A stretch of 63,844 bases of DNA, counting the filler, from Squatina squatina (Eukaryota): the NCBI GenBank assembly GCA_031763465.1. It is 4 parts of 4 records of this genome, joined end to end, with 100 filler letters (N's around TTAATTAATTAA, not from the genome) between each part and the next. Parts side by side here need not be neighbours in the genome. Positions count along the whole stretch, not along the records: positions 34,584 to 51,272 come from JARFOE010000058.1; 3 more parts are not named here. One strand, written 5' to 3'. The notes beneath the pieces are model-generated. The model was not told the origin of the DNA. It did not search any database and worked only from the letters and a program-made list of their open reading frames with translations. Shown one piece after another: positions 1 through 63,844 of the stretch. How positions within the stretch are numbered: the first letter of the stretch is position 1; the number at the start of each line of letters is the position of its first letter. The position numbers and the translations under genes were made by a program.

Positions 1-10337: not shown

Positions 10338-13300
10338 GACGACAATAGAGATAATTTTCCAGTCTCGTTTTTCCAACCAGGAGTGGGAAATTACAAACTG
10401 ACCTCTAATAGGTCTGCCAGAAACAAATTACAAAATGACTGCTTCCAATCAGCACCAGAAATAAAAAGGATCACTGTTGATCAATTCAGTTGCTCGATGA
10501 TTGAGCCTGTGGTTGATGTGGTTAAGTGGCTCGACAAGGGTTTAGGAAGCAGTTAGGTGCCGTAGCTAAACAGCAGAGTTCTTTGCATTAAAACAACTCT
10601 TGTCCCCTCCAGTAATTTACTTCTTTAATGCTTACTCATAGAATTTTCAAGATGGCTAAAAGTCATATCTGAAGAGAGATAAGAAGCGCTTTAGGCTGCA
10701 ACACAGACAGCATTAAAGTGTCCTCTGGGCTAAACTGTAACTAACTCTTATATTTTCTATATTTCTATACATGCTGCATAATACAATATCAAGTGGAGAT
10801 CAGACAAACTTGCCCTTTACTTCTTCATCCATGAGGATAACCTTCATAACTCCATCATGGAACTAACTTGATGTTCCAGTGTTCCTATTGCATATTTTCT
10901 ACTTAAATCACAGTTCAGCAACATGCTTCCTGAATGTAATTTTCAGGGTTAGGCAAAATCAGCATAACACTTTGATCACAGTGGTTCTTTCCTCAGGTAA
11001 GTTTTGTTTATATTTCTATTATGTACAATTGTTTTTGTACTAACATTGGTCTCCCCCACCCTCCCCTTAAAATGGTATCACAAACTAATGTTCTATATTA
11101 TTACCNNNNNNNNNNNNNNNNNNNNNNNNNNNNNNNNNNNNNNNNNNNNNNNNNNNNNNNNNNNNNNNNNNNNNNNNNNNNNNNNNNNNNNNNNNNNNNN
11201 NNNNNATTTTAGTGGCAAGTATACTTGTTTTGTACTAACATCTGCTCTATATGCTACATTGATAATAATAAGTCCACACCTGGAGCCCTTTGATCAGAAT
11301 AATATGGGTAACTCTATCTACTAACATCAGAACAAAAATGTTCAGGTTTATAGTATATATTTTTTGGAATGCTTAAGTTTACTTCATTGGTTCGATTTAA
11401 TATTAAAATTGCTTGCCACTCGTGTAGGCGCTTAAGCTGTACTGACATCCGTAGTGCATGCTTATTACAGAATTAGAGCTCTGTAAAGTATTACTGCAAG
11501 CGTGGATTGATGGGCATTTTAAACAATCACTAAATTCAGCTTCGGTCTTAACAGGATCAATTATACCATGTCAACCAACGCACCCAAAATAAGTAAGCAG
11601 TTAAAACTCCAATCTGAGGAATAAGTAACAGTTGAGCAAATGTTACAGGATTCAAATAGTGACGAGTGAATAGTCAACTGCAATAATTGGCTTTACCTGA
11701 CAATTTCAGAGGGTTACATAAAAAATGAGAATTAATGATGTGGTTCAGACATATATAGTAATTTGAAAGATACGCCACTTAATTAGACATTAGGGTTTGA
11801 GCACCTAGCTAACATTTCACCCAGAGGTTTTAAGTACAGATCAAATTTTGATTCCATGTTGAAAGTATAGTGGGATTCATTTCCCAAGGAGCTTGTCCTA
11901 TAAGATAACCTTTAAGGAAAAGCTTCACAAAGGAAAATTAATTAAGGAATTTCATAAGGTACTGAAAAGTTCCACGAAATATAATAATGCAATACTTACA
12001 CATTTAAAAAAATGCTTTACCTTTGCCGCTTCACTGTTTTGTTCTCCTTTTAACAGATTTTCAATTTCAGTTCCATTATTTTTTAGTCATTTATATCTGT
12101 TTCAATTAAAGTTAAATTTTGTTTGGCAAAGCTTTATCATGGGCGAATTGCTTTTCAAAAACCTTTTGTAAAGTTCCTTACATTAAAGGGATATTAAGAA
12201 TGTTGTAATTAAATACATTCTTTCTGGTAGCTACTTTGACAAATCCTGTCTTTTTTTATAAATAGCAATAAAAATTCAATGGAAATAGATTAATATATAA
12301 ATATGTCACCATTTGTAGAAACTCAAATTGTTTCAATTGGCATAATAGATTGGTATGGTGTGTCCTGTTTATCAATGGTATGTGGTAAAGATCCCTTTCA
12401 GCCAAAGATTGAGTGATCAGATTTAGAGAATTAAAAGCCTTTGAGTTCTACGGTATGTGGGTTTACTACGTTATTACAGTGTCTAGCTTTGAAAGAGGAA
12501 CGTACATACTTATATCAGCATCATGATACCAATTGTATTTTCATGTTGCAGTTCACTTCAGCCAAANNNNNNNNNNNNNNNNNNNNNNNNNNNNNNNNNN
12601 NNNNNNNNNNNNNNNNNNNNNNNNNNNNNNNNNNNNNNNNNNNNNNNNNNNNNNNNNNNNNNNNNNCAAAACAGACATTTGCGATTGTTCAGTGAGTGAC
12701 AGTTTTGCCTCGAGGATCAGCAAACTAAACTCTTAATAAAACATCATGAAAGTGCTTCACGAACGATTCCCCCCCTGCAGTGAAATGTCACAGTTCATTG
12801 GCCTTTCATAAGAAATTTTACATGAAATTACACCTACATTCATTACAGTGTTAAACTACAATATTGTTTAAGTAAATATTTGCACGAAAACGTGAGCAGT
12901 TGAAGACTCTTGAGATGTGAGTCGCCCCATAGCCTAAAATATTTAAGCTTGTGCTCTTTCTCTCCGGTAGCACAGCCTTGTGTTTGATATTAGTTTGATC
13001 GCTTCTTTGCCCTCTTTCATGATCCATAACTGTCTTCTGTAATTATTTTCAATATCCAGCCAAGCAGGGATAAAAGGTAGAACATGCTACCTCCAACTAC
13101 TCCCATGGAAACTCCATTAGCTCTGAAAAGCACATGTGACCGTAAAGTAACCAATCAGTACAGGAGAATACAGTCCACAAGGGCACGCTCAGTAGGAGCA
13201 GAAAATGAAGTTGTTACCAGAGACAAAACTGAAGCCTTGGTTTCCTATGAATATTTGACTAAGTAACTAAAAACAGCTCAGTGTACCCTTACCCACAGTG

Positions 13301-14914
13301 ACAGCTGTAACTGCTAAGAAAACCAAGAGTCTATCAGGACCATTATAGAAGAACCAAACAGCTATATTTAAGCAAACATAGCCATTTTCTTCTGGTACAG
13401 CTCCAGTAAGACAGCCCCTTGCAGTATTCAGTAAAACACATGCAGCAACATTTTTTGTTCTGTTAAAAATAGAAGCGATGTTAGATTTTACGGGTTTTTA
13501 TGATCTGTTGCTGAAAGATTCAACATAGTTTGACCAACGTACTAATATTTCTGGTGGTTTCTCTGCAGCGTATGCTTGCCTTTTCCCTACATTGTAAAAT
13601 ATTTATATTACTGTTGCTCATCTTCACAGAAAATTGGCCCTTGTGAATTTTTTATGAATGTCTTTCAGTCAGATATATGTGACAAGGGCATGATGGGAAC
13701 TGCAGCTTTCTTGGCCAAAAGTGTAAGAATAAAGGGACTGCAGAACAATGTTCTGAATTAAATAATGAGCCAGAGTGATTTAAAGGGTTTCAGCACCATA
13801 GATACTATAAAGTTCAAAAATCATCACCACCATTTAAAATAAAAGTCAGTGTACACCAGTGAATTGAGTGATTTATGTAGTAGTTTAAGACTTCTGGACA
13901 TTACTATACCATTTAAAATTATAGGCTGCCAAAAGCGAGGAAGGAAAGTCTTTCATTGTAACAAATGCACACAAGTATCATTGTCCACAAAGGTGAATGA
14001 TATATTGAAAAAAAGTAATCCAGATTCCCAGTGTATATTTGTGGAATGATATATTTCAGCTTAACCTTTTCCCTCACTGGTGTTCCTTTGCCTCCATTAA
14101 CCCACTCACTTGCAATGAAAACAGTCAGTTTGATCTGATGAAAGATAAATGTTGCCTGCTCAATAGAAGTAACCCTTTGAATGCTGAATCGGTCCAGCAT
14201 ATTTTCATTTCAACATTCTNNNNNNNNNNNNNNNNNNNNNNNNNNNNNNNNNNNNNNNNNNNNNNNNNNNNNNNNNNNNNNNNNNNNNNNNNNNNNNNNN
14301 NNNNNNNNNNNNNNNNNNNAGTAAAAGTCCTGTAAAGGAAATAGTTTAACAAGTATCAAACTTCCCTGAGTGCTCATGTAGTCCTCGGTTATGTCAAACA
14401 CAATCCTTGAGCGATGTTTCTGACAAAATGGCCTTGTTCACAATTAGACAAAGAACACCTTGTTTGCCACTACCTTTTGAGTAATTTGACAGAATATGAT
14501 TGATTGTGGTTATGTGTGATAGAAACAAACTGATGCTAATGAACTCCATAAAATAAATAAACATTGTGTCAATTTGGAAAACTTGCAGATGCAAGGCAGT
14601 TTCAAGTAATAAAAAGTGATCAATTTTGAGTAGTTGCCAGTGGATGTTACGTACTGTATTACAATAGCATTGCTATAACGAGATGTAGATAAGTCCAGCA
14701 GACTCTTGTTTACATGCAGCTGGCATGTCTGTCCAACTGATGTTTGTTCTTATCAAACTCTGATCCAACAAAAGTGTCCCACAGGTAATGTTTTGCTTTT
14801 CAGTACCTAAGAATATGCATTAAGCATGTTTGTGTGAGTTTTCAAAGACGAGGGCCTTCCAACCACTCGTCTGGGGAGCCAAGCTCCAGGAATATGTGAG
14901 AAAAAGAAAAAAAT

Positions 14915-15142
14915 AAAGACTTACATTTATATAGCGCCTTTCACAAACACCCAACGTCTCAAAGCGCTTTACAGCCAATGGAGTACTTTTGGAGTGTAGT
15001 CACTGTTGTAATGTGGGAAACGCGGCAGACAATTTGTGCAGAGCAACTCCTACAAACAGCAATGTGATAATGGCCAGTTAAATTGTTTTTGTTATGTTGA
15101 TTGAGGGATAAATATTGGCCAGGGCACCGGGGATATCTCCCC
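14915..15142 (-). mobile_element. Deu-domain SINE (SacSINE1-like) with L2-type tail
   Basis: gagggataaatattggccagggcaccgggga body plus L2-like tail; complementary to 44951-45162. Confidence 0.75.
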
Positions 15143-15999
15143 NNNNNNNNNNNNNNNNNNNNNNNNNNNNNNNNNNNNNNNNNNNNNNNNNNNNNNNNNN
15201 NNNNNNNNNNNNNNNNNNNNNNNNNNNNNNNNNNNNNNNNNNTGATCAATCCTTCTTTGATGGATATTGTAGACCTGGCCAATGGTGATGTTGGCTCTGG
15301 TTGGATCAAATAGGTTTTTGGGGAGACTTGACAGCATGACTCAGTGAAGTTGTATTCCCTTTCATGATTAATGTTAAGGTCCTACAAGATTTTGCTACTT
15401 AAATAAACATTTCTCATCTGATTTTACTTTTGGTAACGTGGAGCCAAGCTTTGCCTTCCAAAGCTTCCCTTGTCTGGGCAGAGCTGATCATCGTCAAGTC
15501 TGCTGAATTTCTAGCTGGGAAACAAAGCCATTTTTAATTAAATCAGACACAAGAAAATAATTAGAAAATTATGCAAAACACATCATACTATTTAATGACA
15601 TTTTCACTTTATGAAATTACAGCTGCAAATCAAGCACGCATCTTTGATTTTCTCATATTCTTTGCAGACCCAATTTTACAGTCAGCTGCTAAGATCAGGA
15701 AAACTGATAATTTAATCAATATCATTATTACCTCCCCTCAACATAAGCATCAATTCTCATTGGCTGACAGCTTACCATAAAGCAAACTAGTTTAATAGTT
15801 CCATTTAACATTTACAGCATCAGTGTAGCACACAATATGATTGATTGAATTAACAATAGGGAATTATGTTTTTCTCATAATATATCCTATTTTGGAAGAA
15901 TTGATTGTGTCCCCATGGGAGGTCAGGCCCTGCCATGAAAATTTTAATTAAAAGCTTTGATTAAATGTAAAATGGCATAGTTAAATCATTTTTGTTTGT

Positions 16000-16099
16000 N
16001 NNNNNNNNNNNNNNNNNNNNNNNNNNNNNNNNNNNNNNNNNNNTTAATTAATTAANNNNNNNNNNNNNNNNNNNNNNNNNNNNNNNNNNNNNNNNNNNN
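16000..16099. other. Artificial scaffold linker N44-TTAATTAATTAA-N44
   Basis: 12-mer at 16044-16055 with stops in all frames; identical structure three times. Confidence 0.95.
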
Positions 16100-16900
16100 G
16101 GAACAGGATTAAGTGTGTGGGTGAGTCATTCTAGCTATTAAGGAATTAAGGAAGCTTCTCGACAGCCTCCCTAATTAGTAATTAAAGAATGTTGCTTGTG
16201 TAGGTAAGAATTGAGTGGAGCTCGTTAGAGAAAGAAAAAAATTAGGTGGAGTTCTGTGTAATCTCTTCGATACAATCAATTTTAAAATCTAAAACAGATT
16301 CTGGATTGCAGTTTGTATTTATTCCTCAGAAAGTCAGAAGCTCTGAAGTTCAACACCTTATACCTGATTCTAAAGTGGAATTTGTCCACGTTTAAGAATA
16401 AAGAAAACAACTTTAAAGCGTTGGGGATTTGTAAACGCAAGCTTCATACCAAAAGTACAGGGTCTGAAATGTCAGGAGTGTTATAAGATTCTCCATTAGA
16501 AACCTCTGTCTGGACACTTTGTTAAATTATTACTTTCTCAAATTTACCAATCTTTTTCTCAAGCGACTTTAATTATTGGATGCACGATTTGACTTCATGA
16601 AACTAGATGTGAAATTTTGCCAATTGGTGTTAAAGAGAGAACCTTCATATTCTGTAACCAATTGAGTGACTTAAAGAAGAGCTAAAGACATTTGACAGAA
16701 ACCTCTCAGTGTATACAGGGCTGATTTTTCCATGAGAAAATAATGCTATGAAGAGCATTTTAAACATAAGAACCTGGAATGATTGTGGATACTACTAGCG
16801 ATTGGACACTTAACTTAATTCTTCTGTCTGCTGTTTAACTGAGTTTATTTTAATGGATAAACTTTCAGGAAGGGAAAAGCTAATTAGCTCAACAAGCTTG
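16100..16900 (+). mobile_element. Highly decayed L1/Tx1-like ORF2 relic
   Basis: KIEWSSLEKEKKLGG-like stretch near 16205-16250 recalls the W..L...K..GGL motif; many stops. Confidence 0.3.
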
Positions 16901-19870
16901 GCTACTTTATGATAGTTCACTTGCATCTTTTTGCCATTTCCCTCTGTTCTTTCTTTCTCCGGAATCTTATTTGATTGGCTCTTCAATCCATTTACACCAC
17001 TTGCTTAATATTTTTATAAATGGAGAAATGGGTTGAATTTTGAGGCATGGCCCAAGGTGTACTCAACAACGAATGATTAACTCAAATAAGATCAGTTCAT
17101 TGTAACAATTGCTCTGGAGCCAAAGATAAATGATTGTTGATAAACTTCATCGACCTATAAAGCAATGCTGCAATGTCAAGTCTCAGTAGAAAACTACTAT
17201 AATGTCATCTGTATGGTTACGTGGCTGGTGCTAAAATAACCATTAACAGAACACTATCCAATGGAAACAGAATCTATGGTGACTGAATGTTAACATTTAA
17301 ACCGACATGCCACCATCATATGAGCGTTGAATTAAAATGGTTGGAGCCCCACTTGGATAAATTTTCAGTTTGAATATTGATTAAAGCAAATTGCACTTCA
17401 TCTTTTCTCTCTCTCTTTTGCTCTATCCACCCCTCAAACGTCAGAGACGAAGGAATTTGGGAATATTTTATGTCCAAAATGCCTGTACATTCTGTACTCA
17501 TTATAATCTACTATTGAAAGAGCCTCTGACCCCACCCTCCCTCTGAAATACTCTGTGTTTTACAGAAAACCTACAAATGGATCAAAGTTCTGCACACCTT
17601 CACGCCCTCGTTGACAGATTGCCGAGAGACAGGATAAGTCAGTCTTCCCAAGCACGAGGTGTAAAAAAGATAGATATGTTACGAGCACTTAATGGTCCTT
17701 ATCTATCATCATCCTGGTTGTTTACAGACAAGCAAGACAAACAGTGTATACGCTGTATCATCCGCTAACCAGCCCTAGATTTGTGGATAGCGTGGGAATT
17801 AGGGCAGCGTTCAGANNNNNNNNNNNNNNNNNNNNNNNNNNNNNNNNNNNNNNNNNNNNNNNNNNNNNNNNNNNNNNNNNNNNNNNNNNNNNNNNNNNNN
17901 NNNNNNNNNNNNNNNTTTCCTTCTCTCTTTGAATTTTTTCTTGGGAATGCTCAATGTATGAAGACAGACCTCACTGTGGGGAGACTGCAATCCTGTGACT
18001 CAGAGGCACTATCCTTACTGCAAAGTTGCCCCACTTCTCGTCCATTTTACTCCAACCCTCTGCTTTGATGTACTTGCACCTGTCATCCATTTATTACTGT
18101 GCATCCCAAACAAATTATAAATGTCCCCATTCCCCGAGTAAACTGTAAAGGCTAAACAGTTCTGCCGAAGCTTGAATGCAAAGTCATTGAAGTTAAAACC
18201 ATAATGTAAATGATTCTTCAAACATTATGACTGTCGGTCTAATGGAATTCATAACGGGAAAGGATTTCATCAGCTTTAAAAATGCATGTACCCTTCACAA
18301 GAAATGAATGAATCGGTAAACTGCTAAACCATGAACATCTGTGCACTGTCAGAAAACCAATACGGCACCGTATCTAAGGAGAGATATGACTTTCTATTGC
18401 ATTGTACTCTGCTCTTGCTAACACTCATCATTGCACAGCATTAATACAAATGGTATCTGTTGTTGATTTTACTGTTGGCTGATAGCAATTCATGGGTCAT
18501 TGCCAGAGTCGCAGGTTACTGATGCACTGAAGGAGAATTGAGGTGTTGTAATCAGTGTGGCTTTCCGCGAGTCTCTGAATACATTTTCCGGACAAATCCT
18601 TAGTCGGGTCTGATTTGATGTCAAACAAATGCCCTTTCCTTCCGAAGGGCTGTCATTGTTACTCTAATTTTAAAGTGGCTTCCCACTTTGGAACCAGATT
18701 CGTCATGGCGACTTATCGCCTTCCCCCACCATGCTGTCTGGGTAAAGAAGCACATTTCTCCACATTCCTTTGTTCAGTGAGTCAGGTTTAATATTTTGAC
18801 TAACATACCAGTCAGGCTGACGGGAACAGAACGATGCCCTTTGAGGTTGCCAGTCGCCTCTTTTGCACTCCAAGCATATTTGATAAAGGGGCCATTTTTA
18901 AAACTGTTGTTCAAACCGTGACAAATCCTGTGCTGTGTTGGCTTGTCCTCAGATATTTGATTTTCGTTTTTTGCTGCAAATGATTATTTCAAAATAGAAC
19001 GTGTCAGAAAACATTGTGGATTTGTTTTTCCCGTTAAGCGGACCTGTCCAATCCACAGAGAGTTTGCTGCCTTACAGTTGACTGGTTTTTATCATTCATA
19101 ATCTAACAGAAAATAAACTCCTTTCTGATTTTATTTCAGGTCAGGTACAGAGGGACGGATTAATAGTTATTGATTTTTAAAATTCCAGATTAATAGCTGG
19201 CTATCAGAAAGCTCTTTGGGAGGGGGGGGTGGGAAATAGAGCTGATAAAAAAAATGTCCCCTCCCCTGCAAGAAATTGGTTAAATTACTACAACAGATAT
19301 ATAAGGGACCTCTCAAAGGAAATCTGAAGCCCAACATGTACCTTGGAGTAATCCTCGGCTCTCCCTGAGCAACCATTCATTTTTCAGAACACTGAAAATC
19401 TGCAATATGAAACTGGATTGGCTGTGGTTCCCCAGAGGCCTTCATATCACTTCANNNNNNNNNNNNNNNNNNNNNNNNNNNNNNNNNNNNNNNNNNNNNN
19501 NNNNNNNNNNNNNNNNNNNNNNNNNNNNNNNNNNNNNNNNNNNNNNNNNNNNNNAAAGAGACGCTCCCGAATTTCACCCCCTTGATGTTTATATTTGTTA
19601 GCCTGCAACAGATTATTCTAGGCTATGGGTTGTTTCTGTCAAAAAAGGCATTTATACGTGGACAACTCATTAGCCTGACTCACAATTCTCTACCAGGAGG
19701 AAGATGCACTTTCAAACTGTGTATTTGAATGCTCCTGCCAGGAGTTATTCTCCCGTGAGCACAGTTCTCAAAAATAAATCTGCCTTTTCTTTTCTTCCTC
19801 CTTAAAAATAGTTTCATCCTCAGTAATTTTCCATCACTAGACTAGAGCGGAGAGATGAAGCTTACATGTA

Positions 19871-20090
19871 ATAACAACTTGCCTTTATATAGCGCCTTTA
19901 CTGCAGTAAAACGTCCCAAGGTGATTCACAGGAGTGTTCGCAAACAAAATTTGCCACCGAGCCACATAAAGAGATATTCGGACAGGTGACCAAGAGCTCG
20001 GTCAAAGAGGTAGGTTTTAAGGAGCGCTTCAGAGGAGGAAGGAGAGGTAGAGAGGCGGGGAGGTTTAGGGAGGGAATTCCAGAGCAAGTC
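19871..20090 (-). mobile_element. L2 LINE 3' end
   Basis: Minus strand LLWNSLPKPPRLSTS...LLKTYLFDRALG plus L2 tail. Confidence 0.85.
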
Positions 20091-20367
20091 CCGGGGTGCT
20101 TTCTGAATGGCCAATCTTGCTGACCACCATAAAAACAATTCTGGGAGCTACAGGCACAGTTGAATGCTAAGAAGAACTGTAGCCTGGTATTTTGCTGAGG
20201 CCATTCGACTGATCATGAAGCCCAAGGCTTCTCAGAGAGGCACACCGATGAATTATAAACACAAGCCGCTACTCTATATGTAAGTTTAATGAGTTTTCTT
20301 GTGATTGTTGCATTTTTTTTGATGCCTTTGCTCTGTTACAAAACTCATTTTCAGCACAATGTGAGAA

Positions 20368-20580
20368 TCCAAGATGGCGGCCAAAAGGCTACTTGGCGCA
20401 CCGCCACTTTTTGATTGGTAACTTTTTCTGACGACTCACGAAGAGGGGCGGGAGCACAGCGTTTTCATAGTTTTTTTATTGGACGCTGATGCACCGACTT
20501 GTTTTTGATTGGTATGTTCCCTATTTGGTCAGTGCTCATTGGTTGGTGTTTTATGAATATGAAATTTTAGCCAATCATGC
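20368..20580 (-). promoter_or_regulatory. Promoter-like cluster: YY1 motif, GC box, five CCAAT boxes
   Basis: CAAGATGGCGGC 20370-20381; ATTGG at 20414, 20478, 20508, 20538; CCAAT 20571; GGGGCGGGA 20445; local CpG enrichment; strand inferred. Confidence 0.55.
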
Positions 20581-21984
20581 AAACATGATACAAAAACTTG
20601 CATGGGTGCGGCACTCACGCTATGGTGCCCTGCATATGACAGACAAAATATATGCGAGATACAAGATATATCTTACAATATAATAGAGATTGGTGTGTAA
20701 TATTTTCTGACGAAACTAAAATGTCGTATGCATTCTGCAGCTGGTGAAAGATCGATGGTAGTTTGGATTTGTGATTTATGCGCTGTAGAATTAAGGAACC
20801 TAACAAGCAAAACATTAGCGATTTTGCAGTGGTTGTTTTCTGGCGATGCTTGACTGCATGGTTTTCTGCAGAATTTTCGAGGCATAAAAAAAAACTTGTG
20901 CAGCATATGTGTGGTCAGCAAGAAACATCGAGCTGCTTTTCCCCCCTGGTAATTTCTGATTTAACCAGAANNNNNNNNNNTTCTGCTTGGCAGTTAAGAG
21001 ATGTGATGAATAATTAATCTCCAGTCAAGATACCTGCAGGGTTGTCGGTCAAAAGAAAGCCTATTTGTGACTGGACTAAATGAAGCAGGCATTGTTCCCT
21101 CCAAAGAAGCCTTTAAGCATCATGTTGGGTTGCTTATCACCAGACGTTAACTCTTGAAAGCTGCTATATTGCAATCTGACAGAACTCAAGCACTCTTCAA
21201 AGTCTGCTTTCATTGAAGCACTGGGAATTTGGGAAGGNNNNNNNNNNNNNNNNNNNNNNNNNNNNNNNNNNNNNNNNNNNNNNNNNNNNNNNNNNNNNNN
21301 NNNNNNNNNNNNNNNNNNNNNNNNNNNNNNNNNNNNNTGCTGCTGGACTTTACAATAATTGCAATTGCATGCTATGTTCATACATTTTTCTTGAGATTAT
21401 ATTTGCAAAACCTTTCTGGTTAATCTTGCGAATTGACCCAAAATAAACCTTCACAGAATAGCAAATTCCTGCTTCAATTCTGTGCAATTGCGCTGCACAA
21501 AGCCTTGTCAAACTGGGCTTACCTAAGAAACTGGATTTATTGGGCACTCTGGATCATTATCTGAACAATGACAGATGGTTCTGGTGTTAATGCAGCACAG
21601 AGAATATTTTCTGTACCAGACACATCCAGGCAGCGCATTGCAGAGGTGGCTGTGTGGGGCAAAGAATGCGGTTTGTGCTTTTAGAGACTGATTTAGATCA
21701 AGCCAATTTGACCAGCGGAAAAAAGCTGATGATATAAGGGACACAACTGAATAGAAACTAATTTATTGGGACATCAGTTTAAAAAAAACCCAAAGTTGAC
21801 CTTAACTCAACCATTCAATTCATGGCTGAACAAAATGGTTACTTATCAAATAGCGGACAGGCAGGCTGGAATAACGAGTCAGAAGTGCAATGGAAGAGGT
21901 TTAGGCAATGTCACAAACAGGAGCACAGGGCGAGTTTGAGGTTGAGGCTGTAAGAATGCCGATACGAACTGCTTCAGAAGACCA

Positions 21985-22200
21985 GTAGCCTGCCTGACCA
22001 ACCTCCTTGACTTTTTTTGAAGAAACGACATCTCAAGAGGGCTGTAAAAAGCTACTTTCAGACAATCAAAAAAGCATTTGACAAAGTTATGCTGCTACTT
22101 AAGTTAAAGATCACGAGAATTCAAGGCAAAACCTAGGAAGGTATAACAAACTGCTTGAAGGCCAGGAAGCAACAGGTACTTGTTAGTGAATTGATGTTGG
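21985..22200 (+). mobile_element. Decayed CR1 LINE RT fragment
   Basis: CLTNLLDFFEE...KAFDKV-like sequence with frameshifts. Confidence 0.65.
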
Positions 22201-22439
22201 TTTGGGTTGGGGGGGCGCAGAGGGTGACATGCAGACTGGAGTGACCTGGTTCAATACCTGGATTCGGAAACTCAACGGCAACTGGTTAAACTTAAAAAAA
22301 CTATACCAAACTGGAGGAGATGGAGATTCAAATTCAAAGTGGCAGCCAAGGACCTAGCAAATGGGTTGGGTAAGACATACAGTGGGGAGATCGGTAACAG
22401 ATGTGTTCCTTTCCATTTGCAACTCCTCAGATAATGAAG

Positions 22440-22688
22440 CAGTCCATGCCCACAAGCAGCAAGACCTGGATGACATTCAGACTTGGGCTGTAACATTCGA
22501 GCCACGCAAGTACCAGGCAATCAGGCAATGACTATCTCCAACAAGTGAGAGTGTAACCACTGTCCCTTGATATTCAACGGAATTACCATCGCCGAATCCC
22601 CCAACATCAACATCCTGGGGGTCACCATTGACAAGAAACTTAACTGGACCAGTCACATAAACACTGTGGCTACAAGAGCAGGTCAGAG
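22440..22688 (+). mobile_element. Non-LTR retrotransposon RT C-terminal fragment (CR1-group)
   Basis: FNGITIAESPNINILGVTIDKKLNWTSHINTVATRAGQ. Confidence 0.85.
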
Positions 22689-22788
22689 NNNNNNNNNNNN
22701 NNNNNNNNNNNNNNNNNNNNNNNNNNNNNNNNNNNNNNNNNNNNNNNNNNNNNNNNNNNNNNNNNNNNNNNNNNNNNNNNNNNNNNNN

Positions 22789-22852
22789 TATTTCAAAGAG
22801 CCAGCACAGCCATGATGGGACGAATAGCCTCCTTCTGTGCCGTACGATTCTA
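22789..22852 (+). mobile_element. CR1 LINE 3' tail
   Basis: atgatgggacgaatagcctccttctgtgccgtacgattct, same as 46360-46405. Confidence 0.7.
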
Positions 22853-23888
22853 CAAAATGGGGCGGATACAGTGAAAAAATAATTGTGCTTCATTTTAAAC
22901 AGAATGGAATGTGATGTCAAGGTTCTTCCAAATGCACTGGAAGTTATCGAGAAGCTTGAGCCAGCTGGTCTTATTGATTATTGTATCTGAATTCTTTTGT
23001 TTATTGATTACAAAAGGACATGTGATTCAAATAATTTAATTGGGAGGGATGGGGAAAGCAAGTGTCAGTAAAGGCGTATGAACCAGCTGTGTCCCTGAAA
23101 TGGTTTTAACATAGAGCAGGAAACCATTGAACTGATCAAAGCTGATGACTAGGTTTAGCAGCTCTACACTGAAAAGGCATTTCTCGTTGATCAATTTGCC
23201 AACAAAATGTGTGAAAATTTAGTTAGCAAATCAAATGAACAGGCAGAGAAAAGCTACCGAGCTCTCAGAAATTGAAGCTATCTCGTAACGCAAGCAGATT
23301 TGCCTGACTAATACTTTCCTGCAAAGGTAATGAGACTAAATCAATCCAGATGACTTTCACTGCTCACTCAACCGCAAGAAGCTATGATTGAACAGGATAG
23401 CTATGCACAGGCTAACACCAAAGTAGGGATCATTGCAAAAATACAGACAATATAATGTAATCTCTTGCAACAAGAGAACGGGGAAAAAAGCAGAGTCAAA
23501 GCGCGTGTGATGCTGTGATTGCGAGAGTGGATTATTTTGCAGCAACAATGGTATTTGTGAAGCACAAATGTAGCTGGGTTATGCCAAGGTAGTTTATAAC
23601 AGGTGTGATTTATTCAGACTCGTAATGGTTCGAACCCAACCCCCAAATGTGTTGATGAGGAGGATTCCTGTTAGATTGATGCGTGCGCACAAAACATCAG
23701 CTTTCCAAGAACGGCAAAGCACTGGCACGAGACCACCAGAGAACTGAGCAAACACCCACCACTTACGTACCAGGGAATTGGATGTGTGCCCACCACGCAC
23801 GCAAACTCAACGCGAGACCACCAAAGAAGTGGATGCATACTTACCAACATTCAGGCGCATAATGAATAGGCTGCCAATGACATATATA

Positions 23889-24026
23889 ACCAAAAGCAAA
23901 ATGCTGCGGATATTGGAATCTAGAATATAAACAAAAAATGCAGGTAAAACTCAGCAGGTCAGGCAGCATCTGTGGAGAGAAAAGCAAAGTTAACATTTCG
24001 GGTCGATGACCCTTCATCAGAACTCT
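23889..24026 (-). mobile_element. Penelope-like element terminal repeat, copy 1
   Basis: aagcaaaatgctgcggat...ctcagcaggtcaggcagcatctgtggagagaaaagc...ttcatcagaactct; repeated 437 bp downstream. Confidence 0.8.
23986..24026 (-). ncRNA. Minimal type I hammerhead ribozyme motif
   Basis: Minus strand AGAGTT-CTGATGA-A-GGGTC(ATC)GACCC-GAAA-TGTT-AACTTT: both core boxes, 5-bp stem II, 6-bp stem I with one G-U, loop-less stem III. Confidence 0.72.
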
Positions 24027-24326
24027 CAGGGTGAATGTGTATGTTAATGGAGACAGTAACACTAGGGGTCAGTGTGTATGTTAATGGAGACAGTAACACT
24101 GGGGGTCAGAGTTTGTATTAATGGGCACAGTAACTCTCGGGGTCAGTGTTTGTTTTAATGGAGTCAGTAACTCTCGGGGTCAGTGTTTGTATTAATGCAG
24201 ACAATAACTCTCGATCATTGTGTGTGTTAATGGAGACAGTAACTCTCGGGGTCAGTGTGTGTATTGATGGAGACATTAACTCTCGGGGTCAGTGTTTGTA
24301 TTAATTAGACAGTAACTCTCAAGGTC
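24027..24326. repeat. Minisatellite, ~36-38-bp unit gggtcagtgtgtattaatggagacagtaactctc
   Basis: About 8 copies exactly between the two Penelope repeats. Confidence 0.9.
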
Positions 24327-24327
24327 A

Positions 24328-24402
24328 CAGAAGCAAAATACTGCGGATGCTGGAATCTAGAATACAAACAAAAAATGCTGGAAAAACTCAGCAGGTCAGG
24401 CA
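24328..24402 (-). mobile_element. Penelope-like terminal repeat, copy 2 (cut by gap)
   Basis: Direct repeat of 23891-23965 at offset 437. Confidence 0.8.
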
Positions 24403-25373
24403 NNNNNNNNNNNNNNNNNNNNNNNNNNNNNNNNNNNNNNNNNNNNNNNNNNNNNNNNNNNNNNNNNNNNNNNNNNNNNNNNNNNNNNNNNNNNNNNNNN
24501 NNTAATGACCTTTTAGCTCAACAATTTAATGGCATAATTTAAATGAAATGAAATGTATTTTCTACTTGATGGTTCCATATTGATAGTCAAGTCATAGGGT
24601 GAATGACTATATGGAGCATTTGCAGAGTTAATTACAATATGCTTTGTGTTACCTGCTCATGAGATTCTGGATGTCTCATCTGTATCGCCAAGTTTCTTTT
24701 CTTTTAATAAAAATGAGGGTACCGAACCTCCTGTATGTACCTCTTTTCAAAGTGCTCTACTTGTTAACAAACATGGAGTCAACCATCCAGAAATCTCTCT
24801 CCACTCGGACTGAGGTTCTTAAGTGGCGATCCGTGTCAAAAAATCAATCATGAATTGGGCTTCATTTTTTTTCTGAGAGAATGATGAGAAAGTCAGTTTG
24901 GAGCTTTATCTTTTAAAGGGGCACTACTGCCTGTTTAAACCAAGCTGTGCCTTGACGGCGTGACAGACTTAAGTTTACACTGAGGCTGCTGCGAAGCAGA
25001 CCTATTTCGGTGTTCTAGATATCAAGGGCTTTTTTTGAAGAGCTTTGAGAGCAGATTGTTGCTGTCATAAGAATTTTGCCTGCCCCCCAAAAAAAATACA
25101 CCAATGTAGCCACAGACGCCCTTTTCAAGAGGTAGTCGCCTTCGTTCATTCCTTGCTGATTGCGATATGCAATATTTACATCGTACAATGGCACAATTTT
25201 GCTCAGATCCATAAGCCAACAGAGGTGACTGGACAACCAGACGTGGAAGCCCAGCCTGATTCTTCCCCTCTCCCTATCCTAGAAAGATGAAAGCCAGTTG
25301 TACATTGAGTGCAGGAAAGCAGTGAAGGGCCCAACCTCCAAAAGTTGTAGATCTATGTAGTCACTGTAAAAGG

Positions 25374-25420
<47 letters not shown>

Positions 25421-25428
25421 ACACACAA
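25374..25428. repeat. (CA)n(TA)n microsatellite
   Basis: Visible. Confidence 0.9.
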
Positions 25429-25430
25429 AT

Positions 25431-25583
25431 ACGTCTCAGTCGCATCTGTTCTGATGATGCCACCTTCCAAAACAGCGCTTCCGACATGTATTCCTTTTTC
25501 CTCAAACGAGGATTCCCCTCTACCGTGGTGGACATGGCCCTCTACCGTAGTGGACATGGCCCTCGCCCATGTCCGGTCCATTT
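25431..25583 (+). mobile_element. Penelope ORF fragment
   Basis: RLSRICSDDATFQNSASDMYSFFLKRGFPSTVVDMAL, typical region between Penelope RT and GIY-YIG; internal 22-bp tandem duplication. Confidence 0.8.
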
Positions 25584-25683
25584 NNNNNNNNNNNNNNNNN
25601 NNNNNNNNNNNNNNNNNNNNNNNNNNNNNNNNNNNNNNNNNNNNNNNNNNNNNNNNNNNNNNNNNNNNNNNNNNNNNNNNNNN

Positions 25684-26072
25684 ACAAACTACAGACCCAA
25701 CAATGTGGCAAATTGTCCAGGTATGTGCCGTCGACAAAAAGCAGAACAAATCCAATCCAGCCAATTATTGCCCCCATTAGCCTACTCAATCATCAGCAAA
25801 GTGATGGAAGGTGTCATCAACAGTCATATCACGCAGCACTTACCGATAACCTGCTCACCGATGCTCAGTTTGGGTTCTGCCAGGACCATTTGGCTCCCAA
25901 CCTCACTATAGGCTTTGTCCAAACATGGACAAAAGAGCTGAATTCCAGAAATAAGGTTAGAGTGACTGCCCTTGAGAGCAAGGCAGCATTTGACCGAATG
26001 TGGCACCAAGGAGCCCTAGTAAAACTGAAGTCAATGGGGATCAGGGGGAAAAATGTCTAGTGGCTGGAGTCA
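25684..26072 (+). mobile_element. Non-LTR retrotransposon RT fragment (CR1-group), frameshifted
   Basis: KSNPANYCP.., LLTDAQFGF.., KAAFDRMWHQGALVKLKSMGIRG. Confidence 0.9.
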
Positions 26073-26076
26073 TGAA

Positions 26077-26283
26077 TTCTTCAGCGTAGTCAAGACCATC
26101 TATGGCCCAAGCACCCAAGGATCTACCTCTCAGAGTTAAGAATGGAGAGGCATCGTTAAGAACAGAGAGGCAGTCAGCACCCGCTGGAAGGAGCACTTTG
26201 AGGATCACCTCAACCAAGACTCAGTCTTCGACATGAGTGTCCTTGACTCCATCCCATAGCATGCTACCCACCACTATCTCAGC
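26077..26283 (+). mobile_element. RTE-clade LINE fragment
   Basis: FFSVVKTIYGPSTQG...RWKEHFEDHLNQDSVFD. Confidence 0.8.
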
Positions 26284-28629
26284 NNNNNNNNNNNNNNNNN
26301 NNNNNNNNNNNNNNNNNNNNNNNNNNNNNNNNNNNNNNNNNNNNNNNNNNNNNNNNNNNNNNNNNNNNNNNNNNNNNNNNNNNTGGAGGCGGCATTGGTG
26401 ATACTTCTCCAGTGCTTTGTTGCTGCAATGTCGACATAACCACAAACAGGGCTGTGACTTACATTGAAAGCACAAGCCTTACATTTGCCGTTTCCTTTGA
26501 GGTGGTGTGTGTAAGATAATCCAGATGAAGTCGCAGAGGCCTGTGTCTTTGGGATGACTTTTCTCAAAGCTCTGGAAAAGAGGGAGTCTTGTTAAAATGG
26601 AGAAAGGGATCCAGGCAATACAATTGAGATGGTTTTTGTAAAGGAATGCCAGGAAAATGGATTAAAATCCATGTCAGCTTTACATGCTGATGTGCAGCAG
26701 AGTCAGGAAATGACAGCTCTTGCAGTTAATGAAGTCCAGAAGCTAAAAGATTAGGAATTTCTTTCATCCCAACTTAGCTTTTAAACAACTGAGGAGCAAT
26801 TCCCTCCAGTTTGTTTGCTAGTAAAATGTGCCTGCCCGAGGTTCAGAGTAAGTTCAAGGATTCCTTTGTAGCTGACTAGATGCTGATCTACCCTCTTAGT
26901 TCCACACCAGTGACGGATTTGTCTTTATTATTGGAGGTCAAACAGGGACTTAACCAACAAGTTGATGTGCCTGCAAACCTAACTGGGGGTAGGAATGACA
27001 AACGCGAGCACCATCAGAAGCCCATTGTTACACAATGAGTGCTGTATACTGATGCTCTTCATTTGCAACACAGCTTTCTCGAGTGACATTCCAAGCAAGT
27101 ACTGCCGCACAATGTTCTTTTTGTTCTGGAGAATGGCACTCCTTACTTTTGCTATCATTAGCCAACATTCCACTTGTATTACCTATATGTCTCAGTCAAA
27201 CACCAATGTAATAGGTGGAAGCAACATCAAATAGGCTGCAGTCAAACTCTGAGACACTCCTGTACGGAGGTTACAGGGATACAGACTTGAAGTTGAACAC
27301 AACATGATACCATGATACTTTTCGCTGACTCGATCTACACAAACCATTGAACTACTTTCAATGTTGATATCGTCTTGTCTTTTTCTCGTTGAGACAAGTT
27401 TCCTTTTCAACGTCGGAGTCTGACACCGTTGCTGTAATACGAAGGGGTGGGGCTGATTCATTGACAGCGAGGGAAAGCACCCACAAGTAAACGTGGCAAC
27501 ACAAAAAGAACAGCAGCAAAATAGAACAGGGAACTAATGAGATGGCGCTCAAAGATTTCCTCTGTGTGCTGGGCGCAGCAAAATCGTAAACCAGTTCTTT
27601 ATAAACAGCTCGAGGAACAGCACCCCATCTTTCGATTAGGCACTTTACAGCCTTCTGGACTTAACATTGAGTTCAACAATTTCAGAGCATAACCTCTNNN
27701 NNNNNNNNNNNNNNNNNNNNNNNNNNNNNNNNNNNNNNNNNNNNNNNNNNNNNNNNNNNNNNNNNNNNNNNNNNNNNNNNNNNNNNNNNNNNNNNNNAAT
27801 CATGTCTGCATGAATGGATCTTATACCTTCCCTCAGTATGAGGCCAGACTTCTCCTGTCTTGCATTCAGGGCACCTTGCTGTGCCAGAAATATTTTACCA
27901 CTGATTTATCTCTATTGTTCATTATTATGATCTCAGAGAAAGCTCCTACTTTCAGGGGTGGGGCAATGTTAGTAAGGATGAAGAAAACAAGATTACGATC
28001 TCTCAGGAGTATGACAGAAGCCAACACTCATTTAGATCTTATTATTTTTCCCTGGATCACACTGCGAATGGTAATTTTACTGCATACTGTGATCTACTGA
28101 CAGTAATGTAATACTTCTGGTAATTACAGCATATCCGCATTTTCCGCACTCCCAACTTGAATTAATTAGTGCACATCGACTAAAACATCAATTAAACCAA
28201 TTATTAGGGAGTGGACGGGACGAAAATCAGCCAGATGGTATTTTTCTGTTTCTTCAAGAGCACGTTAGACTTGTGCGAGCCTAGAAATTCCATCATGTTG
28301 TGCCTGTTTTACAGGCATAAAATGGGCACCTAAGAGTCCACTATGGCAGGCCCTGCCCATTCTACACCATAAGTGTCCACTGCAAGCACCCGAATCATTT
28401 AAAAACCTCATTATCATATTTAAATATGTGTCCTACCTTTTTGTGAAATTAATCGGCCCCAATGTCCAACTCGCCACGTGAATAAAACTTGTTAAGCAAC
28501 TCGTGGCGGTAGGACCCTTCAGCACCGCTACTGAAGGGGCTCATCTACTATAGGCAGCCCAGTTGCTGGTTTGTCCTTTTAGGCTGCTGGTAAGCTTCTG
28601 GGTGTTTTTTGGCCTATTTATGTCTATTT

Positions 28630-28767
28630 ATTAATTCACAGGATGTGGGCATCGCTGGCAAGGCCGGCATTTATTGCCCATCCCTAGTTGTCCTTGAGAA
28701 GGTGGTGATGAGCCGCCTCCTGAACCGCTGCAGTCCGTGTGGTGAAGGTGCTCCCATAGTGCTGTTA
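28630..28767 (-). mobile_element. LINE 3' end (abundant shark family)
   Basis: ggatgtgggcatcgctggcaaggccggcatttattgcccatccc; also at 9924-9965. Confidence 0.75.
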
Positions 28768-30884
28768 NNNNNNNNNNNNNNNNNNNNNNNNNNNNNNNNN
28801 NNNNNNNNNNNNNNNNNNNNNNNNNNNNNNNNNNNNNNNNNNNNNNNNNNNNNNNNNNNNNNNNNNNATGGCTGTGCTTCCTTTCGCCACTGCTGGCAGG
28901 CTTCCTCTGTGCATTATTTGTAATGAGCTAATCAGCCTGGTTATAAAGAACAAACAGATAATTTGTCACAGAGCTAACAGGAAAAGGTTTCCTCCATTAT
29001 AACTTTCAACACTTGAACGCTGCCTACTTAATAAAAGAGGCTGAAAACAGGTTAACCCTCTTGCTGCATTGCCACAGTACGATCCTTAACTTTTGAGGTG
29101 GTGGAAAGAAATGTGCAGCCATTAATGTCTCAACCTACAAGAGGCAGATCCCTCCTTTAACCATGTCTTATATCCAAGTATTTTTTTTTACACATCGTTC
29201 TTGAAAGCTTGAACCTCTCAAAAGTAAAGTGCAATGACTGTAAGTTAAATTGGAGAAAATCCCCAAATCATTTCCTTAATGAACTGTGTTCACAAAATAA
29301 GTTGCAGAACATTGGCATTGCCGTGTTTTGACATCATGATGAAATGTCGCTGGGGGATTTAAAGGATTGAATCTGTATGACTCTGAATATGAGGTGCCTC
29401 CAATATCTCTTTGTACTCTCCTCGAACAAAGCATTGGTGTGTCGGTAATCTCACTGGGATTGACTACATTGATCTCNNNNNNNNNNNNNNNNNNNNNNNN
29501 NNNNNNNNNNNNNNNNNNNNNNNNNNNNNNNNNNNNNNNNNNNNNNNNNNNNNNNNNNNNNNNNNNNNNNNNNNNNATTGATCTCGGCTGTTATGAAGTT
29601 GCAAAGGATATAGTCAGCAACATAAATCTGCTGTATAGATTCAAACTAATCTTTGAGAAATACAAGCAATCAGGCATAGGGGCAGTGTGTTTTGAAATAT
29701 ATATGAACAGGATAGTGCTATAATGATTTGTCTGCCCATTGATTAATTGATCTGCGAGGCGACGGCAAGGAAAGAAATTGATAACCTTAGACGCAGGCTG
29801 GGTTTACCATGAGATCTAATCGAATAGTTCAACAGAGGCTACATTAGTGAGGTATTCGCCCATCGTTCCCCAAACATGAACCTTGTACTGACAGAAACAA
29901 GTTGAGAGTTGAAGTGACAAGGCCGCTGAGGGTGATAAGAAAAAGAAGCCCGTACACCCACCTCCTGCAGGAATACAATTTATTGGGAGCATGACAGGTC
30001 TACAATAAAGTAAACAGCCATTAACAGTGCCAATCTGGGCTATAAATGAGTATCTGACACCCGAGCAAACTCGGGCAGCTCCCTTTCCTTTATAATGAAT
30101 GGTGGCAGTGGGCAGGGGACACTTCCATTAAACATCCCCTGTTGCTTAAACAGCCTGACATCCCCCTTTGGAATACAAGTGGCACTTTGGTGTCCCTGTC
30201 AATGTCTTAGTTGAATAGAATATAAGGCACTTGCAGCACTGCAGCAGTTACAGTGGAACTCCATAGTTCACATCTGACCTAGCAAGGTCAGCAGAAAATG
30301 CTTCAGAAGTGGGAGAACAAATCACTGAGCTGGTAGAAATGATTCATTCTGCGGAATGAAGTGTTCAGAGAATCTGCTATTAACCTTCATGTTCTTTAAC
30401 AAGCATTCTTCAGCCATTCCATCGAGCCTTGACAATGGCATGACTTCTGGACTCCTTCACAAAATAATCATGAGTGTGACCTTGGGCAAGCCCAGCCTCG
30501 CCGGAGGAAAGAACAAGCTGTCGACCATGTGGCTCAAAATGCCCCACCTGAGCACAAGTGGCATTCGGGTCTTAGGTCACCTCCGCAATATCGCGTTTGT
30601 GTCAGCAACAACAACAACTTGCATTTATATAGCGTCTTTAGCTCAGNNNNNNNNNNNNNNNNNNNNNNNNNNNNNNNNNNNNNNNNNNNNNNNNNNNNNN
30701 NNNNNNNNNNNNNNNNNNNNNNNNNNNNNNNNNNNNNNNNNNNNNNATTTTGAGGTAAGCGTCGGGACACCGGGCGACTTCCTCGAAACCGGGTCTGCCC
30801 TGGCAAAACCGGGTTGTCTGCTCACCCCCGGCACTGTTGTAACATGGGAAGCACGGCAACCAATTACACACCAAGTGCTGGAAA

Positions 30885-30975
30885 GTGGGACCAGGTGGAA
30901 TAGCCCTTTTTGTGGCTTGCACAGACACGATGGGCCGAATGGCCTGCTTCGGTGCGGTAAATTTCTATGATTCTG
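30885..30975 (+). mobile_element. CR1 LINE 3' tail
   Basis: Near-identical to 46310-46400. Confidence 0.8.
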
Positions 30976-31660
30976 TGATTACCAGAGTCGGTTTCTCACT
31001 TGGAGTCGATCACTTGAGTTATCAAACTGGGCTCTGCCCTATTCTGTGTTTCCTGGCACGGCCCGCGCTTCTGTGAGTGACAGGGTTTCTGTCGAGGTTA
31101 CATTGCTGTTTGATTTCTGATCAACAGCCCAAATAAAAATCAACAAAATCCCGACTGATTCTTCTGCCCCTCCGTGTTCATATCTCGCGAACAAAATTGT
31201 TGCTTATTTTCATAGTCTCCCGACAGTTTAATGAAATTGTTAACAAGCGTTTGAAACAATAAAACAGGCAGGCAATTGTTAGTGCTCATCAGCACTTTGT
31301 TTCAATCCTGGCAAGGCTGCCAATTTATTCTTTTCTTTAGCGTACTTGATTTGCAGTAATTACAACACAGAGATAAGCAGATGAATTCCTTAATGAAATT
31401 CTCTCATCTGTAACCTTTCGTGGGAAAGGAACACAGAAGATGCTGTTGATCGTGAAGTTGATTAATGGGGTAAATGGATACAGTATGTAATTTGATAAAT
31501 ATTTGTAAAGAATGTTAATAGATTCTTTAAGTTGACACTTGAATCAATAGATTCCAGCAATTAGCCTTTGAAGCACGCACTCCATTCTGCAGCAGGCAGC
31601 GTGGGTGCACCAAGGCTTCGCTGGTGAACTCTCTTCAGTGCTCAACACTGCAGTGTGCCG

Positions 31661-31768
31661 GATAGTGAGACTCTGTGTACACAATAGTGAGACACTGTGT
31701 ACAGGATAGTGAGACACTGTGTAAACAATAGTGAGACACTGTGTACACAATAGTGAGACACTGTGTAC
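31661..31768. repeat. Minisatellite, 22-bp unit atagtgagacactgtgtacaca
   Basis: About 5 copies running into a gap. Confidence 0.9.
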
Positions 31769-32924
31769 NNNNNNNNNNNNNNNNNNNNNNNNNNNNNNNN
31801 NNNNNNNNNNNNNNNNNNNNNNNNNNNNNNNNNNNNNNNNNNNNNNNNNNNNNNNNNNNNNNNNNNNNCCAAATATAAGTCTATATTGCTGACATTTGGT
31901 TGACTGCAGCATTCCAAAGGCACCCAAAACAAAGCTGCCATCTTCAGTGTTTAGTCCCAGATGTCTTGACAGCTTGCAAGGGGAACTGATACACCGAGCC
32001 ACTGGATTTGCTGGCAAGGAGAGAACGGCGAGCAACTCAAGACAGCCGAGCTGAATAGGGGATGTTGAGCTTTCTGTGTGAGACTGTGTGTTTTAAGTTG
32101 CGGAGCACGTGACACGACCGGTTACAGCGCGAGTGTGTTTTGTTTCTCCCCTTGTGATATGTCGCACCGAGCGCAGAGGGATTGAGACAGTGCAGTCACA
32201 TCGCAACAATGCTGACTCTCCATCACCGCGGGGATACTTGCGTTTAGCTTTCACTGCTAATGAGGACACAACAAGAATGTGACTAATAAAACTACAAACT
32301 CCAAGTAACTGTAATATTAACAATATAGTTTGAAAATAAACATGATTAAGTAAAAAATAATAATTGTGTTCCATTTCTTCAATTTCCCACATTTAAAAAA
32401 TTATTTTAACCTTAATATTTTTTTAAACTATTCTTCTTACCCATTTATTCCAATCTTAACTTAAAAATAGTATCTCTTTTCTTTTCTGGATCGCAACATT
32501 CATTTTGGAGTTGGAGAAACTTCTAAAATGCTGGACCAGAATTTACTAGTGACAATATTTGCAGACAAGTATATGATATTCCTCTGCTAAATTGGCAGGC
32601 AAAGAAATATCATAAAAATATCAAGTGTACATCCACTACTATCCATGAAAAATTTTGGATTATTTTCTTTAAAACTGGCTTTCAGGCTCGTGAGATTGAG
32701 TTTGCGGTCTCATAAACATAACTAGGTGACATACTTTACCATAACAGAAGGGACTCTGCTGGATCATTACACTCATTGGCGGCCCCTTGGTGCCCAATAG
32801 AATGCAGAAGTGCAACATAACGGTTAAGACTGGGGATAAATATTAGAAGTGCTGGATCCCTATGTCTGCTGATAAGAGTGCTACATTTCCATTAATATCC
32901 TTATCCTGACTTCCAGGGTTAAGG

Positions 32925-33071
32925 TCCAAAACAGTTCTGCTTCTGGCTGGCCTCCCACATTCTACCCTATGTAAACTAGAGGTGATCCAAAACTTGGCTG
33001 CCCTTGTCCTAACACGCACCAAGTCCCACTTACCCATCACCCCTGTGCTTGCTGACCTACACTGGTTCCCA
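32925..33071 (+). mobile_element. L2 LINE RT fragment
   Basis: LLAGLPHSTLCKLEVIQNLAALVLTRTKSHLPITPVLADLHWFP. Confidence 0.88.
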
Positions 33072-34354
33072 NNNNNNNNNNNNNNNNNNNNNNNNNNNNN
33101 NNNNNNNNNNNNNNNNNNNNNNNNNNNNNNNNNNNNNNNNNNNNNNNNNNNNNNNNNNNNNNNNNNNNNNNTTTATTTTCCTAGAATGAGGCCTGGGTTT
33201 CTGCTTTATATAATAATGATACTTCAAAACTGCAATAATTACCGGAGGTAATGAGAGCGAGCCTTGTTCTTCAAATTGCAATATCGTCTTATTAAAAAGA
33301 ATAGAGCGGTCATTTACGACTTCTCATGGCACACAACTCTATTCTTTGGGAACAATGTAATAAATAGCCTGTTTATATGGATTTTTCATTATCCCCTTTG
33401 TATTTTTTAATTACGTGCTTGCAGATTACATTCAGCGCCATGTCAGTGGGGCCTGGGTTTACACAATCACCACAGGCTAAATACAAAGCAACCACAAACA
33501 GCAGATAGTAAAATGTCAACAGCAAGATTTAATTAAAACTCAGAAAACATTTGGCATTCGGTGTTGGAGGAGGAGTCTGCGCACAGAGACAGCGAGCACT
33601 CACGTTCAGCCGTCGAGGCTGCACCATATTCTATCTGTTGCAATTTAATGGATGAGGGGGTTCCAGATTTATTACTGCCTTTTATTTGTAACGCCATGCG
33701 GCGCCTGTGATTCAGAGCACTGATGTACATAGAACTATTTTTTTTTGANNNNNNNNNNNNNNNCTTCTGCTCGCCAAATTTGGGTGCAATTGCCAACTTA
33801 ATAATGATATTTGTTAAGGTAAGATTTAATCGGGGGCCTTGGCAAAAAGCAAAACTGACTGAGTTGAAGAGAACGGCATTTTGTTGGAGATAAATCTTCC
33901 AGCGAGGGCAATTGTCTAAAAATTACTCAGGTGAAACCTGCTGATTGCCATCCTATAATTTGCCAAATATAATTATGCAATCAAGAGTTTTTTCAGGGGC
34001 AGAGCTGCATTCCTATATTGTGTAAGTGGCTTCAGCAGGTGTGCTTTGGAATGCAACAGTTTCTTCACTGTGTTCATTGATGGGCTGACAGGAGCAGCCG
34101 TTTTCACTGAATCCACCGTCAGTGTGCAACAAGTGAGGGCCAAGCTGCCTCACAGTGCTTAAAGCACGCCACTAGATCTCCTGTGGCGCTGCTCATTGTA
34201 AGGCGGTCAACCGGAGTTTAATTGCTGTTTGGTTCAGGAGGTTTGCAACTTGGGGGATGCTTGTAAATTTCCAGACTCCAAAAAGAGCATGAAGTGACAA
34301 TTAGCACTTCATACCACGCACCCCCCTCCCCACCCCACAGGCTCACTGACCTTC

Positions 34355-34483
34355 ATTGTTGCCGGTTAGGCCATGTCTCGATATTAAAGTTCTCATCCTT
34401 GATTTCAAATCCCTACATGGCCTCCTCGCTCCCCTCCCTATCTCTGTAACCTCCTCCAGCCCCACAACTCCCCAAGAACTCTA
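34355..34483 (+). mobile_element. L2 LINE fragment
   Basis: KVLILDFKSLHGL...YLCNLLQPH-like. Confidence 0.65.
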
Positions 34484-34583
34484 NNNNNNNNNNNNNNNNN
34501 NNNNNNNNNNNNNNNNNNNNNNNNNNNTTAATTAATTAANNNNNNNNNNNNNNNNNNNNNNNNNNNNNNNNNNNNNNNNNNNN
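34484..34583. other. Artificial scaffold linker
   Basis: TTAATTAATTAA at 34528-34539 with 44 N each side. Confidence 0.95.
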
Positions 34584-35779
34584 TCCATGGCTTGTATGAG
34601 CTTAAACAGCTGGAAGACTATTCTAGTTTTCTTGTGCACAACAGATGGAGTTTCACTGTATCTAAGCTTTGTATAAGGGGTTGTATGAGATGGGAAACAA
34701 CTTATTGAAAAAAAAAATTCTGATTTTAACAGTGAAAAGGAACTCTCCAGCATAACTACCCGCAAAAGTTAAGATTAATCAGTTTTTCTAGCAATTCATT
34801 CCTAATGTTGCACCATTAAACTAGATCCCTGTGACTTATTAGTTTTTTGTCAAATTTACATGCATGAATTATAAAATATGATCAAATAACCTCAATGTCT
34901 TATATTTCATACACAAAAACTTAGCATTTTCTTTGAAGCTGTAACTCATTGAGATTTGGTGGGACTATTTTAATACTTGTTCTATATATAAATTGATTAG
35001 CATTTTGCTTTGCTATACCAAATATTGCAAATATAACAAGTGAAATCTAATTTGATACTGGTGTCCTTAATTATTAGTCAGATTTTTGCACAAAGAAATT
35101 GTGTTTTTTGTGTTTATTGTGATGAGGGATGTTAGTACTGGGAAAATGGAACTTTCTTCCTATTTCAGGCATCCAGTATCAGGAACAGGCATTCTTAAGT
35201 CAGGTATAGTATGGATAGATGCAGAATTAAGCTCTTGGTACTCTCGCCCAGCAATGTGTCTCAGCCACAACCTGGGGCAAGCATCCCGTTACTGCACCAG
35301 TGACATTTTCCCATTCCTGTCACCCTGTGAGTTCTGACATTACCGATTGATGCTGAATTAGTGCTAGATTTTGCCTGTACTTGCAGAACTGGATTGAGAC
35401 CAGGCAAACTTTTTGTGTATGATTCTTACAGCTCTCAGACAGATGTTAAAGTTGTCCTTGTGTTAGTCTTTTAAACTTACCATAAAAATATCTTTGATCA
35501 TCTTGTTCAGGAAACCATATTGAAGAGACGGCTTCCTTTTTGTCTTAGATTGGTTTTTATTGTGTTCTTAAACCTGTATAGTACTCAAAACATTTTAAAT
35601 GTTTTAGAAAATTGGGGCAGCCATTTTTTCCCATTACTCTACATAATTAAAATATGTAGAATTATCAAACTTTGGGGGTGGTGGTTCTAAATGGATTCTA
35701 AAGTAAAGTGCATGAAAAAGTTCTAAGCCTATGGAAAGACACTTTCTGCATTTGAACATGATGCTTACCTTGTATTAAA

Positions 35780-35965
35780 CAGGAAATATAAGGTCTGTCA
35801 GCAACTGAAAAGACATAGGGTGAGGATTTTGCACGAGTCCTGGCAAGAGTTTCAACCCAAATTGTTAATCCATCTTTGCTCTTTCAGATGCTGACTGACC
35901 TATGCCTTTCTAACATTTACTGTGTTCACTTGAGATTGCCAGCATTTGCAAATTTTCTCCTTTTT
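35780..35965. mobile_element. Degenerate Penelope terminal repeat
   Basis: gttaatccatctttgctctttcagatgctgactgacc...ccagcatttgca resembles the reverse complement of 23889-23995. Confidence 0.5.
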
Positions 35966-36520
35966 GATACTAGCCTTACTTGCACACTTGGATGTAATTT
36001 CATACTGATGCATGCTTTCCGTTGTGCACGATATGTGTGTGTGTTCAACGGCAACAAAGACCCTAGTGGTGTCTCTTGTGTGTAATAAATGTACTGAGGT
36101 GCCTTAAGTAATGATGTTTGGGGTTAGTCACATCAATCAAACTGTTACTGTTGTCATCTTGGCCAACATTGAATACTGCTGGCTGTCTCTTGTGCTGCTT
36201 GCATATATAATATGTTCTATGGTAACTAAACACTGTGGCCAATGTAGCCATGTCCATTCAAATGAGGCAATGTATTTGTTGGTGTAGTGTGACCTGTTGT
36301 AAATATATATTGTACTGTACATAACTGGCCTCTGTAGAGCGTGGAAAATGCCTATTTTTGTGTTGTAAATTGTTTGCAGGTCTTCAATATCCAGCTGTTG
36401 TACTCCAAATATTTATGGCCNNNNNNNNNNNNNNNNNNNNNNNNNNNNNNNNNNNNNNNNNNNNNNNNNNNNNNNNNNNNNNNNNNNNNNNNNNNNNNNN
36501 NNNNNNNNNNNNNNNNNNNN

Positions 36521-36812
36521 TCCACTGGTAGAAGAGTCGGTAACCAGAGCAAAAGGTTTTAAGATAATTGACAAAAGAATCGGGGGGAGATGAGGAGATA
36601 TTTTTATGCAGTAAGTTATTATGATCTGGAATGCATCACCTGAAGGAAGGTGGAAGCAAATTCAGTGATAAATTTCATGAAGGGAATTGAATAAATACTT
36701 GAAAAAGAAAATCTTTTCAGAGCTATGGGAAAAGAATGGGACTAATTGGATAGCTCTTTCAAAGATGCAGCATGATGGGGCAAATTGGCTCCTTCTGTGC
36801 TTTATAATTCTA
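36521..36812 (+). mobile_element. Decayed CR1 LINE 3' end
   Basis: Homologous to 46090-46405. Confidence 0.75.
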
Positions 36813-38710
36813 GTAATATGATTTTTTTTAATGTTATTTAACTATGGAATGTTGAAGGGGCCCAGAGGAAAGAAGATAAATTATTGTGAGATGGAAAGGG
36901 AATTGAAAATTCTATTTGAGTTTTAGTAAAACTGATTAAGATGGTATGGAGCAGAAATTAATGCAAATGTGATTTTTAAAATTTGATAATATAGAGGATT
37001 CTGTGACCTTGAGTTTCTCACCTCTCCCTTCAGCTCTGACAGCATGAGTCTAGCCTATTGACGATAATCCCACAGAGACACAGTTGGATCCCCCTAACAA
37101 GGCAGAGCTTGGTTAATAATGGATATGCATTCTGTGAAGAAGTAGTTCTAGGCTTTCATTATGTGTAATGGTTCTGTTATATTTTAACTATTATAAACAC
37201 AGGATCCATGAATAGGTAGATTGATTTACCCCACGCTATCCTATAAATTCACTGCTGTGCAGCTCGTAACACAGAACCCAAAACTGTTCAAAAATATTGA
37301 ATAGTAAGTGTTCCAGCTTCATTAATCAATACAATGTAGATTATACATGGCTGTTTAACTTCCCAATAATTACAGCTGGAGTGTTTCTCCTGAGACGCCA
37401 TCCTTACTGTCAATTCACGTTATATTCTAGAGAACTTGGGGCAGATCTTTCTGGTGAGTTACGCTGGTGAACTGGTACAACCTGGATGGGCAATGGAGGA
37501 AAATTGGGCAGAAGCTGTTTTTGCTAGCTCCTGGTTACCCAATGCTACCTCCGAGATTTCCCACTGGAAATGATGCTGNNNNNNNNNNCAAAAATGGGCA
37601 GGTGTATTGTAATAAGCAACAATTTGCAGACAACATCATATGATATATTTCCCATCAGCTGCATCGTAGAAACAATAGGTGCAAGGAACTCCACCGCGTT
37701 CCGGGTGTCCACTGTTGTTATAAGTGGCAAGGGAGGGATGGAGGCTTAAAATGGAAATAGCCCCTCTGCTTAATGTATTTAATCACATTAATAAAAGTGC
37801 CAAATTCAAATTTCAAGATTTAANNNNNNNNNNNNNNNNNNNNNNNNNNNNNNNNNNNNNNNNNNNNNNNNNNNNNNNNNNNNNNNNNNNNNNNNNNNNN
37901 NNNNNNNNNNNNNNNNNNNNNNNTGTGGAAATATATTACTGTCAGGTTGGGGCTGCCATGGAGACGAGCTCAGATAACTGATTGCTGCCATCTGCAGGGT
38001 GGCTGATAAGTGAATTAAACATTGCTCTAGATTAGCACAGGAACCAAAAAGAGTTTAAAGCTGATAGGATTTACTTTAGAAAGATTGCTCCTTCAGTAAG
38101 TGCAGGGTCTCCAGCCGGGAACTTAATGACTGAGTTTGGGGCCAAACTCTGTGAGGAGAATAATTACCACAGAGAAAGTTAAGTACCTTCCTGTAACACT
38201 GAACTGTTTTCTGCCATTTCGGTTCTATGCCCTTAATCCTCCAAAAGATTTAAAGCTGCAGTGGCCCCCTTATTTGTTGCTTACTTTTTTCCCCTCAACC
38301 ATAAAATGGTCACTGAAAGCAAACATCTTGCTTGCTTTCCTTTTTTTCTGGCAATTTTCTCTTATCCTCATCCTCTTGGTACTTTGCACATGTGGCTATT
38401 ATTCATATTATTATTCTTTTTTTCTACAACCAACTGCCTTCTTAAACACCCCCACTTGTCCGCCACAATCTTTTCACAGTGTTTGAGATCATTGACTAAG
38501 CTATCCTTCTGCAATGCCCCATCTCTGTTGTCCAGCTCCATGTGCCCTTTTTGGTTCCGCTTCTACTTATCTGAATCTAGCCAGACCATCTTCNNNNNNN
38601 NNNNNNNNNNNNNNNNNNNNNNNNNNNNNNNNNNNNNNNNNNNNNNNNNNNNNNNNNNNNNNNNNNNNNNNNNNNNNNNNNNNNNNNNNNNNNACAACAA
38701 CATTTTTTAG

Positions 38711-39312
38711 CATTTGAAGATAGAATGGCCAAGTTATTCCGTGAGATTAACTTGGGTGAACTGTCAAAATTGAAACAACATTTACAAAATAAAGGGACAT
38801 TAATGACATTTAATAGAGTTTCAGTGAGGTAGAGCACAAAGGGGAATCATTTTCTTTTTGCTGTGGAAGGATCCATTTCAACTGCAAGGTAATATAGATG
38901 GAAACAGGAATGTGACCAAAACCATTCAGACAATCCTAGTAGGATAAAAGAGGGGAAAAGCTTATCAAAAGTCTTTGATTTCAGCAAAGTTGTTAAATTA
39001 ATTAGCAGAGCAAGTAAACAGAGGAACTTTTCTGATGTCTATTCACATTTTGAGGAGACCACTCAGACTACACGCAGCTGTCATGAGAATGATCTTCAGA
39101 CAATTCCTATTATTCCGGAGACTGGAAATGGAAAATGTACCTTCCTGTCGCAGTCTTCCCTCGCCTCAGACTCTGGAATGTGTAACCCTGTCAGTCAATG
39201 CAGCTCATCGGAAAGCAGGTATTCACACAAAGTAACAAGGGCTGAAATTTCAGCGAAGAGCTGCAACTCTGAACTACTTGGCTCCTTCACTCCTGTTTCC
39301 TTCACTTGTGAT
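38711..39312 (+). pseudogene. Putative divergent or decayed large N-terminal exon of ARHGEF9 (SPATA13/ARHGEF4-long-like)
   Basis: About 200 codons in one frame with only two stops (38830, 38890); DFSKVVKLIS resembles recalled SPATA13 DFDRVFKLVS. Confidence 0.4.
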
Positions 39313-39478
39313 NNNNNNNNNNNNNNNNNNNNNNNNNNNNNNNNNNNNNNNNNNNNNNNNNNNNNNNNNNNNNNNNNNNNNNNNNNNNNNNNNNNNNNNN
39401 NNNNNNNNNNNNTGACAAAGGTTTTTGTTGGCCATTGTATGACATATTGTATTACATTATGGTACTTTACCTTTGCAG

Positions 39479-39609
39479 CTGACACCACAGTTGGAACTGA
39501 GATGTCAAGAATCCACGAAAGCAATGGGAGTAATAAAGACTATGTTGGTTTCTGTCATGGCACTGTCAGGCCTCTGAAGCATGGTGCAGAGCAACTGCTG
39601 GTGAATAAG
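39479..39609 (+). CDS. ARHGEF9: ARHGEF9 upstream exon homologous to the Asef/Asef2 APC-binding-region exon
   Basis: ctttgcag| acceptor, AAG|gtaagg donor, phase-0 end fits the SH3 exon; DTTVGTEMSRIHESNGSNKDYVGFCHGTVRPLKHGAEQLLVNK. Confidence 0.72.
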
Positions 39610-40932
39610 GTAAGGTTTTCTTCAGAGGATTACCAATTTATTCCTGCTCTAAGACTTGGGGCTTAACTCTATTTAAAATCTCAAATAGCCCTCAACCACT
39701 TTTCATATTGTGTATTCCAGTGCTCATATATTAGCATGTAGGCCGGAGGCTTTTGACCATTTCCTGACCCTTCTCATAATGCTGCATCACAAAACCAGCA
39801 TAAACCATCAATTGTTTCTCCCTCATCTGTGTTCTTTTCAGATGCTATTGTTTGGAGGGTGAGATGGTTCAGGGAACAAACTTCTCCTTAGATATTACCA
39901 TTGCAGTTGATTAGCAAAGAGCCTCTTTGTCCTGCACCCCCAGTTTTCTCATTTGCTCAGGGATGAATCAATCGCCTGCAAGGAATGTAACTCACTAATT
40001 CGGTGAGGTCTCTGTATGAACATAGGGGCCCCAATTGATGTGCCTTCACGTCCGGGTTGTGCCGATCAACGGTGCTACCCGGGCGTGGAAGCAGTGTAGA
40101 GTCAAAAAATGATAAAACCCAGTATTGGGCCTGGTGCGGGAACTTAAAACGGTGGCAGCAGCGAGGAGTGCAGAAGCCCAGGGAGCTTTTGCAGNNNNNN
40201 NNNNNNNNNNNNNNNNNNNNNNNNNNNNNNNNNNNNNNNNNNNNNNNNNNNNNNNNNNNNNNNNNNNNNNNNNNNNNNNNNNNNNNNNNNNNNNTGCCTG
40301 TGGAATTGTAACTCCTCAAGAGTCAACACTTCCAGAGGAGAATGGAAGAAAATTGGAGACAGTTAGCAAAATACAACATTCATGGATTTATTGCTTTTTA
40401 CCATTATAGTACTGCATTTTTAAGTACTAACTATGCACTTGCAGAGGAACGCTTTGTTGATACACCGCACGGAACCAGACTTTCCCGGAACAATTTTCAG
40501 AAGGTGCCTGCAGCATACTGTTGATGTCAGCACTCTATTGATAGGCCGGCCCTATTATAAAAATACTCTTCTCATTAATTTTAAATGCTGCTGCTTTTCC
40601 TAAACAAACATGCCTTTTGAGATACTGAGGCAGAGAATTTTCGAGAGTCTGAGCAAGCAAAACATATGCTGCAGTAGCTTTAACTATACAGATTAAGACA
40701 AAAGAAAGAAATGCTTGTATCTATTTAATGTTTTCAAAAACTGAATTAACTTCTTGAAGAGCCATTAGTAATGTTATGAAGGCAAACATATCAGCCTGCT
40801 TGATATGTTCAAGTCCTGGAGAGGGGCTTGAACCTTAATGCAGAAGTCTTGTCAACTGAGCTAGCTATTACCTGACCGGTCCCAATTAAGTTCACAAGTT
40901 AAACTTCAATATCTATAATTTATTAAATATCT

Positions 40933-41236
40933 TGGGCTAGAAATTGATTGGCGTCCCGTCTGGCCGCTCACGGGGCGGAAGCTGGAATTTCTCGCGCCGT
41001 CACCCACCCCGTACCCCCCTCAGAATTCATTGCTCCGGGGTGTGAGCGAGCCACAGCACGTTCCCAGATGGAACTGGGGCGGCCAGACACTGGGCCACCA
41101 GGGACGATGGCAACCAGGCCACCAGCCTGGTGCCAGAAGAGGGGATAGTGGCCCGATCCGGCCAAGGGCCGCTATCAGTTGGCCAACAATGGACGACAAA
41201 TTAAGATGGCTTCCACAGGCACACAGGCCCTCCTCT
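40933..41236 (+). mobile_element. Harbinger-type non-autonomous element
   Basis: Starts gggctagaaattg; interior ggccaccagg...ccaccagcctgg...gatccggcc shared in reverse with 55698-55800. Confidence 0.65.
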
Positions 41237-41559
41237 NNNNNNNNNNNNNNNNNNNNNNNNNNNNNNNNNNNNNNNNNNNNNNNNNNNNNNNNNNNNNNNN
41301 NNNNNNNNNNNNNNNNNNNNNNNNNNNNNNNNNNNNTGTGTGTGAATGAAACATGCAATGAGTGTTACGAATAGAATGGTAGTCTACAGCAAAATAATGT
41401 TTCTCTATTTATGAGTTAGAGTACAGCTCACCTGTGAATTTGTCCCATCTAAGTTTTAGTACTGCTGTGCAAAGAAAAACTGTATGATGCCATAATTCAT
41501 TTACTTCAATTTTTTCATTACCTCCAATTTCATTAACTTCTTCTCTGAAAGCACTAACT

Positions 41560-41914
41560 CTGGCTGGGCTATAGTTCCACAGGTGTCAGTTGCCTTTCAT
41601 TACCTCATCCACTGGTCAGTCTTCAGGCATAAGCATAGAAAGTGAGTGCCAGCAGGCTATATGACTGCAAATGGGCATCATAACCAATCCCATTCCGATC
41701 CCCACCAGGTGTTCATCCACGTACCTTTTCCTGCAGGAGTTACTGGATAGAAATCAGGTGTGCGAACCCTGACTGAATTTCTTCTGCTCACTAGCCTGAG
41801 GGGGCTGAAGCCAATTATATTTTCCTGACTGCTGCCCCAGCTGAGATTAGATGATTTAGCACAGACCCTGAATCAAACTTGAGACCTTTTGGTCCGTCTA
41901 ACTCAGATACAGGC
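41560..41914 (-). mobile_element. Old tRNA-headed SINE
   Basis: Related copies at 49885-50270 and 53415-53810. Confidence 0.55.
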
Positions 41915-42014
41915 NNNNNNNNNNNNNNNNNNNNNNNNNNNNNNNNNNNNNNNNNNNNNNNNNNNNNNNNNNNNNNNNNNNNNNNNNNNNNNNNNNNNNN
42001 NNNNNNNNNNNNNN

Positions 42015-42843
42015 TCCCTCACTGGGGATCTCAGTCCCTCACTGGCGATCTCAGTCCTTCACTGGGGATCTTGGTCCCTCTCTGGGGATCTTGGTCCCTC
42101 ACTGGCGATCTCAGTCCTTCACTGGGGATCTTGGTCCCTCACTGGGGATCTCAGTCCTTCACTGGGGATCTTGGTCCCTCACTGGGGATCTCAGTCCCTC
42201 ACTGGCGATCTCAGTCCTTCACTGGGGATCTTGGTCCCTCTCTGGGGATCTGTCTCTCTCACTGGGGATCTTGGTCCCTCACTGGGGATCTCAGTCCTTC
42301 ACTGGGGATCTCAGTCCTTCACTGGGGATCTTGATCCCTCTCTGGGGATCTGGCTCTCTCACTGTGGATCTCAGTCCTTCACTGGGGATCTTGGTCCCTC
42401 ACTGGGGATCTCAGACCCTCACTGGTGATCTCAGTCCTTCACTGGGGATCTTGGTACCTCTCTGGGGATCTGGCTCTCTCACTGGGGATCTTGGTCCCTC
42501 TCTGGCGATCTCAGTCCTTCACTGGGGATCTTGGTCCCTCTCTGGCGATCTCAGTCCTTCACTGGGGATCTCAGTCCTTCACTGGGGATCTTGGTCCCTC
42601 TCTGGGGATCTGGCTCACTCACTGGGGATCTCAGTCCTTCACTGGGGATCTTGGTCCCTCTCTGGGGATCTTGGTCTCTCACTGGGGATCTCAGTCCCTC
42701 ACTGGTGATCTTGGTCCCTCTCTGGGGGTCTTGGTCTCTCACTGGGGATCTCAGTCCCTCACTGGGGATCTTGGTCCCTCACTGGGGATCTCAGTCCCTC
42801 ACTGGGGATCTCAGTCCCTCTCTGGGGATCTCAGTCCCTCACC
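42015..42843. repeat. Minisatellite, 20-bp unit actggggatc(tcag/ttgg)tccctc
   Basis: About 41 copies; explains the repetitive ORFs. Confidence 0.96.
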
Positions 42844-43487
42844 TCACCTGTGATTATAAATTTTATAACAGTGACCTGGGAAAAGCATTTCAGGAGGCTC
42901 GTGAAATATTGGACAATTTTTTCAGCTGCCTCCATTTTGTTGTGTTTAATTTTTTCCGATAATTGCACAGTAAAATGTGATTAAAACGAGGAAATGAAAA
43001 CATTTTGTTACCATAGCACACTGCAGTTATAAAACCACACCTCAGTCTATTCCCTGAGACTAAATGGCAGCTCTTTAATGACACTTGTCACTACTTTAAT
43101 CATTTGTTACCATAATTAAGAGCAATCCTGTTCCAGCAGACCTCAGCACAATGGTGTGTTTCCTGAAGAACATCTCGACTAGAATTACTCTCGCACAGCA
43201 CGACTGCCTCTGTTTGTGTGTCTAGTGCTCTCTCTGGTTGGTGAATTTTCCACAAGATCACAGCACTCAAAGAGTTAACACGGTGATCATTGTTTTGCAT
43301 TCTGGAAGCAAGCAAACAAACTGAAATATTCCAGTGACATTTATCTGTTATCCTTCAAAAGATACTTTGCATTTTTTCATTTTCCCATACTGTTAAATAT
43401 TCCCATCAACCACTGCCCCCACCCCACCTACCCTTCCAATGCTATCTGATATGTGACGACTAAATATTCATGACATTAGCTTTTCAT

Positions 43488-43560
43488 ACATGATTGGCAG
43501 CTGCATCCCGGCTTGCTTGGTCACTGAGTGATTAGCATGCGACGCCCGCCTCAGCTGTTG
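43488..43560 (+). promoter_or_regulatory. Candidate promoter of the ARHGEF9 MTL first exon
   Basis: TGATTGGC inverted CCAAT, E-boxes CAGCTG, GC-box-like cgcccgcct, 200-270 bp upstream of the uORF. Confidence 0.45.
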
Positions 43561-43760
43561 CCTCACACTGTGAGATACTGCTCACGGGGCTGTTATTCAG
43601 AAACTGGCACTCTCTCTTTCTTATCTACATACAGTGTGACGTGTAATTTCTGCCGAATGGGTTTTTGCAAGGAATTTAGTGCAAGTGAAGCACTTGAGAC
43701 TGATGCTGCAATCAGCTGGAATGGAATGAATTAGAAGGGGAAGAAGAAATCTCATCTGGT

Positions 43761-43955
43761 ATGGTGGATCTGCTGGACAATTTTAGTTCAGAGCACAGGT
43801 TGACATCACAGAGCCTGCCAGATCCGCATCTTGAGTACTACAGTCTCCTGCATTGCACCATGACCTTGGATATACAGACCATTGTTGTATTTGCCATTAT
43901 CGTAGTGTTGGTGCTGGTGAATGTAATTTTAATGTTCCTGCTCGGCACACGTTAA
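43761..43955 (+). CDS. uORF-encoded single-pass membrane microprotein (64 aa) in ARHGEF9 5' leader
   Basis: Strong Kozak ggtATGG; TM IVVFAIIVVLVLVNVILMFLL; stop 74 nt before the ARHGEF9 ATG. Confidence 0.8.
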   Translation: MVDLLDNFSSEHRLTSQSLPDPHLEYYSLLHCTMTLDIQTIVVFAIIVVLVLVNVILMFLLGTR

Positions 43956-44029
43956 TGGATGACTCTTGAGCTATTGGGTGACACAGCGCTTCAGAGGGAC
44001 AGCTACAGTATGGCCCTGCAGTGATATGA

Positions 44030-44038
44030 ATGACGTTG
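44030..44038 (+). CDS. ARHGEF9: ARHGEF9 first coding segment (MTL)
   Basis: ATG ACG TTG|gtatat; splicing to 49309 gives [19 protein letters not shown] vs recalled human [19 protein letters not shown]; in-frame TGA immediately upstream. Confidence 0.85.
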
Positions 44039-44236
44039 GTATATTATCTACCTAATCTTTTGTCGTGTCTTGTCTTTAATATGCCTGTAAGTCTAGTTAT
44101 TTGTTGGCTAGATCTTGTGTAATTTTTTGAAAGAGAATAGAAAAGCTCTTTTGTGGCATTTTTCTAGCAATAGAAGCTGTGCTCTGTAGAAATTTCTAGC
44201 AAGCAATTATTGATGCTTTGTGTATTACTGAAGGCT

Positions 44237-44436
44237 TGTGTGTGTGAGTGTGTGTGAGTGTGTGCAGTTTGTGTGTGAGTGTGGTTCGTGTGTGTGTGCA
44301 GTTTGTGTTTGTGTGTGAGTGTGTGTGTCTGAAAGTGTGTGTGTGTAGTTTGTGTGTGTGTGTGTGTGTGGGGGGGGGTGTTTGTGTGTGTGTCGTGTGT
44401 GTGTTTGAGTGTCTGTGTGTGTATGAGTCTGTGTAT
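44237..44436. repeat. Imperfect (TG)n microsatellite
   Basis: Visible. Confidence 0.93.
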
Positions 44437-44606
44437 NNNNNNNNNNNNNNNNNNNNNNNNNNNNNNNNNNNNNNNNNNNNNNNNNNNNNNNNNNNNNNNN
44501 NNNNNNNNNNNNNNNNNNNNNNNNNNNNNNNNNNNNTAACGTCTCATCCGAAAGACAGTGTAAACTTCTGTTGCTCTTTCCCTTTATCAAGGGATGATCA
44601 ACAAAC

Positions 44607-44856
44607 ATTTACTTAGGCACAGAACCAGTCGTCTGCTATGGAGACACAATTCATTTTTTGATCTGCTGTTTGATTTGATTCGATTGCCATCAAGGGCGGA
44701 GCGCGCCAGGAGCCGGGAAGCTATAACTTCTTCCAACTTACAGTTTGTATCGTTCGTAATCAAAGCAATCAGATCAAATCAAACAGCAGATCAAAAATGA
44801 AATGTGCCCCCGCAGCGGCTAAACACAAGCCGAACCCGTTCTGTGTCTGAGTAAAT
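44607..44856. repeat. Fold-back inverted repeat (probable MITE)
   Basis: Outer arms 44607-44625/44838-44856, inner ~42-bp arms 44645-44687/44765-44806. Confidence 0.85.
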
Positions 44857-44950
44857 ATGCATTCCTCAACCTCAATAAAAAAAAAAGCTTTTGCTGTTGG
44901 TGGGAGCTTGGTGTGTGTAAATTGGTTTTAAATTTTCCCACATTTCCAAT

Positions 44951-45162
44951 GGAGTACTGAGGGAGTGCTACACTGGTGGAGGTGCTGTCTTTCAAATGAG
45001 ACATTAAACTGAGGTCCTGTCTGCCTTCTCAGGTGGACGTAAACGATCCTGTGATGCTATTTGAAGTTTTCCCGGTGTCTTGGCTAATATTTATCCCTCA
45101 TCCCTATCACTAAAAGGAATTTATTTCTGAATTTTATATCATTGCTGAGACCTTGCTCTGTG
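44951..45162 (+). mobile_element. Deu-domain SINE fragment
   Basis: gtactgagggagtgct...ggtggacgtaaacgatcc...ccggtgtcttggctaatatttatccctca. Confidence 0.75.
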
Positions 45163-45172
45163 NNNNNNNNNN

Positions 45173-45742
45173 CAACAAAAACTTGCATTTAGATAGCATC
45201 TTTAACATGATAAAACATCCCAAGGCGCTTCATAGGTGCTTTCTGAAACAAAATTTGACACCGAGCCACATAAGGAGATATTTGGACTATTGGTCAAAAT
45301 CTTGGTTATTTGGAGGTTTAAGGAAGGTCTTAAAGGAGGAGAGAGGGGTAGAGAGGTGGAGAGGTTTAGGGAAGGAATTCCAGTACTTAGGGCTTCAGCA
45401 GCTGAAGGCACTGCCGCCAATGGTGGAGCGATTAAAATTGGGGATGCTCAAGAGTCTAGAATTGGAGGAGCGCAGAGATCTCAGAAGATTGTAGGGCTGG
45501 AGGAGGTTACAGAGTTAGGAAGGAATGAGGCCATGAGGAATGAGGAGGGATTTGAAAACAAGGATAACATTTTTTAATCGAGGCGTTGCCAGACCAGGAG
45601 TCAATGGTCTGGGGTGATGGGTGAAAGGGACATGATGCAAGTTAGGATTTGGGGAAGCAGAGTTTTGGATGAGCTCAGGTTTCCGGAGGGTGCAAGGTGG
45701 GAAGTTGGCCACCAGTCCATTGCAATAGTCAAACCTAGACAC
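45173..45742 (-). mobile_element. L2 LINE 3' part
   Basis: SRFDYCNGLVANFPPCTLRKPELIQNSA plus L2 tail. Confidence 0.9.
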
Positions 45743-45879
45743 CAGTGATTACACTTCAACAAGTACTGTAAAGCCATTTGGGAAATCCTGAGGTTGTGAA
45801 AGTTACTTTCCTTTTCCTTTTAGTTTGGATTGATTCAGGTTACAAGTCATTCAACTGTAGCTTTAAAATTGCTTTGCAT

Positions 45880-46407
45880 TGTATGCAGTTCTGATCACAT
45901 TACAGGAAAGGTGTAATTGCACTAGAGCGGCTACAGAGTAGATTTACCAGGATGTTGCCAGGACTGGAGAATTTTAGCTATGAGGAAAGATTGGATAGAC
46001 TGGGGTTGTTTTCTTTGGAACAGAGGAGGCTGAGGGAGACCTGATTGATGTGTATAAAATTATGAGAGGCCTAGATAGAGTGGACAGGAAGGACTTATTT
46101 CCCCGAGCAGAAAGGTCAATAACTAGGGGGCAGAGATTTAAAGTAATTGGCCCAAGGATTAGAATTGAGAACTTTTTTCACCCAGAGGGTGGTGGGGTTT
46201 GGAACTCACTGCCCAAAAGGGTGGTAGAGGCAGAAACCCTCATTGCATTTAAAGCATACTTGGATATGCACTTGAAGTGCCGTAACCTACAGGGCTACGG
46301 ACCAAGAGCTGGGAAGTGGGATTCGGCTGAAAAGTTATTTTTCGGTTGGCACAGACACGATGGGCCGAATGGCCTCCTTCTGTGCTGTAAATTTCTATAA
46401 TTCTATA
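45880..46407 (+). mobile_element. CR1 LINE 3' end
   Basis: [37 protein letters not shown]; tail ttctataattctata. Confidence 0.92.
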
Positions 46408-47651
46408 AAGTTCAGGGGGCAGAAAGAAATGCAGATTGTGCTGTGACAAATGCCTGTACATACAGTAAGTGGTTTACATACACAAGAAACATTACAAAGA
46501 ATAGTCTGTGGTACCAGTTGATTCTCATTATTGGCTTGTAATGGGGATTTATTGTTGCTATTTCTGTAAAACAACATGACACAGCTTTGCTAATCTGGCT
46601 TTAGTCATTTTTGAAGTCATAGAAGAAAATTCAGACCTTATTTTGTGTCATTTCCTATGTATTTTGACTAAATTATTCTGGTAGAATTTATAATGATCTG
46701 CATTTTCCTTCAGCCATTTTTAATGTTTGAGCTGCAAATGTGATTCAACAATCGGCAAGCTTGTATCCTCAGAAAATTAAAACATTGTTTGTCGTTTTAT
46801 AGTATTTTAAATGGAATAAAGGGTGGCAAATTATGCACAGGCATTTTGTAGCCCACCTCCATACACACTTTGCCTCCCCACTACTGACGAACACTACATA
46901 CACAATTCACCTTCAGGGCTATTACTGGGGTCCCTGTGACTGAAGAGACCTGAGACGTGTTTAAAAATACTATCTAGTCAGAGCAAGGAGGAGGTTCAGT
47001 CGTGATTCATGGGAGCTGTAAAGAGATGTCAAGAAGCAATAGGCAGGCCCTCTGCCCTGCTATCCTCTAACTGAGATGAAAGATAAAAGCATCAAATTTG
47101 GACATATACATAGAATGTGCATGTATGGTTGGCAATGAAAGAATATCATAGCTAAGTAAATCTCATCCAATCTCGCCATAGTTTCTTGCAGACTTTCCTC
47201 CTGTGTCGTGATGGGAATTGTTGCTTTGAAATCTTTCTGATGTGGTAACCGCAGTTATTTTTGGCTGCAGTTCACTGGCTCTATGTGGTCTCCCTGTAGA
47301 TACATGATAATAGTCTGCAGTAGATTTGGGGCCCTTTTTGCTTTTCAACTGTTTGCCAATAAATCCTTAAGTTTTTGGGTGGGGGGTTAGTGGACTTTAA
47401 TAATTCCTCCATTTTTTGTTCCATAGTTTTTGGAATCTTTTTTCAAGTCAAATACACCTTCTGCAACATTGGCCAATGAGCTAAATCAGCTACACTGGAT
47501 TCCATTCCTTTTATCAGCTAATTTTACACCAGCCAAAGTTAGGTCTCTGGATACAGTTGGAAAAAATGCAACTACATTTAATAGCCTTAAGTGAATTGTG
47601 AATTTTGGACATTAGAGATTTCTGAGAGAAACTGGTGGATTACAAAATTTT

Positions 47652-47825
47652 ACATAGAATTTTACAGCACAGAAACAGGCGATTCAACCCTAATGGTCTA
47701 TGCCAGTGTTTATGCTCCACCCGAGTATCCTCTCACCCTACATCATCTCACCCTACTTACATATTCTTCTATTCTTTTCTCCCTCTTGTACTGATCGAGC
47801 TTTCTCTTAAATGCATCATTCATAT
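47652..47825 (-). mobile_element. CR1 tail fragment
   Basis: acatagaattttacagcacagaaacaggcgattc. Confidence 0.6.
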
Positions 47826-49308
47826 CTGAGGCCTGAGTTCACATGCGTGTTTTCAATTTACTAAGAAGTGTCTAGTATTATTCATAATATTTAATATTTC
47901 TGTTAAATCCACTGTTTATTTAAATGAATCTGTTTACAAAATTAAAAAAAAATCTGCAAATGCTTTCGCTCAGCACTGACAATTAATTGAACTATTTTGG
48001 CAACAGATCCAAACTTTTCTCTTATTTTGATATCCTTACTGATCATGAGATTCTACTGGGCACTGTGGGGTAGATTGCTATGCGTTTCGCACATTTATTG
48101 ATTTCAAAGTGGAAGCCCTGTGGTCGAATTCTGCTCCCCATGATGCCATATTGATTGGGAGGCTCTATAGGTGTCCCTGGTGGCTGCCTGAAATAAATAC
48201 AGGCATCAGTTAAATATATTAATAAGACCCCTGTGCCTGAAATAGGACCCTCTTGTGAAATTGGTATCCGTGCACACCTGAAACGTCACTTCCTTAACTT
48301 GCTCATAAAATGATGGCAGGAACAGTCAGCAAGCAACCTTGATAAGNNNNNNNNNNNNNNNNNNNNNNNNNNNNNNNNNNNNNNNNNNNNNNNNNNNNNN
48401 NNNNNNNNNNNNNNNNNNNNNNNNNNNNNNNNNNNNNNNNNNNNNNTTTTATTTGTAATTACGTTCATTCATATTATTAAAACTATAATCAGGTCCAATA
48501 TTTGAATAAAGTTATTTCATTAAACATGTGTTCATAATTTACGACATGAAAATATTTAATTATTGGCTTAGATATCCCCTTACACTAATGCAAACAGGTC
48601 CTGCCTTGTTTGCATCAACGTGCACAATTGCTGGGCTAGTTGATGGGCAACTAGCCCAGCTCTGCACAAGGGACTGCTTCTTCTTGGCTTGCGTGGATGA
48701 CCTGCTAATGCAAATTGACAGACCTCAATTTCCAGATTTTGCACATGCGCAAACACATGTGGAAATTCCAGACTTGAAATAGATTTCAAAGGGAATACAA
48801 TGGTGTACTTTGAGAGTGTGCTGTCATACACACCACAATTTCCGGGCTCTTATCTGCACCCAGACAGATTCTAATTCCTGATCTTTTGAGGAAAGATAGT
48901 ACCTCATGACTGCTCTCATTTCAACCTTTATTATCAGTGCTACACCACTCTTTTTTCAATTCTGCCTGACTTTTCAAACCATCAGGTAACCTGGAATGTT
49001 TAGTTCCTAACCTTAGTTTCCTTTCTAAGGGAATGTAGTAAACAATTTTTGTTGAGTGTCTCAGCCATATTTGTTTTCTTCACAGACGAAGACTTTCTTG
49101 GCAATAATTTTCTTCTCTGTTGGGTTCTATTCACATTTTGTCAACTTTACCCAATCAGTACATCATATAATTATCAAGTCAATCAACTGCCAAATAGAGT
49201 GTGATCGTATACCAGAGATTGTGTGTGAGATGGTTTATATTCATTTGTGAAGATAATAACTTTAATCTCTTGTTATTTTTTTCTCCCCTTTTCTGTGTTT
49301 ATTTTTAG

Positions 49309-49478
<170 letters not shown>

Positions 49479-49884
49479 NNNNNNNNNNNNNNNNNNNNNN
49501 NNNNNNNNNNNNNNNNNNNNNNNNNNNNNNNNNNNNNNNNNNNNNNNNNNNNNNNNNNNNNNNNNNNNNNNNNNNNNNAAAATAGGATTGATATTCTGGG
49601 GGATTGAAAAGCAGGGTGCAGGAGAATACAGGGGTGAAACATTCTAGACTTACTGCTGGAAGGAGCAGATTAGAGTGATTGGTCAGTTGTTCCAATTTTC
49701 CATTTTGTTTTAATGTAGCAGTGGAAATATTTTGATATTAATCTCTCCTTCTCCATTTTTCTGCTCATCTCAGTAATGTCAATGCATAGCTCTAACACCC
49801 ACCAATAGGACTATTCTGCCTAATGGGTCAAATTCAATGGAATAGTTTGTCCAGTTGTGTTTCAGCTCCTTAGAATGTATTTCT

Positions 49885-50270
49885 AGGAGCTGTCTGAGTG
49901 ACGCAGTCAGTAAGTACCATGTAACTGAGCCATACAGTTCAAAAAGACTCAGATTCAATAATGGTCTATATTAAACTAGCTGGGGCTACAATAGACATGC
50001 TACAAATGTTTCCAATGTCTCCTGGACCAGAGATAGAAAAATCAGTTAGAGCTGCTGCTCCGAATTTCTATCCTATGATGCCGTCTACAAAATGTGCACA
50101 TTGCACAGTGATAGGATCAGGTTTGAGTGCAATGCTCCTCTATGGATGAGTAACCTGATGATATTCATTATCTGGGCTCACATGAGTGGAATGACCATTT
50201 TAGCAAGGTTTTGGTGGACTGATGGTGCCCTTGGCAGCATGCCAGCACCTTCAGGAAAGAAGGGCAAAAA
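49885..50270 (+). mobile_element. Old tRNA-headed SINE
   Basis: Related to 41560-41914 and 53415-53810. Confidence 0.5.
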
Positions 50271-50554
50271 AAGGCTTCCTTTGTATTGTATCTTTGCACC
50301 TCAATATCACCAGATACCTGTGTGAAAATTACCCCTTGTGAAAGTAATGATAATAGTAATCATTTTCACTGGAAAACCTGCCATGGTCCTGAAAGTTCAG
50401 ATAATAATCACTTATAAATTAGCTTCTTGGGATTTTTTCCCCCTAAGTTATTTAAATGAAGTCAGTAAGCTGTTGTATTATCCACTTTAGAGCCACTAAA
50501 ATAAATTGATATCAGCCAATTATCCATACTCTGTTTTTCTTTGTTTAATGGCAG

Positions 50555-50746
50555 CTTTGGGTGAACCAGGAAGACACTGTAGATGAAGCCAGTAGTGAGA
50601 TTCAAAATGGGCATCTGGACCCAAACTCCGACTGCCTGTGCCTCGGCAGAAGTATCCAGAACAGAGACCAGATGAGGGCAAATGTCATCAATGAAATTAT
50701 GAGCACAGAACGACACTACATTAAACATCTGAAGGACATCTGTGAG
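50555..50746 (+). CDS. ARHGEF9: ARHGEF9 exon (SH3-DH linker, start of DH domain)
   Basis: ggcag|CTT ... GAG|gtaata; 192 nt; LWVNQED...[30 protein letters not shown]. Confidence 0.96.
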
Positions 50747-51272
50747 GTAATAATAACATATCTACAGCTCCAAGTTTCTTCATACTGATAATATAAATAG
50801 CATGGGAGAGTTCTGATTGCTGCACTTTTGTTCTTGGGAACATTCATTGTTACTCTTCAAAAAATCAATAGGTCCAGATTATTTAATTATTAATAAATTA
50901 TGTCCCTGCAGCTAAGACTTAAAGCTGCAGTATGTTAAAGAATCAGAAGGGATGAATTGCTTTGAGTCTTCACTCCTGTGCCACTATGAATTTAGCAGAA
51001 CTTCAATGGAACTTGTGTAAGTGGGGTTCCAACAAATTTCTGCTGAAGTTACGATCACACAGCAGGAAAAGACTGAAGGAAATTCTCCCCCGTGGAGTTC
51101 TTAAGTCTTATTTATGAAGTGCCATCATCTTTTAATAAAAATCCAAGGCATCAGTGAATATTTTGAAAAGAGACCTAATTTTAATCCTCACTCTGATGCT
51201 ATTTGCCAGCACAAATCAATATATTTTTTTAAATTTATATATCCTCCTTAATCTCTTGTGGCATTGCTTGTG

Positions 51273-51372
51273 NNNNNNNNNNNNNNNNNNNNNNNNNNNN
51301 NNNNNNNNNNNNNNNNTTAATTAATTAANNNNNNNNNNNNNNNNNNNNNNNNNNNNNNNNNNNNNNNNNNNN
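51273..51372. other. Artificial scaffold linker
   Basis: TTAATTAATTAA at 51317-51328 with 44 N each side. Confidence 0.95.
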
Positions 51373-52595
51373 ATATCTTGGTTGTCCTGCTCCCTCTGCA
51401 CATGGTTTCCCATTTTGCTGCATATTTTGAAACCGTATTTTTTAAATTTAAATTTTTTATTCCTTGGGGTGCTCCTCTCTGCCTCCGAGGTTGCTTTTCT
51501 TCCTGCTCCTGCCTTTGGGATTCCAGCTCCCAACATCAGCATTATTCAACTTCCTATAACTTTAATGTTTTTCTTTAAAATCTTAATTGTTTTTAAAGCC
51601 CTCTGGCCATACTACTCAGCTTCTGATGGCTCTCCCCAGCCTGACACCTCCTCTTCTGATACTGCGCCTAACCTGCATTCTGGCCTGATGTCTCCCATGG
51701 TGCGCTGCCGCTCCCACTACTTACCCGTCTCGTCCTAACTGCTAGAGGTGCCAACCTACAAAATTCATTCAGACGCTCTCAGTTCTGATGACGACTCAGC
51801 ATTTCAAGTGAAGCTCAAGATGTGTGGGATCAGCAGACTATGGCGAAATGGGATGCAATATTTAACCAATATGACATCTAACCGATTCCAGTGCTCCCAT
51901 TGCCAACAACAGCAGGCAATGGCCAACATTTCAGTTCAGATGAAGAAAAAGGATCTTCGTCAGTAAGTGTGGCAAAGTAAAAGAGATAAGGAGAGAGAGA
52001 GATGTGACCAAAGTGGCAGAGTGGATGACCAGAGACAGAAGGGGAGCAGTTCAGTAATGGCAAACAGAGGGAAGGATAAGGAAGAAAAGACAGATAAAAA
52101 GATGTCAAAAGGAAGAAAGCTACACATGTAGCTAAAAATCAGGAGAAAGACACATTAAAGAAAGAATTAGATCAACAGAAGATTTCACAAAGACAGAAGT
52201 AACTCGAGACAAAGAAATGCAGGAATGAAGACAGAGATACAATGCGTACACACATATGCACGCACCACTATCAACAATGTCGCAGACTGTGCCAGAGGAC
52301 CAAAGATTAAAATAAGAAATCAGGTGGGAGACAAATGGACACAAGACATTTCAGAGAGAGTTATGTGACAGAGTAATTGTGGCAAATACATAAAGTAATC
52401 AATGAAAAGGGGAGACAGATGGGAGAGGAGAAAGATTGTGGCTTCACATGAAGGCAGAGAGATGGATTGAAAAATATTCTTCATAATGTTAACTGGTACA
52501 TTGTACAGCTGTTATATAGCAGCTAAATGACATGCTTTCTTAATATTAAACTATTTCTTCCTTCCTAACATTTGAACTTAATCAGAATTACTCAC

Positions 52596-52691
52596 CTCAA
52601 AATTGACATGTCCATTCAGTAAACGATTGGCACAACCCTCGTTTAAAAAGTAAATATCCTTGATTAATAGACTGCAGAAAGGAATTACAAT
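52596..52691 (-). CDS. RASGEF1B: RASGEF1B exon (CDC25 domain)
   Basis: gacag|ATT...GAG|gtgagt; IVIPFCSLLIKDIYFLNEGCANRLLNGHVNFE; 96 nt; absent from the ORF track. Confidence 0.93.
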
Positions 52692-53414
52692 CTGTCAAAA
52701 AATACAAATAAGTAACATTAAATAAAAACAGGTTATAAACTTCAGTTAAAGAGTAAACCCCATGAATTAAACTATTAATTACACATATTGATGAACCTTA
52801 CAGGAGTATGTTGTTTTACTGGAGGTGCAGCAGGTCACAAAGTGAATGGCTAATAATGGGTTGCTCTAACACTATGCAAATGTTAGCTGGAAAGCACTTA
52901 ATGTATGTAATTTCTTGCCTGCCATGTTAATGGAGACATTATGCAACTTATTTTAAATGATTAACACCTTCACTAAAATATTAGATAAGGAATTTCATAT
53001 GAGTCACGTGCTTGTACCCTAATATTCACGTAGCGCAATTTCAAGGCCATAGGTTTTTAAGGCTCCTATACTTTTGCATTACTTTCCCTTGGTATCTTTA
53101 TACTCTGCAAGACTTTGTTTAGAAGTCAGACAAGCAATACCAGCAATCAAGCTCAATCTGAGGTGTTGAGCAATTATCTTGCAAAATATGTGGTGTAGCA
53201 TATCATTGTTGACCAAGGGTTCTGACTTTAAAACACTGAGCTAAATTAACAGAAGTTACAAATAAAACTGTAACATATCTTACTGGCCTACATTGGAATA
53301 CAACTATCAAAATCTAGGCTAGTTTAGAGGAAACCTGACTGCAGATTCCTAAACTGCTTTTAGTTACAAGATTGCAATTGATGGCAACTGTGGGATTCTA
53401 CCATTGCTGCCTTT

Positions 53415-53810
53415 ATTAAAGTAAACAGTTAACTGACTCCCCGATGGCTCAGGAATTTATTGCTTCAATGTGGAGATGCAGAAAGCTCAGCAGTTCCACC
53501 TGCAGTCTGTGCTGAGTTATCTCACCTCTGTTATGGGTATTATAATCGGCTTCAACATCCCTGGATTGTGGAGGGAAAATCAGCCATTACGTCCACTTCT
53601 GATTGCTATTTGGCAACCCTACTGGAAGTGTGTATAGACAACAGGTAAGAACAAGATTGGACTGCGATGTGGTGCCTGTTATGTTTGAACAGGTTTCCAA
53701 AGCTTATTGTCATGGCTCACATTTGAATAACAGACACTTAGTCAAAGTACTAGAGAGTGACCAGCGTCAGTGAAACCATAGTCCAGTAAGAAGTCAACAT
53801 ATTCAGGAGA
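53415..53810 (+). mobile_element. Old tRNA-headed SINE
   Basis: gatggctcag A-box-like start, gtctgtgctgagttatctc; related to 41560-41914. Confidence 0.5.
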
Positions 53811-54997
53811 AAAATGGAGGGAAACAATTAGCAGAGAAAAAAAGGCAATAGGTAAAACTTAATTTACACATTGTTGAACTTTTAGGGGGTGAGTTTACAT
53901 TGAGCAATAGTGCAAAAGGGACAATAAGTGCAGCGGCTGCCTCTTCTACATTCTCTCGAATTTTCTTTTCCATTGACTTCAAATAACAGCTTTTGCTGAT
54001 CTGCTAAAATGTACAAATGGAATTTTCTCCACATATGAACAAAAGCTTCATGAATAGCTAGCTACCTCAGTACTAGAACAACAACAATAACGTGCCTTTC
54101 ATCCTGCAGCTTTTGACAGGGTTGACCACACTCCTCTAACACCTCTCCAAGGGGAGAACTGCATCACATNNNNNNNNNNNNNNNNNNNNNNNNNNNNNNN
54201 NNNNNNNNNNNNNNNNNNNNNNNNNNNNNNNNNNNNNNNNNNNNNNNNNNNNNNNNNNNNNNNNNNNNNCTTGAAGCTTGCTAATTTTATATTTATATCT
54301 ACAACTCTGTGTTCACAATCCAAATGGAATAACCTGCCTGCACCTTTATTTTGCAGTTTTTGAAACTTGGAATGTATCTGCACTCAATCTTTTTTCGAAT
54401 GAAAATAATCAGGTCATTGAGTCTGCCTTCATAACAGAGAGCTCTGAGGCCTCAAATCATCCGTGTCACTCATCTCTTGAACCGCTTCCAATGCATCAAT
54501 GTCATTTTGAAGGTAAGGTGCTCACAATTTCCAAATGTTGTTTCATATGTGGCCCAACCAATAATCTATAAAATGTTAGTATAATTTGTTTTGACTGATA
54601 CTCAAATGCCCTTGAGATACAACCCAGTATACGATTAGCTTTGTTGATAACATTGCATTAACTTTGCTCAAAAGACAGCATTTTGTTAAAAATTCCCAGT
54701 GTCAAAGTTACTGACAATTTAAAACTAACAAGCTTACCTGATACATCCTTCTAGAATTAATAGGCTGTTTTTTTTAAATTTTATTTTCTGAATATTAAAC
54801 TCATAATCAGTAGCTTATCTGGGTGCTCTGATTGTTTGGTATCTGTTATTAGATACCATTGCAGCTGACTGGTTATAATTTAGAAAGCGTATCACGGACA
54901 CATTTCACAAATAATACTGTCGGAATCTAATGAGAATCTACAAGCTTGATTGATCTGTCCTGTATGCATTAAATCTCAGTTTATGAGCAATACTCAC

Positions 54998-55100
54998 AAA
55001 TAATTGCCATCAAGGAATTGAAGTTGCCAATGTTAAAGCACTCCCGAGCTACATCTATGAAATATTCTATTACTCGTGCCCTGTGCTTCTTCTTCACCGG
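54998..55100 (-). CDS. RASGEF1B: RASGEF1B exon (CDC25 domain)
   Basis: cacag|CCG...T|gtgagt; PVKKKHRARVIEYFIDVARECFNIGNFNSLMAII; 103 nt. Confidence 0.95.
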
Positions 55101-55697
55101 CTGTGAATGACAGATGAGAAAATTGTAGTTCTTGTTTTGAATCTGAAAGATTAAATGGAGTCTGAGTGAAGACAGCGATGAGATCATCACCATAATTGTG
55201 CTGAAGTAAGAGACTGCATTTTAGAATGACATTGTTCTGGTGCCTTTCTGCTTTCCCCATGTGTTGTATTTCATTGCAGGTTAGCATCTCAGACGGCACA
55301 ATTTGGGTTGCTTCACACAAGCTGTAATTGATTTGTTTCTCCTCGGCTCCTTTGTGAAATGCTTCCCGGGGCTCACTCTGTGGTATCTGAATGTTCTACG
55401 GTTGATGCATGGTGGAGCAGGAGCAGAGGTTTCCCTCTGCATTAGCTGTCTGTGTCAGGTCGGGGTTTGCCCACAGGTTCACAGCGGTTCACCACCAACA
55501 ATGTTTAACATTTGTTGTCCCTATTAAAAGTGAGGAGAGTTAAAGTTCCCTGATGTCTCAGCTAATTTAGATCTCGAGTAGCTGAGACACACAGACCNNN
55601 NNNNNNNNNNNNNNNNNNNNNNNNNNNNNNNNNNNNNNNNNNNNNNNNNNNNNNNNNNNNNNNNNNNNNNNNNNNNNNNNNNNNNNNNNNNNNNNNN

Positions 55698-56111
55698 TGT
55701 AGTCAGACGATAAATGGCAGCCCCCTCGGCCGGATCAGGCCACCATTGCCTGACTAGCGGCCAGGCTGGTGGCCCGGTCGCCAACCGCCCTGGTGGCCTA
55801 GAGTAGCACCCTTCAGGATGGCCGACAGCCCTCCCCTTTAAGGGAGGCTCGGCTCTTCTGCTGACAGCAGCGCGCTGTGCGCTGACATCAGCGCACTGTG
55901 CTGTGACGCAGTGTTCGGGAGGCCAGTGGCATGGCGCTGAAGCCTCGCCACTGGCGTCCAACCCCGGCTGCTCTGGGAACGCCTGGGAGCGCGCTGAGTC
56001 CCACAGACGCCCTGGAGCACCGAATACCGGGACGGGGCAGGCGCCGGCTTGGAAATGCCGGCTCCCGCCCCGTACGCATTTCCAATGCGGCCAGGGAGTC
56101 AATTTCGGCCC
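55698..56111 (-). mobile_element. Harbinger-type non-autonomous element
   Basis: GC/CpG-rich, ends caatttcggccc; homologous to 40933-41236. Confidence 0.65.
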
Positions 56112-56582
56112 TCTGAGGTTACATCTCCAGCATTCATATGGCCCCTGCAAAATTGCTAACTCTGCCCAGTTATATTATTAACTTCTTTATGTTTCTTGAG
56201 CCATCTCTAATGAACTAATTCAGTCCGTAAAGATATTTCAAGCTGGTGAATAAACAGGAGGATATCAAGCCCCAAATGGCAACATCTGAGTTTGCTATTT
56301 CAGAAATCGTCAACATACCGGGCAATTACAGCACTGTAAGAGCCATCATTTACACACTGTAATCACACTATTAAATAACTTTTGCCCCCTTACTACGGAT
56401 CCACCAACTTCTCACAGAACCTTAGTAAACATGCACCTCCAAAGCTTAGGGAATAGAGGCTTAAGGGCCATAAAATTGAGTCACCATTATGACAAAATAG
56501 AAAAAGTACAAAATAAAAAAGCTTTTATGCACTATAAAATATAACCCAGTGGTACAATAATAATAATATATAAAACACTAAC

Positions 56583-56795
56583 CAGCTCTATGTGTGTTAG
56601 CTGCTGAGCTAAAGTGTATGGATCACTGCAAATGGTCACTACGTCTCTCTGAATGGATTGTGGTTTGGTCTTTAGCACAGTCAATCGGTCTGTGACAGAT
56701 GCATTTAACTTTGTGAGAACTTCTTCGTACTGGTTAAGGGTAGCAAGCTTCCGGATCAAATTCTGAGTCAACTGGTGCATGGTTTTCCGATGTGA
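56583..56795 (-). CDS. RASGEF1B: RASGEF1B exon
   Basis: gccag|TCA...CTG|gttagt; SHRKTMHQLTQNLIRKLATL...KTKPQSIQRDVVTICSDPYTLAQQLTHIEL; 213 nt. Confidence 0.95.
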
Positions 56796-57409
56796 CTGGC
56801 ACAGAAAGAAAAAAACACATGTTAGTAAAAATAAGCATCCAGATAAATCTAATCTGGTATGTCATTGATTCATGTAAACAAAATATTTCCTTCATCGTTT
56901 ATAACTGAAAGACATCATCAGATTAATGCACAGAACTCCTGATGGCTGTTCAATGGCCTTTACTGGAAAATGGATAGGCTTGAGCTCAAAGGTTTTCTGC
57001 CCCCCACCATCCTACTCACATTTGAAAAGCTTGCCAATGGTCATCATATATGTCTACTTATAAGAATGGCTTATTGATACAGAAAGGCTACCTGGATCCA
57101 TGAACCCGTACCATAACATGAGTCACTACCTATCAGATAGGAGAGTGTTAAAAGGGGAGAAACTTGGCTGAAACATTTTTAAGGTCAAAAGAAGAACTGA
57201 GTTCAATGCCACAGACAAGTAGTTACCACAATCCTCTGCAGAGTCGTTCAGAAACACAGAACCTCTTATGAAGTTATACTGGAGAGCCAGTGTATAACAG
57301 GGATTAATATTTCAATCCGCATGGCAAATTGAATGGAGCTGCCACAGTTCTACTGCAACAGGGTAACTCTGCAGTGATACATGAATGCGATTTTTAAAAA
57401 ATACATAAG

Positions 57410-58480
57410 GCCTGTAATTAGGCACTTTTTAGCGCCTCTTTCTAGCCTTATGAAGGCGTGATGGAGACGCTAAAAAAACTTTGGGCGTTAAAAGCCCAAT
57501 TCACGCCTCCCGCAAAATTTGGCCCCTATTTTCTTTAGGCGTTAAAAATTATTGCCTCCGCGACCCGGCGAGGTGCTATTTTTTGAGGCTCTAGCTGCCG
57601 GTGACATCATCACGGCACGCAACACCTCCGCAGCGTCCCGACAGAAAATTCGCCAGTCTGAACGCCTCTGCTGGCCTCTAGAAAACAGCACCACAAAAAC
57701 CTATCGGTACACAGGTTTCCCGCGGCATTACGCCATCTTGTTTGAGGGGATAAATAGCTGACTCATTGCGAGAACGGCGAGTGGGGGCAGGGGTGCATGT
57801 GATGTGTTCCTGCCGCTTGACCGTTGAAAATGGCTTAGTTCCTACAATGGAAGGTCTGAGAAACTTTAACCCCTTCAGCTCACAGGAACTTTGAAAGGGA
57901 CTCCGACCATCACAATGGGTGCTGTTCTTGCAGTGGACCGTCTACTACTGCTCTAACTGAGGGAGTACCTCATCAGAAGGGGAAGGTGGAGACAAGAGCA
58001 GAGGCAAAGGCTCCAGCAGGCAGATGGTCAAGGGGGGCGGGGAATTGGGGGATCCAGAATGCCACCAATCCAACAGGCACAGCCTGCAGAGGTGCCAACA
58101 GATAGGCACAGGCAGAGGCCAGCTATCAGAGGAAGGGGCAGGCAGCCCCACCCCCAAGATGACCCAGCAACTGACCCACCAGCACCAGACCAGCAACAGG
58201 ACCGAGGCAGAGGAAGGGCCCGTTTTAACGTCCAAAGGAGGCATTACCAACACAGGGTCTTCCAGGAGCACTTCAATTCCCTCAACTTATCTGAGGAACT
58301 TTGTATGAGAAGACTTCTATTCTCCCGGGAGCTCTGCCATCTGCTCACTCCAGATCTCTAGCCACAAACTCGGGTCAGGACAGCTCTGTCTGTAGCAGTC
58401 AAGGTCATGATAGTACTCAGCTTCTTCACCAATGGCTCCTTTCAGGGAGCCACTGGAGATATGAGCAACATTTCGCAATT
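57410..58480 (+). mobile_element. Harbinger/PIF transposon with disrupted transposase N-terminus
   Basis: HRVFQEHFNSLNLSEELCMRRLLFSRELCHLLTPDL*PQTRVRTALSVAVKVMIVLSFFTNGSFQGATGDMSNISQ; in-frame stop at 58359. Confidence 0.85.
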
Positions 58481-60008
58481 NNNNNNNNNNNNNNNNNNNN
58501 NNNNNNNNNNNNNNNNNNNNNNNNNNNNNNNNNNNNNNNNNNNNNNNNNNNNNNNNNNNNNNNNNNNNNNNNNNNNNNNNTCAAGGGGAGAAGGTTATAC
58601 TTTCTCTTGTTGGAGATACTCATTGACTGACACTTGTGTAGTGCTAATGTTACTTGCGCACCACCGAGTCACCTCTAGAACCTCTGATTTAATGTTAACA
58701 ACATAAACCATAAGGCCAAATAAAAGACTTTAGTGTGCAGTGAATCAAATCAACAACAAAAATCTGAAACGATAAGGCTCTTAAATTGTAGTAGTTCTTT
58801 ACAGTTTCTCGGTAGCTGTTTCTCATCTCTTTCCTCATTATGTCGACCCTTATACTATATAATACTACAGTGTAACATTATATAATGTTATGATTTCTGA
58901 AAAATTAATTTTTCATGGTTTGTTGTTGAACAATGCAGTTAAAGGCGTCCTCTAAGATTAATAACAGCAAAATCTGAATCGCAAATTTAACACAGAAATT
59001 TGCATTTGCAAAGCTGGCATTAAACATTTATGCTTACCATGTATTAATAATACAGACATGCTGATTCACAGCCTTCACTCTGTGCTGGTGACCATTTTGG
59101 TCTCTGCAGGACACCAAGAGCAAAACACTAGATAACTCTCCAATTACCTTTTGCTGATTGTAAATATGGAGAGGGAGAAAAAGGGAAGTTTTGACAGAAC
59201 GCGAAGCTCTCCTGCCTCTCTGCAGTTTCCACTAGATTTTTTAATCACCTTATTTTCTCCTCGCTCCTCGTAAATTTTTCCCAGTATAGCTCTCAGGCAC
59301 CCCAAGTGCATGAAAAACATTCTGAGTAATAATGCTCAGAAAACAAAACTGCTTCTTGTCTCCAAATAAAATGTCTGCACAGCTGACCAGAAATATCAAA
59401 CAACAGGTAGAAAAGTCTAATAATTACCCTGAAGCAAAATTTATAATTTTCCCATCACAATAAGCCTTTCTGCTTTGCAGGAAAGTTTAACAATGTACAT
59501 TGTTGGATTCCGGCTGAGCTGGTGACTGAGGAATTTTACTTTTTCTATCCATGTGTACTTTAAGCTACAATATGTAAGTGTGTTTTACACCAAGGCCTGG
59601 CCTTGGAATCAGAACATTTTTGGGGGGACAAAAAAGGATTTAAGATTAAAAATAAATATGGTACCATAGAACATAGAACATACAGCACATAACANNNNNN
59701 NNNNNNNNNNNNNNNNNNNNNNNNNNNNNNNNNNNNNNNNNNNNNNNNNNNNNNNNNNNNNNNNNNNNNNNNNNNNNNNNNNNNNNNNNNNNNNAAAACC
59801 AGTCTCCATCACAAAAGGAGTTGCCTGCCATTTTTTCTACTGCAGCGAGCAAGGAGTGCAAAATATTCTGGACATATCTTCTGCTTTGTTCAGTGCTAGG
59901 GGCCAAATCACTTATGCGCCATTGTGTCACGGTGAAGATATAAACATATTCTTTATGTAAAACAATTCTGCTATGGAATATATACAGACACAGTTGAATT
60001 ATACATAC

Positions 60009-60185
60009 ATCAGGATAGTAGTCCACTGTAGGCACAAGGTGCTGGATCAGTGCCTCCAGAGACCCCGACACAAGGTTGTTGTCATGGTAAAATAGACCTC
60101 CACAATTCTCCTCTCTGGATGAGTACAGATGTCGGCTGTAACCACTGCTATTAAACATTGCTGCAAAGGTTGGTGTTTGCGGCAT
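60009..60185 (-). CDS. RASGEF1B: RASGEF1B first coding exon
   Basis: aacag|GAAAGC-ATG (exon begins 60191), GAT|gtatgt; MPQTPTFAAMFNSSGYSRHLY...SGSLEALIQHLVPTVDYYPD is closer to recalled 1B than 1A or 1C. Confidence 0.93.
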
Positions 60186-60569
60186 GCTTTCCTGTTTTAA
60201 AAAAAAAAGAGATAATGCTTATTACTAGTCGATAAAATCAGTGCAACACAAGGTTATATTGTTTGTTGTGATGTTGCAATCAGTCTGGACTTCCTGTGAA
60301 AATGAAGCCTGGTTCACAGTTCCAGGCAGTTAACATCATGGCCAGGATTTTCCTCCACAGTCTCGCTTACTGCTGCCTCCCTTCTCTGAACTGGATTTAC
60401 TTCCTGTGCCCTTGTCAGGACCACCACTGGTTGCACCTTTCCCGACCACCACGTGTAAACTGGAAGGGGAGAGAGGGGGAGGACTTGGTCCCAAGCCAAT
60501 TTTCCTCATGTTACCACCACGTTACCACCACGTCCTTGGGCTGCAATAGAGAGGGAGGCAATAGGCCCA

Positions 60570-60707
60570 GGAACATAGGAAGAAGAGTAGGCTATTCAGT
60601 CCCTCGAACCTGCTCCACCATTCAATGAGATCACGGCTCATCTGTCTCTTAATGCCATCTACCTGCCTTGGCTCCATATCCTTTTATAGCAAAAATCTAT
60701 CAATCTC
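60570..60707 (-). mobile_element. CR1 LINE tail
   Basis: gaacataggaagaagagtaggctattcagtccctcgaacctgctccaccattcaatgagatc. Confidence 0.8.
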
Positions 60708-60807
60708 NNNNNNNNNNNNNNNNNNNNNNNNNNNNNNNNNNNNNNNNNNNNNNNNNNNNNNNNNNNNNNNNNNNNNNNNNNNNNNNNNNNNNNNNNNNNN
60801 NNNNNNN

Positions 60808-60935
60808 TGCTATACACCAGCCGAATCCCGCGGCAGCTGGCTGGAGTGTCACAGGCCGCTGCAAAGACGTCACCACCCGACGAGCGCCTCCCAGAGGTGT
60901 GACCCGGGCAAATCCAGATGGGGAATTTCGCCCCC
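60808..60935. mobile_element. Harbinger-like MITE end
   Basis: Ends ggggaatttcgccccc followed by ttaa. Confidence 0.55.
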
Positions 60936-60936
60936 T

Positions 60937-61480
60937 TAATATCCTTCTCTCGGGTGGAGTCCAATGCTGCACACAGTACTCCAACTGAGATTTTATTAAG
61001 GTTTTATATAGGCCCCATCATTACCTCTTGGCTTTTATATTCTCTACTGTTTGTAATAAAACCTAGAATTCCACTAGCTTATTTAGGGTCTTATCAACCA
61101 GAGGTGCTGCCTTTTATGTTCTGTCAACCTATCAACCTGTATCCTCAAATCTCTCCACTCTTCCACAGCACTTATTCCTTCTATTCATTGTATAATTATT
61201 GTTTTTGTAACAAATGCATCACCTCACACTTGCTGACACTGAATTCCATCTGCCATCTTTTAGCCCATTGCGCTAACAGGGGCAAAGAGACAGTACGAGA
61301 ATAGATTGGCGGCTAACATAAAAGGGAATACAAAGGTCTCCAATAGGCATATTAACAGTAAAATGGTTGTCAGAGGAGCGGTGGGGCCAATTAGGATCCA
61401 AAATGGAGATCTATTGGAGGCAGAAGGAATGGCTGAGATACTACAAGAGTACTTTGCTTCTGTGTTTACCAAGGAAGAGG
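60937..61480. mobile_element. Two CR1 fragments in opposite orientation
   Basis: Minus: MEYCVQHWTP; plus from ~61270: LAANIKGNTK...MAEILQEYFASVFTKEE. Confidence 0.8.
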
Positions 61481-62397
61481 ACTTCTCTCCTTCACTGCCT
61501 GCTCTCAATCGCTCAATGGTGTGACTCTCCTCCCAAACTCTCTCCAAAAACTGCTGTTCCTCCCTGAGGCTGGATTGTCTCCATCACCTTCTCAAATTCT
61601 GAGATTTTGATCTTGAGCAATATGAGATGGTGACACTTCCCACAGACGTGCCACTAACTCGACTCTGATTGAAAAAATAAAGTTATGAAGATATCTGATA
61701 TTCTTCTATTTCTCTTTTTTCTTTCAAGATAATAAGTAACCAAAACAAGGCACGGATTGCAGGAATAAGAATTGTTTCAATACAGTACTGTGCACAGTAC
61801 TGCATAATCAAATCTTATCTTCATGGTTATAAATGGAAGTTATCTATGATTAATTGTACAGTCAATGATGGTACTGTGGTGCACACAGTACATGGCACAA
61901 ACCTACATAGATAATGCTGAGAGTTCAACTATTCGTTGTTTCTAACTTTGGTTCATCCCGGTATCAGCTGCAGTACACATGCTACTTCTTTTACCCTAAG
62001 CCATACTTTTACAATAGTTCATTGAAAATAAATATTTTAACTGGCATTTGAGTCACATGACTTTAATAATGACTACCAGTGTATTAGGATCAATTTCATC
62101 AACAGTAACTGGCTCCTAAAAGAGGCTTTTATAGTCTCCTTTCAGTTTATAAACTTTTAGATGGGTTCTTCAGGAGACTGAGGTGTGATACATCTTGCAA
62201 TCTGCCCACACAACGATTGTACTCAGATCAGTCCAAGACCGTGGGATACAGAAATAAATGATAATAGCAGAAAATGAGAGACAGAAGTAGAGAGGTAAAA
62301 GAGACTGCATTTGAATTTCCTGCAGACCCAATTAATCCCTTTCATAACGCCATTAAAATTTATATCAAAATGAAAGATGTGTCTGCTGATGTAATGT

Positions 62398-62881
62398 CGC
62401 ACTGTCGGAGCGGGGATACTGAGGGACGCTGCACTGTCGGAGGGGCAGTGCTTAGGGAGCGCTGCACTGTCGGAGGGGCAGTGCTGAGGGAGCGCTGCAT
62501 GGTCGGAGGGACAGTATGGAGCGATTGCTGCACTGTCGGAGGGACAGTGCCGAGGGAATGCTGCACTGTCGGAGGGACAGGACTGAGGGAGCGCTGCATT
62601 TTAGGAGGGACAGTACTGAGTAACAACTACACTGTCGGAGGGGCAGTACGGTGGGAGTGCAGCACTGTCGGAGGGGCAGTACTGAGGGAATGTTCCACTG
62701 TCGGTGGGGAAGTACTGAGGGAGTGCTGCATTTAAGAAGGGCCACTACTGAGGGATTGCAGCACTGTCGGAGGAGCAGTACTGAAGGAGTGCTGCGCTGT
62801 GGGTGGGGCAGTACTGACGGAGCACTGCACTGCCAGAGGGGCAGTCCTGACGGAGTGCTGCGCTGTGATAGGGGCAGTAGT
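62398..62881. repeat. Minisatellite, 33-bp unit gcactgtcggaggggcagtactgagggagcgct, SINE-derived
   Basis: About 14 copies; unit matches the SINE segment at 44953-44986. Confidence 0.9.
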
Positions 62882-63844
62882 NNNNNNNNNNNNNNNNNNN
62901 NNNNNNNNNNNNNNNNNNNNNNNNNNNNNNNNNNNNNNNNNNNNNNNNNNNNNNNNNNNNNNNNNNNNNNNNNNNNNNNNNTTATTTGTAACAAAATTCA
63001 AAACTATTTCAGGCCATTTAAAATTCCCCTTTCAAATAAACAGCTGGGAACTCAGGGTTTCAGCACGGTTGGGACAAAAGAAATGCTAATATGGGATTTT
63101 AAAGCACTGTTCTGTCACAAAGAAACTGCATAGGATTTTGGACCTTTCCTGTCGGATTCTATTCGAGACATAAGGGACCAGCCGATCATTATTAACCTGG
63201 CAGGTGGGGGTTGGCATTTTGATGGGGCAAGTAGAAAAAGGGCAGAAGAGTTTTAAAGAAAGCTGGGGTGAAGAAAAGTTTAATTGGATGATTTTTTGCT
63301 TAGTGAAAGTTCCAAAATTCCCTCTAAGTTAATAAAGACTGTTGTCTACTAAAGACCTTAAAGGATCTTAAAGGAAATGCCTTGTAAAAGGCTTTCAAAT
63401 GTGTCTTTGGACATTTCATTCAAGATATAGCATTAAACAAAGACTGACGATAGGGCGTTCAGACAAGATATAATGCCTCAATATAATACCCTGAAAGTCC
63501 TGATCTCAGTTTACTGAGTATTAAAAGAAAGCATTAGATCCAGCTTAGCTTCAAGAAAATTTATGATTGTGTGAACACGGATATTACTTTAAGTTTCTCT
63601 AATGTTTTAGTAGTTCAATTGCATGTATCGCATTACCCACCACCACAACCTAGTGAGGTCCAGAGTTCCTCATATTTTAGGTGCAGAAGTCGAAGGTTGA
63701 CCTTGTACCTTGTTGACCTTCTCAGCATGGGTTTGATGCCTAGCACTTCAGAAGGAGTCAGCTCATAACTAATTAGTGTCAGCATTTCAGTACATCAGAG
63801 CAAGCTTTGCTAGGTAACTTGAAGCCTCCATGAAAGTCTGAAGG

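Follow-up and report, generated by a model that had tools for sequence, protein, structure and literature searches.

A minisatellite bracketed by two copies of a probable Penelope-like repeat end, one with a visible hammerhead, in Squatina squatina: a tentative case for one composite insertion

How does a minisatellite come to lie between two direct copies of an abundant repeat that resembles the short terminal part of a Penelope-like element (PLE)? This arrangement occurs in the window, by which we mean the whole 63,844-nt stretch of Squatina squatina DNA that was analysed (GCA_031763465.1). Self-comparison of the window (1-63844) recovered a direct repeat pair at 23891-23965 and 24328-24402 that is 75 nt long, 91% identical and offset by 437 nt, reproducing the earlier note's description of direct repeats at this offset that flank a minisatellite, with the second copy running into a gap. 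The minus-strand RNA of copy 1 has its 3′ end at about 23891. Copy 2 runs into the run of N at 24403-24502, and the position predicted for its ribozyme (24425-24461) falls within this gap; a second hammerhead was not observed. The two copies bracket the minisatellite, and the 437-nt unit (GC 0.42) is overlapped only by stop-to-stop frames of 75-77 aa and is otherwise non-coding. The coordinates of all features are collected in Table 1.

Table 1. Position and nature of the features at the locus and in the rest of the window
Feature	Coordinates	Strand	Remarks
Unique left flank	23717..23893		Tracked by an orthologous contig of organism A; probable empty site
Copy 1 of the repeat	23891..24024	-	134 nt; read as a 5′-truncated PLE terminal (pLTR) piece, short end of a hyper-abundant repeat
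Minimal type I hammerhead	23988..24024	-	Pattern and fold; criteria from PMC4209133
Minisatellite	24021..24327		8 units of 35-37 nt and a 14-nt partial unit
Copy 2 of the repeat	24328..24402	-	3′-terminal 75 nt of the 134-nt repeat; contig stops inside
Scaffold gap	24403..24502		100 N, true size not fixed; spot for a second ribozyme and any target-site duplication
Scrap of PLE open reading frame	25429-25583	+	Directly after an (AT)n microsatellite; internal 22-nt duplication
Decayed third copy of the repeat	about 35836-35964		Opposite orientation; ribozyme core lost
KCNE-like single-exon frame	8075-8494	+	Pfam ISK_Channel, E 6e-06
SH3 and start of RhoGEF	49309-49478 and 50549-50788	+	
RasGEF exons	54981-60218	-	Only 4 kb from SH3/RhoGEF
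Other minisatellites	5941-6257, 31662-31768, 42015-42842, 62399-62879		Periods 29, 22, 20 and 33; 76-91% matches

The reading that we favour, with a probability of about 0.45, is a single composite insertion, made by PLE machinery, in which an older minisatellite was brought along between two element ends with no need for a circle; the odds that we attach to this and to every other reading are judgements and were not computed. The insertion would have been made in trans by the reverse transcriptase and endonuclease of a PLE, acting on a donor RNA in which minisatellite units lay upstream of a short solo element end. Reverse transcription would start at the fixed 3′ end of the element (23891), run through the hammerhead into the minisatellite and pass, in mid-unit (24327), into a second element end, reached by a template jump to another element RNA or already present in the donor. 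The ribozyme would travel as a passenger of the element end, with neither cleavage nor a circle required. The layout, the sharp junctions and the abundance of the repeat in relatives are observed; we infer the PLE identity of the repeat, the single event and the template path, as well as the more general view that each copy of the repeat is a short insertion primed at a fixed site.

The ribozyme motif in copy 1 fits the criteria for Penelope-type minimal hammerheads laid down by Cervera and De la Pena (2014, PMC4209133), as the earlier note had proposed. On the minus strand, the core residues C3-U4-G5-A6-N7-G8-A9 lie at 24020-24014 and G12-A13-A14-A15.1, U16.1 and H17 at 23999-23992, with the GAAA at 23999-23996 followed by U15.2-G16.2-U16.1-U17 (H17 is U). 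An extra A (24013) sits between positions 9 and 10.1, and G24012 and C24000 form the G10.1-C11.1 pair. Helix II has 5 bp (24012-24008 with 24004-24000) and a 3-nt loop; helix I has 4 bp (24024-24021 with 23991-23988), or 6 bp counting two minisatellite letters. These two letters limit the minus-strand hammerhead at 23986-24026 that had been claimed for this locus: the motif is present, but the 5′ letters of its two outer pairs (24025-24026) belong to the minisatellite and not to the repeat family, since contigs from related organisms leave the window at 24024. The cut is predicted between 23992 and 23991, at a GUU triplet, a cleavage site that cuts less well than GUC. Positions 15.2-16.2 of copy 1 read U-G, and the palindrome for a dimeric helix III is lost. 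U15.2 looks like CpG decay because the relatives' loose-end consensus (run X5, agreement about 0.45) has CG and TG where the plus strand of the window has CA, which bears out an earlier caveat about decay; the available part of PMC3088659 held nothing on position 15.2.

As a pattern, the core alone is not significant, since a loose version of it matched nine times in the window (four of them at the hammerhead site) against 4.0 +/- 3.0 times in shuffles. When helix II of at least 5 bp and helix I of at least 4 bp were required, lengths chosen after the motif had been seen, the hammerhead was the sole match in the window, with none in 30 shuffles. Folded in isolation, the motif is modestly stable (z -1.62; 15 of 200 shuffles equally good). 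Within the visible 512-nt RNA, helix II forms with P about 0.92 and helix I with P about 0.03 in a model that cannot fold dimers, and the visible 411 nt of the putative monomer fold unremarkably (z -1.26). Rfam returned no hammerhead match in the window or in 23880-24402, and pattern scans gave 0 in viral contigs, 0 in prokaryote genomes and 0 in metagenome contigs (28-nt pattern). A 20-nt scan yielded 120 loci that were rejected as chance microbial matches (26 alignments to the 134-nt repeat, all shorter than 30 nt; mean GC 65%), and a search for the motif in papers met unrelated primers only. Just downstream of the predicted cut, 23969-23992 on the minus strand holds a pyrimidine tract ending in CAG and then ATG, which, speculatively, resembles a splice acceptor; in Penelope of D. 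virilis an intron end maps to helix I (PMC4209133).

Remains of PLE proteins were sought around the repeat. The reading-frame scrap, over 25429-25566, matches whale-shark protein fragments and a PLE-type protein of gar, the latter itself a weak GIY-YIG match (E 0.0016, below the Pfam cut-off), and these matches point to a shark-like genome with PLE remains. The scrap lies 1 kb from the repeat, on another contig and on the other strand, and is not joined to it. No PLE protein was found in the viral and genome contigs searched, nor any locus combining the repeat with a PLE reading frame; Pfam matched none of three short PLE-like scraps, and a word-index protein search gave none. A short frame at 27606-27692 (+) resembles what we take to be the C-terminus of a PLE endonuclease, an assignment that Pfam and tblastn did not support.

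The array between the copies has a period of 37, 8.4 copies and 83% matches, and its units share a mean pairwise identity of 82%. The 300 bp of repeats described before thus stand as the array 24021-24327, with units of 35-37 rather than 36-38 nt. Four letters (24021-24024) are common to copy 1 and the minisatellite, and at copy 2 the array ends on a partial unit. An origin of the minisatellite from the element was tried and rejected, as 11% of 2000 shuffles score as well (fraction 0.11). Left of copy 1 no array remnant was detected (shuffle fractions 0.80 and 0.73). The lack of units outside copy 1 and the break in mid-unit favour the composite insertion, both being what copying from an element end would leave. 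So does the apparent age of the array: its units differ pairwise by 18%, against 9-14% between the window and its relatives in unique flank, and the array therefore looks older than the arrival of copy 1, an argument that fast minisatellite divergence can weaken.

The same edges bear on a local tandem duplication of element and array unit at the DNA level, with a second array hidden in the gap. Close kinship of the copies, a gap that could conceal such an array and the tendency of arrays to promote unequal exchange (PMC6947457) speak for it. Unequal exchange, however, requires that units flank the element on either side, and there are none left of copy 1; moreover, no array-like sequence was found right of the gap, where the contig may come from far away. 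We regard such a duplication as the least probable of the origins weighed here.

Contigs of related organisms place the locus in the context of its repeat family. They come from four of the five runs listed, three of one organism A sample and one of organism B (X3 omitted), and from species other than that of the window, with orthologous flank 9-14% different; the listing included no RNA run, which has no bearing on expression. Summed depth reaches 0.78-1.95 million on the repeat, whereas unique flank has 7-21. We take the ratio of 50,000-128,000 as an order of magnitude only (about 10^5), because summed depth is no copy number. The 134-nt repeat is extremely abundant in both organisms. At 24024, hundreds of contigs depart from the window (253, 299 and 317 in the three organism A runs), and the consensus of their continuation (agreement 0.46-0.51) is unlike the minisatellite. 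Since so many contigs continue otherwise, copies of the family in organism A do not normally contain the minisatellite. The continuation is probably a mix of a longer family body and the varied flanks of short copies; its motif had 0 matches elsewhere in the window. Joints from 24021 to 24331 and from 24024 to 24335, each with sides of 21 letters and seen in one contig per organism A run, hint that short copies stand head to tail at other sites. The minisatellite unit belongs to a dispersed family, as organism B has a related unit, with a period close to 33, in very high abundance (bin 24199-24292 has a depth of 284,589); in this organism the array is overlain by the related repeat, and junction-spanning contigs are uncountable. 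The array core in organism A is covered at 0.24-0.30 of single-copy depth (bin 24105-24198), a hole that we did not count as evidence, and none of the relatives' contigs among the pieces listed bridges the gap at 24403-24502.

A contig of organism A, 591 nt long and from one sample (records 12 and 20), tracks the left flank over 23717-23893 and then continues with 276 further letters that are placed nowhere in the window among the matches listed. The point of departure is no more than 3 nt from the end of the element; this suggests an empty site and a lineage-specific insertion, and it favours the composite insertion. Beyond the matches listed, the 276 nt could hide a short piece of the array or a joint onto it, in which case the array would be resident and only copy 1 new.

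A resident array is the starting point of the reading in which an abundant short element end inserted twice, independently, at the edge of the minisatellite and within or beside it. With a repeat so abundant, each genome would hold some 4-750 pairs that lie on one strand and no more than 450 nt apart, the figure varying with the assumptions; PLEs favour simple or AT-rich targets, and the four letters shared at 24021-24024 are consistent with microhomology at the 5′ junction. Two insertions would also agree with copy 1 standing further from the family than copy 2. The copies differ at 7 of 75 positions, and with the decayed third copy as outgroup, four changes are private to copy 1, one is private to copy 2 and two are ambiguous; the relatives' family contigs cover copy 2 some 260-1900 times more deeply than the opening 26 nt of copy 1. 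Copy 2 thus appears closer to the family, but the 4:1 asymmetry is not significant (p 0.375), and an assembler may pull a contig end toward the consensus. Two insertions further require copy 1 to sit exactly at the array edge, and no duplication surrounds copy 1. By rough arithmetic assuming 10^4-10^5 copies and a 4-Gb genome, random insertion would give 0.005-0.5 exact-edge pairs per genome before target bias, against 340-3400 copies expected within arrays as possible donors. We hold two independent insertions to be unlikely, though deserving real weight.

For the composite insertion, the rarity of random exact-edge pairs beside so many potential donors lying in arrays counts in favour, as does the kinship of the copies. 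They appear to be close kin: at two positions they agree with each other against the third copy and against the relatives' loose-end consensus. The sign is weak, as this consensus comes from contigs unlike the window. Against the composite insertion, no target-site duplication is visible: the visible sequence holds no match of at least 7 nt to the left flank, and the right end, where the duplication would be, is inside the gap. The sequence just right of the gap was tried as a remnant of the second ribozyme and rejected, since 33% of shuffles are as good and the relatives' contigs also cover it.

The assembly itself is a further point against the composite insertion. The window is pieced together from short reads, with a median piece length of 1040 nt and 52 gaps, of which three consist of 44 N, a 12-nt A/T spacer and 44 N. 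Exons of unrelated genes are packed into 64 kb, among them the KCNE-like frame (8075-8494), SH3/RhoGEF exons (49309-49478 and 50549-50788) that we take to be ARHGEF9/4-like and RasGEF exons (54981-60218), presumably RASGEF1-like, which suggests that the 100-N gaps are of undefined size and that neighbourhoods across them are unreliable. A frame at 418-795 (+), with no Pfam match, presumably resembles the C-terminal exon of PAX3/7, and 44645-44806 contains a 43-nt inverted repeat pair, 91% identical and about 80 nt apart. In such an assembly the locus might be a chimeric contig that enters the repeat from the left flank and exits through a copy from another locus that borders an array, which would also account for the sharp left edge and the empty site. 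Copy 1, however, is only 134 nt long and carries private changes, so reads should probably span it, and it is in copy 2, the nearer of the two to the consensus, that the contig breaks off, as expected of an honest assembly. We judge a chimera to be quite improbable.

The last origin to be weighed is the one first proposed for this locus, a circular retrozyme: a donor with two active hammerheads would release a 437-nt monomer by cleavage as a dimer, and this monomer would close into a circle and be reverse transcribed over more than its full length. Its size and 42% GC are within the ranges of animal non-LTR retrozymes, which have been proposed to derive from PLE pLTRs, and since the copies differ by 9%, where the window and its relatives differ by about 9-14%, one insertion soon after the split is possible. 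A circle may have existed when the copies were young. On the other side, one ribozyme is visible and its 15.2-16.2 palindrome is lost, minimal hammerheads are poor cleavers even as dimers (PMC4209133), and eight of nine Xenopus dimers assayed showed no cleavage (bioRxiv 10.64898/2026.07.22.740005). Helix I is improbable in the visible RNA (P about 0.03), the visible monomer is not unusually structured, and the family contigs proceed past 24024 with other sequence. In the PLE studied in vitro, cleavage needed the PLE protein and was dispensable for insertion (PMC11167929). Transport of the minisatellite as cargo agrees with our favoured reading; travel as a ribozyme-cut circle found no support, with the second ribozyme unseen and 253-317 organism A contigs per run leaving at 24024 otherwise, and we consider it very unlikely.

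The earlier note went on to suggest a general route for spreading shark minisatellites, and the other arrays of the window do not bear this out. Each of the four touches or adjoins a gap, and the 134-nt repeat is beside none of them in the visible 400-nt flanks (0/4, each with a gap in one flank). Their flank scores for the repeat are 22-40, against a window median of 30 and 260 and 122 for the array at 24021-24327. That short hammerhead-bearing PLE ends act as a non-autonomous vector, any transcribed copy within a minisatellite moving a block of units elsewhere, at times through a ribozyme-made RNA circle, and that this is one of the main routes of dispersal of shark minisatellite families, is a conjecture that we rate as very doubtful, although the related unit in organism B does show that a dispersed family exists. 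Spread of minisatellites by transduction with transposable elements is a standing idea (PMC6947457), and we found no publication on PLE-carried minisatellites in sharks in a literature search that covered subscription journals thinly. Many blocks genome-wide with both junctions and one target-site duplication would, if they exist, make this a testable dispersal mechanism for shark minisatellite families. It would also provide a natural test of circular intermediates from PLE hammerheads, proposed in PMC4209133 and not needed in vitro in PMC11167929.

Four known systems invite comparison. First, minimal hammerheads reside in the pseudo-LTRs of metazoan PLEs (PMC4209133), and the locus behaves like such a terminal piece, its sequence features agreeing except for the palindrome. 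It shares with them the type I core, the absence of a helix III loop, the extra nucleotide between 9 and 10.1, the G10.1-C11.1 pair and a 4-bp helix I (known range 4-5 bp), as well as occurrence mostly as solo truncated copies in very large numbers. It differs in the non-palindromic U-G at 15.2-16.2 and in a helix II of 5 bp, against 7-8 bp in schistosome families. Sharks are not named in the available sections and supplements of PMC4209133, and shark terms are absent from the available supplements of PMC8557442.

Second, PAc, the Poseidon element of Anolis carolinensis, has its hammerhead at the junction of pLTR and ORF, and its reverse transcription starts internally; the ORF has its beginning at stem II, and the start site is 111-118 nt further on (Frangieh et al. 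2024, PMC11167929). In vitro, its hammerhead depends on the PLE protein for cleavage, and catalytic mutants are no worse at insertion. At our locus 122 nt separate the start of helix II from the element end downstream of it, likewise an insertion end at about 110-120 nt, and this similarity to the anole PLE favours the composite insertion; the PAc start is in an AC-rich stem loop, whereas the RNA end at the locus is U-rich.

Third, animal non-LTR retrozymes measure 150-450 bp with less than 50% GC (Cervera and de la Pena 2020, PMC7229834), and retrozymes with a mean of 363 bp are reported from one chondrichthyan (Li, Clavereau and Pollet 2026, bioRxiv 10.64898/2026.07.22.740005). The locus resembles them in its non-coding unit of a few hundred nt, its type I hammerhead, the presence of more than one unit in tandem, low GC, kinship with PLEs and occurrence in a chondrichthyan. 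Canonical retrozyme hammerheads have a helix III and contacts between loops 1 and 2 (PMC7229834); the motif here is minimal and decayed and has no helix III loop, although Li et al. also accept minimal motifs as retrozyme hammerheads. With a single visible ribozyme and a 437-nt unit not seen as a multi-copy family, the locus is not filed as a retrozyme.

Fourth, in Adineta vaga Penelope has taken up host DNA between direct pLTRs and mobilised it in trans (Arkhipova et al. 2013, PMC3846280), and this precedent for unrelated DNA between solo pLTRs favours the composite insertion. Both cases place unrelated sequence without an ORF between two direct element ends at a probable empty site. Our locus departs from the Adineta vaga capture in its cargo, a 300-nt minisatellite, in the lack of a visible target-site duplication or inverted third pLTR on account of the gap, and in an empty site that comes from another species and is only partly visible. 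The arrangement is a decayed example of two known things, the minimal hammerheads of PLEs and DNA captured between PLE ends.

Follow-up and report, generated by a model that had tools for sequence, protein, structure and literature searches.

Judged by its sequence and by orthologous gene models, the exon at positions 39479-39609 of a 63,844-nucleotide stretch (filler included; hereafter the window) of the Squatina squatina assembly GCA_031763465.1 is a real coding exon of ARHGEF9, the last of a long (~700 aa), SPATA13-like N-terminus. It would close the N-terminus of a collybistin of ~1,200 residues, and the motif that it places before the SH3 domain is, at a probability that we put at roughly 0.55, not a strong APC switch and rather an element for docking or for the tuning of autoinhibition. 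Collybistin (ARHGEF9), an organiser of inhibitory synapses, has been studied as a short SH3-DH-PH protein in rodents and humans. A search of titles and abstracts, in which subscription journals are thinly covered, found no paper on a collybistin that is long or bears the Asef proteins' APC-binding region (ABR). Since the exon is already present in automatic gene models of dozens of species, some of them misnamed SPATA13, what is new here is its interpretation and range, not its sequence. Non-mammalian model organisms may express a long collybistin isoform that has so far gone unassayed.

The exon and its surroundings

The exon is flanked by an acceptor, ...TTTACCTTTGCAG, and a donor, GTAAGG, and only a single frame is open, giving 43 codons that finish with GAEQLLVNK; the exon closes with PLKHGAEQLLVNK. 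The SH3 exon starts behind a polypyrimidine tract and AG, and its first residues are LISGG. The original prediction of an exon of this length with good splice sites and a phase-0 end is confirmed by the sequence, and the predicted join of GAEQLLVNK to LISGG is the one in the ortholog models. Features of the locus are collected in Table 1.

Table 1. Features of the ARHGEF9 locus in the window
Feature	Coordinates	Strand	Details
Part of the large coding exon that lies upstream in the long ARHGEF9 N-terminus	38902..39312	+	77% to residues 287-423 of P0001 (tblastn, E 8e-60)
100-N scaffold gap	39313..39412	.	takes the place of ~238 codons from the long N-terminus, among them the exon of its most conserved block (SQSTPxGLD)
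Last exon of the long N-terminus, likely homologue of the SPATA13/Asef ABR exon	39479..39609	+	131 nt; phase 1 start, phase 0 end
Short-form leader exon	43635..44086	+	acceptor 43635, ATG 44030, donors after 44038 (MTL) and 44086
Upstream ORF, 64 codons, C-terminal half hydrophobic	43761..43955	+	position fits the SPICA microprotein, as far as the available part of its description goes (bioRxiv 10.1101/325571)
SH3 exon of ARHGEF9	49309..49478	+	3' end inside a gap; 56 aa 100% identical to P0001
Following ARHGEF9 exon, with the linker and the beginning of the DH domain	50555..50746	+	97% to P0001 residues 764-828; splice sites read

The long N-terminus is represented in the window by the upstream exon piece and the exon itself, the SQSTP exon having been lost to the gap that cuts the upstream piece on its 3' side; residues 424-661 of P0001 accordingly gave no tblastn match in the window. 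On its 5' side, the ortholog match begins abruptly at 38902, and the preceding 208 bases (38694-38901), which matched no ortholog in any frame, may reflect a chimeric contig or an insertion. The remainder of ARHGEF9 beyond 50746 lies outside the window. The intron following the exon holds a minisatellite of ~41 copies of a 20-nt unit (42015-42842).

The assembly is fragmented, with 52 runs of N in the window, six of which separate the exon from the SH3 exon, and linkage therefore needed a separate test. Pieces of unrelated genes, PAX3/7-like, KCNE-family and RASGEF1-like, are found at 418-795 (+), 8075-8494 (+), 56532-56861 (-) and 59646-60218 (-). The KCNE-family ORF has a Pfam match (ISK_Channel), whilst the others are what we take to be a PAX3/7-like C-terminal exon and RASGEF1-like exons. 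The scaffold has the look of many short contigs patched together, so that neighbourhood within it does not amount to synteny.

Assignment to ARHGEF9

A search with the 43-residue exon peptide returned three proteins among five candidates, and both of the long ones are ARHGEF9 models, from basking shark (P0001, 81% identity, E 8e-14) and skate (P0003, 77%). In these two proteins, and in the members of their clusters, LISGG follows directly after the same peptide; because orthologous proteins match and share this order, the exon is more than a chance open frame. When the long orthologs were aligned back to the window, they fell into four pieces in the expected order, namely the upstream piece, the exon, the SH3 exon and the exon starting at 50555.

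The catalytic part also points to ARHGEF9. The best PDB matches of the SH3 exon are collybistin chains (108 bits vs 86 bits for ARHGEF4), and in a further comparison ARHGEF4 scored 664 bits against 947. In an SH3-DH-PH tree of 27 selected rows, with no ARHGEF4 row among them, all 23 ARHGEF9-type rows, together with the MTL form, formed one clade apart from the four SPATA13 rows (100/100), and the identity of the catalytic part was 82-100% within ARHGEF9 and 58-62% to the SPATA13 rows. Several long forms in the ARHGEF9 clade (P0004, P0011, P0012, P0015, P0016, P0104 and P0113) are nevertheless named 'spermatogenesis-associated protein 13' or '-like' in RefSeq; the tree rules out taking this name literally.

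Mis-scaffolding had been named beforehand as one of the findings that would overturn the prediction. The possibility that the exon was misplaced from SPATA13 or ARHGEF4, or that it is a dead relic, would be in keeping with the many N-runs and the pieces of unrelated genes side by side in the window. It is nonetheless very improbable, as the best matches are ARHGEF9 models with an identical exon order, a transcript-like contig spans three of the gaps from the exon to the MTL leader exon (see below) and the tree argues against a paralogous origin. Decay is opposed by the six listed differences to a relative, which leave the frame intact and three of the five affected codons unchanged. The link to ARHGEF9 is thus taken to be real.

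Homology with the ABR exon

The original prediction rested in part on an alignment to a SPATA13 sequence. This similarity was significant for two of five SPATA13-type proteins: against elephant-shrew P0031 the exon scored 68, or 41 without its last 13 residues, and against gar SPATA13 (P0032) 62, or 38, with none of 3,000 shuffles scoring as high in any of these comparisons. For the three teleost SPATA13s the alignment did not hold, none being in register with the window exon. The matches claimed toward the N-terminus of the exon (GTE, NGS..D and C) were seen in cartilaginous fishes only, and it is the cartilaginous-fish version of the exon that most resembles SPATA13.

In the alignment with human Asef chains, GGEQLAINE|LISDG lies over GAEQLLVNK|LISGG, and the exon agrees with the Asef ABR in both position and phase. 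Beyond the exon, a 152-residue catshark fragment compared with 1.84 billion representatives gave 29 matches (E up to 0.001), mostly of the SPATA13 type, which have in common a proline-rich block and an SQSTPxGLD block. A profile of 13 long ARHGEF9 N-termini likewise matched all six SPATA13-type N-termini, with E values between 2e-42 and 2e-19 when a nominal database of 1,000 sequences is assumed. The exon thus has the ABR type of encoding, that is, a place right before SH3, a phase-0 join and sequence homology. The profile, shuffle and Asef-chain comparisons together lead us to regard it and the ABR exon of SPATA13/ARHGEF4 as likely derived from one ancestral exon.

Neither the exon peptide by itself nor the profile of the N-terminus found an ABR match in the PDB, Pfam holds no family for the long N-terminus or the ABR-like exon, and the marsupial region returned no usable match from the ESM Atlas. 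The SQSTPxGLD block, which lies one exon upstream, shows stronger conservation between ARHGEF9 and SPATA13 than the ABR motif does, and it had no match in Pfam or the PDB. In bony vertebrates it is preceded by an R-x-x-S-x-P stretch, which resembles what we take to be the pattern of a 14-3-3 site. An AlphaFold model of stingray P0009 from a 60-row alignment (mean pLDDT 46.6, pTM 0.31, residues 1-191 below 50) was too poor for use.

Range of the long N-terminus

The original prediction was too narrow in scope, as the exon is neither a shark peculiarity nor a small addition to the N-terminus. It closes an N-terminus of ~700 aa in the gene models of most jawed-vertebrate lineages. A profile built from the last 87 N-terminus residues of seven sequences, with 8,000 candidates scored, retrieved 93 proteins. 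By source name, the fishes among them comprise sharks, rays, gar, eels, tarpon, bony-tongues, herrings, characins and lungfish, and the tetrapods caecilians, salamanders, frogs including Xenopus, turtles, squamates, birds, platypus and two marsupials; a novelty specific to sharks is thereby ruled out. No placental mammal is named among the 93 matches, four of which carry no species name. Since absence from such a set is weak evidence, we infer, and do not assert, that placental mammals lost the long form. That sharks, Xenopus, galliform birds and marsupials all have a conserved long collybistin means that the short form is probably derived.

The join of the exon to SH3 is present in RefSeq models of sharks, rays, gar, some teleosts, lungfish, amphibians, reptiles, birds, platypus and a marsupial, and in frame in at least eight cartilaginous-fish species. 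Three Logan contigs (3,902-4,315 nt) each carry one whole long ORF of 1,268-1,368 residues. This length leaves no room for introns, and therefore points to spliced transcripts with the exon-SH3 junction in lizard-, bird- and frog-like samples.

Two kinds of unusual model were also encountered. In turtle and galliform models P0076, P0111 and P0117 the ABR-like exon is spliced past SH3 straight to LWVNQ, and these SH3-less long forms are predicted to escape SH3 autoinhibition. In electric-ray model P0017 an N-terminus of family PF09422, which we take to be that of AMER1/WTX, is joined to two ARHGEF9 exons, the SQSTP and the ABR-like one, possibly by read-through from a neighbouring gene whose product is itself a ligand of the APC armadillo domain (APC-ARM).

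The motif and the APC-binding consensus

Ligands of APC-ARM share the consensus XGGG[DE]XΦΦ, in which the fourth residue adopts backbone angles accessible to glycine only; in the A1 site of Amer1, G329A (position 4) attenuated and T326R (position 1) eliminated binding (PMC4860839). Glu183 and Ala186 of Asef are named as critical, and optimised Asef peptides keep Gly182 and accept Tyr at 186, a large residue at position 8 (PMC8100458).

The window reads KHGAEQLL at positions 1-8 of this consensus. Long forms were counted from 89 proteins (seven long forms and P0071-P0152), from which two with a 19-residue insert and two without SH3 had been left out beforehand; ten in which SH3 does not come next were dropped, three of them skipping SH3 and seven ending earlier. 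Each of the 79 remaining rows stands for a cluster, birds and turtles are heavily represented among them, and the counts are not those of independent events. Position 1 is basic in 67 of them and Lys in the window. Positions 2-3 are His-Gly in the window and Pro-Gly in SPATA13-type proteins, so that position 2 of the consensus is evidently not strict, while position 3 is Gly in 70/79. At position 4, Ala (46) and Ser (28) prevail over Gly, which is found in two squamates only (2/79); the window has Ala and thus lacks the consensus glycine. Acidic residues (Asp/Glu) occupy position 5 in 65/79, with Glu in the window, and position 7 is hydrophobic in all but one (78/79), with Leu in the window. 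Position 8, the equivalent of Asef 186, is hydrophobic in 30/79 and never Ala; here too the window has Leu. The glutamate of the motif has also been lost in frogs and characiform fishes, and galeomorph sharks have EQVPVSK at the motif.

Outside the core, the acidic run of SPATA13 is gone from the long ARHGEF9 exon: over its last 40 residues the net charge runs from 0 to +9 in long ARHGEF9 (+1 in the window) vs -9 to -13 in five of five SPATA13-type proteins. The window, skate and turtles have exactly the same GAEQLLVNK, while the remaining exon cannot be aligned between them, and this identity against a diverged background argues that the motif is under selection.

On the strength of these sequence comparisons, the changes to the ABR-like motif likely weaken or abolish APC binding, and we therefore read it as a re-purposed element that docks a partner or tunes autoinhibition. 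The original prediction, that this shark may keep an APC-responsive collybistin isoform, stands as regards the homology of its ABR exon, whilst responsiveness is made doubtful by Ala at the fourth glycine and Lys at position 1.

A rather doubtful alternative is that the motif, assisted by the neighbouring SH3 surface, has kept its binding to the armadillo groove of APC or APC2 and opens the long collybistin in the manner of Asef. The shared position and phase of the Asef ABR, the presence of Glu5 and two hydrophobic residues in the window, the SPATA13-like character of the cartilaginous-fish exon and the two squamates with Gly4 are all in its favour. It must, however, accommodate the lack of Gly4 in 77/79 long forms, the frequent basic residue at position 1, the complete lack of the Asef Ala186 equivalent (0/79), the lost acidic run and the divergent motif of galeomorph sharks. 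Uncoupling from APC faces difficulties of its own. The retained Gly3, Glu5 and Leu7 are APC contacts in Asef, and without some similar ligand their retention is difficult to account for. Gly2 is missing from SPATA13 too, and Gly4 from three teleost SPATA13s. Sam68 binds without Gly4. Furthermore, G329A attenuated binding without eliminating it, both mutants come from Amer1 and not Asef, and a large residue at position 8 was tolerated in optimised Asef peptides (PMC4860839, PMC8100458). Docking or tuning remains the preferred reading, and the motif offers a natural test of the APC consensus, with contact residues kept and the Gly-to-Ala change that weakened Amer1 binding (PMC4860839) matched at this position in almost all long forms, by Ala or Ser.

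The teleost SPATA13s P0034, P0039 and P0049 have themselves lost the GGEQLA core (AEHSAL, TELSKL and VELSAL, respectively), and APC control of Asef2 may therefore not be universal.

Splicing and the short-form leader exon

Coexistence of the exon with the MTL form, as predicted, is upheld by the MTL start within the window. The two donors of the leader exon give either the MTL start or one of 19 residues, both of which are annotated in stingray (P0014, P0007). The upstream ORF in this exon, which had no Pfam match, is likely the SPICA ortholog, by its position and a presumed identity in sequence.

No run among those listed is on record as RNA, which says nothing about expression. Four runs were compared with the locus, of which two contributed nothing. 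A 317-nt contig from a probable RNA run of a relative starts at the first base of the exon, covers it and leaves at 39609, and its loose end matches the window from 43635 onwards, behind a polypyrimidine tract and AG, at 29 of 30 letters. Both splice sites of the exon therefore seem to be in use, and the contig reaches across three scaffold gaps. This contig, the only one to cover the exon, records the splice 39609>43635 and not 39609>49309; it comes from one of two runs guessed to be RNA, of unknown tissue, and contigs drop rare branches.

It is conceivable, though unlikely, that in this shark lineage the exon serves mostly as an upstream exon of MTL-leader transcripts, with the long GEF a minor product and the transcripts destined for a truncated N-terminal protein, for nonsense-mediated decay, or for use as a long leader to the uORF and short collybistin. 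The junction in the sole covering contig, several database models that consist of the N-terminus only (e.g. from coelacanth and a marsupial) and the missing 5' continuation of the large upstream exon piece all accord with it. That contig is nonetheless a single one of uncertain source, the upstream break may be a fault of a patchwork assembly, RefSeq joins exon and SH3 in frame in cartilaginous fishes, and both the phase-0 end and the motif are conserved across jawed vertebrates.

A model for the long form

Under the docking or tuning reading, the common ancestor of ARHGEF4, SPATA13 and ARHGEF9 would already have possessed this long N-terminus, ABR included. On the branch leading to ARHGEF9, Gly4 would have given way to Ala or Ser and position 1 become basic before sharks and bony vertebrates separated, the long form being lost later in placental mammals. 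Two classes of product most likely arise: short MTL forms from the leader exon, and a long form with the conserved motif set against SH3. Splicing of the exon to SH3 would give the long GEF, whereas splicing to 43635 would stop the long frame after three codons (C-D-V) and leave the uORF and MTL form downstream. As in the short forms, SH3 presumably still closes over DH-PH, and the N-terminus, being long and probably disordered, may shift localisation and the threshold for opening.

More tentatively, an overlooked collybistin of 1,200 residues in non-placental jawed vertebrates might be coupled through its motif to APC/APC2 or another armadillo-type partner, with the choice of splicing to SH3 or to the SPICA/MTL exon as the switch. 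If this were true, fish, frog and chick would have a regulatory input to signalling at inhibitory synapses or through Cdc42 that placental mammals have lost.

Comparison with known systems

The closest counterparts are the long ARHGEF9 models of RefSeq, such as XP_078403564.1 (Cetorhinus, 1217 aa), XP_078268659.1 (Rhinoraja), XP_067404384.1 (Emydura) and XP_043913659.1 (Protopterus), which are alike in the exon, the LISGG junction and the upstream exon, making the window a further ortholog. These models are automatic predictions, several of which bear the name 'spermatogenesis-associated protein 13' despite an ARHGEF9 catalytic part.

Mammalian collybistin occurs as CB1-3, with or without SH3, and the variation described in the available portions of two accounts concerns SH3 and the C-terminus only (PMC5673238, PMC12032442). 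These forms share with the window the SH3-DH-PH core and the MTL start (44030); neither a long N-terminus nor an ABR-like exon is described for them in those portions.

SPATA13/Asef2 (SP-1277, SP-652; PMC7233598) likewise has a long disordered N-terminus with proline-rich and SQSTPxGLD blocks, an ABR exon and SH3-DH-PH, its long isoform being similar in total length to long ARHGEF9. Exchange activity is lower for long than for short SPATA13 (PMC7233598), which suggests, by analogy only, that the long collybistin N-terminus may damp activity in a similar way. The two differ in that the SPATA13 ABR is acidic with a GGEQLA core in mammal and gar, whereas the long ARHGEF9 exon is neutral to basic with GAEQLL. 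In the ABR-SH3 of ARHGEF4/Asef1 on APC-ARM (PDB 3NMZ), the motif lies in register before SH3 and the window keeps the equivalents of Glu183 and Leu185; Gly182 is however replaced by Ala, Ala186 by Leu and the glycine run by K-H-G (PMC8100458, PMC4860839).

Follow-up and report, generated by a model that had tools for sequence, protein, structure and literature searches.

A uORF in the leader of ARHGEF9, the collybistin gene, was named SPICA in 2018 by Kitano et al. (bioRxiv 10.1101/325571). Both ORFs of the mouse leader are translated, the mouse peptide was detected with two antibodies in the brain only, and SPICA-null mice were characterized by lower body weight, impaired nursing, and raised anxiety (bioRxiv 10.1101/325571). 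SPICA was proposed to be the first vertebrate uORF with an autonomous function, although its authors state that what the peptide does at the molecular level was not demonstrated (bioRxiv 10.1101/325571). This preprint is the sole functional source, and no follow-up to it was found in literature searches.

The peptide has also been recorded in surveys of small ORFs. The mouse Arhgef9 utr5 sORF of 59 aa was scored at 474.8 by PhyloCSF with its frame kept in 45 species, and its start and stop are kept in 44 species as far as frog and coelacanth, a set that included no shark (PMC4568590, in part). In zebrafish, a 31-aa 5′ UTR sORF of arhgef9b is kept in five teleosts (PMC4568590, supplementary file 12, in part). 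The identical human ORF is known as cXriboseqorf35, which is conserved with a PhyloCSF score of 431.65 across mammals and is listed with 0 mass-spectrometry studies in the table of Sandmann et al. (PMC10032668, in part). The gene plan of mouse and zebrafish begins with a small exon, followed by one that carries the uORF and the main start and then by a 180-nt exon (PMC4568590, in part).

The window analysed here is a stretch of 63,844 nt, filler included, from Squatina squatina (GCA_031763465.1). It is composed of four scaffolds, and the relevant part spans 34584-51272 (JARFOE010000058.1). The artificial linkers at 16000-16099, 34484-34583, and 51273-51372 consist of 44 N, a 12-base spacer with stops in all frames, and another 44 N, and features on either side of them are not to be read as syntenic; many gaps of 100 N occur besides these linkers. 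Table 1 collects the coordinates of the features at this locus.

Table 1. Features of the ARHGEF9 leader region in the Squatina squatina window.
Feature	Position	Strand	Remark
Long N-terminal ARHGEF9 isoform exon, part	38902..39312	+	77% with Cetorhinus maximus arhgef9a X2 and 63% with a Chiloscyllium punctatum protein
Last long-isoform exon	39479..39609	+	joins the SH3 exon directly (protein P0014, residues 662-705 then 705-760)
Putative exon of 404 nt (382 nt in mouse) with uORF and main start	43635..44038	+	acceptor 16/20 pyrimidines
SPICA uORF, 64 aa	43761..43955	+	N-terminus extended by about 5 residues relative to the 59-aa form of mouse/human
R-x-x-S motif, residues 13-16, candidate kinase site	43797..43808	+	in the low-confidence N-terminal part; also in the mouse/human peptide
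CAG as candidate internal acceptor, 38 nt ahead of Met34	43819..43822	+	same offset as the zebrafish exon 5′ end
Short form of 31 aa from Met34, helix only	43860..43955	+	start and length match the zebrafish arhgef9b 5′ UTR sORF
Predicted transmembrane helix I41-L61	43881..43943	+	hydrophobicity; pLDDT 94-95 over residues 41-60
Asn54 codon, within VNVIL	43920-43922	+	unchanged in published mouse, human, and zebrafish peptides
Spacer with four further ATGs (43955, 43959, 44010, 44026)	43955..44029	+	passed over in the sequence-only reading
ATG 43955			overlaps the SPICA stop; 4 aa
ATG 43959	43959-44024	+	21-aa ORF in the SPICA frame, one codon past its stop
ATG 44010			strong context; 4 aa
ATG 44026	44026-44032		overlaps the main start in another frame, four bases ahead of it and in better context; would run for 14 codons if spliced at 44039
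Start of collybistin (MTL) in weak context, then phase-0 GT donor 44039	44030..44038	+	presumed donor choice
SH3 exon of ARHGEF9, interrupted by a gap in the assembly	49309..49478	+	56/56 identical to both shark long-isoform proteins
ARHGEF9 exon that extends into the DH (RhoGEF) domain	50555..50746	+	collybistin structure 4mt6

The 64-aa ORF first noticed in a sequence-only reading of this DNA is real, and it is almost certainly the shark orthologue of SPICA, which is also the already reported ARHGEF9 leader microprotein that the reading had suspected (bioRxiv 10.1101/325571). The peptide is identical to the published mouse/human sequence at 43 of 59 positions in an ungapped hand count (73%), rising to 28 of 33 from Cys32 on, where all five differences are hydrophobic swaps. 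Hand counts against the zebrafish arhgef9b 31-aa sORF, aligned from Met34, and against the antigen peptide of the SPICA preprint gave 18/31 and 15/26 identities, respectively (bioRxiv 10.1101/325571 for the antigen). Three in-frame methionines (Met1, Met34, and Met58) are found as in mouse; the two internal ones align, while the first is shifted upstream, and the position of the mammalian start codon is occupied by a non-ATG codon in the shark copy.

The length of the ORF by itself is unremarkable and within chance: the window holds 49 ATG-initiated ORFs of at least 64 aa, and 30 shuffles gave 22-41 (mean 31). Such commonness, together with the location of the ORF within an intron of the annotated long isoform, would suit a chance or untranscribed intronic ORF in Squatina squatina. 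This possibility is practically negligible, given the identity to the mammalian peptide with its conservative changes and same stop position, and given a second intact copy in the protein collection that is identical at 62 of 64 residues (97%). Database searches agree on the existence of relatives of the peptide: one yielded two of three candidates, of which only the 97% match was aligned, and a representative-sequence search run without a profile gave 11 candidate clusters at E up to 0.001, five of them at 1e-10. Longer or fused forms of the peptide were found among 0 of 54 candidates, which is weak evidence. Pfam gave a single weak match to the peptide (Piezo, E 0.21) and one to the 31-aa short form (E 3.5); neither form matched any PDB sequence, the ESM Atlas search with the peptide gave no usable match, and Foldseek found nothing among PDB structures.

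The ancient origin that had been claimed for the peptide is borne out by the mouse frame kept in 45 aligned species to frog and coelacanth, by the teleost form, and now by the shark. Coding selection is judged here from the published PhyloCSF scores of other species. As marked by the shark copy, the helix with its VNVIL, Met34, and the same C-terminus have been kept since cartilaginous and bony fishes diverged.

The assignment of the ORF to an ARHGEF9 leader holds, with collybistin-matching SH3 and DH exons lying downstream in frame with the ATG at 44030. The exon from 49309 matched the ARHGEF9 SH3 domain (PDB 2ysq) with an E of 6e-31, scoring 108 bits for ARHGEF9 vs 87 for ARHGEF4, and the exon 50555-50746 matched collybistin (4mt6) with an E of 3e-35 and 122 vs 42 bits. 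The donor at 44039 joins the ATG in frame to both exons; another in-frame donor, at 44087, is frame-compatible with both exons as well and would make the first coding piece 19 aa long. The shark ORF is ATG-initiated, does not overlap the main ORF, and lies upstream of the ARHGEF9 start and before the SH3 exon, with 74 nt from its end to the collybistin start codon. This spacer and the annotated mouse and zebrafish exon coordinates are the basis on which the locus is consistent with a uORF and a collybistin start in the same shark exon. By analogy with mouse, in which this has been shown, one shark mRNA presumably carries SPICA and collybistin, and the shark layout fits.

The longer ARHGEF9 products have a different 5′ structure. 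The search with the upstream long-isoform ORF gave two matches from 132 candidates, both of them shark proteins, one named arhgef9a. The shark long isoforms are 1041-1183 aa long, and one source names its protein SPATA13 though the SH3/DH exons match collybistin. The long isoforms splice from 39609 to the SH3 exon, so the uORF exon would belong to a separate, shorter isoform; as judged from these joins, the annotated long shark isoform skips the SPICA exon, which sits within its intron. The end of the exon 39479-39609 resembles what we take to be the region before the ARHGEF4 SH3 domain (APC-binding region), a likeness for which no PDB match was returned.

Several other elements were noted in the window. 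A minisatellite of 41 copies of a 20-bp unit occupies 42015-42842, approximately 0.9 kb upstream of the uORF, and a TG microsatellite of approximately 97 copies (44237-44434) lies near the beginning of the intron that follows the start exon. Fragments at 45895-46397 (+) resemble what is presumably the reverse-transcriptase end of a LINE common in cartilaginous fish. On another scaffold, a single-exon ORF at 8147-8491 (+), 115 aa when counted from around the first Met of the region, encodes a KCNE-like potassium-channel subunit (Pfam ISK_Channel, E 7e-6). An exon at 445-690 (+), which had no match in a Pfam search, resembles what we take to be the C-terminal part of PAX3/PAX7.

The start codons of the leader largely follow the sequence-only reading. 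The first ATG of the uORF has the strong Kozak context described there (G at -3 and G at +4), and the main ATG is weak as stated (T at -3 and A at +4). The second ATG at 43860, which had been called good, is in frame with A at -3, but A at +4 makes it adequate rather than strong; the third in-frame ATG (43932, Met58) has a weak context. The putative 404-nt exon contains 12 upstream ATGs in all. Ribosomes may start at the strong first ATG and produce the 64-aa form or start at Met34 and produce the 31-aa form, and collybistin would be reached by ribosomes that pass as many as 12 upstream ATGs through leaky scanning or reinitiation. Read-through into the 21-aa ORF of the spacer, which has no Pfam match, would lengthen the tail of SPICA. 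A structured RNA element in the stop-to-start spacer was considered and rejected, as its folding was no better than that of shuffles (z +1.45; 187 of 200 shuffles fold as well).

A leader of this kind could act in cis, with SPICA as a conserved-peptide uORF that throttles collybistin and the peptide mattering as a nascent chain. The strong uORF context against the weak main context would suit such a role, a class of conserved peptide uORFs has been described with such roles (PMC7530721, in part), and mouse reporter output rose on deletion of the whole uORF region, the only change that raised it, so that some cis effect of the region exists in mouse (bioRxiv 10.1101/325571). On the other side, replacement of all three SPICA ATGs by TAG left the mouse reporter and brain collybistin unchanged while behaviour was altered, and SPICA protein reaches immunoblot level and varies independently of collybistin (bioRxiv 10.1101/325571). 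Four other ATGs also lie nearer the main start. The nascent-chain explanation is therefore quite improbable, and the earlier claim that the uORF limits collybistin translation is contradicted in mouse by the ATG-to-TAG nulls (bioRxiv 10.1101/325571). If the many upstream ATGs together set collybistin output, SPICA's own ATGs would contribute little.

The shared mRNA might instead be accounted for by SPICA being a membrane cofactor dedicated to collybistin or to the gephyrin/GABA-A receptor scaffold. The linkage holds in this shark as it does in mouse, human, and zebrafish, and the anxiety phenotype overlaps between the two mouse mutants (bioRxiv 10.1101/325571), both of which speak for a cofactor. 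SPICA-null mice, however, have a normal collybistin level and a normal distribution for collybistin as well as gephyrin and GABA-A gamma2, including normal hippocampal staining of all three (bioRxiv 10.1101/325571). The two proteins are also uncoupled by region and age: mouse SPICA differs between brain regions and comes up after postnatal day 12, whereas collybistin levels are even (bioRxiv 10.1101/325571). A dedicated cofactor is thus highly unlikely. The co-production with collybistin that had been proposed for this locus is too loose a term: one mouse leader encodes both products, but their levels are uncoupled, and the long shark isoform skips the exon.

The reading that we favour, and regard as probable, combines SPICA orthology with a tail-anchored, trans-acting small membrane subunit, as modelled from the peptide. 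A membrane microprotein with a single hydrophobic helix, as claimed before, is supported by hydrophobicity and predicted structure. The 21-residue run I41-L61, a predicted helix, has a mean Kyte-Doolittle value of 3.44, the highest 21-mer among 271 ORFs of at least 30 aa in the window (runner-up 2.41), which was equalled by no ORF in 30 shuffles. It is followed by the three-residue tail GTR that had been described. The asparagine placed at the centre of the helix by the same reading is Asn54, which is off-centre at residue 14 of the 21, 10 residues from the C-terminus. An AlphaFold model built on a two-sequence alignment has a helix at residues 22-62, with high confidence over 41-60 and low confidence over 10-19. 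A homodimer prediction for residues 30-64 scored 0.10 against a mark of 0.32 and counts neither for nor against self-contact.

In tail-anchored proteins, a helix close to the C-terminus inserts post-translationally and leaves the N-terminus cytosolic. The SPICA helix ends three residues before the stop and so could not leave the ribosome before termination, which points to post-translational tail-anchor insertion. The predicted topology is a cytosolic N-terminus, most likely in the ER/secretory system, and the peptide would most likely act in trans as a small regulatory subunit. Conservation is centred on the helix and VNVIL, and zebrafish has a helix-only form, which suggests that the work is done by the helix. 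An Asn buried in a helix points to specific contact between helices; through the invariant VNVIL face, which holds this buried Asn, the peptide may contact a membrane partner or itself. The flexible N-terminal part, with the R-x-x-S site that we presume to fit a kinase-site consensus, might tune this helix contact.

Such a plan recalls the regulins, and SPICA could be a neuronal regulin-like peptide on a SERCA-type calcium pump, its long and short forms paralleling phospholamban and sarcolipin. The plan of a small tail-anchored peptide with a helix Asn and an N-terminal kinase site is shared, and the short form has 31 aa just as sarcolipin ends at residue 31 (PMC8396278, in part). A C-terminal single transmembrane helix in a small peptide, one of the marks of regulins, is also predicted for SPICA. 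Its polar residue, by contrast, is out of register with phospholamban Asn34 and sarcolipin Asn11: 10 residues follow Asn54 vs 20 after sarcolipin Asn11 (PMC8396278, in part), which would place the two asparagines in different halves of the membrane. No regulin match was found in Pfam (E up to 10) or among PDB sequences, searches in which weak matches were filtered and for which regulins are divergent. A regulin-like role on a calcium pump is accordingly very unlikely and survives as a lead, and a tail-anchored, trans-acting subunit remains the preferred reading.

The two lengths of this subunit may also arise by splicing. The zebrafish arhgef9b exon begins 38 nt before the sORF Met (PMC4568590, in part), and the shark CAG acceptor has the same offset. 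With the candidate donor at 43570, it would define an intron of 252 nt vs 248 in zebrafish. Its tract is weak, with 10/20 pyrimidines vs 13-17 at four other acceptors, local YAG frequency is approximately 3% of positions, and the 38-nt match was spotted post hoc with indels possible. These observations hint at spliced long (64-aa) and short (31-aa) forms. A wider proposal can be formulated, in which SPICA would be a jawed-vertebrate-wide tail-anchored neuronal regulator of two lengths, the long form having a phosphorylatable cytosolic arm and the 31-aa form consisting of the helix alone, selected by leaky scanning or by an acceptor within the ORF common to shark and zebrafish, regulating a pump, channel, or receptor through its buried Asn, and accounting for part of the ARHGEF9 deletion phenotypes. 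Taken as a whole, this proposal is rather unlikely.

The bicistronic ARHGEF9 leader and its peptide were already known, and the shark copy appears to be a new member. The main text of the SPICA preprint has 0 occurrences of "transmembrane," "hydrophobic," "localization," "shark," and "fish" (bioRxiv 10.1101/325571). A cartilaginous-fish copy, the C-terminal helix, and a molecular partner are absent from that main text and, among the entries listed and their abstract openings, from the ARHGEF9/collybistin small-ORF literature searched; the preprint supplement (Figure S2), the cited patent, or the supplement of PMC7530721 may hold them. The correspondence of the Met34 form to the zebrafish 31-aa sORF, the shared 38-nt offset of the CAG, and the long shark isoform skipping the SPICA exon were likewise not found in the literature searched. 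The shark copy marks the features retained since the split between cartilaginous and bony fishes and narrows the question of function to specific features. It also affects how ARHGEF9 deletions and variants of the 5′ UTR are interpreted in neurodevelopmental disease, as these may remove two products.

Among known systems, the cis-acting conserved-peptide uORFs share with SPICA a conservation at the peptide level over long evolutionary time (PMC7530721, in part); unlike in that class, losing the translation of SPICA in mouse left main-ORF output unchanged. The regulins phospholamban and sarcolipin share with the predicted SPICA a small, tail-anchored, single-helix architecture in which the helix carries an Asn and the N-terminal part has kinase sites; SERCA binding is what defines regulins, whereas SPICA is likened to them on its predicted body plan, without detectable sequence similarity (PMC8396278, in part). 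The zebrafish arhgef9b sORF is closer, starting at the Met that matches Met34, with the same length and VNVIL kept; the annotated zebrafish exon encodes the short form only, whereas the shark genome has the long form too. Mouse/human SPICA is the nearest counterpart. The shark peptide has 64 aa vs 59, with a start four to five codons further upstream, and the distance from its stop to the exon end is 83 or 131 nt vs 190 in mouse; the two belong to the same gene, lie in a leader exon before the 180-nt SH3 exon, and have the same C-terminal end.
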